Shown here: one piece after another, positions 1-64,000 of the stretch
How positions within the stretch are numbered: position 1 is the stretch's first letter
Layout: every line of letters starts with the position of its first letter
From: Scenedesmus sp. PABB004
Lineage: Eukaryota
Length of the DNA: 64,000 bases
NCBI GenBank assembly: GCA_014905635.1
Contig: JABVCE010000007.1
Span: 930,001-994,000 of the forward strand
Reading direction: 5' to 3'
The notes under the pieces: generated by a model
Told to the model about the DNA's origin: nothing
The model's input: the letters and a program-made list of their open reading frames with translations, nothing else
Databases searched by the model: none
Made by a program: the position numbers and the translations under genes

Positions 1-3000
1 GAGGACGGCTGCTGGGGCGTGCTCGCCGCCGACTCCTCCGCGCCGCCCGTCGTGTTCCTGCACCGCACCCTCGACGCGCCGCGGGTGCGCCACCACGGGC
101 TGCTGCTCTTCGCCGCGCCGCGCGCGCTGCGGCCGCCCATGCGCCGCAGCGACCGCAGCCGCGCCCGACCACCCTTCCGCCGCCGCCGCCCCTCAGCACG
201 CCGTGCGCAGCCACGCGAGCGACGCGGCCGCCGAGCTGGCGGAGCTGCGGCGTCGGCTGGTGGACGGCGGCATGCGCGTCTCCTGGTACAGCCACGCCGA
301 CCCGCTCGCCGGCTTCAAGCAGCGCGTGGCGCAGGCCCTCAACCTCGGCGCCCGCGAGCCGCCGCACCGCCCCGCGTGGGACGCGGTCGCGTGGCCGGGC
401 CTGCGCCCGCTGTACCTGTCAACCCTCATGCAGCTGGGGCTGCTGCCCTCGCGCGGCATCCCGCGCCTCGTGGTGCGCGGCGCGCGGGCCTGGCCCCGCG
501 GCGGCTCCCGTCCGCTGCGCCGCGCGCCGCCGGCGCGGCCGCGCCCGTCGCACGCCCAGCCGCCCGTGTCCTTTGCTCATGCGCGCAGGACTACCTGCTG
601 CCGGACGAGAGCACCAAGGTGGTGCGCGACCAGCTCGCGGAGCTGCTCATGTCGCCGCCGCCGTACGAGGTGGCCGCCGCGACGCGCGACACCGTGCGCG
701 CGCTGCGTGAGTGCCGCGCGGCGCGGCCGCGGGGCTGCGGCCCGGCCTGCGCGCGCGCCGCGCGGCCGCCGCGCCGCTTCACACCGCGCCGCCCCGTGGG
801 CGCCCTGGCAGTGAGCCTGGCCACGCCGCTCCCTGACTACGTGGCGGGCGGCGCGGTGACGCCCAAGAAGGTCATGCTGGTGCTGGAGGCGGGCGAGGCC
901 AACGAGCGCTTCTTCCAGGCGCTCACGGGTGCGCGGCGGCGGGCGGCACGCGGCCGCGCTACCCGCGCTCGCCGCGCTGAGGGCAGGGGCTTGCCTCGAC
1001 GGCCGCGGCCGCGCTGACCGCGACCTGCCGCCCCTGCCGCCCCGCAGCCGCGCTGCAGCCCGTGGTGAGCAGCCTGGCCGACGACCGCCCCGCCGGCCTG
1101 GCGGCGTGCGTGGACGCCGTGTGGCCGCTGCTCTGCCACACCATGTCGGCCGAGCCCGGCGAGCTCACCCAGGCGGACGTGCTGGCGGCGGCGCGCGCCG
1201 CGCTGGCGGAGATCGCCGCCAAGGTGGCGCCGCCGCGCGACGCCGCGCCGGGCCTGGACAGCGGCAGCAGCGACGACGACGACGACGGCGGCAGCGCGGC
1301 CAGCGGCGCCAGCGGCAGCGCGGCGGGGGGCATCCCGCCGCATGAGGCGCTGCTCGAGGCGTTTGCGGCCAAGCAGGAGCGCTTCCGCGCCCGCGTCACC
1401 AGCGAAGCCGTCAAAGCCCAGGCTGACCAGGCGAGCCCCCTCTCGGCCAGCCCGAGTGCGGCCCTCGGCCCAGGCCGCGCTGCCGCTGCTGCCGCCGCGC
1501 GTGCTGCCGCGCCCTGACCCGCCGCCCGCCGCGCGCAGGTGGACCTGGCGTACGAGCAGCTGTTTGTGGTGCTCGACGGCCTGCTGCACACCACCACCCA
1601 GCTCGCGGCGCAGCAGGGCGCGGCGGGCGCCGTCCGGCCGGGCGAGTGGGCCAAGCTGCTGCACGCAGACGAGGTCAACGGCGCGGTGTGGCTCAAGCTG
1701 ACCCCGGCGCTGCGGTCGGCGGCGAGCAGGCCCCTGCAGCTGCTGGTCAGCACCGGGCAGCCCACAGGCCTGGCCGGCGGCGCCTACCAGCCAGCCGCGG
1801 GGGTGCGGGAGCAGCAGCTCTCGCAGCCGTACGACCGCAACGGCACGACGCACAAGCGCTCCGACCTGCGCACCTGCGACGAGCTGGAGCGCGTGCTCGC
1901 GGCATACCGGGGTGCGTGGCCGGCCTGGGCGCGGCGCCGCGGCCGCTGCACCCGGCTGCGGCGGCGACCGCAGCGCGGTCGCTCGGCAGCGCGCGCTGTC
2001 GGACCTCCCTCTGCTCACACGCTCAGCGCGCCGCCGCCTTGTTGTACGCCGCGCGCCGCAGCGGAGGTGGCGGCGGCCAACGCGGCGGCCACGCAGGTGC
2101 TGCGTGACCTGGCGCGGCTGCTGGCAACAGACATGCAGGCGCTCGCGGCAGCGGTGCAGCTCGGCATCCTGCTCCGGGCACTGGTGGACCACGCGCGCTG
2201 CGCCTCGCGCTCGGGCTGGTCGGTGCCGCTGGTCGGGTGCGCGGAGCAGGAGCCGCAGCTGGCGGGGCAGCGCGAGTGGGCGGCGGCGGCCGCTGCGGGC
2301 GGGCAGGGCTTCAGCGGGCTGTTCAGGCTGCAGGGCCTCTGGCCGTACTGGATGTCGGCGGCCGACGCGGCGACGGTGAAGAACGACGTGGCCATCGACG
2401 GCTTCATGCTGCTCACGGGGCCCAACATGGCTGGTGCGCCGCGCCGCCCGAGCACCGCCCGGCGCCGCTGCAGCGGCGGCCGCCCCACGCGCGCTGTGCG
2501 CCGCCGCCGCCGCCGCCGCCGCCGCCGTCCCGTGGGCAGGCAAGTCCACCGTGCTGCGCGCCGTCGCGGCGGCCGCGCTGTGCGGCTCCGTGGGCCTCGC
2601 CGTGCCCGCCGCGCCGGGGTCGCTGCTGCCGCAGCTTGACGCCGTGATGCTGCGCACGTTCAGCGGCGACGCGCCGCAGCAGGGCCTCAGCGCATACGGC
2701 GTGGAGATGCGGGAGATGCGGTGCGGCGCGGCGCGGGCTGCGGGCGGCCGCACGGGCGGCGCTGCCGCGCTCGCTGTGCTGCCCTGCGCTGCGGGCGATG
2801 ACGCGCTGTCCGCGCCTGCCCTGCAGCTTCGTGCTGGGCGACGTGCGCCGCCGCTCGCTGGTGCTCGTGGACGAGCTGGGCAAGGGCACCGAGGTGGTGT
2901 GGGGCACGGCCATTGCCTCGGGCATGCTGCGCAGCCTGGCGGCGTCGGGCGCGAGGTGCGTGCGGGCGGCGGCGGCCGGGGCGGGCCCGCCGCGCGGGGC

Positions 3001-4065
3001 GCGGCCGTCTCACGCGCCGCGCGCCCCGCCGCCGCCCGCCCCGCCGCCAGCGGCATCTTTGCCACCCACCTCCACCTGCTGCTTGACCTCCTGGCCGGCG
3101 CGCCTCGGCTTGCACCCTTCCGCATGGAGGTGGTGGAGCGGGAGCTGGCGGCCGACGGCAGCCGCGGCCTCAGGCCCACCTGGCGCCTGCTGCCGGGCGC
3201 GTGCACCGAGAGCCTGGCGCTGGAGGTGGCCGGCCAGCAGGGCGTGCCCGCCGAGGTGCTGCGCCAGGCAGTGGCAGACTTCGAGCAGCTGCAGCGCCTG
3301 GGCGCCCACAGCGCGCTCATCCGCGCGGCAGCGGGGCTCGCGACGGGCGCCGGCGGGCAGCAGCAGGGGCAGGGGCAGGGGCAGGGGCAGCAGCAGCAGG
3401 GGCAGGAGCAGGAGCAGCAGGGACAGGAACAGCAGCAGGGACAGGAGCAGCAGCAGCAGGAGCAGCAGCAGGTGCCGACGGACGCCGCTTTACGGCCGCC
3501 CTCGCCGCCAAGGCGCACGCGGCGTGCCATGCTGCGCGCTGCGTCAGACGGCAGCGACGGCGGCGACGGCAGCGACGGCAGCGACGGCGAGGAGCCTGGC
3601 GCCTGCGCGGCGGCCACGCCGGCAGAGGGCGTCGTGGGCCGCGCGGAGCAGGACCGCCGCGCGCGCGTGCTGCTCGCGCAGGTGGCGCTCGGGCTGCCGC
3701 TCGACCCGCACGCGCCCCAGCCGGCGCCCGCGCCCGGCGGCAGCGGCGAGGGCGTGGTGCACCACCTCGGCCGCGACGTGCAGCCGCCGCCGGCGCACGA
3801 GGCGGCGGACGTGGTCTACGCGGTGCGCTACCGCGACGGCCGCTGGCACGCGGGCGAGTCGCAGGGCGTGCGGCGGCGGCGCCGCGAGCACCGCGCCAGG
3901 CGGCTCGGCGGCGGCGCGGCGGGCGGGGAGGAGATGTGGTACGTCGTGCTCGAGCCGGCGCGGCAGGACCGCAAGGCGCTGCAGGGCAGCCTGATCAGGG
4001 CGATGGCGGGCGCGGGCATCCCGCTCGTCTCGACGCACGACGCGCACTTTGCGCGCAAGAAGTGA
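1..4065 (+). CDS. MSH1: MutS homolog 1 (organellar, plant-type MSH1) with C-terminal GIY-YIG-like domain; 5'-partial, multi-exon
   Basis: Spliced exons give LLTGPNMA|GKST (Walker A), LVLVDELGKGTE (Walker B), GIFATHLH and CTESLALEVA, then VYAVRYRDGRWHAGES...REH, typical of the MSH1 GIY-YIG tail; TGA at 4063-4065. Confidence 0.88.
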
Positions 4066-4831
4066 GGGCGGTGCCTGCGGTGGCGGCGGCGGCAGAGAGT
4101 TGCGCGGGCGAGTTGCCGCAACCGACCGAGCGCCCGCAGGGCACAAGCGGCGCTGCGCCGCCGCGCCGGCGGGCCGCGCGCCGCCGCCGCAGCAGCCAGC
4201 CGCGTGCCCGCTGGCGCCAGTGCGTCTTGCGAAGGCTGAAGCCCGGGATCGCACAGCCCGGCGCGCAGCATCGCGCGGCTACAGCAGCAGCAGCAGCAGC
4301 AGTCGGCGAGCAGTCGGCCAGCAGCGCGCCCGAGCCAGCAGCCGGGGCGCTGGCATACATCAGATTCTGCGGAGAGAGAGGCAGCGCCGACACCGACCGG
4401 GCAGCAGAGCGCTTTTGGCCGTCTCCATCTCGCCGCGCTCGCTCGCCAGCGCGCACCGCCCGTCGGCTGACCGAGCGGCCCGCACCACCCTCACAGCAGC
4501 TGCACGCCGGTGAGCGCGGCGCTCCAGCGGCGGCGCCGCGCCGGGCGCCGCTGCTGCGCCGCCGGGCGCCCGCGGCGCTGGGCTGCCCACCGCGCGGCCC
4601 GCGCCCACCGCAGGCGCCTGGCGGGTCGCTCCTGGCGACGCCTCGCGACGTGCGCAGCGCTCCAGGGACGCACGCATTGGCGCCGGCCCGCGGCAGCGAC
4701 AGCGGCGGCGGCGGCCGCGCGGGCGGCCGGCGGCTGGCGCGGGCGGGGGCATGTGCACGCGACGACAATAGCACGCAACCACACCCCACCATTGCGGCGG
4801 CCGGCCGGGCCCGCGGCCGCGCTGTGGGCGC

Positions 4832-6013
4832 ATGCTGAGCCAGGCGCCGGACGGCGCCGCCGCGCCCGGCGCCGGCGGCGCTGCCGGCGACGCCCGCGGC
4901 GGCGGCCCGCCGCTGCCCTGGGTGCGGCCGCGGCCCGGCATCATGGGCGTGGCGGCGTCTGAGTTCCGGTGGCTGCAGGCGCAGCCCGAGGTCGGGCTGG
5001 TGTGGGACAGCACGCTCGCGGACGACGCGGAGCAGGCCAAGGTGCGCCCGCGTGGCGCCACCTCCCGCCGGCGCGCCGCGCGCGCGCCCCGCGCGGTGGC
5101 CGCCGCCGCCCACCGCGCCCGCCCCCTGCCCCGCCCCGCCCGCGCCGCGCAGGCCGCGCGCGACCTGATCGCGCGCGCGCTGTCGGCGCCGCTGCTGCCG
5201 GCGCAGCAGCACGCGGTGCTCGCGCAGCTCGAGGCGGACCCCAAGCTCGTGCACCGCGTCGGCCTGCGCCCCGAGCAGCTGCCCGCGCTCGTTGAGCACA
5301 CGCCGGTGCTCGCGTACGAGCTGCTGCTGCGCCTCGTGGGCAGCCAGAGCATACAGCCCTACTACCAGGCACGCAGCCCGGCGCCAGCGCTGCGCCGCCC
5401 GCGGCCGCGCCCTCCGCCGCTGCGCCCGTCGCCGCGCGCCGCCGCGCCCGCCGCCGCGCGCCGCCGCGCGCTGACGGCCGCCCGCCCGGCGCGGCAGGTG
5501 CTCGCGCGCATGGAGCTGTCGCTGCACTCGATGGAGGTCGTCAACCGCCTCACCTCAGCCGCCGACCTGCCGGCCGAGTTTGTGCAGCTCTACGTCACAA
5601 ACTGCATCAACGCCTGCGAGGGCATCAAGGCGCGCGCGCGGCGGCCGCGGCGCTGCGCGCAGCCGCGGCGCTGCCCGAGCAAGGGCCTGCCGCCGCCGCC
5701 GCTCAGCACCGCCGCCGCCCCCTCCGCCGCCCGCGCCGCGCGCTCCGCTCTCACACCGCCGCGCCCGCCGCGTGCGTGCGCGTGCGGCGCTTGCAGGACA
5801 AGTACCTGCAGAACCGGCTGGTGCGCCTGGTGTGCGTGTTCCTGCAGAGCCTCATGCGGCACCGCGCGCCCGACATCGCGGCGCTGCTGCACGAGGTGCA
5901 GGCGTTCTGCATCAACTTCAGCCGCATCCGCGAGGCCGCGACGCTCTTCAGGGTGCTGAAGCAGATGGAGGCCGGCGGCGGCGGCGGGCCGGGCAGCAGC
6001 GCGAGCGGCAGCA

Positions 6014-6044
<31 letters not shown>

Positions 6045-6069
6045 TGACGGCGCCGGGGGCCCCCTGTGA
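4832..6069 (+). CDS. CNOT11: CCR4-NOT complex subunit 11 (start uncertain, N-terminal part may be missing)
   Basis: Exons encode [59 protein letters not shown] and [11 protein letters not shown], the conserved CNOT11 C-terminal domain. Confidence 0.85.
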
Positions 6070-6209
6070 CGCGCCGGTGGCGCGGCGCCGCCGGGATCGC
6101 GGCGCGCGCGCGCGCGAGGCGACGCGAGCGTTGCAGCTGCTGACCGCTCGCCGGTGGGCAAGCCTGATCGCTCGCTCCCCAGCCCGGCCGCCTCCACGGC
6201 CAGCGAACG

Positions 6210-6545
6210 CGGCGGCACCTGGCCGGGCGCCGCAGCCGCCAACCTGCCAGCCCGCTCAGTCGGCTGCTGGGGGACGGCGAGGGAGAAGCGCCTTGCTGCC
6301 TCGCCTGCCGCCTGCCGAGGGGGCGCGGCCGCCCGCTGGCCTCTGCAGTGGTGCCGCGGGGGGGCGATCGCGCGCGCTGCGTGCGTTGCCGCCGCGTGCT
6401 CTTTGCACACGCGCACCGCTCGCTCGCCTCCCATCCAGGGTCTCCAATGATACATCAGCGCGGCACACGTCTCGCAGTGCCGCGCCGCGCCCCCACGACG
6501 CCCCGCCGCTGCCGCGCGCTCGCGCCGCTGCCGGCTCGCGCGGCA
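6210..6545 (-). repeat. Diverged inverted duplicate of the HGD last codons and 3' UTR (34140-34470)
   Basis: Reverse complement contains GTGGGGGCGCGGCGCGGCACTGCGAGACGTGTG, identical to 34179-34211, with flanking similarity that weakens towards 6210. Confidence 0.8.
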
Positions 6546-6794
6546 GCCGCCGCCCCGACTCGCCGCCGCCGGAACTCAGGTAGCTAGTGGTACAACAGCA
6601 CCGCGTGTTGATACAACGAGGGCCGCACAACGAGACAACGGCCCAAAACCCGCGCTGCGCGCGCCGTGACGCCCGACCCACGTGGGGGCCCCTCGCAGCG
6701 TGCTCTTTCAACGCCGGGCGGTGGTGGTGATGGTGATGGTGGTGATGATGCTCCCCGCCCCCCGCGCGGCGGTCCCCGCCCCAGCCCGCGCTCG

Positions 6795-9342
6795 CTACCG
6801 CGCCTTCAGCAGCCCGGCGTAGCCCTGAAGCTGCTCCAGGCCGGCCTGCGCGCGGCGCGGCGGCGGCGCGGCCGCACGGCGGCGGCGGCGCGCTCAGCCT
6901 CGCCCGCGTGTGGGGTTGGCCCGGCGGGGCCGGGCGGGCGCCCTCGAGCACGCCGGCGCGGGCGCAGGGCCTCCCGGCCCCCGCGCACGCGCACCCACAC
7001 CCACGCGGCGCACCTCAAAGCTCTCCAGCACGTAGTACCGCGCCTGCGCCCGGGCGAGCGGCAGCGGCGGCGGCGGTCGACAGTCGCGGCCCGGAACGCA
7101 CACCGCCGGCCCGCGCGCGCGGGCGCCGCGCGGCGCTGCAGTGGCTGCAGTGGCTGCCAGGCTGGCGGCGGGCCGCACCTGGTAGCCGTCGCGGTAGCTC
7201 ATCTTGGGGAGCGGCGCGGCCGGGTCAAACGCGGACAGCTCTGCGCCGCCCTGTGCGCGCGGCGGCGGCGGCGGCGCGCGCTCGGCGGCGGCGGCGGCGC
7301 GCGCTCGGCGGCGGCGCGCGCGGGCGGCGCGCGAGCAGCGCGCGCGCCGGCGCAGGGCCGGGGATGTGGGGCGTCGCACCGCGGCCATGTGCTCGAGCTC
7401 GCCAAAGCTGCTCAGCACGCCGGCGCCAAAGGCCTTCACGCCGGCTCCCTCGCGCACCACGCCAAACTCTACTGTGTACCTGTGCCGGGAGGGGGCGCGC
7501 GGCGGCGTGTGGCGCAGGGCGCGTGGGCGACCGGGCGGCGCGCGGGCGCGCAGCCGCGGCGCGCCGGCGCCGCGCGGCGCGCCGGCCAGCGCGCGGGCGC
7601 GGCGGTGCGCACCAGTAGACCTTGGTGAGGTGCCTGATGGTCGCCTCGTCGGCGCCGAGGCTCGCCTCCCCGATCGCCTGCACCATGCCCGCAAACGCGG
7701 GCACCGCCAGCATGGGCACGTGGCCGATGAGCTCTGCATGCCCCCGGGCGCGGCGCGGCGGGTGGGCGCGCGGGGACGGCGCGCGGGGACGGCGCGCGGG
7801 GCGGGCGCGCGTGGCGCTGCTGCGGCGCCGCGGCGGGCGCTGGGGGCTCAGGGTTGAGGGTTCAGCGCGCACAGCACGCGCACGCACCGTGCACGACGTC
7901 GGGCTCGGGCGTATATGCCGGCATCCTGCGGGCGGCGCGGCGCGGCGTGGCGCGCCCGCACGGGGGCCTGCGTCGGCCACGCTGGCGTGGCCCTGCGCGC
8001 CCTGCGCCGCCCTGCCCTGCCCAGGGCCCCGGCCGCGTGGGGTGCGCGCCGCCGGGCGCCGCGGCCGCAAACTCACGAGCTGTGTCGCACATACTGCGTG
8101 CTGTGAAAGTACTTGAACGCAAGGCCGGCAAGGAACTCACGCGAGCTCATCAGGCCCGCGACCGGGCGGACCTGGGGGCACAGCGCAGGCCGCGCGGGCC
8201 GTCGCGTCGGAATGTGGGCTCGCGCGGCGGCAGCGGCGCGCGGCGCGCGCCGCGTGTGCGACCAGCCGCCAGAGCCTGGCGGCTGCGGCCGGCCGCACCC
8301 GCCAGCCGGTCGCGTCAGCGAGGACGTCAGAGACGTCTTGCAGCTGCGGCACCTCGTCCTCCCTGCGGCGGCGCGCGGGCGGCGCGTTCGCGGCCGCGGC
8401 CGCGCCTAGCCCGGGTGGCCCCGCGCCGCCGCCGCCGCCGCACCTGAAGCCGAAGCGGGGCAGCGCGGCGTTGAACGCGGCGCACGCGTGCGCTGGGAAG
8501 AGGCGGCGCAGCGAGCCCAGCGCGGTGCCCCACACCGCCGTCTCCTCGCGCGAGTACTCGACGCGGGGGATGGGCTCGCCCCTGCGCCGGCGCGCGTGCG
8601 GCCGCGCGTCGGACCAGGGACGACGCCGCGCGGCGCGCGCCCCCGCGCCCCCGCGCGGGCGCCGGCTCGCTCACACTTCGTGGCGGCGCGCGATGTCGGC
8701 GATGGCCACGCGGCGCCGCTTGTAGTCGGCGTCGTGGAAGCCCTGGCGTGCGCGCGGGCGGGCGCCGGCGTGGTCGCGCGAGCCCCGGCGTGGCCGCGGC
8801 CGCACGCTGGCGCGCCGGCGCTGCGCCCACCGGGTGGTCCTCCGCGAGGTCCGCCCCGAAGCCCAGGATCTTGCCGTTGTCGACGTCCGCGATGGAGGCG
8901 GGCACACGCTCGCTGCGCTGGCCTCTGGCTGTGCCGTTGGGCGCCGCGGGCGCTGCGCTCGCCGCGGCAGCAGCACGCTGGCCCGTGGCCGCGGCGGCCC
9001 GGTGGTGCTGTGCCACGCCTGCGTCGGAAAGGCAGAGAGGGCGGTGTGTGAGGCAGCCGGTCGCATGGGGCGCCGCAGCGTGCCCGGTGGCGGCGCGGCG
9101 TGTGGGGGTTGCGCCGCCGCCGCGCGCCGCAGGCCCGCCCGCGTCCCGTGCGGCCGCTGCCGCGCGCTCGTCGACCAGCCCGGCCCCGCCCGCGAGCACG
9201 CGCGGCCGGCAGCTGCGCGTGCGCGGGCTGCGAGGATGCCGCCGTGGCGCCCACCTGGCGCGCCCCGCCTCGCCGTCCCTGCCGCCGGTCGGGGCGTGCG
9301 TGGGCTTCCGCTCGTCAGGCCGGGCGGCCGGCAGAGCAGCAT
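6795..9342 (-). CDS. PAH: Phenylalanine hydroxylase (pterin/folate-dependent aromatic amino acid hydroxylase) with likely transit peptide
   Basis: Exons: [62 protein letters not shown] (Fe ligands), YTVEFG...[16 protein letters not shown] at 6795-6797. Confidence 0.92.
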
Positions 9343-10081
9343 GGCTGCAGAGCGGCGGCGGCGCGCCGGCGTGTGCGTCGTCGGCGACGCGGGCCACCGA
9401 CTGCGCTGCGGACGGCTCGCTGCAAGCTGGGGGGCGTCTGGGGACGAACGTGCGCACGAGACAGTTCAGTTCTTCGCCGCGCCGCCGCGGGAACCCGTCG
9501 CGCGACACAGAACCTCGACCGCCCACCCGCGCTGCGCGGCGCACTGCTCAACCGGCGCCAGGACACGTGCACAGCCAAGCGCCCGCCCTCAGAAGTTTTC
9601 AAGCCCCAGACCACAGCACACACAGATCCACAAAATCAAGCCGTGCGCAGCCAGCACAGGACTGTGCTCGCCGCGCCCGCAGCACCCACCATGCAACAAG
9701 CCGCGCGTCCGCCCACCCGCCCACAGCTCAGAGCGCAGCCTGTGTGCTGGCCCGTCCGGGGCCCCCCTTCCCGCCTCAAATGGCAGCGGGCACGCGCCGC
9801 GCCACAACGTCTCCCTCCCAGCCAACTTCCGCACAACGCCACATATGGCACAAGCAGTGCGTTCAAGCGGAGCAGCGCCCGTGCGGCTGGGGAGGTGGGC
9901 GGAGCAGTGCAGTCTGCCGTCGGCGGCGCCGCCGTCTCGCATGCGCGGCACGCGTCGGGAGGGAGGGAAATCGCGACCCCGCACCACCAGTGAAGAACGG
10001 AGAATGGCCCATGAGGCCAACCGGCGCGTCCATGCGCCATCATTTGCAGCCGACGCAGGCGGCGGCTCAAGCCTAGCAGGC

Positions 10082-11432
10082 TCACAGGGCGAGGAGCTGT
10101 GCGGCCAGCTGCGCCACGGCCGCGCCGCCGGGCGCGCCCGCAGCGCCGTCCGCCCGGAGGGCTGCCGACCAGGCCGCCAGCTCGCCGGCGGCGAGCGCGG
10201 GCGCGCTGCTCTGGTCCAGTGCGTCGTGCAGGCGCGTCAGGGCGCCGGCAAGGCCCTCCAGCACCGGCAGCACGTCCGCGCGCCAACCGAACCGGCCCGC
10301 GGCGGGCCCGCCGCCGCCCGCGCCTGGCGCGGCGGCTTGCGGCTGCGTGGACATCCCCACCAGCGTGCCCAGCAGCCGGGCCGCCGCCCAGTGCGCGGCG
10401 GCCGCCGAGGGTGCGTCGAGGCAGCAGGCGGGCGCCAGCAGCCGGCCCTGCCTGAACTCTGACAGCCAGCGCACCATGTCGGCCGCGGCGCACGACTCGG
10501 CCGGCCCGCCCGCCAGCAGCGCCGCGTGCAGGCTGAGCGACGCAGCGACGCAGTGCTGCAGGAACGCCAGCGCCCTGCCGCGCTGTGCGCCCGGGCCCAG
10601 GAACGCGCCGGCGCCGCTCGGCACAGCCCTGGCGCCCGCCGCGCCCTCGCCAGAGCCACCTGCCAGCAGGAACTGCCTGGCGGCGGGCTCCACCACCAGC
10701 GCCCGCTTGCCGGGCCGGGGGGCCTCCGCGGCGCTGCCAGGGCGCTTGCCGCCGCCGGCGCCTGAGCTGCCGTGCCAGGCGCCGTCGTCGTCGCTAGTGA
10801 AAGCTTCTGGGCTGCTTGCTGCCCAGCAGGCTGGGTCCAGGAGCAGGAGGAGGTCGGCCGCGGGCAGCTGCAGCCCCCCGCCCGGGGCGCCGCCCGCCCA
10901 CTCGACGGCGCAGTCGTCGCCCGGCGTGCGCCGCTCCTCCTCTGCCTCCCGCAGGGGGCCGCTGTGTGCGCTGGCGTCGCTGGGCCAGGTTTCGAGCACG
11001 GACGGCTGCGGCGTGCTGCACTCCCGGAGCGCCGGCACCATGCCCAGCAGCTCGCGGAACATCGCCTCCTCCACCTCCGCGTCGCTGCCGCAGCCGCTCC
11101 CGCTGCCGCTGCCGCTGCTGCTGCCGCTGCGGCAGGCACCCTCGCCGCGCGCCGGGGGGCTGGGCAGCGCTGCCGGCGGCCGGCGCGCCATGGCGCCGCT
11201 GCGCTTCCGCGCCGCGCGCGCGCAAGGCAGCTGGCCCGCCGGCGGCGGCGCGGCGGCGGCCTTGGCCGCGAGCTGCGCGAGGAACTCGTCCAGCCGCCGG
11301 TCCACGTCGGGGTTGTCCAGCGGGTACGCCCCTGGCGGGTAGTTGGTCTTCAGGGCCTTGGCCGGTGTGCGGCCGTGCAGCCGCAGCGCGACCTAGTCGT
11401 ACGCGAGCCGCGCCTCGTGCGGCGTCGCAAAG
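10082..11432 (-). pseudogene. 3' part of an AP2/ERF-like transcription factor gene with an in-frame TAG; AP2 beta-sheet exon absent
   Basis: After a CAG acceptor the frame reads FATPHEARLAYD*VALRLHGRTPAKALKTNYP (AP2 helix pattern F.T.EEAARAYD.AAL...G..AK.NFP), then stays open ~430 codons; TAG at 11393-11395. Confidence 0.62.
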
Positions 11433-11589
11433 CTGCGAGCGGCGGGGGCGGCGGCAAGCGTGAGCGATAAAGGCGGAGAGGTGGGATGAGGGAGGCGGGC
11501 TGCGGGCGGGCGCGGCGGCGGCACCGGCAGCACCAGCAGCGGCACCGGCCGCGGCAGCGGCACGCCTCGCCGCCCGTGCTCGGTGCTCA

Positions 11590-11800
11590 GGCAGCGGCTG
11601 CACTGCACATCCGGGCCGCCCGGGGCGTGGCGCAGGCCTTTTGACGGGTGACGGGGCGCGGCCGGGACGCCCACGCCGCGCGCCCTGTTCTTGGCGCGCA
11701 TGGTCTCCACGCAGCCGAAGCAGACGCGGTGGCTGCAGGGAACGAAGGCGATCGAGACGGGGACGTCGTCGCGGCAAATGGCGCACTCCTTCTCGCTGCG
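11590..11800 (-). pseudogene. RING-HC (C3HC4) zinc-finger fragment
   Basis: ECAICRDDVPVSIAFVPCSHRVCFGCVETMRAKN with a possible distal CSRC; no clear in-frame ATG. Confidence 0.6.
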
Positions 11801-12080
11801 CGCGCCGCCGCCGCCGCTGCCGCGCTGAGGGCGATCGCGGCGCGGCCCCGGCCCCACACGCTGGCGGTGAAGGCCTCATTCCAGATGCGCTGCGAGAGCA
11901 GGTCGAGCAGGTGCAGCAGCGCGCAGCCCCGCCCCCCGCAGCGGCTCCCAGGCCGGTGTTCGATCAGCAGCTACTGCCCTCGCAGCTGCTGCCTCTCCGC
12001 GGGCAGCGGGCGCCGCGCCGGCCCATAATGCGCGCCAAGAGCGCACTGACGCGGGCCCTGGGCGAAGCGATGACGGCGGC

Positions 12081-12118
12081 GACGTCACGATGTCACGACG
12101 TCACGACGTCACGACGTC
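12081..12118 (+). promoter_or_regulatory. Five tandem GACGTCAC (ACGT-core) units upstream of the ELIP-like pseudogene
   Basis: GACGTCAC GATGTCAC GACGTCAC GACGTCAC GACGTC, followed by CATAAG and an ATG at 12258. Confidence 0.5.
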
Positions 12119-12257
12119 TCCCCGCGGCCATAAGAGCGCCCAGCCCGCCCGCCCGCCCCCAAAGTCGCCCTCCGCCGCCGACCTGGCACTCAGGCCGCAC
12201 ACACAGCCCGCACACAGCCCGCCGCGCCCGCCGCGCCGCGCCGCCGCCGCCGCTGCG

Positions 12258-12850
12258 ATGATGCTCGCCCGCTCGCCCCTCGCGCGCCGCGCCGGCCTGG
12301 CCCCGGCCGGCGCCCGCGCCGCACCCGCGCTGGCCCCGCGCGGCCGCGTGCTGCGCCGCTTCAAGGCGCGCCGCCGCGCTGCGCTGCGCCGCGCGGCGGC
12401 GCCGCCGCCGCCGCCGCCGCCGCCGCGCGCTCACCCTCGCCCGCGCGCCCGCCGCCGCGCAGGAGGGCGGACACGCAGGGCCAGGGCGGCAAGGCGCCGA
12501 AGAACCTGGTGACCGGCGAGCCGCTCACGCCCGTCGACAACGTGCGCAAGGAGGGCTACCAGGCGACGCAGCAGATCGGCCAGACGCCCGCCCGCTCGGG
12601 CCGCCCGCTCGGGCTGCGGCCACTCCTCGGGCTGCGGCCGCTCCTTTGGCGGTGCGCGCGCCGGCGCCAGCGACAGCGCGCGGCGCCGGCGCACCTGCGC
12701 GCGCACGCGTATTGCCGCTCATCGCCGCGCCGCGCCACCGCCGCCACGCCCGCGGCCGCACGCAGAGATGCAGGCCTTTTGACGGCCTCGGCCCGGAGGT
12801 CATCAATGGCCTGCTCGCGATGCTCGGCTTTGCCATCGCCGCGATGCGCC
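12258..12850 (+). pseudogene. ELIP/LHC-like stress protein, frameshifted and 3'-truncated
   Basis: Transit-like MMLARSPLARR...RRFK, then MQAF-DGLGPEVINGLLAMLGF (ELIP motif AFDG..PE.INGRLAMLGF); +1 bases at ~12466 and ~12780, R to L in the LHC motif, similarity ends after helix 1. Confidence 0.72.
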
Positions 12851-13240
12851 GCGCCACCGCGGCGACCACGGCCGCCGCTACGAGGCGGAGCGCATCATCA
12901 GAATAAAGACCGCCGCGCACCGCGACGCGCGTGGGATTGAGCGCCACCGCCTCTGGCAGCAGGGGCGGCCGGGGCGGCCGGGGCGGTACGACCGCCGCCC
13001 GCCCGGCGGCGGCGACTGCGTGCATGCCTGCCTCAACCGCGTGCCTGCATGCTTGGGCACGAGCGTCGCCGCCGCCTCGGCGTGGCGCAACGGCCAGGTG
13101 CATCATGTGCTCAACAATGCATTCGCATGTAGCTTGCTTGGTGCATGGGGGGCTGTATCTCAGGGCCGGGGCCGCCGCGGCGGGCGCTGCTGGCGCTGCT
13201 GCGCACCTATTATGCGCGCCGCCGCGGTGGACAAGGTCAA

Positions 13241-13327
13241 GGTAGTTACCCCATAATGCTCGCCACATTGGGCCCGCGTCCCTTAAGGACGGTGTTCCAG
13301 CCCCTTGACCCGTGCAGCCACGCCGCG
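13241..13327 (+). repeat. Direct repeat copy 1 (~87 bp)
   Basis: Matches 13827-13914: TTACCCC..ATGCTCGC..CCCTTAAGGACGGT..CTTGACCCGTGCAGCCACGCCGCG. Confidence 0.85.
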
Positions 13328-13504
13328 GTGGACCCCCCGGCGTGAGCGGTGCGCCGCGCTGCGCTCTCCGTCCTGGGCAGGACGTTAAAAGGCCTCTTGC
13401 TGTTGTGTGTTGCCAGGTTAGGTCAGGCGTGTGTGCGCGTGTGTTTCTCGCATGGCCACCCGTTCCGGGTGGGGGGGACCCCCTCGCGGGGGCAACAACA
13501 ACAA

Positions 13505-13584
13505 GCCACAGCGGCGCGAGGCATAACGGTTTGGGACCGGCCCGCAGGTCGGTCCCAAACCGTTATGCCTCGCGCCGCTGTGGC
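13505..13584. repeat. Near-perfect hairpin, 38-bp stem (one G-T pair) and 4-nt loop
   Basis: GCCACAGCGGCGCGAGGCATAACGGTTTGGGACCGGCC-CGCA-GGTCGGTCCCAAACCGTTATGCCTCGCGCCGCTGTGGC. Confidence 0.95.
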
Positions 13585-13826
13585 CTGTTTCAGGCGGCCG
13601 GCGATCAGAGGATGCCCATGGTCGGTGTTGGCGGCGGCGGCGCGCGCGCGCGGCGGTGGCAGCGCCGCGCACGCGCGCCGCGCGCCCGCGGCGTCGGGGC
13701 GCCCCCCGGGGCGCCCCGGCAGCCCCCATCCCCCCAGCCGCCGGTGTTGAGACCACCGGCCGGCGCTCCCACGGCGGTTGCGAGCCGGCGGGGAGCACGC
13801 CCAGCGCGGTGCTCATAGCCCAGGGA

Positions 13827-13914
13827 GGTAATTTACCCCGTATGCTCGCGCACATCGGGCCTGCGCCCCTTAAGGACGGTAGCTGGTCCTCTTGACCCGT
13901 GCAGCCACGCCGCG
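13827..13914 (+). repeat. Direct repeat copy 2 (~88 bp)
   Basis: Matches 13241-13327. Confidence 0.85.
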
Positions 13915-14362
13915 CAGGCCCTACAGGGAACCCCCCGTCGCATCTGCTGCCCCGTCTCCGCCGTCCATGGTGAGCTGACTAAGCCATCGGCAAAGCGGCG
14001 CGAGTCAGGCCGGCCGGCGCGGACGGGTTTTTCCCGCTGAGAGTGCGAACTTCCGCTCAGCCGACCACGGGGCGCCCACGGGGCGCTTTGCACCCCATAG
14101 ACGGGTTCTCCAAGCTCGCGGGAGGCCATCGCGAGCGGCGACCGCAGGCTTGGGCAGCCCGGCAGGCGGCGACATCATCAAGGCTGCCGGCGCGAGCACA
14201 GGCAAGGCAGGGCGCGCGTGATCGCCAGCCCGCAGGCTTACCTCCTGGTGGCCCCCAACCTTCCCAGAGCTGCCCCTGAGACTGAGCGCAGCAACGTCTT
14301 GCAGGTTCAGCACAAACAATCACCACACGCACGATCATCACGCACGCGCCCCCCTCACGTGA

Positions 14363-14776
14363 TCACACCGCCGCGCCCGGCTCGCACTGGAGGGTCATCT
14401 TGAAGTCGGACCAGTCGCTCAGCGTGCGCACCTGCGTGAACGCGCGGCCCAGGTCGCACGTGGTCGCGTCGTAGTCGACCACCGGGAAGGGGAAGGAGCC
14501 GAGCGTGGCGCCGCCGATGCTCGCGTCGGCGCGCTCGGCGTGGAAGTGGAAGGTGCGGACGGCGGTGTTGAACGCGGGCAGCACGGCGCAGTGCTTCACT
14601 TGCAGCGTGCGCGTGGCGAGGTCGGTCTTTGAGGCGTTGAACACGGGCGTGAACACAAAGTGGACCAGCAGGTCGCCGCTCGGGTCGTCGCAGGGGCACA
14701 CGCAGCCGCCGCAGTAGTTGGCGACCGTCACGCGCTTGTAGTTGGTGCTCTTGGACAGCGCCGGCGCCGACGCCGC
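14363..14776 (-). pseudogene. 5'-truncated coding fragment of an unknown protein
   Basis: Codon-biased frame LSKSTNYKRVTVANYCGGCVCPCDD...FKMTLQCEPGAAV*, with no ATG before it abuts an opposite-strand fragment. Confidence 0.55.
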
Positions 14777-15611
14777 CCCGGCGGCAGCTGCCGCGCGGGC
14801 GCTTGCGTGCCTGCAACCACCGGTGAGAGCTGAGGCCTCGCTGCTGCGGCTGGCCCGAGCGCTGTGTGCGCGCCGGCCACACGCCGAGCTGCCCGCCGTC
14901 GCTACACCACGCCCCGCGGCCGCAGACAAGTGTGCCGGCGTCACGTGCACGGCGACCAGCGAGTGCCAGACCAGCACCTGCAGCCCTTTGACCGGCACCT
15001 GCAGCTCAGCCAACAAGGCGGACGGCGCGACGTGCACCGGCGGGACGTGCAGGGCTGGGGCGTGCAGCACGGGGCCAGGTGAGTTGGCGGCCTGGACTGC
15101 ACGCGCTGCGTCGCCGCTCTGTGCCAAAGCACAGCCGTGCTCATTCGTGCCTTCACCGCAAACTGAGCCGACCTTACCTCCCAGGCGGCGACCTCTGCGC
15201 TGGCAAGACATGCACGGCGCCCGCCTGCAAGACGGCCACCTGCGACGCCGGCAGCGGCCTGTGTGGCACGCCCGTGTCCGCGCGGGACAAGACGCGCTGC
15301 GGCGCCGGCGAGTGCGAAGGCGGGCGCTGCTCGGTCACCGGTGAGCGAGCGCGCCCCCGCGCAGATGTCTGCGCGGCCAGCCGCCGGCGGCCGCGCGCAG
15401 TCCCCCGGCGCGCCGCCACCGCGCACTCCGCCGCCGCCGCCGCGCAGACCTCTGCAAGAACGTGTTCTGCCTCGCGGGGCCCTGCACCGAGCGCGTGAGC
15501 TGCAACCGCGCGAGCGGCCTCTGCGTCGCGACCGCCAAGAAGGAGGACGGCGCGAGCTGCCTCGACGGCCTGGGCGCCTGCCAGGACGGCGCGTGCGTGC
15601 TGATGCGGTGA
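14777..15611 (+). pseudogene. Cys-rich repeat (extracellular-type) protein, 3' fragment with one repeat per exon
   Basis: Exons 14777-14822, 14926-15078, 15185-15340 and 15448-15611 joined by phase-1 GT-AG introns: DKCAGVTC..C....C....G.C...., DLCAGKTC..., DLCKNVFC...; first repeat cut mid-unit. Confidence 0.7.
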
Positions 15612-15846
15612 CGTACCGCACGGCCATGCGCGCGGCGGCCGGACGGCCTGGGTGGTGACTGACAGTGGTAAGCTAAGGGCGGGGGGGGGGGGGGCGAGGG
15701 GCCGAGGCCGGGAGCGGATGCCGGAGCGTTTGACTCGCGACTCCTAGGGCTCGGGTCGAAGATACGCGGCAGGGCGTTCCTTGGAACGTTTCAACAGTTC
15801 AGTGCGCCGCCCGCCGGCGGCCCGCGTCCCGCACCGCGCGCGCCGC

Positions 15847-18800
15847 CTAGCCGCCCAGCGCGCCGCCGCCGGACGCTGCCAGGGCTGCCGCCGCGGCGCT
15901 CGTGGGCGCGTGGCGTGCAAGCAGGTAATCGTGCACGTAGAGCATCAGCGCGACGGGCTGGCCCACGATGCAAAAGCTGCGGCGCGGCGGCGGCAGCGGC
16001 AGCGGCGGCGTGCGTCGGCGGGCTGTGCGTCGGCGGGGGCAGCGCGCAGCGCAGAGCGGCGCGCAGGGCGGCGTCGCGCGGCGCGCCCCACCTCGCCCAA
16101 AACAGCATGTTGCCCCTGCGCGCGGCGGGCGGCGGCGCGCGCGGCCGCGCGTGGGCGGCGAGCGGCGCGAGCGCGGGGCGGCGTGCCGGCGGGCGCCGCG
16201 CCGCGCCGCGCCGCGCACCACGTGTCTGACTTGAGCCGCTTGCGCAGGCGCTCGGTGAAGCTGATCAGTGGCACCTGACCAGACCGGCGCGGCGCGGCGC
16301 GCGGTCAGCTGGCACCGCCCAGCGCCGCGCGCACCCCCGCCCCCGCCGCCGCCGCGCCCGCCCCCGCCGTCCGGCACTGCCGCGGCCCGCGCCGCCCGCG
16401 CCCCAGCCCCCGCGCCCAGCGCCCGCGCCTCTCCCCCGCCGCCGGCGCGGCGCGGCGCGCCTGGAGCATGACGCCGGCAAAGGACCAGAGCTTGACCATG
16501 TGCAGCGGCACGCCGACCGCGACCTCGTGGGCCACGGCGCTTATGAAGAAGACCAGCACCATCGCGCGGTACCTGGGGAGGGGGGGGATCAGGGTTTAGG
16601 GTTTAGGGTTTAGGGTTGAGGTCCAAGCCCAGGGCGGCGCGGGACGGCGGGCGGGCGTGCGGCGGGCGAGCGGGCGGGCGGGGCGTGCGGGTGAGCGCGG
16701 GGGGGTGCAGCCATGCGGCGGCGGGCGGGCGGGCGGCGGGCGGCGGGCGGCGGGCGCCCCGCGCGCGGCGCGCCTGCCCATCCCCGCGCGCATCGCTGGG
16801 AAGTAGACCGTGCGCAGGAGCCACTTGTGCACCGGCTGCAGCGGCGCGGGGCAGGCGCGGCAGGCGAGGCGCGGCGGTCAGGGCGTGCGCGGCGCGCGTG
16901 CGCTGCAGGCTGGCCGCGCCCCGCCCCGCGCGGCGCCGCGCATCGCGACAAACCATGTTCCAGGCCTGCGGCGGCGGCGGCGGCGGCGAGGCGGCGGCGC
17001 AGCGGGGCGCGCGTGGGCGCGCGGGCGCGGCGCGTGCGGGGGAAGGTTGGGGGCGTCAACAGGGTGCGCCGCGGGCCTGGTTGGGCCGATGCGGGCGGGC
17101 GCGCGAGTCACCTTCCAGTACTCGCCCACCGTCGCGGCGTTCCACCAGTCCTTGTAGAACTCTGCGGCGCCACATCCGCACGCGCAGGCGCGCGTGACGC
17201 GGGGGCGGCGGGGGCGGGGGCGTGCGCGCAGCGCGGCGCAGCGCGCGGCGCGGCGCGGCGCGCGCGCGCCGCGGGCGCACCGCGGTCGCCAAAGCGCGTG
17301 AGCTGCGCGGCGGCCGGCGCCGGCGGCGGCGGCGGTACGGCGGCGGTCAGGCGGCGGCTACGCGTGGTCGCGCCCGCCGCCCCACGCGCAGCACGTCGGC
17401 TCCGGCGCGCTGCGCGGCGCGGCGCAGCGCAGCCCGGCGGCGCTGCGCGCGTGTGCGTGCGCGCACCTCTGCGAGTATGTTGAGCCAGAGGTGGAACAAG
17501 CAGTAGAACATGCAGAGCCAGCAGTAGAGGTTTGGCAGCGCGAGCTTGAGCACGCGCTCCGCGACGCGCGGCCAGTCGCTCGTGGACAGCGGGGTCATCG
17601 CGTTGGACACGGCTGGCTCGAGGTACTGGTTGGCCATGAACAGCAGCACTGGCCCCAGGGGGGGGCGGTGGGGGGGAGGGGCGGTGGGGGGCGGTGGGGG
17701 GGAGGGTGAGGGAGGGTGAGGGAGGAGGGTGAGGGAGGAGGGTGAGGGAGGGGGTGAGGGAGGGGGTGAGGGAGGGGTGAGGGTGGGGACGGGGAGGGGG
17801 GAGGGAGGGAGCGGGAGGAGGGTGAGGGAGGGTCAGAGAGAGAGTGAGGAGGCGTGCGGGGAGGAGTGCGGGAGCATGTGCGCAGGCAGGGCGCGGCGCG
17901 GGCGAGGCGCGGGCGGCGCGCTCACGGCCGCAGAAGCACGCGAGCTCGACCAGGCGGCGCAGCAGCCAGCGCTTGCGGATGCGCGGCGTCGTGGGGAAGT
18001 TGACCTGCGGCAGGGGGCAGGGCGGGGCAGAGCATGGGCGCCGCCGGCCGGCCGCTCGGCCCCCCGCGCGGGCGCTTCCAGCCCACACACTCCCGCGCGT
18101 GTGCGCGCGTGTGCGCGTGTGTGCGCCGCGCGTGCGCCGCGGCGCGCCTGGTAGACGAGCGTGGGCACGGCCAGGAAGTAGAGCATGTTTGGCACCGTCA
18201 GGTTCTCGGGGAACCGCAGCGTCGCCCACGCGGGGTCGGACTCTGCGGCGCGGGACCACGCGCGCGCGTTGGAGCGCACGCACGCCTTTCGGATGCGGCG
18301 CTTGGGCCGCGGCGCGGCGCCGCGCGCGCGCACCCGGCGCGCCGCGCTCGCCGGGGCGCAGCAGGTTGGCGCGGTGCGCGACGCGCAGGTCGTGGTGGCA
18401 GTGGGCGTAGGACACGAGCTTCATCCACACGCACAGCGTGCACAGCGTGAGCACAAACCCGGGCGCCGCGTCGGCGCGCGTCGCGTGGATGACCGCGCAC
18501 GGCAGCAGCAGCGCGGCGGTCGTGTTGGCCGCGTTGAGCCCAAACAGCAGCGCCTCGGTGCGGCGCACGCGCGACGCGTACGCGGACGCGGCCTTGGCCT
18601 CGTGCAGCTGCTTCTTGGCGAGGCCCTTCTTGAACTGCGCGGCGCGGCGCGGGGCCCAGGCAGGGGGTGGGGAGCGAGCGGCGGCGACGGGCGACGCGGC
18701 GCGCCCGAGCCTCGCCGGGCAGCACCCGCCGCCGCACAGCGCCGCCGCCGCCGCCGCGCCTGCTCCTCCGCGCGGAGGCACGCGACGCCGAGCTTCTCCG

Positions 18801-18992
18801 CGCCGAGCGCGGCGAGCGCGAAGCACAGGAGCGCTGGGAAGGCAAGCACGAGCGGCAGGTTGCCGCGGCCCGCGAGGCTGCGCGACACGAAGCGCACGAG
18901 GTTGAGGCGCACGCCATACTTGAGCAGGTTCTCCAGGATCAGCCTGCGTCAGGGGCCGCGAGAGAGAGGGGGAGAGAGAATGTGTGTGTTAG

Positions 18993-19075
<83 letters not shown>

Positions 19076-20686
19076 AGGGAGAGAGAGAGAGCGGGCCGGC
19101 GCCGCGCCTGAAGTTGGTGGCGAGCAGCACGATGATGCCAAGGTTGAGCAGGCCGTCGTGCTTCGCCGACCACACGCCGTCGGAGGAGAGGTAGCTGTAC
19201 CGCGCGCACGTGTGCACGGGCGTGCTGCCAACCATCGGCGGCCGCGCCGCGCCGCCGCCGCTGCCGGCGTCGCCGCCGGCGCCACCGCCGCCGGCCTGCG
19301 GCTCGATGCGCGGCGCGCCGGCCGCGCCGGCCGCGGCGCCGCCGCCGCCGCGGCGGTGCGCGCCGCGGCTGCCGCCCGGGCGGCTGGATACCTCGCCGTC
19401 GCTGTCGTCGCCGCGGCGCGCGGCGGCGGCCACGCCGCTGGACGCCACCGTCGCCTCGGCGACCGCGGCGGCGGCGGTGGCCGCGGTCACGCTCGGCGGC
19501 AGCGGCGGCCGGCCCAGGCGGGGCCGGCCCGCCGGGCCCGGCTTGCTCGGCAGGTCCGGCAGCTCGCTGTCGGTGGAGCAGGCCTCCCACCTGCGCGGCG
19601 GCGGCGCGGCGCGTGCGCGCGCGGGGGTCGGCCGCAGCGCCCGCGCCCGGGCGGCGCGCGCGTGCGGCGGCGCACGCGCCTGTCCTGCTGCCGCCGGTCG
19701 TTGTAGGCGGCGCCGCTGCGCGGCGACGCGAGGCCGCCGCCGCCGCTGCTCGCCGGCGCGGAGCGGCCCGGCTCCTGCTGCGGCAGCACGCGCAGGCCGG
19801 CGGCCTCGAGCGCGCCCAGCCAGCGCTCCGCGGCGGCGCGGTTGTCCGTCGCGACGCGCAGCAGCACGTTGCCGCCCGGCTCGAGCACCCGGAAGCGCCA
19901 CGACCGGCTGCCGCCGCTCTCCTCAAGCTCAATGAGGCAACCCTGCGCGGCGGCGGCGGACCGCGGCGGCGCGGCGCGGCGCGGCGCGGTGGCGACGCCC
20001 ACGTCAGCCGGCGGCGGCGGCGGCGGCGCGGCAGCGCCTGTCCCTCGCGCGCGGCAGCGGCTGTCCCGCGCGCGCGGCGCGGCGGGTGCGGGGCGCGCGC
20101 CTGCACGTCGACGACGCCGCGCGGCGCGAAGCTCGCGGCGTCGCGCTCCGACTTGAAGTACCGCAGCAGGCTGCCGGACAGGACAAAGTAGCGCAGCTCC
20201 CATTCCTGCGCAAAGAGGCCGTGCAGGCCGCTCATGGGGCGGTGCTTGTTCAGGTAGCCCTGCGGGGAGCCGCGCGGGGGCGGGGCGGTTGGGGCGGTTG
20301 GGCAGCACGCGGCGGGGGCGGGGCGCCGCGCCGCACGGCGCGCGGCAGGCGGCCGGTGCAGCGGGCAGCGGGCGGCGCGCGCCTGCATGGTGATGCTGCC
20401 GCTGTGGGCGGCGTGCAGCTGCGCGCGGGCGGGCGGCGCGGCGGGGCGGCACGCGTGAGCAGCGCGCGGGCGGGCGCCGCGCCGCATGCGCCCCTCCCCG
20501 CGCAGCCCCGCGCACCGCGGCCGACAGCTCCGAGTTTGCGCGCTCCAGCTCCTCCAGCCGCCGCTCCAGCGCGCACCGCGCCGCCTCGTGCGCTCCGCCG
20601 CCGGCCCCGCCGCCGGCGGCGGCGCCGCTGCTGCGCCGCTGCGCCGCCGCGGCGGCCCCGCCGGACAGCTTGGCGATGGAGAACAT
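15847..20686 (-). CDS. DGAT1: Type-1 diacylglycerol acyltransferase (MBOAT) with N-terminal PH domain
   Basis: PH: GYLNKHR...WELRYFVL...ERWLGAL; DGAT1: GLLNLGIIVLLATNFR|LILENLLKYG, PTLVYQ, FGDR|EFYKDWWN, SAVAHE; includes a 12-nt micro-exon 16954-16965 (AWNM). Confidence 0.93.
16590..16620. repeat. Interstitial telomeric (TTTAGGG)n tract in a DGAT1 intron
   Basis: CAGGGTTTAGGGTTTAGGGTTTAGGGTTGAG. Confidence 0.9.
18996..19091. repeat. (GA)n microsatellite in a DGAT1 intron
   Basis: Long AG dinucleotide run. Confidence 0.95.
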
Positions 20687-21091
20687 GGCTGTGCGTTCCG
20701 GTCACGCCGCAGGCGCCATGCGGGGGCCGATCCTCGCGGGCGCTGCTTCCGAGGTCGGGGCCGAGGCCACTGCTGCTCTGCTGCTGCTCGCGCGTGCGTG
20801 CGTGCGCTGCTCAGGCGGTCCCGTCGTCGATGGCTGCCGGGCGCGGGACGGTCGGCGTGGCGTGGCGGCTCGGCGGCAGGGCAGGGCGCAACAGGCGCAC
20901 CGCCGCCGGCGACGGCAGCGCGCGCGCCGATGCGGCCGCCCGTTGTCGTTGGGGCCGGCAGACCACACCGCTCGTTTGCAAGCACACACGCGGACGCACC
21001 GGCGCCAACAGCACCGCCGCCAACAGCAGCGACCGGCGTCAGCAGCAACCGCCGCGCCGCCGCCGAGCGCGACTCCAGCACGCCCACGGCA

Positions 21092-22240
21092 ATGCAGGCG
21101 CCGCCGCACCACGCCGCCCCACCGCCGGGCGGCGGCGCCGCGCAGCAGCCGCCGCCGTGCGGGCTGGAGCAATGCGCGGTGGCGCAGCTGCTCGTGCGCG
21201 AGGCGCAGGCCGAGATCGGCAACCTGCGCGCGGAGCTGTACAGCGCCCAGCGCCTGGCGGAGGAGCGGCGGTGCGCCGCGGCGCCCACCGCCGGCCGCCC
21301 CCCGCGCCGGCCGCCGTTGGCCGACCGCCGCCCCGCGCGCCGACCGCCGCCGACCCCCGCCGACCGCCGCCGGCTGCGGCGCCACCGCCTCAAATCGCAG
21401 GCAGGCGCTGGACGCGATGACGGGCGCGCGAGACCAGCTGGCGGCGGTGGCGCGCCAGCTCGAGGAGCGCGTGGCGGGCCTGCAGGCGCAGGCGGGCGCG
21501 CTGCCGGCGGCGCAGCAGGAGCTGGCGGCGCTGCGCGAGCTGCACGAGCGCCAGCAGCGCGACGTCCAGCTGCAGCTGCAGGCGCGGCGCATCCTGGAGA
21601 CGGAGCTGCAGGACGAGCGCGCGGCGCGCGGCGCGGCGGAGGAGGCGCGCGCGCGCGCCGAGGCGGAGCGCAGCCGGCTCGCGCTCGCGCGCGACGAGGC
21701 CGCCGCGCAGCTGCGCGTGGCGCGGCAAAAGGCGGAGGACGCCGAGGAGGAGCAGCTGCGCGCGGAGGAGGACGCGGCGCAGCTCCGCCGCGAGCTGGGC
21801 CTGGCGCAGGCGGCCGCGGCGGGCGGCGGCGGCGCCGGCGGCGCCGCCGGCGGCGCGGGCGGCGGCGGCGGCCCGACCGATGCGGCGGCGCTGCGCGCGG
21901 AGCTGCAGGAGCAGCACGTGCGAGGCGCGGCGCTCATGCAGGCGCTGCAGGAGGTGCAGGCCGAGGCGGGCGCGGCCAAGGCGGAGGCGCGCGCGCTGCA
22001 GCGGCAGCTCGCCGACGCGCGCGGCGCGGCAGAGGCGGCGGAGCGCCGCGCGGCGCAGCTGGAGGCCGGCGAGCGGGGCGGCCAGCAGCGAGGCGAGGCG
22101 AGCGCCGACGGCGCGGCCGCGCAGGCACGCGCCGAGCGCGAGCTCGCGGCCGCGCGGCAGCAGGTCGCAGCGCTGCAGCAGGAGGCCGCCTCTGCGCGCG
22201 CCGCGGCCGCGACCGCCGCGGCGCAGCTGCGGGCGGCGGC

Positions 22241-22303
<63 letters not shown>

Positions 22304-22970
22304 CGGCGGGGCAGCGCCGGCGCCGCGGCAGGCGCCCGAGGCGTCGGCGGCGGAGGAGGCGCTGGAGGAGCAGGTGGAGCTGCTCATGCGCAAGGTGGTC
22401 GCGCTCAAGACGAGCCGCGACAAGCTGCTGGCGCAAATGGACCGGCAGAGCGTCGAGCTGGAGCAGGCGGCGGTGGAGAGCCAGGTGCGGGGCCGGAGGG
22501 CGGGGTTGGTGGTGAGAGGAGGTGGCGAGCGCCGCGCAGCGCAGCCACGCCGCCCCGGCTGACGGCACGCGCGCCCGCCGCCGCCGCCGCCGCGCCAGGC
22601 GCTGGCGGGCGAGTCCGCCGCGGCGGCGGAGCAGAGTGCGGCGTGGCAGGCGCAGGCGCATGACGCGCTGGCGACCATCGCGCGGCTGCAGGACCTGCTG
22701 GCCGAGAGCGCCAGCTGGGAGGCCGCGCAGCGCGGCGGCGGCGGCGGCGGCGACGCCGCGCCGAGCGGCGGCGACGCCGCTTCGCTGCACGCCGAGCTGC
22801 TCGCGGAGCGCGCCCGCAGCGCGCGGCTGGACCTGCAGTCGCGCGTGCTGGCCGCACAGCTGCTGCGGGGCCACGCCGCGCACGCCGGCGCGGCGCGCGC
22901 GCTGGTGCCGCTGCTGAGCGGCGTTGAGGCGCGGCTGCTGGGCCTCAAGGCCGCCACCGGCCGGCGGTGA
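21092..22970 (+). CDS. Coiled-coil protein with poly-Q tract, function unknown; divergent from DGAT1
   Basis: Three exons (introns ~21271-21400 and ~22485-22598), E/Q/A/L/R-rich heptads, (CAG)n at ~22242-22301, TGA at 22968-22970. Confidence 0.75.
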
Positions 22971-23863
22971 CGCGGGCGCGCGGAGGGCGGGCGTGGGGCG
23001 CCGCCGCGGGACGCGGGCGGCGCGCGCTGCAGCGGTCGGCGCGGCGGTGCAGCGGCGCCGGAACCCCTGTCCGCGCCGGCGCCCCCGCGCACGGCGCCCT
23101 CGCCCCGCGCAACACTCTGCGCCACCGCACGCCCCGCGCCCGTGCTAGCTACGCGAGCAGCGCGCCATAACGCCACCGCGCTCCCGCCGCGCGCTCGAGC
23201 CGATGCTGGCCGCCCTCGGCGCCTGATCGTTCGAGGCGCCGCCCACAGCAGCCGTCCCCGGGCGCGCGGCGCGCGCAGGGGCCGCCATGTTGCAGCAGCA
23301 GCGCGGCCTGGCGCCACCGCCAGCGCCAGCCGGGGCCGCCCGCGCGGTGAGCGGGCCGCGGCGGGCCGGCGGGGGGGGGACTGCGGTGCAGTCGCGCTAA
23401 GCCCCGTTGCGCCGAGCCGCCCCCGCACCGCCGCGCGCAGGCGCCCCCGAGCCGGCCACTGCCACGCCGACCGCATCGGGCGCCTGGCGACACAAGCACG
23501 CGCGCAGGGACCGAGCAGCGGGCCGCCCCGCGGGCGCCGAGTCTTCGCCGCGCGCGGCCTGGCCTCCCGGAATCACGCGCGGCGCTAAACAAGTCCACCA
23601 ACGCGCGCGCCGGCAATCCGGGCACCTTCCCGGGCCTCGCGGGGCGCGCACGCGCAGGTGCGGCTTTTGAATGATTGATGGGCCGCCCGGGCTTGCCGCG
23701 CGCCCGCGGACCGCCCGCGCCGCGGCGAGCTCTCCGCACCAACGCGCGCACAAGCCACGAAGCGCCGGCCGCCCGCGCGGCGCCGCGCGGGGCCGCGCAG
23801 CAGCGCGGCGCGAGCGCTGCGCGCGCCGCCAGCGCTGCCGCCCGCCGCCGCCGCGTCGCGCAG

Positions 23864-24384
23864 GCGTGGTGTCGTCGGGCCTGCTGGCCCAGCATGGGAT
23901 CTCCGGCGTGCTCCCGCCGGGCTACAAACTCTCTTCTGCGGGCCCGCTCAACCCCGGCGGCGAGCCCGCGAGCCGCGAGCTGCTCGTCGCGGCGCAGCTG
24001 CAGCAGAAGCGCGACGCGGGTGCGCGCCAGCCCGCCCGCCCGCGCGCGTGGCTCGGCAGCGCGCCGCGCCCTTCACTGCCGCCCTAGCCTAACGTCGCCA
24101 CCGCCACAGGCTACGCGCGCGTGGAGGCGGCGGCGGCGCGCCGGGGCAGCACGCTGCAGCGGCATACGCTGACCGACTACGAGGTGCGCGAGCTGCGCGC
24201 CATCAAGTCCAAGATCGACGGCAAGACCACGATCAAGCGCTGGGCCTGGCTGCTGGTCTCGCGCGACGGCAAGAAGACGCCGCTCAACATGCCGAAGGTC
24301 AGCGAGCAGAAGCGCGCGGGCTACTTCAAGAGCCAGTTCCAGAGCTACGACAAGCGCGTCAAGCAGGCGCAGGCGGGGTGCTGA
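23864..24384 (+). CDS. Hypothetical basic protein, two exons; start unclear (possible ATG at 23671, or 5'-truncated)
   Basis: Codon-biased exons VVSSGLLAQHG...QQKRDA|GYARVE...KRVKQAQAGC*, intron 24020-24109. Confidence 0.55.
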
Positions 24385-24390
24385 GTTAAC

Positions 24391-24665
24391 TTCCCGCGGG
24401 CTCTGCCACATGAACAAGCACGTGCGCAAGTGAGTGGTAGATACTCGCGCGGCCGCGGCGCGGGCGGTGGTGCCGGGCGGGCGTGCTGCGCGCGGGCGCG
24501 GCTGGCCAGCCTGGCGCCGAGGCGCGCCGGCCGCCCGCGCGCGCCCTCTGCCGCAGGTGCCTGGCCGAGGAGAAGCAGGTGTACACCAGCGACTGCGGGC
24601 GCTTCATCCACGGCAAGGGCTCGGCGGCGCCGGCGGCGGGCGGCGGCGACGACGGCGAGAGCTGA
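24391..24665 (+). pseudogene. Duplicated last two exons of the ACL5-type thermospermine synthase
   Basis: [41 protein letters not shown], near-identical to the reverse complement of 53036-53309; no upstream exons. Confidence 0.9.
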
Positions 24666-24885
24666 GCGGTCGCGTGTTTGCGCGGCGGCGCGCGCGTGAC
24701 CTCTGGGGCTGCTCCTGTGACGCCGCCTCCACCGCCACTGCCCCACCGCGCTCCCGCACGGCCCCCAGCCCCGCGCAGCGCCCCAACCACGCGCCAGGGG
24801 CAGGGCCATCGCGCTGCGCACTCAGCGCCGCGCCCCTCGCGCCGCGCCGCGCGGCCTCGCGCCCAGTTCGGCCGCGCAGCGCGCC

Positions 24886-26913
24886 ATGCAGCTGACGGGC
24901 GTGCTGCCGGGCCTGGGCGCGCCTCCCGCTGGGCGCGCGGCGCGGGGCGGGCGGGCGTTTCACGCCGGCCGCCCGCACCTAGGCGCGGCCGCGGCGCGGC
25001 GCTGCGGCCTGCCGGCGCGCCACCGGGGCCGCCTGGCGCCGGTGTCGGCGGCGTCGGTGGCGTCGCAGCCCGCCGCGGGCGCGGTGGCGCGCCCGCCCGC
25101 GCCCACCGTGGCCCACCTGAGCCTCACGGCGCCCCAGGAGGCGCACTTTGAGGAGGGCACGACCGTGTTTGCCGAGGAGTTTCGCATCCGCGGCAACGAG
25201 GCGGGGCCCGACCAGCGGGCCAACATCATCACCATCGCCAACCTGCTGCAGGCGCGCCCCCGCGCCCCGCGCCGCCCCGCCGCGGCGCGCAGCGGCTCGC
25301 CCTCACCCGCGCGCGTCTCTCGCCGCCGGCGCAGGAGGTGGGCGGCAACCACGGCGTCGCGATGTGGGGCCGGGCGAGCAGCGGCTTTGCTGCCATGCCG
25401 GGCATGGACCACCTCATCTTCGTGGCCACGCGCATGCAGATCCGCATGGAGGCCTACCCCAACTGGTGGGCGGCCCGCGCCGCCGCCCAGCGTCACCAGC
25501 AGCGCGCGCGCAGCAGCGCGCGCTGCGCGCCGCGCGCGGGCGACCGGCGGCCGCGCCTGCGGCAGGGGCAGCGCGCCGCGCGCCGCCGCCGGGCCCCCTG
25601 CGCGCCGCGCGCCGCCCACGCGCGCGCCGCCGCCACCGCCGCGCCCAGGGGCGACATCGTGCGGCTGGAGACCTACTTTGCGGAGGACGGCCGCCTCGCG
25701 ACGCGGCGCGACTGGCGCATCTCCAACGCGGTCACGGGCCAGCACCTCGGCGCCGCCACCAGGTGCGGCGGCGGCAGAGCGAGCAGCGTCAGCGGCGGCG
25801 GCGGCGGCGGCGGCGGCGGGGCGGGGGCGGCAGTGCCAGCCGGGGCGGCAGCGGCGGCGGCGGCGGCAGCAGCAGCAGCAGCAGCAGCGGCAGCTGTGCG
25901 CGCGCACGCGCGGGCCGCGGGCGCGCGCCGGCGCCCCAGCGCGCGCGCCCGACGCGCGCCCGCGCCCGCGCCCGCCGCCGCGCGCGCAGCACGTGGGTGA
26001 CGATCAACGCCGAGACGCGCAAGCTGGCCAAGATCCCAGAGGAGGTCAAGCAGCGATTCCTGCGCCTCGCGCCCGACCCGCCGCGCACCGCCATCCCCAC
26101 GAGCGACACGCGCAAGAAGCTGCCCGAGTTTGTGTGGCCGCCGCAGCTGACGGCGCCGAGCCAGCTCGGGCGGCGCAGCGACATGGACCCCAACGGCCAC
26201 ATTAACAACGTCGCGTACCTCGCCTGGGCGCTGGAGGTCATCCCCGACCACATCTACCACAACTACCAGCTCGCTGAGGTGCGGCGCGCGCTCGCAGGAC
26301 GGCCGCGCGCGCGCTCGCAGGACGGCCGCGTGGGCTCGCAGGACGGCGGCGCGCGTCGCGTGCGCTCGGCCAGCCAGCCGCGCGCGCGCCCGGGCCGCGC
26401 GCCCACCGCGCCGCGCCGCTGCACCTGCGCGCGGCGCAGGTCGAGATGGACTTCAAGGCCGAGTGCACGGCGGGCGACCAGATCGAGTGCTTCGGCATGC
26501 CGCTGACCAACTGCGCGGACGAGAACGGCAGCCAACAGCAGTTCCTGCACCTCCTGCGCAAGGGCGGCTCCGACACCGAGGTCTGGCGCGCGCGCACGAC
26601 GTGGGCCGCGCTGCCGCCGAGCCGGCGGCCCGCCGGCGCGGCCGCGGCGTCGGTGCTCAACGGCACGAGCCTCGCGCCCAACGGCAAGGCGCCGCCCGCG
26701 GCGGCCAACGGCAAGGCGCCGGCCGCCGCGGCGGCCAACGGCAAGGCGCCGCCGTGCGCCAGCGGCAGCGGCAGCGGCAGCAGCAGCAGCGGCGGCGCCG
26801 CCGCGAGCGCCGCGGGCGACGGCGCGACCACGACGACCTGCGCCAAGACGAGCTGCGCCAAGACCACCTGCAGCAACAACAGCGGCCCCGCGCAAAAGAC
26901 GAGCAGCAGATGA
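24886..26913 (+). CDS. FAT1: Plastid acyl-ACP thioesterase
   Basis: FAEEFRIRGNEAGPDQRANI..IANLLQ|EVGGNH, ATRRDW, RRSDMDPNGHINNVAYLAW, DFKAEC. Confidence 0.93.
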
Positions 26914-27581
26914 GGGCAGCGCCGGAGCGCTGCCGCAGGCGCCGCTGCCGCAAGGCGCGGCGCGGGTCGGCGCGCGCGCGCGCGAGGGGGCACACGCCGG
27001 GTTGCCTGGCACGGCCGGCCCCCTCTGCGCTGCGCGCGCGCGTCTGTGCAGATACAAGCCCGCGGCTGCTGCTGCGCGCGGCAGCCGCCGCGCGGCGGCG
27101 GGTGTCAAGCCCGGCGCGCCGCTGTACAGTCGGCCCCCCGGCCGGGCCGCCCATGCATCGGGCGCCCGCGCGCGGTGCGCCCCGCGCACCCACGAGCGCA
27201 AGCCAGCCCGCCGCGGCGGCTTCGCGGCGGCGCGGAGAAGAAAAAAGACACTGTGCGGCAGCGCCCAGCGGCGCTGCGCGCGAGCGCGGCTGAGGGGGTG
27301 GGAGGGGGGTGCTTCGGGCGAGGAGTTGTTTGCGGCGCGCGCGCCCGCCCCCGCGGACCGCGCCCGGGGCGGGGCGCCGCCGCGCACGTGTACCTTTAGT
27401 CAGAGCTCAGAGCGCCCGGCGCGGCGGCGGCGGCGGCCCCGCGCGCCGCCGCGCCTCCCCCCTCTCTTTTGGTAGCGCAGCGCGCCGCGCGGCGCCTTGG
27501 GGCTCCGGCTGGCCAGGCGCACACCGCGTGCGTGCGGCACCGCGCCCGCGCTCGGCGCACACGGAATCAATGGACCCTCGG

Positions 27582-27586
27582 TGTAA
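27582..27586 (+). terminator. TGTAA poly(A) signal downstream of FAT1
   Basis: Chlorophyte UGUAA signal in the 3' region. Confidence 0.45.
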
Positions 27587-27806
27587 CCATTGCCTCTGGC
27601 TCCTTGCCTCGGCCGTCGCTGACTGCCCGGCAGCGGCCGCACCGGCCGCGCGGCGGCGGAGCGGCGGCGCTGGCGCCGGCGCCGGCGGCGGCGCCGGCGT
27701 CGACAGCGCCCACTGCAGCCGCGGGCGGCACGGTGGTGGTGCGCCAGCGCGGCCGCGCAGGGGCGGTCCGGCGGCGCCAGCGGCCTCGGAGGCGGGGCGC
27801 CGGGCC

Positions 27807-27818
27807 AACCCCTAAACC
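27807..27818 (+). promoter_or_regulatory. Telo-box-like motif upstream of RPL15
   Basis: AACCCCTAAACC about 80 nt before the ATG; imperfect match to AAACCCTA. Confidence 0.35.
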
Positions 27819-27895
27819 GCGGCTGCTCATGCTGCCGCGCGCGCACGGCGTCGTTCTCTTTGCCGGCGGCGTCGGGACGAGCGCCACCCGCAGCC

Positions 27896-29581
27896 ATGGG
27901 TGCCTACAAGGTGCGCGCGCCGCGCCCGGCGGCCGTCGCCGCCCGCGCTGGCCTGGGCGCGCCAGGGGCGGCGGGGCGGGTCCCAGGAGGGCGGCGGGGC
28001 GGTGATCGGTCCCGCGGGCGCGCCGGGGCGGCCGGGCCCCGCCCCGCCGCCCGGCGGGCATCGGCGATTGATGGGCCCCCGCCCCGCGCCGCAGTACGTG
28101 GAGGAGCTGTGGCGCAAGAAGCAGAGCGATGTGCTCCGCTTCCTGCTGCGCGTGCGCTGCTGGGAGTACCGCCAGCTGCCCGGCATCGTGCGCCTGAGCC
28201 GGCCGTCGCGCCCGGACAAGGCGCGCCGCATGGGCTACAAGGCCAAGCAGGGCTTCGTGGTCTACCGCGTGCGCGTGCGCCGTGGCGGCCGCAAGAGGCC
28301 GGTGCACAAGGTGCGGCGGCGCGCGGATCGCGGCGGCGCGGCAGCAGCAGCGGCGGCGCCGGCGGCTGCGCCCGCCGGCGCCACCGCGGCGCCGCGGCCG
28401 CGCCCCGCGGCGCGCCCCGCCCCGATCGGCGCCGGGAGGGCGCCCCGGCGCGCGCGGCAGCGGCAGCGGACGCCGCGCAGCCCGCGCGCCGCCCGCGCGC
28501 CGCCCGCGCGCCGCCGCCGACCGCCCGCCGCCGCGCCGCGCCGCGCGCCGCGGCCGCGCCGCGCCGCGCAGGGCCAGGTGTACGGTAAGCCCGTCAACCA
28601 GGGCATCACCCAGCTCAAGCCCAACCGCAACCACCGCTCCATGGCGGAGGAGCGCGTCGGCCGCAAGTGCGGCGGCCTGCGCGTGCTCAACAGCTACTGG
28701 GTCAACCAGGTGCGCGCCGCGCGGACGCAGCGGCGGGGCGCCGAGGCGGCAGCGGCGGGGCGTCGAGGCGGCGGCGGCAGGGCGCCGCGCGGAGGCAGCG
28801 GCGGGCGCCCAGGCGCCGGCGCGCCGGGCGCCGGCGGCGCCGGGCAGCGGTGGCCAAGCCGCGGCGGTGGCGGGGCCAGATTGTGGCGCCGGCAGGCGGC
28901 GCCCGGTGGCGGCAGCGGTGGCGCCCGGCGGCGGGCAGCGGCAGCGCCGGCAGTCGGCGGCAGCGCCGGCGGGCGGCGGCAGAGCAGCGCCAGGCGCCCG
29001 CCGCGCCCGCGCGCGCGCCTGAGCCGCCCGCGCCTGAGCCCGCGCCGCGCCGCGCCGCGCGCGTCCCAGGACTCGACCTACAAGTACTTTGAGGTCGTGA
29101 TGGTGGACCCCATGCACAACGCCGTGCGCAACGTGAGCAGCGCCGCGCCGCGCGGGGGAGCGGGGGCCCACGCCTGTCGGGCGGGCCGCAGCAGCGGCCG
29201 CGGGCGGGGCAGCCGGCGGGAGCAGGCGGGCGGAGCAGAGGGGCAGAGCAGGGGGAAGAGCAGGGCGCGCAGCGGCCGCGCGGGCGGGCGGGCGCAGCGG
29301 CGGCGCGCTCCGCAGCGCCGCAGCGCGCGCGCGCACGCACGCCGGCCCACCCCGCCCGCGCGTCCCGCCCCGCCCGGCCCGCCTCGGCGCCCGCGCAGGA
29401 CGCGCGCGCCAACTGGATCTGCAACCCCGTGCACAAGCACCGCGAGCTGCGCGGCCTCACGAGCGCGGGCAAGAAGTACCGCGGCCTGCGCGGCAAGGGC
29501 CACAACTACCACAAGGCGCACCCCAGCGTGCGCGCGACCTACCGCAAGAACCAGGCGCCGTCGCTCCGCCGCTACCGCTGA
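27896..29581 (+). CDS. RPL15: 60S ribosomal protein L15
   Basis: [32 protein letters not shown]...[19 protein letters not shown]...[13 protein letters not shown]...LRRYR*. Confidence 0.97.
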
Positions 29582-29706
29582 GCGGCCGGGCGCGCGGGGG
29601 CGCCGGGCGCGCCGCGCGCCGGCGCCGCGGCGGCGCCGGCCGGCGCGGCCGTCGCCGCGCTGGCGCTGCTGCTCGCCGGCGCGGGGGGCGCGGGGGGCGC
29701 TGCTGC

Positions 29707-29711
29707 TGTAA
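29707..29711 (+). terminator. TGTAA poly(A) signal of RPL15
   Basis: UGUAA ~125 nt after the stop. Confidence 0.6.
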
Positions 29712-30153
29712 CGCTGCGACGCCTCGGCGCGGCGAGTGTGCCGTTGCGCGCGGGGCGGCAGCGTCACGGTTGCGACGGCGGCGGCAGGGCCGCCCGGGCG
29801 CGTGGAAGCCCCGCTCCGGCGCGTCGCGGGCAAAAATCAATAATCCGATCACCCACGTCCAGCTCCCGCGCCCGTGCACGCGCCTCGCGGCCTCAGCAGT
29901 CGTTCGGCGCCATGCGGCAGCGCCGAGCGCCGACCGCCGCGTGCATGGCGCTGTGGCTTGCGCTGCTGCTGGTGATGAGCAGCTCAAGTGCGACTGACAG
30001 GCGCTGCGCCGGGCGCTGAGCGCGCCGACGGCGCGAGCGCGAGCTGGGAGCAGCGCCTCCGCGCTGCGCGGCCGGCGGGCGGGGGGACGGGCTGGGCGCG
30101 CGCCCCAGCTCTTTCTGAGTGATCGCGCTGCGCCTCGGATTGCCGCAGGCGCG

Positions 30154-30627
30154 ATGGCGGCGCGCGGCGGCAGCGCCGAGCTCGACGACGACTTCCTGCC
30201 GCGCCTGCTGCTCGAGGCGGGCGAGGCCGCAGACGCCGCCGACGACCCGGGCGCCAGCCCAGGCGGCAGCTACGGCGCCGCCGCCGCGCCGGGCGGCTAC
30301 GGCGGCGCGGGCGCGGGCTCACGCGCTTCGCTCGTCAAGGCGCTGCTCGCGGGGCCCGCAGCGGCAGCCGTGGCGGCCGCGGGCGCCGACGCGGCCGCGA
30401 CCAGCCGCGCTGCGGCGCCGCCGGGCGGTGACGGCCACGCCGCTGCGTTCGCGGTGCTGGGAGTGGTCGCGGTGGGCGCCGCGCTCGGCGGCGTCGCGCT
30501 GCACCGCCGGCAAGCGCGCCACCGCGGCGGCGACGCCGGGAGCGGCCGAGGCAGCGGGAGTGGAGGGGGTGCCAGGTACACGATCTTTGAGGAGGACGAG
30601 GAGGAGGGCCTCGCGCCGCTGCGGTAA
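30154..30627 (+). CDS. Small single-pass membrane protein, unknown
   Basis: Intronless 157-aa ORF with hydrophobic AFAVLGVVAVGAALGGVAL followed by basic residues and an acidic tail YTIFEEDEEE. Confidence 0.6.
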   Translation: MAARGGSAELDDDFLPRLLLEAGEAADAADDPGASPGGSYGAAAAPGGYGGAGAGSRASLVKALLAGPAAAAVAAAGADAAATSRAAAPPGGDGHAAAFAVLGVVAVGAALGGVALHRRQARHRGGDAGSGRGSGSGGGARYTIFEEDEEEGLAPLR

Positions 30628-30812
30628 AACGCTCGCGCCGTCACAATGCGCAGCGAGCGCCGCAGCAGCCCCCGCCCCGCCTCACACTCCCCGCCAGCCT
30701 CCCTCCCCGCTCGACGACCGTCCCGCGCGCACTCGCTGCGGCTCCCGCGCGGCCTGGGGCAGCAGCAGCGGCGGGCAGCGGCGCTGCGTCAGCGCCCGCG
30801 CAGCCTCGCGCC

Positions 30813-32012
30813 ATGGCGCCCGGGGGCGGCCTGCGCTACTTGTCGGGCTTCGGTGCGGGCGCGGAGCGAGGCCGGGGGGTTGCGCCGCGCAGTCTGCGGC
30901 GTCGCGCGGCGCAGCAGCTGCAGCGGAGCAGCGCAGCACGCAGCTGTGGCGCCAGCAAGGCGGCTCGCGCGCGGCTCCTGGCGCAGCGGCGGGGCACCGG
31001 GCGGCGCTCGTTGTCGTCGTCGTCGCGGTGGCGCTTCAAGCTCGCACCGCAAGCGCCGCCGCGACGACGACGGCAACGAGCACAGCCGGCGCGCCGCGCC
31101 GGACCGGACATGCGAGCGCGGCGAGGCCCGCTGACGCGCACCGCGCGCCGCGCGCGCAGGCGCGGAGCACTCGTCGGAGGCGCTCCCCGGCGCGCTACCG
31201 GAGGGCCAGAACAACCCCCGGGTCTGCCCCTACGGCCTGTACGCCGAGCAGATCTCGGGCACCGCGTTCACCGTCCCGCGCAAGTGCGCGCCGCGGCGGG
31301 GGCCGGGCGGCGGCGGGGCCACGGGGCACACGCGGCGCGCTGCCAGCCGGGCGGCCGCGCCCGCGCCCACGCGCACCCGTGCCCACGCGCCGCGCGCGCC
31401 GGCGCAGGGAGCAGCAGCGCAGCTGGCTCTACCGCGTGCGCCCGAGCGTCACGCACGAGCCCTTCCACCCGCTCAACTTCCCCGCGGAGCAGCTGACCGC
31501 CGACTTCAGCCTCGGCGTCGTCACGCCCAACCAGCTGCGCTGGCGGCCGCTGCCGATCCCGGCCGAGCCCGTGGACTTTGTGCGCGGCCTGTTCAGCATG
31601 TGCGGCGCCGGCAGGTGCGCGCGCGTGCGTGCCGCGCCCGCCGCGCGCGCTCGCGTGCCGCCGCGGCCGACCGCCGCTGACGCCGCCGGCACCTCTGCCG
31701 CCTCGCGCGCAGCGCGGAGCAGAAGACCGGCTACGCCATACACATGTGCGCAGCCGCGCGCGCGGCGGCTTGGGCGAGACCCCGCGCCGCGCGGCGGCCC
31801 GGCCCCCGCGCCGCCGACGGAGCGCGCCCGCGCCGGCGCGCCCGCGCGTGCGCGCGGCCCGCAGCTACACGGCCAACACCAGCATGACCGACAGCTGCCT
31901 CGCCGACGCTGACGGCGACATGCTGCTCGTGCCGCAGCAGGGTGCGGCGCGCGCCGCGCGCTGCACCGCCGGCGCGCCTCGCGCGCCCCGCGCCGCGCAC
32001 CGCCGACGTGCC

Positions 32013-32043
<31 letters not shown>

Positions 32044-34094
32044 GCCGGCGCAGGCGGGCTGCTGCTGACGACCGAGTTTGGCAAGCTGGAGGTGTCGCCG
32101 GGGCAGATTGCGGTCGTGCCGCGCGGCGTGCGCTTCGCGGTCGCGCTGCTCGACGGCGCGGCGCGCGGCTACGTGCTCGAGGCGCGGCGCCCGTGCTGGG
32201 GCGCGCGCGCAAGAGGGGGCGCACGACGCGCGAGCGCTCGCGGCACACTCCGGCGCGGCGTGACGCCGCCGCCCCGCCGCCGCCCCGCCCCTCAGGTCTT
32301 CCAGGGCCACTTCACGCTGCCAGACCTCGGGCCGATCGGTGCGCGCCGCGACGCCGCGCGCCCGCGCCCGCTTCCCACCCGCCCGCCACCCGACACACAC
32401 ACACACACACACACACCGCCCTCCACCACCGCCCCGCGCGCCGCGCCGTCGGCGCGCAGGCGCCAACGGCCTGGCCAGCCCGCGCCACTTTGAGTACCCG
32501 GTCGCCTGGTTTGACGCCAGCACCGCCCCCTTCACCGTCATGCACAAGTTTCAGGGCCAGCTCTTTGCCGCCACGCAGGCGCGCGCAGCGCGGGGGCGCC
32601 GGCGCGGCGCGGGAGGCTGGGGGGGGCGTGGCGCTCCCCCCCGCAGCGCGCGCGGCGCGGCCGCAAAATGCCCCCACCCCACCCACACACACACACACGC
32701 ACACGCACGCGCACACACGCGCCCCGCCGCCGCCGCACGCCCGCACGCACGCCCGCGCCCGCGCCCGCGCGCAGAACTTCTCGCCCTTCAACGTCGTCGC
32801 GTGGCACGGCAACTACGCGCCGTACAGGCGCGCCGCCGCCGCCGCCGCGGCCGCCGCCGGGCCGCCCTGGCCCCAGTCCCTCCCGCGCCAGCGGCCGCCG
32901 CCGCCACGCTCACGCCCCGGCCCCGCGCCGCGCGCGCGATGCCGCCGCGCCGAGGCACCGATCTGCGTCGCGCGGCGCGCGGCGCCGCAGGTACGACCTG
33001 GCGCGCTTCTGCCCGGTCAACGCCGTCGCGTTTGACCACCCCGACCCCTCCATCTTCACCGTCCTCACCGTGCCCTCGCCCGTGCCGGGTGCGCAGCCAG
33101 CGCGCGCGCCGCCGCCGCGCACGCTCGCCGGCCCGCGCGCCGCCGCCGCGCCGGCGCCGGCGCCAAGTTTTAACTCAAGCTGGTTTTGAATCGCATCCGC
33201 AGGCGTCGCGGTGGCGGACTTTGTGGTCTTCCCGCCGCGCTGGACGGTCGCGGAGAACACGTTCAGGCGCGCCGCCGCCGCCGCCGCCGCTGCTGCGTGC
33301 TCTCGCGCGCGCGCATGCGCCCCGCGCGGCCGCGCGCGCCCACGGCCCCGCTGCCCTCCGCGCTCGCGCGACGCGCGCCCTCGCGATGCACCGCGTCGCC
33401 CACGCGCAACGCGGCACAGGCCGCCCTACTACCACCGCAACGTGAGCCAGCCGCGGCGCCGCCGCCGCGCGGCCGCCGCCCGGCCGCCCCGCCTGGCCGC
33501 GGCCCCCCCGGCCGCTCTCAACCCTAAACCCTGAACCCCGTCGCCGCCCCCCCTGGGTGCAGGTGATGAACGAGTTCATGGGCCTCATACGGGGGACCTA
33601 CGAGGCAAAGCAGGACGGCTTCCTCCCGGGTGGGTGGCGTTTGTTTGTCTGTCAAACACCCCGCGGGGGCCGGGCGGCGGCCCACGCGGCGCGCGGCTGT
33701 TTTGGTGCTGCTGCGCGATGCGGCGTGACACACACACCCCGCTGCGGGCCCGCCCGCAGGCGGCGCGAGCCTGCACCTGTGCATGACGCCGCACGGCCCC
33801 GACACCGCGACGTACGAGGCCGCGATCGCGGCCGACACGGGCGCGCCGGGGCACGTCGGGCGCGACACGCTGGCGTTTATGTTTGAGACATCGCTCACGC
33901 CCCGCGTCACGCCCGCGGCGCTCGGGTCGCCGTGCATCGACCGCGACTACTACAAGTGCTGGGTCGGCCTCGCGAGCCACTTCCAGCCCGACTGGCAGTC
34001 GCGGAGCTCGCAGCAGCAGCGCGAGGGCCGGGAGCGGGAGCGGGAGCAGCAGCAGCAGCGCGCGGGCGGCGGCGGCGACGCGCAGCCGGGCGAC

Positions 34095-34135
<41 letters not shown>

Positions 34136-34166
34136 CGCGCGGCTGCGCGAGCCGGCGGCGGCGTGA
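30813..34166 (+). CDS. HGD: Homogentisate 1,2-dioxygenase
   Basis: [98 protein letters not shown]. Confidence 0.96.
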
Positions 34167-34895
34167 GCGGGGCGAGTTGTGGGGGCGCGGCGCGGCACTG
34201 CGAGACGTGTGCTGCGCTGCTGTATCATCAGGCGGTGGCGATGTACACCACAGTCGGCGGCGGGTTGGGAGGCGAGCGGCGGGCGAGTGCGTGGAGCGTG
34301 CGGCGGCAACACACGCCACGTAACGCAGCGCGCCGTCCGCGCCCAGGCTGGCGAGCGACCCCGCCCTCCCAGCCGGCAGCAGGGCCACGGGCAGCTGCCG
34401 GCCGCCACAGCAGCCGGCCGGCGGGCAGGTGGCGGGCGGCGGCGCGCGCGACCCGGTCAGCTGCCGCGCTGCACGCCACGACGCCTAGCCGCCCCCGCCA
34501 GCCAGGGCACTGTACGGAGCCTCTTCGAGCTCTCCACAGCACTCTCCAGCCGCGCCCGGGCGCCGGTGCAGCTCGCGGGCGAGCCCGCAGTCGGCGCTGC
34601 TCAAGCTGTAGCCCAGGGCGAGCGCGAATCGGGCTGGCCGCGCGCCGCTAGCACTCCCCGGACTGGGAGAGGCGCATTCCTGGGTGCGCGGGGGCGCGAA
34701 CTGTGTGTGCGCCAGCGGCCAGCGCCGCGGCAGCTCCAGTCGCCGCCGCGCGCGCGTCGCCGCGCCCCGGCAGCCTGCCCCGTGCGCCGGGGAGCTGCTG
34801 AGCAGGGTGCTGCATCCCTGAGCGGGCCGCCCTGCCGACGCGCCGTGCGCCGACGCGCCGCGCGCCGACGCACGCCGCGCGCAGTCCCCGGCCAG

Positions 34896-35327
34896 ATGAC
34901 GTGGGAGGTGCAGCTCAGCCACGGCGTGAAGAAGCAGCTGATCGGCCGGCTGCGCAGCATCAAGGCCAGCGTGTCAGAGCCGCTGCCGGGCCTGCAACGC
35001 AACCCGGCCTCGTACACCGACGCCGTCATCAACGTGCGCATCGCCGCCGAGCACGTGTTCAACGCGCCAGAGCTGTGCAACCGCGCAGCCAGGTTCAAGC
35101 GCCTCTACGCGTGCGTCTGCGCCAACAGCAACTGGGCGCACCACTCGGCCAACAGCACCGACTACAAGCACTACGTCGTGAACGACGCCAACCAGCACCA
35201 GCTCATGGACACGTTTGAAGCGCTGCTGCAGCAGGCCAGCGCGAGCCCACAGCCGCGGTCGCCCAACCTGTTGGTGGCCATAGCCCGGGCCAGCGCGAGG
35301 CAGGCGGCCACGCGGCGCGAGCCGTGA
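34896..35327 (+). CDS. Orphan ~143-aa protein (may have an upstream exon)
   Basis: Codon-biased frame MTWEVQLSHGVKKQLIGRL...SNWAHHS...; two decayed copies nearby. Confidence 0.6.
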   Translation: MTWEVQLSHGVKKQLIGRLRSIKASVSEPLPGLQRNPASYTDAVINVRIAAEHVFNAPELCNRAARFKRLYACVCANSNWAHHSANSTDYKHYVVNDANQHQLMDTFEALLQQASASPQPRSPNLLVAIARASARQAATRREP

Positions 35328-35524
35328 AGCACTGGGGAGCGCGACGGTGTGGGCCGCGACGGCGGCGCGGGTGCGCGCGGCCGCCGCGGCGGCGGCGGCG
35401 GCACGGGGTTCGGCAGCGTGCGGCGGGCGTGCAACGTTGCAACGTCAACGGTCGCGCTGTGTGCCCAGCTTCTCGCACTCGCGCACGCACGTGAGCGACC
35501 TGCCGGCCAGCCAGCCTAGCCGGC

Positions 35525-35910
35525 CAGAGCCCGCCGACACACTTACCGGGCCCTGGCCCGCCGCCGGCCCGTCGGGGCGCGGTAAGGCCTCTGTGGCAGC
35601 GGGTGAGGCAGCGGGTCGAGGCACCGTGGCCGCCGCCTCTCATGCCTGCGCCGCCTCGCCAGCGCCGCCGTCGGCCAACCAGGGCCGCCGCCCGCGCCGC
35701 GAGGCCGCCACCCGCGCCGCGCCGCCGCGCGCAGGAGGAGGCAGCCCGATGGCGTGGGGTGGCTGCAGCCTCTGCAGCCCAGCCACGGCGTGACCGGCCG
35801 GCGGCGCAGCATCAAGGACAGCGCCGCAGCGCCGCTGCCGGGCCCCAAAACCCAGTCACCAGCGTGCGCATCGCCACACAGCGCGCGTTCAACTCGCCAG
35901 AGCTGTGTGA
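35525..35910 (+). pseudogene. Decayed copy 2 of the 34896 ORF plus upstream sequence
   Basis: CAGCCACGGCGTGA, GCGCAGCATCAAGG and GTGCGCATCGCC..GTTCAAC.CGCCAGAGCTGTG match 34917-35077 with indels. Confidence 0.8.
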
Positions 35911-36110
35911 AACTGCGCCACCAGGTTCCGGCCGCTCTCCACGCGCGTCTGCCAGCTGCAACTCGGAGCATCCGGGCGAGCACGTGGCCCCCAGCCCGAC
36001 AGGGCCGGTCAGCCATGCGTCTCGGCTCCACGCGACCCACAGCGAGCAGGCGGGAGCCCGCCCACCAGCGGGCGGGCAGCGGCGCGCCGCGGCGGCGCGC
36101 GGTGCAGCAC

Positions 36111-37462
36111 ATGGCGCCACGCCGCCGCCGGGCGCCCCCCGCTGCCGCAGCCGCAGCCGTTCCACCACCACCGCCGCCGCCGCGGCTGCCCGACGCCGCG
36201 ACCGTCGTGCGCCGCATCGCGGCCATGTTTGACGCGCGCGCGGCGGCGTACGACGCGGACACCTCGTACCACGCGCCCCTCGCGGCCGCGCTGCTGGCGG
36301 CCGCGGCGCCGCGCCCCGGCGAGGCCGTCCTCGACATCGCCTGCGGCACGGGGCTCGTCGCGCTGCCGGCGGCGGAGGCCGTCGGCACGGGCGGGCGCGT
36401 CGTGGGCGTGGACCTGTCGGCAGGCATGCTGGAGCAGGTGGGTGGGTGTGGTGGGGGGCGCAGGGCGGGCAGGCGCGCAAGTCCCCACCCTCGCAGTGGT
36501 CCGAATGGTTGCCGACGCCCCCGCCGTGTCACGGCGCCGCGCAGGCGCGGTCCAAGGCGGCGGCGGCGGGCGTGAGCGGCTGGACCGAGCTCGTGCACGG
36601 CGACGCGGAGGACTACCCCGCGCTGGCGGCGCGCTGGGGCGACGGCGGCTTTGACATAATCACCTGCAGCGCAGCGGTGCCCTTCCTGCGCGACGCGCCC
36701 GCGGCGCTGGCGCGCTGGCGAGCGTGGCTTGCGCCGGGGAGCGGCAGGCGCGTGCGCGCGCGGGGCTGGGCCTTGCTTTGCGCGCGGCACCGGCCGCGCG
36801 CAGCTGCGGCTCCGGCACGCAGGCCGGAGGCATGCATGCGGCGCAGCACCACCCGTCACGCGCTCACAGCCGCGCGCGCCGCCCCCCCTGGCAGGCTCGC
36901 GTTCAACACGTTTGTCGCGCCTGCAGGTGGGAGGGGCAGCTGGGCAGAGCTGGGGCTGCACGTACAGGCACAGCCCTTGCGCGCGCGGCGGTGGGGGCCG
37001 CAGGCGGTGTGGCGCGCCGCGTGCCTAACCATCGCCCTCCCCCCCCCCCCCATCCCCACATCCCCATCCCCCACCCAAGTCCTGGACTACGCCACGTTCA
37101 TCGCCGTCGCGGCGCGCCACGGTGTGTCCGTGGTCGACCCCTGCGCGGCGCTCGGGTCGGCGGCGGCGCTGCGCGCGGCGCTGGCGGCGGCGGGCTTTGG
37201 GCGCGTGCAGGTGCGAGAGGAGCCTAAGGAGCGCGTCTACGCGGCGGCGTCCCCCGCGGAGTACGCGCAGCGCATGGTCGCGCTCGGCGCGGGCGCCAAC
37301 CCCTTCTGCCCCGTCGATGAGACGGTGCTGCCGCCTGAGGCGCTGGCCGCGCTGCGTGCCGACGCGCTCGCGGAGATCGCCGCGGGCGCGGCAGCGCGCT
37401 TTGTGCCCGGCGCCGGCGTGCGCAGCCCGTACACCGTGCTGCACGTGCTCGCGCAGCCGTGA
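36111..37462 (+). CDS. Class I SAM-dependent methyltransferase (UbiE-like fold)
   Basis: VLDIACGTG motif I, VVGVDLSAGML, GDAE, FDIITC, WLAPGSG; four exons. Confidence 0.85.
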
Positions 37463-37564
37463 CGCCCCGGGGGCATGGCACGGCCGCGCGGTGTGCAACC
37501 GCACAGCTATCCAAGCTATCCAAGGCTTGGACAGCGTACCGGGCTCCTGAGCTCAGCAGCGAGC

Positions 37565-37890
37565 TGAGCCCGCTGGCAGCACACCGGGCGGCGTCGCGGC
37601 GAGCTTGGCCCGCCCCTGTGCTGTCGGGGCGAGCCTCCGCGGCAGCGCGTTGAGGCACCATGGCCGCCTCGCTGCCAACCAGGGCCGCCGCATGCGCCGC
37701 GAGGCCGCCACCCCCGCCGTGCCGCCGCGCGCAGGAGGAGGCAGCCCGACGGCGTGGGAGCTGCAGCTGCGCCGCCGCAGCACCTCAGCCGTTGTGAAGA
37801 AGCGGCGTGATCGGCCGGCTGCGGCGGGCGCGCCTGCGGCAGCGCGAGCAGCTCTGGCCACGCGGCGGCGTGGCGGCGCGCGGCCGCAGG
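37565..37890 (+). pseudogene. Internally deleted copy 3 of the 34896 ORF region
   Basis: Shares GCCAACCAGGGCCGCCGC...GCGCAGGAGGAGGCAGCCCGA with 35674-35749, and GTGAAGAAGC..GATCGGCCGGCTGCG plus GGCCACGCGGCG with the ORF ends. Confidence 0.75.
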
Positions 37891-38255
37891 GATCGGATCA
37901 GGCTGCAGAGCTTTTCGGCTGGTGCTGACCCCGGCCCCGCGGCGCATTGAACGCCGCCCGATCGCGATCGGTTGCAGCGCCGCGCCGGCCGGCGGCGGCC
38001 GCGCTGCCGCAGCGGCTGGCGGGCGCTGCACGCCCGCGCGCGCGGGCGCTGGCCCCGACGCGACGTCTGAATCATGGAGCGCGAGGCGCGGCGCAGCCCG
38101 ACAGCCCCCAGGCGAAGCCCCAGGGCTCGCTTCAGCCCTGGCGGCGTCGTCGCGCCCCACGCCGGCGCGCACCGACGTCGTCGCGACTCATACCCGCCGC
38201 CCGCGGCCGCCGCTCCCGCTGCAGCGCCTGCGTCGAGCCCGGCGGCACACCTGAG

Positions 38256-39728
38256 ATGGCGCTGCTCTCGCAGCTGACGCGGGGCATTGCCCCCGTGGGG
38301 CGGAGCACCGTGCGCCGCGTGGCGATGCCGGGGCGCAGCTGCGCCGTCGGCCGCGCGCCGTCGCGCGCGAGCAGCGGCGCCAGGGACGTGCGCATGGACG
38401 CGAGCAAGGTGCGTGCGATCACGGGCCCCAGATCACGCCGCCCCGGGCCCTCCCACGTCACGAGAGCGCCGCGGCGCCGCGGCGTGCGGGCGTGACGAGC
38501 CGGCGCGGCGCGGCGCCGCGGCGCCGCGGCGCGCGCCGCCGCCGCTGCTGCGCGTCCGCGCCCCACCCGCGCCGCGCCGCGCCGCGCCGCGCCGCCACGC
38601 CGCCGCCGCGGCAGGCCAAGTTTTTCGTCGGCGGCAACTGGAAGTGCAACGGCACGCACGCGATGGTGGAGAACCTGGTCGCGGAGCTGAACCAGGGCAG
38701 CGTGCCGTCCGACATCGACGTCGTCGTCGCGCCGCCGTTTATCTTCCTCGACTGGGTGCGCGCCAACATCAAGCCCGGCTACCAGGTGCGCCCCCCGCGC
38801 CCGCCCAGCGCGGTGCCAGCGCGCGGCACCAGCGCGCAGCGCGCGGCGGCGGCTCCAGCGCGCGGCGGCGGCAGCGCGCGGCCCGCGCGGCGGCGGTTGG
38901 CAGCGCGCGCAGCGCGCGGCGGTTGGCGGCGCACGGCGCGCCGAGCGGCGGCGGCCGCCCGCGCCCGCGCGCCCGCGCCGGCGCAGGTCGCGGCGCAGAA
39001 CTGCTGGGTGAAGAGCGACGGCGCGTTCACCGGGGAGATCAGCGCCGAGATGCTGGTCGACGCGGGCGTGCCGTGGGTCATCACGGGGCACAGCGAGCGC
39101 CGCAGCTTGTGCGGCGAGAGCAACACCTTTGTCGGCCAGAAGACCGGCCACGCGCTCGACGTCGGCCTCCAGGCGCGGCGCGGCGGCGCAGCGCGCGCGC
39201 GCCGGCGGCGGCCCGGGGGGCGCGGCGCTGGCTCGCTCGCAGCGGCGGCGCGCCGCCCGCACGCGCCTGGCCGCCCGCCCCCGCCCCCGGCCGACGCCGC
39301 GCCGCGCCGCGCCGCGGCAGGTCATCGCGTGCATCGGCGAGACGCTGGATCAGCGCAACAGCGGCAACCTGTGGCACACGCTCGACCGCCAGATGGACGC
39401 GCTGTTTGAGAGCGTGAGCGACTGGGGCCGCGTCGTCATCGCGTACGAGCCGGTCTGGGCGATCGGCACGGGCCAGGTCGCGACGCCCGCGCAGGCGCAG
39501 GAGGTGCACGCGTACCTGCGCAAGGTGATGAGCTACAAGCTCGGCGCCGACGCGGCGGAGCGCGTGCGCATCATCTACGGCGGCAGCGTGAACGACGGCA
39601 ACTGCAACGAGCTCGCGACGCAGCCCGACATCGACGGCTTCCTCGTCGGCGGCGCGTCGCTCAAGGCGGGCGCGTTCCTCACCATCTGCGGCGCCGTCGA
39701 GAGCCGCCGCGCCGCCGCGGCGTGGTGA
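38256..39728 (+). CDS. TPI: Triosephosphate isomerase, plastid-targeted
   Basis: Transit-like N-terminus, [36 protein letters not shown]. Confidence 0.97.
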
Positions 39729-40328
39729 GCGCGCCGGGCGCGGCGGCGGACGCGGCGGGCGGCGCGGGGCGGGGCGGGGCAGCGGGCGCGGGCGCGGCGG
39801 GGCGGGCGCGACGAAGAATGCGGCCAGCGCGCGGGCCGCTGTATCCTAGCGCGCCGGCGGGTTGATCCCCGGTCAGGAGCGCGTTGCCGGCGGGCGGCGG
39901 GCCCCCGCGGCGGGGGCCCTTTGCTCCTGGCAGCGGCTAGACGACGGCGCGCGACGCGCGCCTCACACCCACTCAGACCTTGAACTGGCGTGGCTTTGCG
40001 GGCAGTGAGTCCGGGCGCGGGTAACGCAACTGCTCTGGTTGTGCGGAGGCAGGCGAGCGGGCGCCGCGGCGGCGCGCTTTGAAAGCGTCGTGCGCGCGCG
40101 GCGGCGACGGCGGCCCTGCGGCGAGCAGGCCGCAGAAGCGTTCCAGGGACCGCGCCCGCGCCCTCGCACGCGGCGTGGGCGAGCCGTGGGCAGTCCTCCG
40201 CCTTCAGCGTGCTGCTCCGCGGGCCGTTCGCCCCGCCAGGCACACGTTTGACGACCCTGCGGCCTGATAGAACCCCTGCCAGCTCGCGGGCGGCGCTGGA
40301 GGCGTGAGCAGCGTGGAGGGCGGCGGAG

Positions 40329-43300
40329 ATGGCCGAGCTGCCCGCGCCGCGACAGGTGGCCGACATCGTCGCCCACGGGCGCGGCTGCTTCGGCATGCGT
40401 CCGCGCCGGGCGCCCACGCTGGACGTCCTCACCGCGGCGGGAGCCGCCGAGCGCGCGACGCGGGTGCGCGGGCCGGCGCGGCGCGGCGGCAGCGCTTCCC
40501 GCCCGGCGCGCCGCGGCGGCGGCGCGCCGAGCCCGCCGCCCCGCCGGCGGCCGCAGGGAGATGCTCCCGCAGTGCTGTGGCTGGACCTCGCCGCGGAGGC
40601 GCTGTTCGTGACGGAGCGGTGCGGGCGCCGCGCTGGCCAGGGCGCCGGCCCAGGGCCGCCGCACGCGCCGGCACCGCCTTGGCCGACCGCGCCGCCGCCG
40701 CCGCCGCACCCCGCAGCTGGGGCGCCGACGTTGTCAAGCAGCGCCTGCCGGTGGAGCTGGACGTGGCGGCGCTGCCGCCGCCGGCGGCCGCGTGCGGCGA
40801 GGTGCGCAGAGGCCGGCCGCTCGCGCGCTCGCGCACCGTGCGCGGCGGGGTGCCGTTGCCCCGCCCGAGCCGCCGCCGCGGCGCGCAGGAGGTCGCGGTC
40901 GCCACCGTGGCCTTCAGCGACCGCGAGTCGCTGGAGCTGTTTGGGCGGCTCGCCCTGCACGCGCTGCCGGAGTGGCTCGCCGTCCGCCAGGGTGCGCGGC
41001 GCTGCAAGGCGGAAGCGCGTGCCAGCAGCGGCAGCAGCCCTGCCTCACCACCGCGCCCTGCTGCGCCGCCCGCAGCCGCGCTGGGCCGCAGCCTGCTGGC
41101 GGCCGCCGGCGCGCACTGGCTGCTGAGTGACCAGGGCGCGGTGGGTGCCGCTGCACGCGCCTCAAGCGCAGCGCAGCGCAGCACCACAGCGGCCGGGCTG
41201 CGCCCTCACCGCCCGCCCGCCGCCCGCGCAGGCGGTGCGGCTGGAGTGCAGCGGCGGCGGCCCGGCCGGCCTTCTGCGCCTGAACGCGCGCAAGGGCTGT
41301 GTGGAGCTCGCGGTGCTGCAGGACGGCGCGGCCGTGCGGTATGTGGAGCCTGCGATCGGCGCGGCGCGTCGTGCTCGCTCGTCCCGCGCGCTGACCGCCG
41401 CTGTGGCCCCGCCGCAGGCACGAGGCAGTGGCGTCACTGGCGCTGGCGGCCAAGGTGCTGCGGCGGCACGCGCAGGCGCGGGTGCAGCTGGACAGGGCGG
41501 TGCAGCACGCTGTGCAGGGCCTGCAGCCGGCGCCGGCCTGCCTGGCCAGGCTGCGCGCGCAGCTGGAGGCGAGCGCTGCCGGGCACAAGGGCGCACCGCA
41601 CATGTGAGCGCAAGCGGCGCGCTGAGCGGCGAGCGCTAGCCGGCTGGCCGCCGCCGCGCCTGACCAGGCAGCCGGCGGGCGTCGCCCGCAGGTCGGCATG
41701 GCTTGCCGGCGGCATCGTGGCAGCCCTGGTGGACTGCGCCGCACCCCTGGCGCTCAGCGCGGCGCCGCAGCGGCAGGCGGCCGAGCAGCAGCAGCAGCAG
41801 CAGCAGCAGCGCCGGCGGACGAACGATCTCGCTCCCGGCGCCGGCGTGCTGCAGGAGGGCCTGCACGCGCTGGCAGACTGCGTGTGCGCCGCGCTGCGGG
41901 GCTCGCGCGAGGAGGCGGAGCAGCAGGCGCAGCTGTTTGTGCGTTGCGTCGCGCGCAGCCTCGACGGCGGCGCGGCGCAGGCGCTGGTCGCAGCCGGCCT
42001 GCTGCGCCGCGTGCTGCAGCAGATGTCCGACGGCGATGTCCGGTCCGCGCGGCCGCTGCAGCAGGTGCGTGGCGGCGCTGCCCCAGGGGCGCGCGGGCAC
42101 CGCCGCCGCCCGGCGGGGCGCCTGTCACTGACCGGGCCCCATGCCCCCTCGCCCTGATCCGTCGCTGCAGGCCTGCGAGGACCCGGAGCTGCTGCGCCAG
42201 CTGCTGCACTGCTACGGTCTCACAGTGCCGCGTCAGCGCACAGCGGGGCCGCAGTCGTACCCGCTGCCCGCGCCGTGTTACGGCGAGGACGGCCCGCCCT
42301 CGCCGCCGCTCGGCGGCAGCCCCGCGAGCGGCGCGGGGCCGGCGGCCTGCTTTGCCAGCGAACTGGGCGGGCGCGCGCGGCGCCCGCTGGTGCCGCGGCT
42401 GTCGCTGCCGTCGTGCTCGGGGCCGGCCACGCCGGCGAGCGCGGTGCGGTCAAGCCGGCTGTCGCAGCGCGTCACCGACGCAAGCGGGTGCGCGGCGGCC
42501 GTGCGCGCGGGCCGGCGGCCGCAGGCCTCCCTCCGCCGGCAGCGGCGCCAGCAGCCTGCTCACCCCCGCACGCCGCCCACGCCCCTTCGCCCGCTCGCGC
42601 AGCTCGCCGTCTGCGGCCGGCGTCGACGCGCCGGCGGCCGCACCGGGCTCTGCCGTGGCGGCGCTGCAGCAGCTGGGCCACAGCTGCGGCGAGAGCGCCA
42701 TGGCTGCTGACCTGGCGGCGTTTGTGACGCACAAACAGCTGCTCGGCGCGGCGGCCGGCAGCAGCAAGGCCAGCCGGCGGCTGCTGCGGGCGGCGGCGGC
42801 GCGCGGTGCGCGGCGGCGCGGCGCGGCGCGGGCTCGGCGCGCAGCAGCGCCCGAGCGGGCAGCTCGCAAGCCGCCGCGCCGCGCGCCGCAGATGCACCCG
42901 CCGAGGGCCAGGAGGCCCCGCCGCCGGCGCAGCTGGAGCTCGCACAGCTGGAGGGCTTGCCGCTTGAGCTGCAGCTGCAGCTCGAGCTGCTGGAGTGCCT
43001 GGACCTGCTGGTGGCGCAGCTGCCGCGCGCCCACGCGCCCGCAGTGTCCATGGGCAGCCTGCTGCTCAGCCACCTGCTGGCGCCCAGCCCGCTGACCGCG
43101 CTGCAGTCGCAAGCGAGCGGCTCAGACGCCGGGCTGCTGGAGGCGGCGGTGCGGCGGCAACGGCACGTGGCGCTGCAGGTGAGGGCGGCGCCGCCAACGC
43201 CGGGTGCTGCAGGCGCTGCACGCGCCCGCCCACAGCCCCGCGCCGCTCACACGCCGGCGCGCCGCCCGCACCCAGCTCGTGGTGCGCAGCAGCGACCCGC

Positions 43301-46300
43301 AGCAGCGCCTCGCGGGCGGCAGCGACGCGGACGACACGCGCGACGCCTGTCCGCGGCTGCACAGCAGCACGCTCGCCCAGTTCAAGCACCGCCTGCTCCA
43401 GCTCGGCGCGGTCAACAGGCCAGGTGCTGACCGGCGGCGCTGGCCGGCGGCCGCCGGCAGCGTCAGCGCGCCGCACCCTCACCCCGCCGCCGCCCGCCCG
43501 CCGCAGACGCCGCGACGCACGCCGAGGCGCGGGAGGCGCTGCTGCTCCTCCGCGACCTGCTGCGCCTGAGCGCGCGCCCGCTGCTGGCCGACACCGCCTG
43601 CGCCGTGCTGGGCGGCGCGCTGGCGCAGCTTGAGCACGGCCTGCTCGCGTGCCGCGTGTGGCTGTGGCCGTGGCACGCCGTGCTCGCCATGGACGCGCTG
43701 GTGCAGCTGCACACGGAGCTCGTGCGCCAGGTGTGAGAGCCCCCCGTGTGGCGGGAGGGGGGGGGGCATGCGCTCGCCAGGCGCCGTGGCGCCGAGCGCC
43801 GCCAACGCGCGGCCGCCGCCGCCGCCACCGCAGGCGCGCTCGCCGGCGGCGATCGGCTTCCTGCTCAGCGCGCTGGGCGCCAGCCAGCCCGGCGGCGCCA
43901 CGCCGACCAGCAGCGGCGGCGGCGCCGGGGGCGCGCCGGGGCCCTGTCCCGCCGACGGCCTTCAGCTCGTGCTGGACCTGCTGCAGCAGCGCCTGCCGGC
44001 TGGGCCACAGTGCGGCGGCGCGGGCAGCGGGCGGGCGCGCGAGCCGCACCCGCCGCGCGGCAGCCAGGCGGGGTCGCGCCTGTCGGCGGCGGGGCAGCCG
44101 TCGTGCGGCGGCGGCGCCGACGTGGCGGGCGGCGCCGAGGCGGCCGCCGTCAAGGCGCACTGCTGGCAGCTGCTGGCGGAGCTGCTGGAGCTGGCGGCCC
44201 GGCAGCCGGCGCCCTGGCAGCAGCGCGCCGGCGGCGCCGTGCAGCCGACGCCCAGCAGCGTCCGCTGGCGCGAGGCGGGCAGCAGCGCAGCGTCGCTGGA
44301 GTGCAGCAGCCAGGGGCGGCCCAGCCTGGTGCTGTCGGGCCGACACAGCGGGGCGCCGGCGCTGCTTGCGAGCGCCGCCGGCAGCGCGGGCCAGGACAGG
44401 CTGTCGCTCGTGCTGCCCAGCGCGCCGAGCAGCCACCGCTCGGGCTGGCTTTCGGCGGCCGGGGGCAGCGGGGCGCTGCAGCTGAGCGCCAGCAGCGGCG
44501 GCGGCGCCTGCGCGGCCGACGGCGGCGGCGAGCTGCTGCGGCTCCTGACCGAGCTGCTCGTCCGCCAGCGCGGCGGGCGCGCGTACGTGGTGCAGCAGCT
44601 GGAGGCCCTCGACGGCGGCCTCGGCGCGCTGCCGCTGCAGCTCGAGGTGTGTGCGGCGCGCGCACGCGCGCACGCGCGCACGCGCGCACGCGCGCGCGCG
44701 CCGCTCGGCGGCCGCGCCCGCCGCGCCGCCGAGCCGCCCCGCCCCGCGCCCTGCCCCGCGCCCCGCCGCGCCCCACGCCGTCGGCAGCTGCTGCGCTTCG
44801 TCGCGGCCGCGTTTGCGGCGCCCGAGTCATACGCGCTCGCGGTGCCGCAGCTCGCCGAGTTCTACGTCCACCACCACTTCCTGCACCTCACGCGCCACTG
44901 GTACCGCCTGCCCGGCGCGCCGTCGGCCGCGGCGGCGGCCGCCGCGGCCGGCCACGCGCGCGTGCTGCTCGCGCTCGCGCGCCACGCGGGCGGCACAAAC
45001 CTCGTGCGCCGGCGCTTCACGCAGCTGCGCGTGCTGGACTTCCTGGTGCGCGAGGCGGGGCTGGAGCACGGCCTCGCCGCGCTGACCGCGGGCTTTGACA
45101 GCAGCAGCAGCAGCTGCGCCAGCACGCCCGCGTCGAGCGCGCGGCGCGGGCGCGGCGGCAGCCCGCCAGGCAGCGCCCGCGGCGGCGGCGCGGCGCTGCT
45201 GCTGGAGGCCGCAGCTCGGCCGGAGGCCGCGCAGGCGTGCGCCGCCACGGCGGGCGACGCCGAGCTCACCGAGCGCGGCGTGTCGGGCCTGCTCCGCAGC
45301 AGCCTGGCCAGCGGCCTGCCGGCCGCGGGCGCGCCGGCGGGGGCGGCGCAGCCGCAGTCCCGGCAGGCGTCGCCGCCGCCGGTCGCGGGGCGGCACAGCA
45401 GCCGCAGCAGCAGCGGCGGCGGCAGCAGCGGCGGCAGCAGCGCGGCCGCCACGCCGACGTACAGCCGCGTCGCGGCGCGGCAGCGGCGCAACAGCCGCGG
45501 CGGCGAGCAGCCTGTGAGCGCCGTCAAGTCGGCGGTGCGCCTGTTCGAGGCGGCAGCGGCTGCTGCCGCGGCCGCCTCGCCGCCGCGCCCGCGGCCGCCG
45601 CCCTCGGCGGCCGGCCTGCGCCACGCGCGCGGCGTGCACCGGCTGGTGGGCCCGCCTGCGGCGGCGCCCGTGGCGCTGGGCGCGCCTGCGGCGGCGGGTG
45701 CCGCGAGCGCAGTGCAGGCGCCGCTGGCGATGCGGCCGCGGCCCCCGGGCGGGCCCCGCCCCGCGGGCCCGAGGGCGGCGGGGCTGGACGGCGGCGGTGC
45801 AGGGGCCGGCGCGGCACCGCGCGTGCCGCTGCTGGCCCTGGGCGGCGTGTGCGGCGGCCCCGGGGCGCCGGCGCCGCCCGCAGCTGGCCAGCCCCTGGCG
45901 AGCCCGCGCAGCTGCAGCAGCCCCGAGCCGCCCAGCAGCCGCGGCAGCAGCCGCGCCGGCAGCCCCGCGCCGCGCGGCAGCCGCGCCGCGCAGCCGGAGC
46001 TCACCGGCGACGCCTCGATGGACGCGCAGCTCATCGACGAGTGGGAGGCACGCACCGGGCTGACCTTTGCGTTTGACGGCCTCTCAGACGCGGAGCAGCA
46101 GGGCAGCTGGGACGGGGAGGAGGGCGGCGGGGAGGAGCGGGAGGACGAGGAGGAGCGGGGGCCGGGCGGCGCCGCCGCCGCCGGCGCCGCTGCCGTGGGG
46201 CCGGCGCGCGGCGCGTGCCGCCGCTCGCGCTCGGCGGCCGCCCGCCGGCGGCGCCCGCCGGCGGCGCCGGCGCCGGCGGCAGCGACGCCGGCAGCGGCGG

Positions 46301-49223
46301 TGACGCTGGCAGCGGCGCGGGCAGCTACCGGCCGGGGCTCGACCTGGAAGAGGACTTTCAGCGCCTCATGCTGGCGGAGGGCGGCGACGCGGGCAGCTGG
46401 GACGCCAGCAGCAGCGGCGAGGCGAGCGACGACGGCGGCGACGGCTGGGGCAGCCCCGCCGGCAGCGCCGACGCGGCGTTGAGCGGCGCGCGTGCGCGCC
46501 GCGGCGGCAGCGACGCCGGCGGCAGCGACGACGTGGGCGACGCCGGCAGCAGCAGCGACAGCCTCGGCTCGCCGCGCGCGCGCCTGGGCGAGGGCTGGGC
46601 GGCCACGGCGCAGGGCGCCGCCGCCGCGGCGGCCGGCAGCCCGCCACTGCCGGCGGGCGCCAAGCAGCCTGGCAGGTGCGTGGCCGTGCCGCTGGCCGCC
46701 GCCCCACAGGCTGCCAGGGTGGTCTGGCGGGCGCCGCCGCGCTCCCCGCCGCTCACCGCCCCGCCGCGCCCCGCCCGCCCGCCGACCAGGCCCCTCGCGC
46801 GGCGCGCGCTCGTGCCTCACCTCAGCCTGCCCGCCGGCCAGGCCAGCCCGCGGCCGCCCGCGTCTGGCAAGGCCGCGCCGGACAGCTGCAGCAGCCGCAG
46901 CTCGGCCTTCTATTCGCCCGCGCGGCGCTGCGCGGCGCCCAGCCTGCTCGCCACGGCCACGCCGCTCGTGACGAGCCGGCCGGGGCTGGCGGCCGCCGCC
47001 GCCGCGGCCGCGGCGGCCGGCGGCGGCTGCGCGCGGCCGCACGGCGGCGGCGCGGCCACGGCGCCGCCGCACGCGCGCGCTGGCGACGCGGCGCCGCGGC
47101 CGCTGGCGAGCCACCAGCTGCAGCAGGGCGGCGCCGGCGCCGCGTACGCCTCGCACCGCGCCGGGCGGGCGATGTACGTCGACGCCGAGCTGCACGGCCT
47201 GTGCCTGGAGCTCGCGCTGCACCTGCTCGGCACGCCCGCGGGCATGCTCGACCCGCTGCAGCTGCCGCAGGAGCCGACCGGTGCGGGGAGGCCCGCGCCG
47301 TGCCGGGGCGTGCGCGCTGCGCTGCGCGCGTGCCGCGCGCTCACCCGCCGCCGCCGCGCCGCAGACGGCGCGCTGCAGGCAAAGGTGCTGGTGCTGCTGG
47401 CGCACCTCTCGCACCCGGACAACGCGGCGGTGGTGCACGCGCTCGCGCGCCGCGCGGCCGCCGCCGCGGACGCGGATGGCGCGCCCACGGCCGCGCCGCT
47501 GCCGCCGGCCGCCGCCGCCGCGGCGGGCATGGGCCGCTGCGCGCTGCGCCTGCTGCGCCTGCTGTCGGCCGGCCTGCTGGCGCCGGGGCGGCTGCAGCTG
47601 GGGGCCATGATCCGCAAGGGCGCGTTCAGCGAGGTCCACGCCGCCACGGTGAGTGGGCAGCGCGTACCCTCGCGCGCGCCGCCCTGCTCGCGCCGCCCCC
47701 GCTTGCGCCGCCCCGCGGCCCACGCCGCCGCGCCACGCCGCGCCGCGCGCAGCTGCACGTCGGCGGCGCGCCGCGCGCGGTGGCGGTCAAGGTGCTCGAG
47801 TGCGGCGAGGGCGACTCGAGCTGCTTCGAGCGCGTCTACAACGAGGCGCGCGCCCCGCGTGGCGCAGCGCCGCGCCCGCCTGCGCGCCCAGCACCCCACG
47901 CGCGAACGCGCGCGCCGCCCCACAAGCGCGCCGCCCGACGCGCGCCACCTGCGCAGGTGGCGGTGCTGGAGCTGCTGCGGGGCTGCCCCGGCGTGGTGCC
48001 GCTGCTCGACTACGGCGTGGCGCTCGGCGACGCGCCGCCGAGCCCGCGCGGCGCGAGCGGCAGCGGCGGGGGCGCGCTGGCGCAGCCCGCGCCGCGCTGG
48101 CTGCTGGCCTTCCCGCGCTACCGCTGCTCGCTGCGCGACTGGCGGCAGGCGCGCGGGCGGGGGCTGCGCCCCGGCGACGCCCGGCTCTACCTCGCCGCGT
48201 TTGTGCAGGCGCGGCGCGGCCGCGGGGCGCGCTGTGGCCGGCAGCGGCGCGCGCGGCGGCGGGCGGGGCCCGTGACGCCCGCTCCCACCCCCCCGCCCGC
48301 GCCTCGCGCCCGCGCCACGCGGTGGGCGCAGGTCGCGGGCGTCGTCGCGCGGCTGCACGCGGCGGGCGTGGTGCACTATGACGTGAAGGGCGACAACGTG
48401 CTGCTCGACTGGCACGGCGGCGGCGACGGCGACGGCAGCCCTGGCAGCCCGCGCAGCAGCAGCAGCGGCGGCGGCGGCGGCGACGGCAGCGATCTGCCGT
48501 TTGAGGCGGTGCTCGCTGACTTTGGTGACGCGCTGCTGCTGGAGCAGGGAGAGGCCGGCGCCGGCGGCGGCGGGCGGCGGCGGCGGCGCGCGCAGCGCCA
48601 CCGCGGCACCGAGCTGTTCAGCAGCCCCGAGATGCTGCTGCTGCACGCGGGGCAGCGCCGCCGCGACCACGCGGGCCACGACCGCCGGCGCCACCGCGGC
48701 GTGGGGCCGGCGCACGACGTGTGGAGCCTGGGCTGCACGCTGTACGAGCTGCTGACCGGCCGCGTGCTGTTCGAGGAGCAGGTGCGGCTGAGGCGCGCAC
48801 GTGGGGCCCCTCGCCGGCCGCGCCCGAGCGCGGGCCCGCGGCCGCCCCGCGGGCGCCGGCCGACCCGCGCCCCGCCCCGCCCTGCGGCCGCGCCGCGCCG
48901 CGCCGCGCCGCCAGGGCGTCGGCCGCATCACGTCGTACGCGGGCGGCGGCAGCGCCGCCGGCGCCAGCCTCGCCACGAGCGCGATGCCGCCGCGGCCGCG
49001 CGCCGGCGGCCGCGCGCCGGCCGCGCCGTCCCCGTCCCTGGTGCGCGCGGCCCCCGGCGGCGGCGTGCTGAGCGCGGAGGAGCGCGCCGCGCTGTCCGGC
49101 GGCGAGGGGCTGGTGGAGCTGGTGGAGTTTATGCTCGTCGGCGAGCCCACGCGGCGCCCGGGGGCGGCCGAGGTGGTGCTCCGGGCGCGCGCCGTGCTCG
49201 CGGCGCAGCCCGCGCGGGGCTAG
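40329..49223 (+). CDS. Very large protein with helical N-terminus and C-terminal Ser/Thr kinase; apparent frameshift near 46200; single-gene status of the N-terminal part uncertain
   Basis: Kinase motifs IRKGAFSEV, VAVK, VHYDVKGDNVL, DFG, GTELFSSPE, DVWSLGC, RRP; upstream Leu-rich exons on the same strand. Confidence 0.72.
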
Positions 49224-49641
49224 CCGGCGAGCGCCTCGGGGGGTCTGGGGCGCTGGGCGGGCGCTGGGGCGGCTGGGCTCTGATCGCCTGCCGAGCGCCG
49301 AGCGCTGCACGCCCGCTGCAAGACTTGCGGGCCGCGTGATCCTGACTGACGCCGGCGCGGCGCACTGGGCTGCCGAGGGAGCGAGCGGCGATTGCAACGC
49401 CCGCCGCCCGCCGACGCGCCGCGCGGGGGCAGCAGCCCGCCCGCCCCGCGCGCCCGGCCCGCCCGCCCGGCCCGCGCGCCCGGCCCGGCGCATCGCGGCC
49501 AGCAACCCCGTGTGTGCAGTGCGCGACAAAAATGCCCCCCACGCACGCTGCAGGAAGGGAGGGACCACGAGCACCCGCTTGCTCAAGCAGCCCTCGATCA
49601 CTCAGCCGGCGCCGCGCCGCTCGCGCCGCCAGCGCTTCCGC

Positions 49642-52600
49642 TCACGCGGGCGTCGGCGGCGCGTTGCGCGTGAGAATGTCGGCGACGAGCTCGTCGCTGA
49701 GCGCCTTGTGCGTGCTGAAGTGCCGCATGTGCAGGATCGGCTCGCACCCCGCGGCCGCGACGCTGCGGCCGCCGACTGTCTCGGCGTACGCGCGCGGCGC
49801 GTGGCCCGCGAGCAGCGCCTCGCCCGCGGGGTCGCCCACGCGGCGCGCGACCGACAGCAGCGCGTCCAGGGTGTTCATTTTCATGTAGGGGCAGCTCGCG
49901 CAGCCGCCCTCGAGGCTGCAGCCCTCGCCGCCGGCGGGGCCGGGCACGAGCGCGAGGCCGTCCGGCAGCGCAGCCGCGCCGCCGGCGCCGCCGCCGGCCG
50001 TCGCCTGCGTGGTGATGGACGAAGGGTTGACCGGGAAGACGATCTCCACCTCGACGTCGCGCCGCCCCGCCTCGCGCAGCATGGCCTGCGCGCGCGCGGG
50101 GGGCCGCACGGGCGCAGCGTGAGCGCGCGCGGCGCAGGGGCGCGCGGGCCGCGAGCCCCAGAGCCTCAGCGCCTGGCGCTCGGCCCGGGCCCCCGCGCGC
50201 CGCGCGGGCCCGCCGCGCCGCCACAGCGCGCCGCAGCCGCCGGCCGTGGGCCGCCCACCTGCACGCGGCGCACGATGCTGGTGATCATGCCCGCCTCGGT
50301 GCCGAGCACAAACGTCAGCGCCGCGCCGCGCCGCGGCGCCGGCGCGCCGCCGCCGCCGCCGCCCTGCGCCTCGTCGCCAGCCGCGTCGCCGCCGCCCTCG
50401 GCGAGCGCGTCGGCGAGCTTGGCGGCGATGAAATCGAGGATGTTGCTCGTGCTGCCCACGACGCCCATGCCGCGCGCCTTGGCGGCCATCGCGAGCGAAA
50501 ACATCTCGCCCGGGACCTCAAAGTGCGCGGTCAGGTACGCGTCGCCGTAGGCCTGGGAGGAAGGGGGGGGGGGGCAGCGCAGCGTGGGGCGCGCGGCAAC
50601 GTGGCCTGGTGCGCGGCGAAGAGGCGCGCGCGCGCGCGCGCTGCGGCAGCCAGCTTCCCGGCGGCGCGGCGCGGCGCGCCTGCTTGACGAGCTCGCACGT
50701 CTCGCCGCCAAAGATGTGGTGCACGATGCACGTCCCGCTCGCGTAGTGGCGCAGGCGCGGCAGCAGCGCGCGCACGCTCGCGGCGGTGTGCCCCGGGTGC
50801 AGCGCGGACACCTCGTCGTCCGGCAGCGCCGCGAGCTGCGTGAAGAGCTCCGCCAGGTTGCGGCCCATGTAGGTGTCGGGGCCGTACCAGACGGTCGCGT
50901 CGGGCACCTGCGCCGCGGGGTGCGGGGTGCGGGTGCGTGCACGCGTGAGTGCGGGCGAGTGCGCCCGGGCCGGCCGAGGCCCGCCGGCCCACGTGCGCGC
51001 GACGGCGGCGAGCGCGGCGCGGCGGGCGCGGGCGCGGGCGCGGGCGCGGGGCGCGGCCGCCCTCCGTGGCCCCCGCACCTGCGCGAATGCCTGCAGCACG
51101 GTCTGCACGACGTTGCTGCTGGTGCACGTGATCGTCGGCACGAGCGCGTGCGCGGTCGCCTTGGTGCGCAGGCTGGTGTTGATGTAGACCACGTGCAGGC
51201 TGCGCGGCGTGGCCGCCGCCTGTGCCAGGTAGCGACCGTACTCGGCGCTCTCGGCCGCCTCGGCGAGCGAGCAGCCAATGTCGGCCGCCGCGAGGCGGTG
51301 GACCTGCGCGGCGCCGCGGCGCGCCGCGGCGCGCGGCGTCGGCCGCCGCGTGGCCGCCCCGCGGCCGGGCGATGCTTCCGAGGCGGCTGTGCGGACAACG
51401 ATGGCGCTCCACGGCCTGCGGCCGCACCTTGACGTGCTGCAGCCCCGCCTCGTCCAGGATGGCGCGCACGTTTTCCGACATAAAGTCCACGCCCAGGACG
51501 GCGATGGTCGTGCAGCCCGCGCGCGCCATGCTGACCGCGGCGTCGGCCATGACGAGGGAGTCGCTGATGTGGATGTGCGGCCACGACGCCGCCGCCGCGC
51601 TCAGCACGCCCTGGACCTGCGGCGCCGACGGCGGCGGCGGCGGGGTGGGCGCGCAGGGATTGCTGGGGTCGCCCCACCGCTGCCGCCGCCGCCACTGTCA
51701 CTGCCGCTGCCGCCGCTGCCGCCGCTGCCGCCGCTGCCGCCGCTGCCGCCGCCGCCGCCGCCCCCGCACCTCAGGGTCCATGTAGAAGTGCGCAACGACG
51801 CCGATGGACTTTTCGCGCAGCAGCCCCGCGAGCGCCTCCACCTGCGCGGGCGCGGGCTGCAGGAACGCGGCCTGCGCCGCCGCAAACGCGCCCTGCGGCT
51901 CCAGGGCGTCGGCCGTGATGCGCAGGCTCGGGAAGCGTGGGAGGTCGGTGACGAGGCGCCGCGTGCGGCGGCGCACCGCCTCGAGCATGTTGGCGAGCCC
52001 GTGGCTGCGCGACGGCGCGAGCACCGCGGGGCCGAGCCCCAGCGCCGGCAGGAACGCGGCGGCGTCGAGGTCCAGCACCTCCTGCGGGGCCAGCCCCGAC
52101 AGCGCCGCGACGAGCACGCCCGCGAGGCCCGCGGTCAGCGCCGAGTCGCTCGCGGCGCGCAGGCGCACGCGGCCGCCGGCGTCGAGCGAGGCGTCGACCC
52201 ACGCCTGGCGCGGCGGCGTGCGCGGCGGCGGCGTCAAAGGCCGGTGGGCGTGTGGCCAGGCACGCGACGCCGCGCCCGCCGGCGGCGCTGCCGGGCTGCG
52301 GGCGGCCCGCGACCGCCGCCGCTCCGCGCCCGCTGCTGCGGCTGCAGCTGCGCGGCCGCGCACCTGCGCGGCGCAGCCCATGACGCGGTGCTGGTTGTCC
52401 TTCAGCTCCTCGGGGAACGGCGGCAGCTGCTCCGCGTAGCTCAGCAGCAGCGCCATGCGCGCCTTGGCGTCGCCGACCGCCGCGAAGCGCGCGACGACCG
52501 CCGCCGCGCCGGCGGGCAGCTCCGCGGTGGCGGCGGGCGCGGCGGCCTCGACGGCGCGCGCCTGTGCCGCGCAGCGCAGCGGTCGAGCCGCGGCGGCGCC

Positions 52601-52838
52601 GGCAGCGGCGGCAGCGGTCAGCGCCGCCCGCCGCGTGGCGCACGCATGCGCGCGGCCGGCGGCGCGGCCCCGCCCGGCGCCTCACCTGCGTGCCCTGCCT
52701 CCGCACGGCCGGCGGCCGCGCCAGGACGGCCAGGCGCCGCGGGGCGGCCGGCTGCTGCGGGCGGGGGGCCCTGCTGCCGGCCCGGCGCGCGCCGGCGGGC
52801 GCGGCCAGGCCCGGCAGCACGCCCATCATCATCTGCAT
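49642..52838 (-). CDS. QS: Plastid quinolinate synthase (SufE-NadA fusion)
   Basis: SufE HRVMGCAAQ|AWV and SDSALTAGL; NadA VVAHFYMDPE, DSLVMAD, GVDFMSENV, GCSLA, VYINTS, CTSSN, CIVHH, CASCPYMKMN. Confidence 0.94.
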
Positions 52839-53035
52839 GGCGCGCTGCGGCGCCGAATTGGGCCGAAAGCCGCGCGCAAGCTGCGCGGGCTGGGCAGCGA
52901 TGGCCGGGGCTCGCGAGTGGCTGGGACGCTGCGCGCTGTGGCTGTTGAGTCCGGCGGGAGCGCGCTGCGGGAGTGGCGGTGGGAGCGTCACAGAGCGGCC
53001 CCAGGTCACGGCGCGCGCAAAACGCCGCCGGCCGC

Positions 53036-55043
53036 TCAGCTCTCGTCGCCGCCCGCCGCCGGCGCGGCCGAGCCCTTCCCGTGGATGAAGCGCCCGCAGT
53101 CGCTGGTGTACACCTGCTTCTCCTCGGCCAGGCACCTGCGCGGCGCGCGGCGAGGGCGCGGGAGGTCGTGAGCGAGCGGGCGTGGCGGGGGCGCGGCGCG
53201 CCCGCGTCTGCGCCAGGCTGACCAGCGCGCGCGCTCGCGCCGCTGCAGGCGCGCCACTGGCGCCGACTCACTTCCGCACGTGCTTGTTCATGTGGCACAG
53301 CCCCCGGAAGGTCTCGCCGTCGAGGAAGCGCATCTCGCCGGCCACGCGGTCCGCGAGCCGCGCGTCCATGTCGGCCGGCGGCAGCTCCGCCTGCGCCGGG
53401 TCGGTGAACGCGATGTTCCACCCCCAGACGTCGCAGAAGACGGGCATGTGCTGCGCGTAGGGCAGGACGCGCGGGAAGACGCTGCGCAGCGTCGCGTTGA
53501 TGCAGGTGAAGACCTCGGTGCACGAGAGGAAGCCCGCGGGCCCGCTCTGCGTCACAAAGATGCCGCCCGGGTTGAGCTTCTGCTTCACCACGTTCTCGTA
53601 AAAGTCCTGCGAGCGCGCGGCGCGGGCAGGCCGCGCGCGCGGCGGCAGGGGGCGCGTCGGCCGGCCGCCGCGCGGCGCGCGCCGCGCGCCCGTCCTGCGA
53701 GCCGCGCGCCGCGTGCGCGCGCCCGTCCTGCAAGCCGCGCGCCCGTCCTGCAAGCCACGCGCCGCGCGCCGCGCGCGCCTGGGTGTAGAGCTGGTAGCAG
53801 GGCCCGCCGTCGAGCGGGTCGGCGAGGTCGCCGATGATGACGTCAAACTTGCCGGGCCACGCCTCGAGCTGTGTGCGCGCGTCGTCGTTGATGAGCTCCA
53901 GCTTCGGCGACTCAAACGCCGCCTTGTTGTGCTCCAGGTGCGCGTGGCAAAAGTCGCACACGACCTGGCACAGCGCGCGCGCGTGTGGCGGCGGCGAGCG
54001 ACGTGGGCGGGGGCGCCTCGGGCCGCCGCGACGCCTCGGGCCGCCGCCGAGGCGTCTGCGCCCCCCGCTGCGCCCTGCTGCTGCTGCCCCTCGCGCCCGC
54101 CCACCTTGTCAATGTCCACCATGACCACCTTCTCGACGCTCTTGTGCCGCAGCACCTCGCGCGCCGTCGCGCCCTCGCCGCCTGCGCGGCGCGGCGGCGC
54201 GCACGCGCGTGGGCCCCGGTGCGCATGCGCAGCCGCGCCGCACGCACGCCCCCGCCCCGCCCCACCCCGCCCCGCCGCAGGCTGGCGCGGGCGCCGCCGC
54301 GGCGCTGGCGCGCACCGCCGCAGATGAACACTGTCTTGGGGTTTGGGTGCATGATGAGCGCGGGGTGCACGAGCAGCTCGTGGTAGACCCACTCGTCGAC
54401 CGCGCTGCTCTGCACCTTGCCGTCAAGGAACAGCGTCTGCGCGGCGCGCCGCGCGCGCGGGCAGCCAGCAGCGTGTGAGGCCGCGCCGGCGCGGGCCGGT
54501 GCCGGCGCGCGCCGCCTGCGGCCGAGCTGCTGCCCGGCCGGCGGGGCCGCCGGCGGGCTGGCCGGTGGGGGTGGCTGGTCAGCTGGCCGCGGCTGCCGCC
54601 CGGCTGCCTGGTGGGCGCGCAGCAGCTGCCCGGCTGCCTGGCCGGCGCGTGCGCGGCGCGCGGGGGGCGCGGCACGGCGGGGGCACGCGCGGGGGCGCCC
54701 GCGGCGGCGGCGCCCGCGGCGCGGCGCCGCTGGCGCGCCTTGCCGAACGGGCCGACGTCGATGAGGTCGACCTCTTGGTACTTGGACTTGCCCGAATACA
54801 GCACCTGCTTCACCAGCATCGACCACTTGAGGTCGTCCGCCAGGTCCTCCTCCAGCTGCGGGCGGCGGGCGCGCCGGCGCGGCGCGTCGGCCGCCGCCGC
54901 TGCCGCCGGCGGCTGCGCCGACGCGCGCCGCCGCCGGGCCGCCCCATTGGCCAGCCGCTGCGCCCGGAGCGGCGCGGTGGCGGCCAGACTCGGACGCGCG
55001 GCTCGGCACGCACCCACAGCCGCTTGGTGTAGGTCTCGGCCAT
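53036..55043 (-). CDS. ACL5: Thermospermine synthase (ACL5-type aminopropyltransferase)
   Basis: [62 protein letters not shown]. Confidence 0.88.
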
Positions 55044-55529
55044 GTTTTGTGCGGCGTCCGCGCGCGCGGTCGGACGGCCGGGCGCTGGCGGGGGAAGGTG
55101 TGTTGGTCGGGCTGGGAGGCTTTGAGAGGGCGCGCGAGAGCGGGAGAGGCCTGACGGCGAAGAAACAAGCTGGTTTCTGGCTTGTCATTCGTCGATGCTG
55201 TCCAGTTGTCGCACGCTGCCCCTTGCTCTGCGGAGCTCACAGACGAACTCGCCAGCTCGCCGACCCGCCTCGGGCCAGCACCGCCCGCCCGCGCGCGGCA
55301 CCGTCGCTGCTGCGTGCGCCCGCGCCGCCGCGCCGCTACGCAGCAGGGCCCAGACTCTCGCGGCCGCGGAGCGACAGACCGGGTGGCCGAAGCCGCGGGC
55401 GCGGCACTGGAGGAGCTCAGCAGCGGCGCTGCACGGCGCCGGTTGACCGGGCGCTCGATGCGCGGTCCGCTGGCCTGACCGCGCGGCGCGGCGGGGGGCC
55501 AGGGGCAGCGCGCGGCGGCCGCCGCCGCG

Positions 55530-58500
55530 ATGGCGGGAGGCGCCGCCGCCAAGCGCCCGGCGGCGGGGGCCAAGCCCGACGCCGGCCAGGCGCGCGCGGC
55601 GCGCCAGCGGGGCGCGCGCCCGGCGGCGGAGCACCGCCGCTCACCGACTGCGCGCGCACATGCCCCGCCGCACGCAGCAGGACGCGGGCGACGCGGCAGA
55701 GCCCGCGGCGCGCGCCGCGTGGGCGCCCGCGCCGCGGCCGCCCGGCGCGGCGCCGCCGGGCGACGCCAGCTTCACGCTCGAGGTGAGCCCGGCCGGGGCG
55801 CTGCTGCTGCTGCTGCTGCTGCTGCTGGGCCCCCGCTGGGCCGCTGCTGGCCGCGCAGCGACGCGGCGCCCTCCCCGCCGTCGCAGGACGACGCCGCGTC
55901 GGTGGCGGCGGAGCAGCTGCTGGCCGGCGCGTGGGCGGTCAGTGACCCCGCCCGCCCGGGGCGGCCCATCCTGGCGGCCAGCCCGGCCTTTGACGCGCTC
56001 GCGGGCTGCGGCGCCGGCGAGGCGGCGGGCCGGCCCATCACGCAGCTGCTGGCGGGGCCGCGGGCGGAGCCCGAGGTGCGGCGGCGGCGGCGGCCGCTGG
56101 GGCGCGCGGCGCGGCGCAGCGCGGCTGCTGTGGCGGCAGCGGCGGCGGCACGAGCTCGCGCCCGCCGCCGGCGCGGCCGTGCACAGTCGCTCGAGGCGTT
56201 GGCGGCGCCGGTGCGGGAGCCGCGGCTCGTGGAGCTGGCGGGCCAGCGGCGCGACGGCAAGCCACGGCAGCTCGCGGTGCGCGCCCGGCAAGGCCGGGCT
56301 GGCCTGGCAGGGGGGGGGGCCTGCGGGCGCCCGCCGCCTGCGCGCCCGCCGCAGCGTGGCTCACCAGACCGGCCTGTCGCGCGCCGCACCCAGGTCTGCC
56401 TGGTGCCGCTGCTGGACGCGGCTGGCGCTGAGCCGGTGCTGGTCCTGGAGTTTGTCGTCGACGCAGACGAGGCGCGCAAGCGGGCCGGTGCCAGCGCCGG
56501 CGCTGGCGCTGGCGGCAGCGGTGGCGGCGCAGGCGCGGCGGCGCCCGGCGGCGACGCCGGCGCGGTGGCGCGCTGGGCGGAGGCGGCGCAGCAGGCCGTG
56601 AGCGGCGCGGCGGCGCTCGTCACGGCGTGCCGCGGCGGCGACGCGGTGGTCGAGGCGTGCGCTGGGCAGCTGGCCGGGCTGTGCGGCTACGCTGCGGATG
56701 AGCTCGCCGGCTGCAGCGTGCGCGTGCTGGCAGGGCCCGACACGGGCGCCGCGGCGCTGCGCGCGGTCATGGCCGCGCAGCTGGGCGGCCGGCACGCCGC
56801 GACCAAGGCACTGCTGTATCGCCGCGACGGCGCGCCGTTCTGGGCGCTCGCGGCGAGCTGCCCGCTCGCCGGAGCGGCGGCCGCCGCCGCCGCGGGCGCC
56901 GAGGCTGCCGGCGGCGCGGCGCAGCAGCCGGCGAGCGGCGGTGGCCCGCCGGCGGCGCCGGCGCGGCGCCTGCTGCTGCTGCTGCCTGTCACGTCGACCC
57001 GCCCGCGCCGCGTCGGCAAGTACGTGCTGGGCCGCGTGCTCGGCAGCGGCGCGAGCGGCGTCGTGCGCCTCGGGCGCAACACCGCCACGGGTGCGCGCGC
57101 TGCGCTCTCTCTCTCTCTCTCTGCCTCGCCGCCGCCCTGGCGTCACGCGCGCCTTGCGCCCTGTCGACCCGCACGCACCCCGTGCCGCCGCCGGCCGCTG
57201 CCGGCGCAGACGAGGTGGTCGCGGTCAAGGCGGTCGACGCGACGCGCTTCCACAGCATGGCCGAGATCGCGCAGGTGCAGGAGGAGATGGCGGTGCTGGC
57301 GGCGCTGAAGCACGACAACATCATCCGCCTGCACGAGGTCGCATTCCAGGCGCGCCGCCGCCGCGTCGCGCCGCCGCGCCGCGGCGCCGCGCGCGCTGTG
57401 CGCAGTACACGCTCTGCGCGCGCCCAGCAGCGCCGCCCTCGCGCTGGCTTGGTTTGCCCGCCGCCAGTCGGGCTGCTTCTACATTGTGATGGAGTATGCC
57501 GGTGGGGGCAGCATGGTGCGCTACCTCTACGCCCCGCGCCCACGCAGCGGCTGCGGCGACGCGGGCGCAGCCGGCCCGGCGCCCCGCGCGCGCAGCCAGC
57601 GCGGCGACGGCGGCGGCGGCATCGGCGCGGGCGAGTCCGGCGCCGGCGGCGGCGAGGCCGGGGAGGCGGCCGGCGAGGGCGGCGCGGCCGGGGAGGCGGC
57701 CGGCGAGGCCGGCGCGGGCGGCGGCGGCCGGCTGGGCGAGGGCGCGGTGCGGCGGCTGTTTGTGCAGATCCTCGGCGCGCTGGAGTACTGCCACAAGCGG
57801 TGCGGCGGCGCGGCGGCCTCGCGGCCGCCTCGGCGCCCGCGCCCCGCGCCCGCACCCCAACTCACGCCTCACGCGCGCGCGCGCGCGCCCGCCCCGGCCG
57901 CCTGCGCCTGCCGGCCAGGCGCGTCATCCACCGGGACCTGAAGCCCGAAAACATCCTCATGTCTGGCGACACGCCCAAGATCGCCGACTTTGGCCTCGCC
58001 GGCGTCGCGGCGCCCTTTGACGGCGCCGGCTTCACCGCGCAGTGCGGCACGCCCGAGTTTGCGGCGCCCGAGGTCGTGTGCGGGCGCGAGTACGAGGGCA
58101 CCGCGGTGAGAGCAGAGCGCGCGCGGCGGCGGGGATGGAGCGGCGGCGGGGATGGAGCGCGGGGCGCGGCGGCGCGGGCGGCGCGGAGCGCGCGCGCCGA
58201 CGGCCGCGCGCGCGACCGCCGTGCACGCCCCGCCGGCGCAGGTGGACCTGTGGAGCGTGGGCGTGATGCTGTACGAGGCCCTCGCCGGCCGGCTGCCCTT
58301 CCGCGGCGCCAGCCAGGCGGCGCTGTTCCGCGCGATATCGCGCAGCGCGTTCGACCCGCTGCCGGCCGGCGTGAGCGCCGACGCGCGCGACCTCGTGCGC
58401 CGCCTGCTCACGGTGGACCCCGGCGCGCGCATCGGCTGGGCGGAGCTCAACCGCCACCCCTGGCTGGCCGGCGGCGCCGCGGCAGACGGCGGCAGCGGGC

Positions 58501-59531
58501 CTGGCGCCGGCGGCGCGGGGCTGGGCCGCGCGCGCTCGACGCGCGGCGCTGGGGGCGGCGACGCCGGCGCGGGCGCGGAGCTGCCGGCAGAGGCGAGCAG
58601 CGGCAGCGGCAGCGGCAGCGCCGCGAGCGGCCGGCCCAGCCTGCACGCCGGCGACGGCGAGGCGCGTGAGGCGTCGGACGCCGGCTCGGCAGGCGGCTGG
58701 ACGCCCTCGGGGCGGCGCAGCAGCGACGAGGGTGGGCCCCTTGACGCGGCCAGCCCCAGCGGCGACGCAGGGCCGGGTGCCGGTGGGCCGCGCGACGGCG
58801 GCGGCGGCGGCACGTGGGGCGCGGCGCCGCAGCGCTCGGCAGTGAGCTTCACCAGCGCCGGCTGCCACGAGTCGGTGCGAGTGGTCATCCCGGACAGCAG
58901 CAGAGGTGAGGCCGCGTTGTGTAGGGCGTGCTTCAGCGAGGGCCGCTCGCGCCAGCCCGGGCAAATGCCACGCGTGCGCACTCACTCACCACCCTGCCGC
59001 CGCCGCCGGCGCCACCGCTCCCAGACGACCCCATCTCTGCTGCCATCAAGCGCTCGGCCGAGAGCTGTGGTGCCATCGCGGCCGTGCACCGGCTGCAGGT
59101 GGACAGCGGCGGCGGCGGCGGCGGCGAGCATGCGGCCAGCCCCAGCGCGCGCTCGCACTCCTTCTCCGCTGGCGTGCCGTCGCCTGCCACGCCGAGCGGC
59201 GGCTCTGCCCTCGCCCGCACGGCGTCCAAGGCGCCCGGCAAGCTGCTGCTGGCGGGCGGTGAGCGGGGTGCCAGCGCGCGGCGGCTGGACGTGCGCGGTG
59301 CACCGCGCACGCGGCGCGGGCGCGCCAAGGCCGCTGCTGCCGCCGACCGCAGGCGCGAGCCCGAGCGCAAGCCGCACGTCCCTGACCACCAAGCACGGGG
59401 GCTCCGGCAGCAGCAGCAACAGCAGCAGCCCAGCAGGCAGGGACAGGCGGGGGGCGTCGGGGGCGCCCAGCCAGAGCAGCCAGACGAGGGACCGCGCCAA
59501 GTCGCTCGGGCCCGCCACGAAGCAGGCATGA
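55530..59531 (+). CDS. Two LOV-like PAS domains fused to a SNF1/CAMKL-type Ser/Thr kinase
   Basis: PAS1 [20 protein letters not shown]....EAAGRP..LLAGP; PAS2 [20 protein letters not shown]...YRRDGAPFW; kinase [32 protein letters not shown]. Confidence 0.82.
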
Positions 59532-59905
59532 TCGCAGATCGCCGCAGCCGCCTGGGCTGCACGCCGGCGCCGGACGGGGATGCGCCTATGCAGAGTGAGA
59601 GGCAGCAGATTCATGGCTGCAACGGCGTGTGGCAACCGGCGCGCGCCCTCGGACGGGGCGCACGTCCGTGGCGCCGCCCGCGCGTGCGGGGCGCTGAGCG
59701 CAGGCTCTGGCTGCGCCGCTCCCAGCACTGTCTCACCACCTGTGCTCGGCCCACGGCCTGAAGGCGCAGCTGTACAGCACCTCCTTGCGCGTGCCCGCCC
59801 GCGGAGCGCGCAGCAATCAAACGACGCGCGCCGGCGCCTGTCGTCAGAGCAGCAGCCATCCGCAGCCGCCGCGTAGGTACTGGGGTGCAACTTTATGGCC
59901 GCGAA

Positions 59906-60344
59906 AAGTGAACTCACGCCTCGCGGCCCGTCCGTGACTGCTCGTGGGCGCGGACCGGCGGCGGCGGCGGCGGCATCTCTCACGGCGCGTGAGCTCGCGA
60001 GCCCTCAACTGCACGATCTCGCCCGGCTGGCGCGCTCGGCATGTTGCCAACATGCCCGGGTATATCAAGCCACCAGGGGGAATCGTGGGTATGGGGGTAG
60101 ACGCGGAGCAGGCGGCACGCGAGCAGCGGCGGCGTCGAGTGCTCCGCGTAGACCCCCATACCCACGATTCCCCCTGGTGGCTTGATATACCCGGGCATGT
60201 TGGCAACACGCCGAGCGCGCCAGCCGGGCGAGATCGTGCAGTTGAGGGCTCGCGAGCTTACGCGCCGCGAGACATGCCGCCGCCGCCGCCGCCGGCCCGC
60301 CCCCACGAGCTGTCACGGACGGGCCGCGAGGCGTGAGTTCACTT
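59906..60344. ncRNA. Long foldback (205-bp arms, 29-nt loop); candidate miRNA/siRNA precursor
   Basis: 59906-60110 is the reverse complement of 60140-60344 with few mismatches; looser pairing extends to ~59865/60385. The inverted repeat is certain, the RNA function is inferred. Confidence 0.6.
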
Positions 60345-60670
60345 GGAGGTGCCATGGCATTGCACCAGAGCACCTGTGCAGCAGCAGGCAGCCTCCCACC
60401 TGCCGGCGCCAACGCATCACCACGGCTTCACAGAGCTGCTGCGGCGTGCGGCCGCACGAGCCGGCCGCACTGTGCGCCCTCTCTGCCCCGCAGGCGCAGG
60501 CCCAAGCTGCCGCTGCAGGCAGGAGTGTGAGTTCCAGCGCCCTGCGCGCCTGTCGGGGCCTGGCGGGTGCGATTGGCGCGCTCGGCCAGCAGCGACGGCG
60601 CTCGGTCGACCGCGCGGTGCGTCTGCGCTGCTCTCACGCATTCACATCACGCGCAAAAATAATTACTGGC

Positions 60671-62445
60671 TCACAACTTGCGCCGCTTGCTGCTCGGCTG
60701 CTGCCGCGCCTGCTGCCGCCCGCCCTCGCGCCGCACGGTCAGCACCGTCTTGCGGGTGCGGCGCTGCTCGCACGCCCAGCAGACGCACGCGGTCGCGGCC
60801 AGCTCGTCGTCGGCGTCGTCGGTGACCGCGGCGTAGTCCCACGCGAGCTCGTCCATGGCGGCGCCCAGCTTGAACTCCTGGCCGCTCAGGTCAATCGCCC
60901 AGCCCGGCCGCCCCGGCGAGCGCCGCGCGGCCTCGCGCACGCAGAGCAGCGCCTGCGGCGCGTCGCGCGGCAGCCAGCGGACGTGGTCCGTCTCCAGCAG
61001 CGCCGCGGGGCCGTGCGCGAGGTTGGCCATCTGCATCACCCCGCCGACGTGCCCCGGGTCGACGACCGCGCCCTCGACCTCAATCGCCGCGAGGCTCGGC
61101 TCCGACTGGCCCGCGCGCAGGCCGGCGCGGCGCTGGCCCGTGTAGAAGCCCGCCATGGTGCGTGTGCGCACGGGGCGCTGCCGCTCGCCGGCGCGCGCGC
61201 GCGCCTCGAAGCCGAGCAGCGCCGCCGGCCAGGCGGGGGTGCGGTGCTCGGTGTGGAAGTGGTCGGGCGCGTCGAGCATGAACAGACCCTGCTCGCCCGG
61301 CACGTAGGAGCTGGGCCCGAGCAGCAGGCTGCTGCTCAGCAGCGGCCACGTGCGCCGCCGCAGCATCTCCGCGCGCCTCGCCTCGGACGCGAGGCGCGTC
61401 GGCAGCAGCCGCGGCGGGCACCTGCGCGGCGGCCGGCGCGGGGCCGGCGCGGGGCGTGAGCGGCGGCCGCGCCGCGCGGCGCGGGCGCGGGCCGGCGCGG
61501 CGGCGGCGCGCACATGAACACGGCCGCGACGGGCACGTGGCACTCCTGGCGCAGGCGCGTCAGGTGCGCCTGCTGCAGCACCACCGCCGGGCTCTCCTCC
61601 GGCGACGCCCAGGGCAGCTGGCTCTGGTCCACCAGCAGCACGCGCCACAGCAGCGCTGTGCAGTCGTGCGCGAGCGCGCCGCCGCACAGCGCCGCGCCGC
61701 ACAGGAAGCAGCGCTGGATGCGCCTGGAGCCGCTCCCGCCGCCCTCGATCGTGGCCGCGCAGCCCGCCGCGGACGCGAGCGCCTCGAGCAGCGGCGCGTC
61801 GACGTGCACAGGCCTGGCGCAGACGTGCAGCGCCAGGTGGTGCTGCGACGGCAGCTGCACGTTGCAGCGGCCGCACCACACGCTGCAGCACGCCTTGCCC
61901 TCGGCCGGGGCCTGATACTGCGGGCCGAGCGCGTCGCGTCGCCGCACGACCTCCGGGTGCGACCACAGCGACCGGAGCTGCTCTGCGCTGTGCCGAGCGA
62001 AAAAGGCGTTCCGCAGCAGGTGTTTGACCGCGGCCTTGCTCGCCGCTGCGGCGCCCCTGCCGTCCTTGCGCACCGCAGGGCTGGCCTCACGCGCAGTCTG
62101 CGCCGCCGCTGCCGCGGTCGCCGCCGACTCTGCCTGAGCCCGCCTCTGGCGCAGGCCCGTCACCAGTCGCCGGACCTGCGCGCTGAGCTGGCTGCCGTCG
62201 GCCTCCGCGGCGGCGCACGCAGCGGCGGCGGCGGCAGCGGCCTCCGCCTCCGCCTGTGCCGTTGCTGCTGCGGCCGCGGCCTCTGCCGCTGCGCGCTCGA
62301 CCCGCTGCTGCTGCCCCGGCGTGCCCGCGTTGGCCGCCAGCCTGTTGAAGTGCCCTGCGCGCGCGGCCGCCGCGCGCTGCTCCGCGGAGAGGTCGGCGAC
62401 CGCCGCCTCGCGCCACCGGGTGCGGCGCGGCGCTGGCGCCGCCAT
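60671..62445 (-). CDS. Zn-finger protein with a divergent SET/post-SET domain
   Basis: CGRC...HLALH and CFLC...HDC, then GEQGLF, FYTG, VDPGHVGGVMQMANLAH, ELAWDY, CVCWAC; one intron ~61422-61513. Confidence 0.6.
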
Positions 62446-62761
62446 GGGGCTCGCCCGGCCATGCGCGCGGACGGAGGGGCGCGGCGGGGTCACTGTCTGC
62501 GCGAGGGGGCGCCGTGGTCAGGCGAACGAGCGGCGAGCGCCGCCGGCGGCCCCCGCGTCCTGAACCGCCGCTGCTGCTGCTGCCGCCGACCGCGAGCGTC
62601 GCAAATCGGCGCACGAGACGGGCCCCGTTACAAACCGCCCTCTCATCCCACCAACAGTTCACATTCTGGCAGCCCCGCCCTCGCCGTAGCCCCCCGTCGG
62701 TCATCGGTCAGGTGCGCGTTGCGCTGCGCGAGCAGCCCCAGGGTCACCGAACGCCCGCGCG

Positions 62762-64000
62762 TCACGCGAGGCTGCGGCTGCGGCTCCGGCTGCGGCTCAG
62801 GCTCCTGCTCGCCTCGCGCCGGGCCGGGCTCGCGCTGCCCGGGCGCGCGGGGCTCGCGCTGGCGCCGCGGCGCGCGGGGCTCGCGCTGGCGCCGCGGCGC
62901 GCGGGGCTGCGCCCGCGGCTGCGGCTGCGCGACTTGTCGCCGCCGCGCGCGGGGCTGCGGCTGCGGCTGCGCGCCTTGTCGTCGCCGTCGCCGCCACCGC
63001 CGCGCGCGGGGCTGCGGCTGCGCGACTTGTGGCCGCGCGAGCGCGAGCGCGAGCGGCTGCCGCCGCGGTCCCGCGTGTCCACCTTGACACGAATGTAGCA
63101 CCTGGGCGCGCCGCGGCGCGCGCGGCTCGGCCGGCGGCCCCGCTTGCGGCCGGGGCCGCAAGCGCGCGCTGCCCCTCGCGCCGTGCGGCCCGCGCCGCAC
63201 TTGTCAAAGGGGTTTTTGAACTCGGTGTCGTCGAGGCGGCGAATCGCGGCGGCCATGTCCTCCGCGGTCGTGTAGTCCACCAGGCCCGTGAGGCTGTCGC
63301 CGTCCTTGATGACCTGCGGGCGCGGCGGCAAAGGGCGTGGGCGCCGGGGCGCGGCGCCGGGGCGCGGGCGCGGGCGCGGGCACCGGGGCGCGGGCGCCGG
63401 GGCGCGGGCGCCGGGGCGCGGGCGCCGGGGCGCGGGCGCCGGGGCGCGGGCGCCGGGGCGCGGGCGCCGGGGCGCGGGCCGCGGGCTGCGCTGGGCACCT
63501 GCGCAAAGGTGACGTCGCCTGCCTTGCGCATGTGGTCCTTGAGGTCCTGCCAGGAGCACGTGATGGGCAGGCCGGTCACGATGACGCGGTGCGCGGTGCG
63601 CCGCGACGTGCTGCCGCCGCCGCCGCCGCCGCCGGTGCGGACGTAGCCGCCGCCGCCGCCGCCGCCGCGGGCGTAGCCGCCGCCGCCGCCGCCGTCGTAG
63701 CTGCGCACGCAGGCGGGCAGCGCGGTGAGCGCGGCGGCGGGGCTGCGGAGGGCGCGTCAGCGCGCGGGCGCACGAGCGCGCCGCGGCCTCGTGCGCACCG
63801 GCCGCCGCCGCCGCCGCCGTAGCCGCCGCCACCTCCGCCGTAGCCGCCGCCGCCTCCGCCGTAGCCCCCGCCGCCGCCACCGCCGTGACCGCCGCCGCCG
63901 CCGGCGCCGCCGCTGCCGAGGAAGGCGCCGCCGGGGCCACGCCGGCCGCCGCCGCGCGAGAGCTCGACCTGCGCGCGGCGGCGCGGTGCGGCGCGGCGCG
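62762..64000 (-). CDS. SR splicing factor, SRSF1/ASF-SF2 family; 5'-partial
   Basis: Pseudo-[38 protein letters not shown], Gly-rich linker, RS/RSPAR repeats; minus-strand TGTAA at 62628-62632. Confidence 0.92.
63340..63480. repeat. GC minisatellite (GGGCGCGGGCGCCG)n in an SR gene intron
   Basis: Tandem 14-mer visible in the sequence. Confidence 0.85.

Follow-up and report, generated by a model that had tools for sequence, protein, structure and literature searches.

A thioesterase gene in a green alga whose start appears to derive from an inverted copy of the ACL5-quinolinate synthase junction

Results

A copy of a gene junction heads the thioesterase gene

In the stretch of green-algal DNA analysed here (64 kb, referred to as the window), a gene for an acyl-ACP thioesterase (FAT) begins inside DNA that matches the junction between two other genes, thermospermine synthase (ACL5) and quinolinate synthase (QS). 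Inverted partial duplication of the ACL5-QS junction, which would have given FAT a new head, is the best explanation for this arrangement and, in our judgement, probably the correct one. Window positions 24389 to ~24939 on the forward strand (copy A) are collinear with positions 53312 to ~52787 on the reverse strand (copy B). An earlier note on this DNA had equated 24391-24945 with the reverse complement of ~52790-53309, and our comparison confirms that match while refining its limits.

The likeness between A and B is far above that expected by chance for sequence with 79% GC. Inverted repeats listed for the window pair 24552-24649 with 53043-53140 (97%) and 24389-24460 with 53241-53312 (79%). 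Self-BLAST of the entire window at high stringency aligns 24552-24645 with 53140-53047 at 97.9% identity over 94 nt (E 1.4e-42), which is the top pair in the window with the exception of one local foldback. When 24300-25100 is aligned locally, with gaps allowed, to the reverse complement of 52620-53400, the score is 512, compared with maxima of 96 among 200 shuffles and 149 among 146 equal-length pieces of the window taken on both strands. When the parts of the block are scored separately, the observed score is reached by 0 of 2570 window controls for the exon fragment, 6 of 1002 for the intron, 0 of 1208 for the last exon, 0 of 630 for the spacer, and 0 of 2422 for the first ~17 codons. The similarity therefore crosses the ATG into ~17 shared QS codons, as the earlier note had claimed. 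FAT codons after the 18th show no significant likeness to QS (173 of 748 controls reach the score), and neither does the sequence left of 24389 (24100-24388) to the B side (340 of 430 controls), with the wider flanks at 23600-24388 and 22900-23700 also within the control range for the B side (20 of 128 and 45 of 72, respectively). Two longer comparisons of the rest of FAT exon 1 with QS sequence were borderline, at 7 of 318 and 8 of 246 controls; the aligned range of the latter was inspected and is not collinear.

Overall, 79% of A positions are identical in B, ~21% differ, and the two copies are separated by ~38 gap events, of which 1-2 fall in the exons, 12 in the intron, and 20 in the spacer. 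Identity is 70% of positions in the intron and 75% of positions in the spacer. Collinearity runs through the intron and the spacer, beyond coding sequence, and marks the gene as a chimera made by partial duplication at the DNA level. Because the intron and the intergenic DNA are both present in the copy, a route through spliced RNA is ruled out.

The extent of divergence, with its many indels, also means that A and B are not one locus assembled twice, and it bears on whether the assembly was wrongly joined at 24389 or close to 24939. In favor of such an artefact, the right junction lies in low-complexity, GC-rich sequence, and no contig bridging either junction was found in four freshwater-metagenome contig sets compared with 23600-26600. 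A few short contigs in these sets match exon and intron parts of FAT, at 25167-25336 and 25361-25511 with 0 differences and at 25989-26297 with 2 differences, while the other pieces over this region are many, short, and GC-rich, and diverge from the window beyond the match. A scan of the metagenomes with peptides from FAT exon 1 gave 595 pattern matches, of which 0 were confirmed. We nevertheless consider a false join very improbable: the divergence marks A as a locus in its own right instead of a collapsed repeat, no stop codon interrupts the FAT frame between the copied ATG and the conserved thioesterase region, and FAT exon 1 would be startless without that ATG.

Composition of the copy and identity of the parent genes

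The parent segment (52787-53312, reverse strand) consists of the end of the penultimate ACL5 exon (53312-53272), the last ACL5 intron (53271-53136), the last exon (53135-53036), the ACL5-QS spacer (53035-52839), and the QS ATG at 52838 with ~17 codons. On the forward strand, copy A carries the last 41 nt of the penultimate ACL5 exon (24389-24429; 13 residues and 2 nt), recognized by the controls and by codon comparison, followed by the intron with its GTGAGT..CAG ends preserved (24430-24556) and the last exon including its stop codon at 24663-24665 (24557-24665). This last exon has 9 additional in-frame nt at A and is detected by self-BLAST, by the controls, and by tblastn, with residues 296-316 of the ACL5 ortholog P0038 matching 24549-24611. 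It is followed by the copy of the spacer (24666-24885), which is 220 nt long compared with 197 nt at B, and by the QS-derived FAT start codon and codons 2-18 (24886-24939; MQLTGVLPGLGAPPAGRA). The FAT and QS N-termini quoted in the earlier note are both exact translations. Its description of the copied exons as the last two of ACL5 needs amending, in that the last exon is whole but the penultimate exon, which spans 342 nt or more at B, contributed only its final 41 nt.

Tblastn, structure matching, and Pfam all indicate that ACL5 at 53036-54855 (reverse strand) is a complete thermospermine synthase gene. Six collinear HSPs at B cover residues 20-327 of the 328-residue ortholog P0038, Pfam reports a Spermine_synth match, and the closest solved structure is thermospermine synthase from Medicago (6bq2, E 1.8e-28, compared with 4.6e-5 for other aminopropyltransferase structures). 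In their sources the orthologs carry the name thermospermine synthase, and the C-terminus is conserved among them. A PDB search with the last exon alone, in frame, returned no match, the query of 32 residues being too short. Elsewhere in the window, the only ACL5-like sequence is the fragment at A. QS occupies 49663-52838 on the reverse strand, with its 3′ side mapped as far as 49663, and is a plant-type quinolinate synthase with SufE then NadA in one gene. Both Pfam matches are over their cut-offs (SufE, E 1.3e-26, 93.2 bits; NadA, E 2.8e-10, 40.2 bits), and residues 63-676 of P0014 are collinear with 52471-49663.

The borrowed start lies ahead of an apparently native transit peptide

FAT extends from 24886 to the stop of its open reading frame at 26913 on the forward strand, in five exons with approximate ends at ~24886-25251, 25332-25466, 25650-25760, 25982-26281, and 26437-26913. 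In tblastn searches all five align with the full-length orthologs P0007 and P0008, at 63-98% identity per exon. The Pfam family Acyl-ACP_TE_C matches with 37.5 bits (cut-off 21, E 2.8e-9), and Acyl-ACP_TE N scores 16.9 bits against a cut-off of 23.7, with a single-exon piece of the open reading frame as the query. These matches identify FAT as a plant/algal Fat-type acyl-ACP thioesterase. FAT copy number was viewed within the window, and a second FAT gene with the old start may lie elsewhere.

The Met at 24886 is the single one in exon 1, there is no in-frame ATG further upstream in the open frame, and the copied QS ATG is the sole possible FAT start in this exon. From this Met to the conserved sequence EEFRIRGNE, the FAT in the window has 96 residues, whereas six of seven orthologs have 68-76. 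Alignment with MAFFT places FAT residues 2-18 in an insertion and aligns the remainder with native transit peptides, including an R.C..P motif, although over residues 19-60 this alignment is of low complexity and weak. Neither the first 84 residues of FAT nor the full 51 residues encoded by QS exon 1 include an acidic one, as is expected of plastid presequences. The 17-18 borrowed residues appear to precede the native FAT transit peptide, extending it rather than replacing it. The earlier note had the thioesterase core joined to the 5′ end of QS, which would have brought plastid targeting with it. The QS start does now head FAT, but it is joined to an apparently complete native transit peptide and not to the core. 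With that transit peptide seemingly intact, the idea of borrowed targeting does not hold, and FAT would have gained an extension instead of a targeting function. Any effect of this extension is likely to be on expression rather than location.

Copying proceeded from ACL5-QS to FAT

Comparison with related algae supports copying from ACL5-QS to the FAT locus, the direction that the earlier note had read from the ACL5 remnant. ACL5 is complete only at 54855-53036, and in both of the related algal contigs found in a metagenome collection (L001, 58% GC, and L002, 70% GC) ACL5 is followed by QS on one strand, collinear exon by exon with window positions 54819-50416. On the recipient side, a gene for a coiled-coil protein that includes a polyQ tract lies at 21149-22970 on the forward strand, its stop codon being read at 22968-22970. 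A Tetradesmus obliquus gene model (P0008) fuses this coiled-coil gene to FAT, with residues 3-291 matching 21149-22907 and residues 266-558 matching the FAT exons in tblastn, and this order of genes is therefore likely to be ancestral. A complete ACL5 at B alone, together with an ancestral order at both loci, argues that B was the donor.

The start itself also seems native to QS, since the QS start inferred in L002 (MQLGSITRVPSAGAARRGRA) resembles both starts in the window (MQL.., AG.A.R.G.RA). The motif GVLPGL is present only in the two N-termini in the window and absent from the 8 FAT, 24 QS, and 74 ACL5 proteins compared. Its absence from all seven FAT orthologs that have their own N-terminus, as well as from the 24 QS orthologs, agrees with the acquired FAT N-terminus that the earlier note had envisaged. 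The FAT ortholog P0007 also begins with MQL, as it might if the start and spacer were FAT-native and had later been copied to QS. We regard this reverse direction as exceedingly improbable, because ACL5 exons adjoin the shared start and spacer without a break and form part of a complete ACL5 only at B, ACL5-then-QS is the ancestral order, and an MQL start is also seen in 2 of 24 QS orthologs and in the inferred QS of L002.

The ACL5 remnant shows a pattern reminiscent of coding sequence

Over 39 ACL5 codons, A and B differ by 6 synonymous changes and 1 non-synonymous change (dS ~0.23, dN ~0.011) and by one in-frame 9-nt indel, with the splice sites and stop codon kept at A. The probability of this codon pattern, which involves small counts, is 0.012 if A is neutral and B constrained. 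Polarization with L001 and L002 assigns 3 synonymous changes and 1 non-synonymous change to the A lineage (P 0.037 under neutrality). These values hint that the ACL5-derived codons at A have been under coding constraint. The single non-synonymous change, F to S, falls at a position occupied by F, W, or L in almost every ortholog, which suggests relaxed constraint. A pattern of 6 synonymous changes to 1 non-synonymous is unlike that of a fragment that never functioned and counts against a simple copy. The exons called orphaned in the earlier note retain their value as a signal of direction, but they may be more than simple orphans.

Both sets of substitutions, the in-frame indel, the preserved splice sites and stop codon, and the few gap events in the exons (1-2, compared with 12 in the intron and 20 in the spacer) would fit an initial duplication that was far larger, containing a second ACL5 gene that was entire and functional, perhaps with a longer part of QS, and that was later deleted to 550 nt. 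Such a history would require at least two further precise deletions, yet no other trace of ACL5 or QS is found at A. In addition, the F-to-S change hits a conserved residue, the counts are small, and fewer indels would be expected in the exons anyway, whose sequence is not as repeat-like as that of the GC-rich spacer. We consider this larger duplication unlikely. Quite doubtful, too, is the reading in which the 550 nt form a portable cassette that ends the small gene upstream and drives and starts FAT, as it does for ACL5 and QS, thereby placing plastid fatty-acid release and NAD synthesis under twin control, with the ACL5 codons still selected because they are translated or because they recently belonged to a second ACL5 gene.

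The spacer leaves no other room for a proximal FAT promoter

The gene immediately upstream of the copy is small (23671-24384, forward strand, with a tentative start codon and a TGA at 24382-24384). Its splice sites delimit exon 1, which ends at 24019, an intron at 24020-24109 (GT..AG), and exon 2 at 24110-24384. GC content by codon position in exon 2 (0.59/0.47/0.99) resembles that of the FAT and ACL5 exons, and GC falls to 63% at this gene. The gene belongs to no Pfam family and has 0 matches among 1.84 billion representatives and no Atlas match. A GT at 24378 would join it in frame to the last ACL5-derived exon, but splicing of this kind is not supported: in a check of sites in the window all eight donors have G at +5, where the candidate has T, and all eight acceptors are CAG, where the candidate before 24386 is GAG. 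The sequence GISGVLPPG in exon 1 of the small gene resembles GVLPGL, and we take this as chance, the region having no significant DNA likeness to B.

The stop codon of the small gene is 4 nt upstream of the borrowed segment. From there to the FAT ATG is 501 nt, all borrowed except ~4 nt, with the 497 nt directly upstream of the ATG (24389-24885) being ACL5/QS-derived DNA only. The spacer copy and the ACL5 remnant leave no non-borrowed room for a proximal promoter or 5′ UTR of FAT, and by this positional argument FAT would have captured its promoter. Between the spacer at B and the spacer in L002 no conserved block was found that could represent a promoter footprint (score 27, compared with a mean of 24.6 and a maximum of 37 for shuffles). 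The poly(A) signal TGTAA occurs 3 times in the window, compared with 3.15 expected, and at this chance-level frequency its absence from both spacers, A and B, is uninformative.

Short distances between reading frames (197 nt from ACL5 to QS and 501 nt from the small gene to FAT), two spacers lacking TGTAA, and a small upstream gene at A would also suit a bicistronic arrangement. FAT would then be transcribed with the small gene or from its promoter, with no promoter capture and with the borrowed piece acting solely as DNA between the reading frames and as a start codon, and ACL5-QS may behave alike. We judge this arrangement to be improbable. ACL5, with ~330 codons (~1 kb), exceeds the upstream-ORF medians of 444-600 nt given for green algae (PMC7896298), and none of the genes considered here is named in the main text or 7 supplements of that study. 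The ACL5-QS spacers in the related contigs are ~646 and 974 nt long, the one in L002 contains a TGTAA, and an ATG at 24410 intervenes between the small gene and FAT reading frames.

Discussion

In the inverted partial duplication that we favor, ~526 nt at the tandem junction of ACL5 and QS would have been copied at the DNA level and inverted, possibly through template switching or through repair of a break from a template close by. The copy would have landed on the same chromosome at a distance of 28 kb, in the interval separating the small gene from FAT, and replaced everything from the small gene stop to about the original FAT start codon. FAT would since have begun at the copied QS ATG, with 17-18 QS residues ahead of its own transit peptide. 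The proximal promoter and 5′ UTR of FAT, and the 3′ end of the small gene, would then lie inside the borrowed piece, which may be regarded as a transplanted gene-end and gene-start cassette.

If the borrowed piece drives FAT, the locus would be a natural and fully traceable swap of a promoter and 5′ end in a green alga. Within 30 kb one can see the donor and the recipient, the two junctions, and the ancestral state of each locus. The piece would be a compact (<500 nt) candidate module combining terminator and promoter, taken from an alga of extremely high GC content, and the gene would lend itself to testing the weight of a few extra N-terminal residues in plastid import. In this way compact algal genomes could change how a core lipid gene is controlled with no new gene being formed, although at present this is a structural observation.

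Our literature search found no paper joining two of the three gene names ACL5, QS, and FAT, but several known systems are related to this one. Through exon shuffling, presequences for organelle targeting have been gained from duplicated nuclear genes whose products were already targeted, as described for rpl32 with the transit peptide of Cu-Zn SOD in Populus, rps11 in rice, and cytochrome c1 with GAPDH exons (PMC7488351, PMC7456531). As in those cases, the 5′ coding start of a gene for a plastid protein was duplicated together with upstream DNA and now heads another gene. Unlike the recipients described there, FAT had plastid targeting beforehand, and its entire native transit peptide seems to have been retained, with 17-18 residues added. 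The block at FAT differs further in carrying the 3′ end of the donor's upstream neighbor, and in being inverted and 28 kb away on the same chromosome.

For green algae, Gallaher et al. 2021 (PMC7896298) report that polycistronic pairs have median inter-ORF distances of 212-260 nt, whereas the medians for collinear pairs of other kinds are 3264-3410 nt. The 197-501 nt between the collinear reading frames described here are within or near the polycistronic range. Unlike the polycistronic pairs of that study, the upstream reading frame at the parent locus (ACL5) is large, and the outgroup spacers are normal-sized.

Chimeric genes that acquire new 5′ ends along with regulatory DNA through partial or tandem duplication have been described in Drosophila yakuba (PMC5460883) and reviewed (PMC3449122). 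Like the D. yakuba chimeras, FAT combines the 5′ part of one gene with the body of another through a partial duplicate that crosses a gene boundary, perhaps with a new expression pattern. In contrast to those chimeras as reported, the event at FAT was inverted and dispersed instead of tandem, and its recipient encodes an essential single-domain enzyme and still occupies the ancestral locus, so that a gene already present received a new head and none was added. The ACL5-QS/FAT case therefore belongs to a known class, the chimeric gene formed by partial duplication, of which it is a clean and not an unprecedented example.

Gene content of the region

The window is 78.9% G+C with zero N, a composition at which six-frame open reading frames (ORFs) are meaningless, and genes were therefore placed by Pfam matches on ORF pieces (61 pieces searched) together with tblastn of orthologs, the closest relatives being from the Sphaeropleales green algae Tetradesmus, Scenedesmus, Raphidocelis, and Monoraphidium. 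Pfam matches place an acyl-ACP thioesterase (FAT) at 25.1–26.5 kb (+), a spermine/spermidine synthase at 55.2–52.6 kb (−), and the SufE and NadA domains of a plant-type quinolinate synthase (QS) at 52.7–50.5 kb (−). The top solved-structure relative of the spermine/spermidine synthase exon is Medicago thermospermine synthase (6bq2, E 1.8e-28). Residues 20–327 of the ACL5 (thermospermine synthase) ortholog P0038 (328 aa) map across six exons at 54855–53048, and a 36-residue C-terminal peptide is the conserved ACL5 C-terminus in ortholog comparison. The sole further match to P0038 within the window is a copy of the last ACL5 exon upstream of FAT. By ortholog tblastn FAT has five exons; it begins MQLTGVLPGLGAPPAG.. 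with an ATG at 24886, while QS begins MQMMMGVLPGLAAPAG.. with an ATG at 52838 and extends from there to at least 49663. FAT intron 1 (25252–25331) apparently has GC..AG ends (CAG/GCGCGC); the 7 other donors examined (3 in FAT, 1 in a small gene to its left, 2 in QS, 1 in ACL5) and that of the copied ACL5 intron all begin GTG with G at +5.

A segment spanning the ACL5–QS junction is duplicated upstream of FAT

The earlier note had claimed that the region upstream of FAT is collinear with the reverse complement of the ACL5–QS junction and that the similarity reaches past the ATG, and both claims are borne out. Gapped local alignment of the copy at FAT (A) with the parent segment (B) gives a score of 512, above the maxima for 200 shuffles (96) and for 146 other window pieces (149), ruling out chance similarity. 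A repeat search of the window recovered the pair as inverted repeats I2 and I24, and stringent self-BLAST of the window matched 24552–24645 to 53140–53047 at 97.9% over 94 nt (E 1.4e-42), making it the top pair save for a local foldback at 59.9–60.3 kb. That the A copy is an assembly artefact is unlikely, as the two copies are well diverged.

No repeat in the window is stronger than the foldback (59865–60385; two 246-nt arms, 90–93% complementary, and a 29-nt loop). Others are an 85-nt direct repeat (35674–35758 and 37674–37758; 94% identical, starts exactly 2000 nt apart), a 90-nt near-perfect palindrome (13500–13589; 93%), a G-rich tandem array of 10–13-nt units (17648–17862), a (CAG)n polyQ tract within the coiled-coil gene upstream of FAT (22241–22302), and a tandem repeat with a 14-nt unit (63333–63479).

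Each segment of the match was scored against all other equally long window pieces on both strands, with identity taken as identical positions divided by length. No control reached the observed score for the exon fragment (0/2570; identity 0.88, 1 gap event), the last exon (0/1208; 0.90, 2 gap events), the spacer (0/630; 0.75, 20 gap events), or the first ~17 codons (0/2422; 0.85 with 3 gap events over codons 1–18), and 6 of 1002 did so for the intron (0.70, 12 gap events). Similarity falls within the control range beyond codon 18 (173/748 controls reach the score) and left of 24389 (340/430), and same-window comparison of the wider flanks found none further. These limits define the duplicated block as 24389–~24939 (+), equivalent to 53312–~52787 (−). 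The ACL5 part of A comprises 41 nt from the end of the penultimate exon, followed by the intron and then the last exon.

The block starts 4 nt after the TGA (24382–24384) of the small two-exon gene (23671–24384, +). Exon 2 of this gene has a G+C content by codon position of 0.59/0.47/0.99, as in real genes, and no relatives were found in Pfam, 1.84 billion representative proteins, or the ESM Atlas. Because the block begins so close to this stop, borrowed DNA fills the whole interval up to the FAT coding sequence, and the small-gene 3′ UTR would have to be ACL5-derived.

The borrowed codons appear to extend a native presequence

FAT exon 1 contains a single Met, upstream of which the frame is open without an ATG, so that FAT starts at the borrowed ATG, barring an unseen upstream exon. 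The distance from this Met to the conserved motif EEFRIRGNE is 96 residues, against 68–76 in 6 of 7 orthologs and 110 in Raphidocelis, where the start is doubtful. MAFFT separated FAT residues 2–18 as an insertion and aligned the rest (ARGGRAFHAGRPHLGAAAARRCGLP..) with ortholog transit peptides from their second residue, although this sequence is low-complexity and the alignment only suggestive. The longer distance and the insertion thus indicate that the borrowed residues lengthen the N-terminus of a presequence that is otherwise native. The proposed joining of the QS 5′ end to FAT therefore stands for the ATG and ~17 codons, which were apparently added to the native presequence and not to the enzyme core.

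Direction and timing of copying

The duplication and its direction from ACL5–QS to FAT, as originally claimed, are well supported. ACL5 is complete at B only and partial at A, and the location of the complete gene excludes copying from FAT to QS. Two related algal metagenome contigs (L001 and L002), retrieved by searching with a degenerate DNA pattern based on the final exon of ACL5, both carry ACL5 then QS on one strand, with exons collinear with window 54819–50416; the tandem therefore predates the duplication. By our own ORF reading QS in L002 would start MQLGSITRVPSAGAARRGRA, and two Scenedesmus-like QS proteins also start MQL, starts that would fit a QS-native origin of the common start. 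In places A (MQL, AGRAARGGRA) is nearer to the L002 start than B is. At the FAT locus, Tetradesmus obliquus protein P0008 fuses the coiled-coil gene (window 21149–22907) with FAT, which argues that the coiled-coil-then-FAT order is ancestral and the ACL5/QS piece a newcomer. P0008 (582 aa, a public gene model) omits FAT's own presequence and is probably a mis-annotation.

Outgroup FAT orthologs carrying the borrowed N-terminus were sought, and GVLPGL occurs in none of the fetched proteins (8 FAT, 24 QS, and 74 ACL5), indicating an event specific to the PABB004 lineage. The last ACL5 intron has the same position in A and B; L001 lacks it, and in L002 it is displaced by 8 codons. The position common to A and B therefore dates the event after the split from the L001 and L002 lineages. 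In the window this intron (53271–53136) lies between VRK and CLAEE, and in L002 8 codons further 3′ (compared regions, L002 2448–2598 and L001 1218–1370). Such differences among close relatives suggest that the intron has slid, or that it has been gained and lost.

The ACL5 remnant

At the 39 codons of the ACL5 remnant that can be compared, 6 synonymous changes and 1 non-synonymous change (an F-to-S replacement at a position that orthologs conserve) separate A from B. A has one in-frame 9-nt indel and retains GT..AG and the stop. If A is neutral and B constrained, a non-synonymous count of 1 or fewer among the 7 changes has P = 0.012 (S = 26.2, N = 90.8 sites). When L001 and L002 are used to polarise the changes, 3 synonymous and 1 non-synonymous fall on the A lineage (P = 0.037) and 1 synonymous on the B lineage, with 2 undecided. 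These counts are small, and the extreme base composition may bias them. Nevertheless, this pattern is unlike that expected of a long-dead fragment. It could reflect an initially larger duplication, whose functional ACL5 copy was later trimmed, gene conversion, or continued translation of the remnant in some transcript. Splicing of the small gene to the remnant exons would be in frame, but the signals are poor.

Proposed consequences and mechanism

If the flanking genes are expressed separately, the borrowed 497 nt would have to contain the small-gene 3′ end and the FAT proximal promoter and 5′ UTR; at B, the corresponding DNA forms the end of ACL5 and the start of QS. Promoter capture by FAT is plausible from this position. 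The ACL5–QS spacer is 197 nt in the window (53035–52839), ~646 nt in L002 (with TGTAA), and ~974 nt in L001, the latter two lengths depending on our own ORF reading of the QS starts, and no conserved block was found between the window and L002 spacers. A spacer as short as that in the window leaves room only for a very compact ACL5 3′ end and QS promoter, or for overlap of the two. A less likely alternative is that the flanking genes are bicistronic or read through, given that the short inter-ORF distances resemble those that Gallaher et al (PMC7896298) give for polycistronic pairs of green algae. Against this, the upstream ORF at B, ACL5, is large, the spacers are normal-sized in the outgroups, and none of FAT, QS, or ACL5 is named in the portions searched of that paper and its supplements.

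Because the copy includes intron as well as intergenic sequence, the duplication was DNA-based. Template switching, or break repair using a nearby template, could have produced it, either of which would match a copy that is inverted and lies in cis at a distance of 28 kb; no junction microhomology was demonstrable for A.

Comparison with known systems

Gain of a presequence from a duplicated, already targeted gene is established (PMC7456531, PMC7488351), as are chimeric genes formed by partial duplication (PMC5460883, PMC3449122). Our literature search found no paper naming any two of FAT, QS, and ACL5 together. The FAT case differs from these known examples in that an already plastid-targeted gene was re-headed at its ancestral locus with the addition of only ~18 residues, by an inverted copy in cis that also includes the 3′ end of the gene next to the donor.
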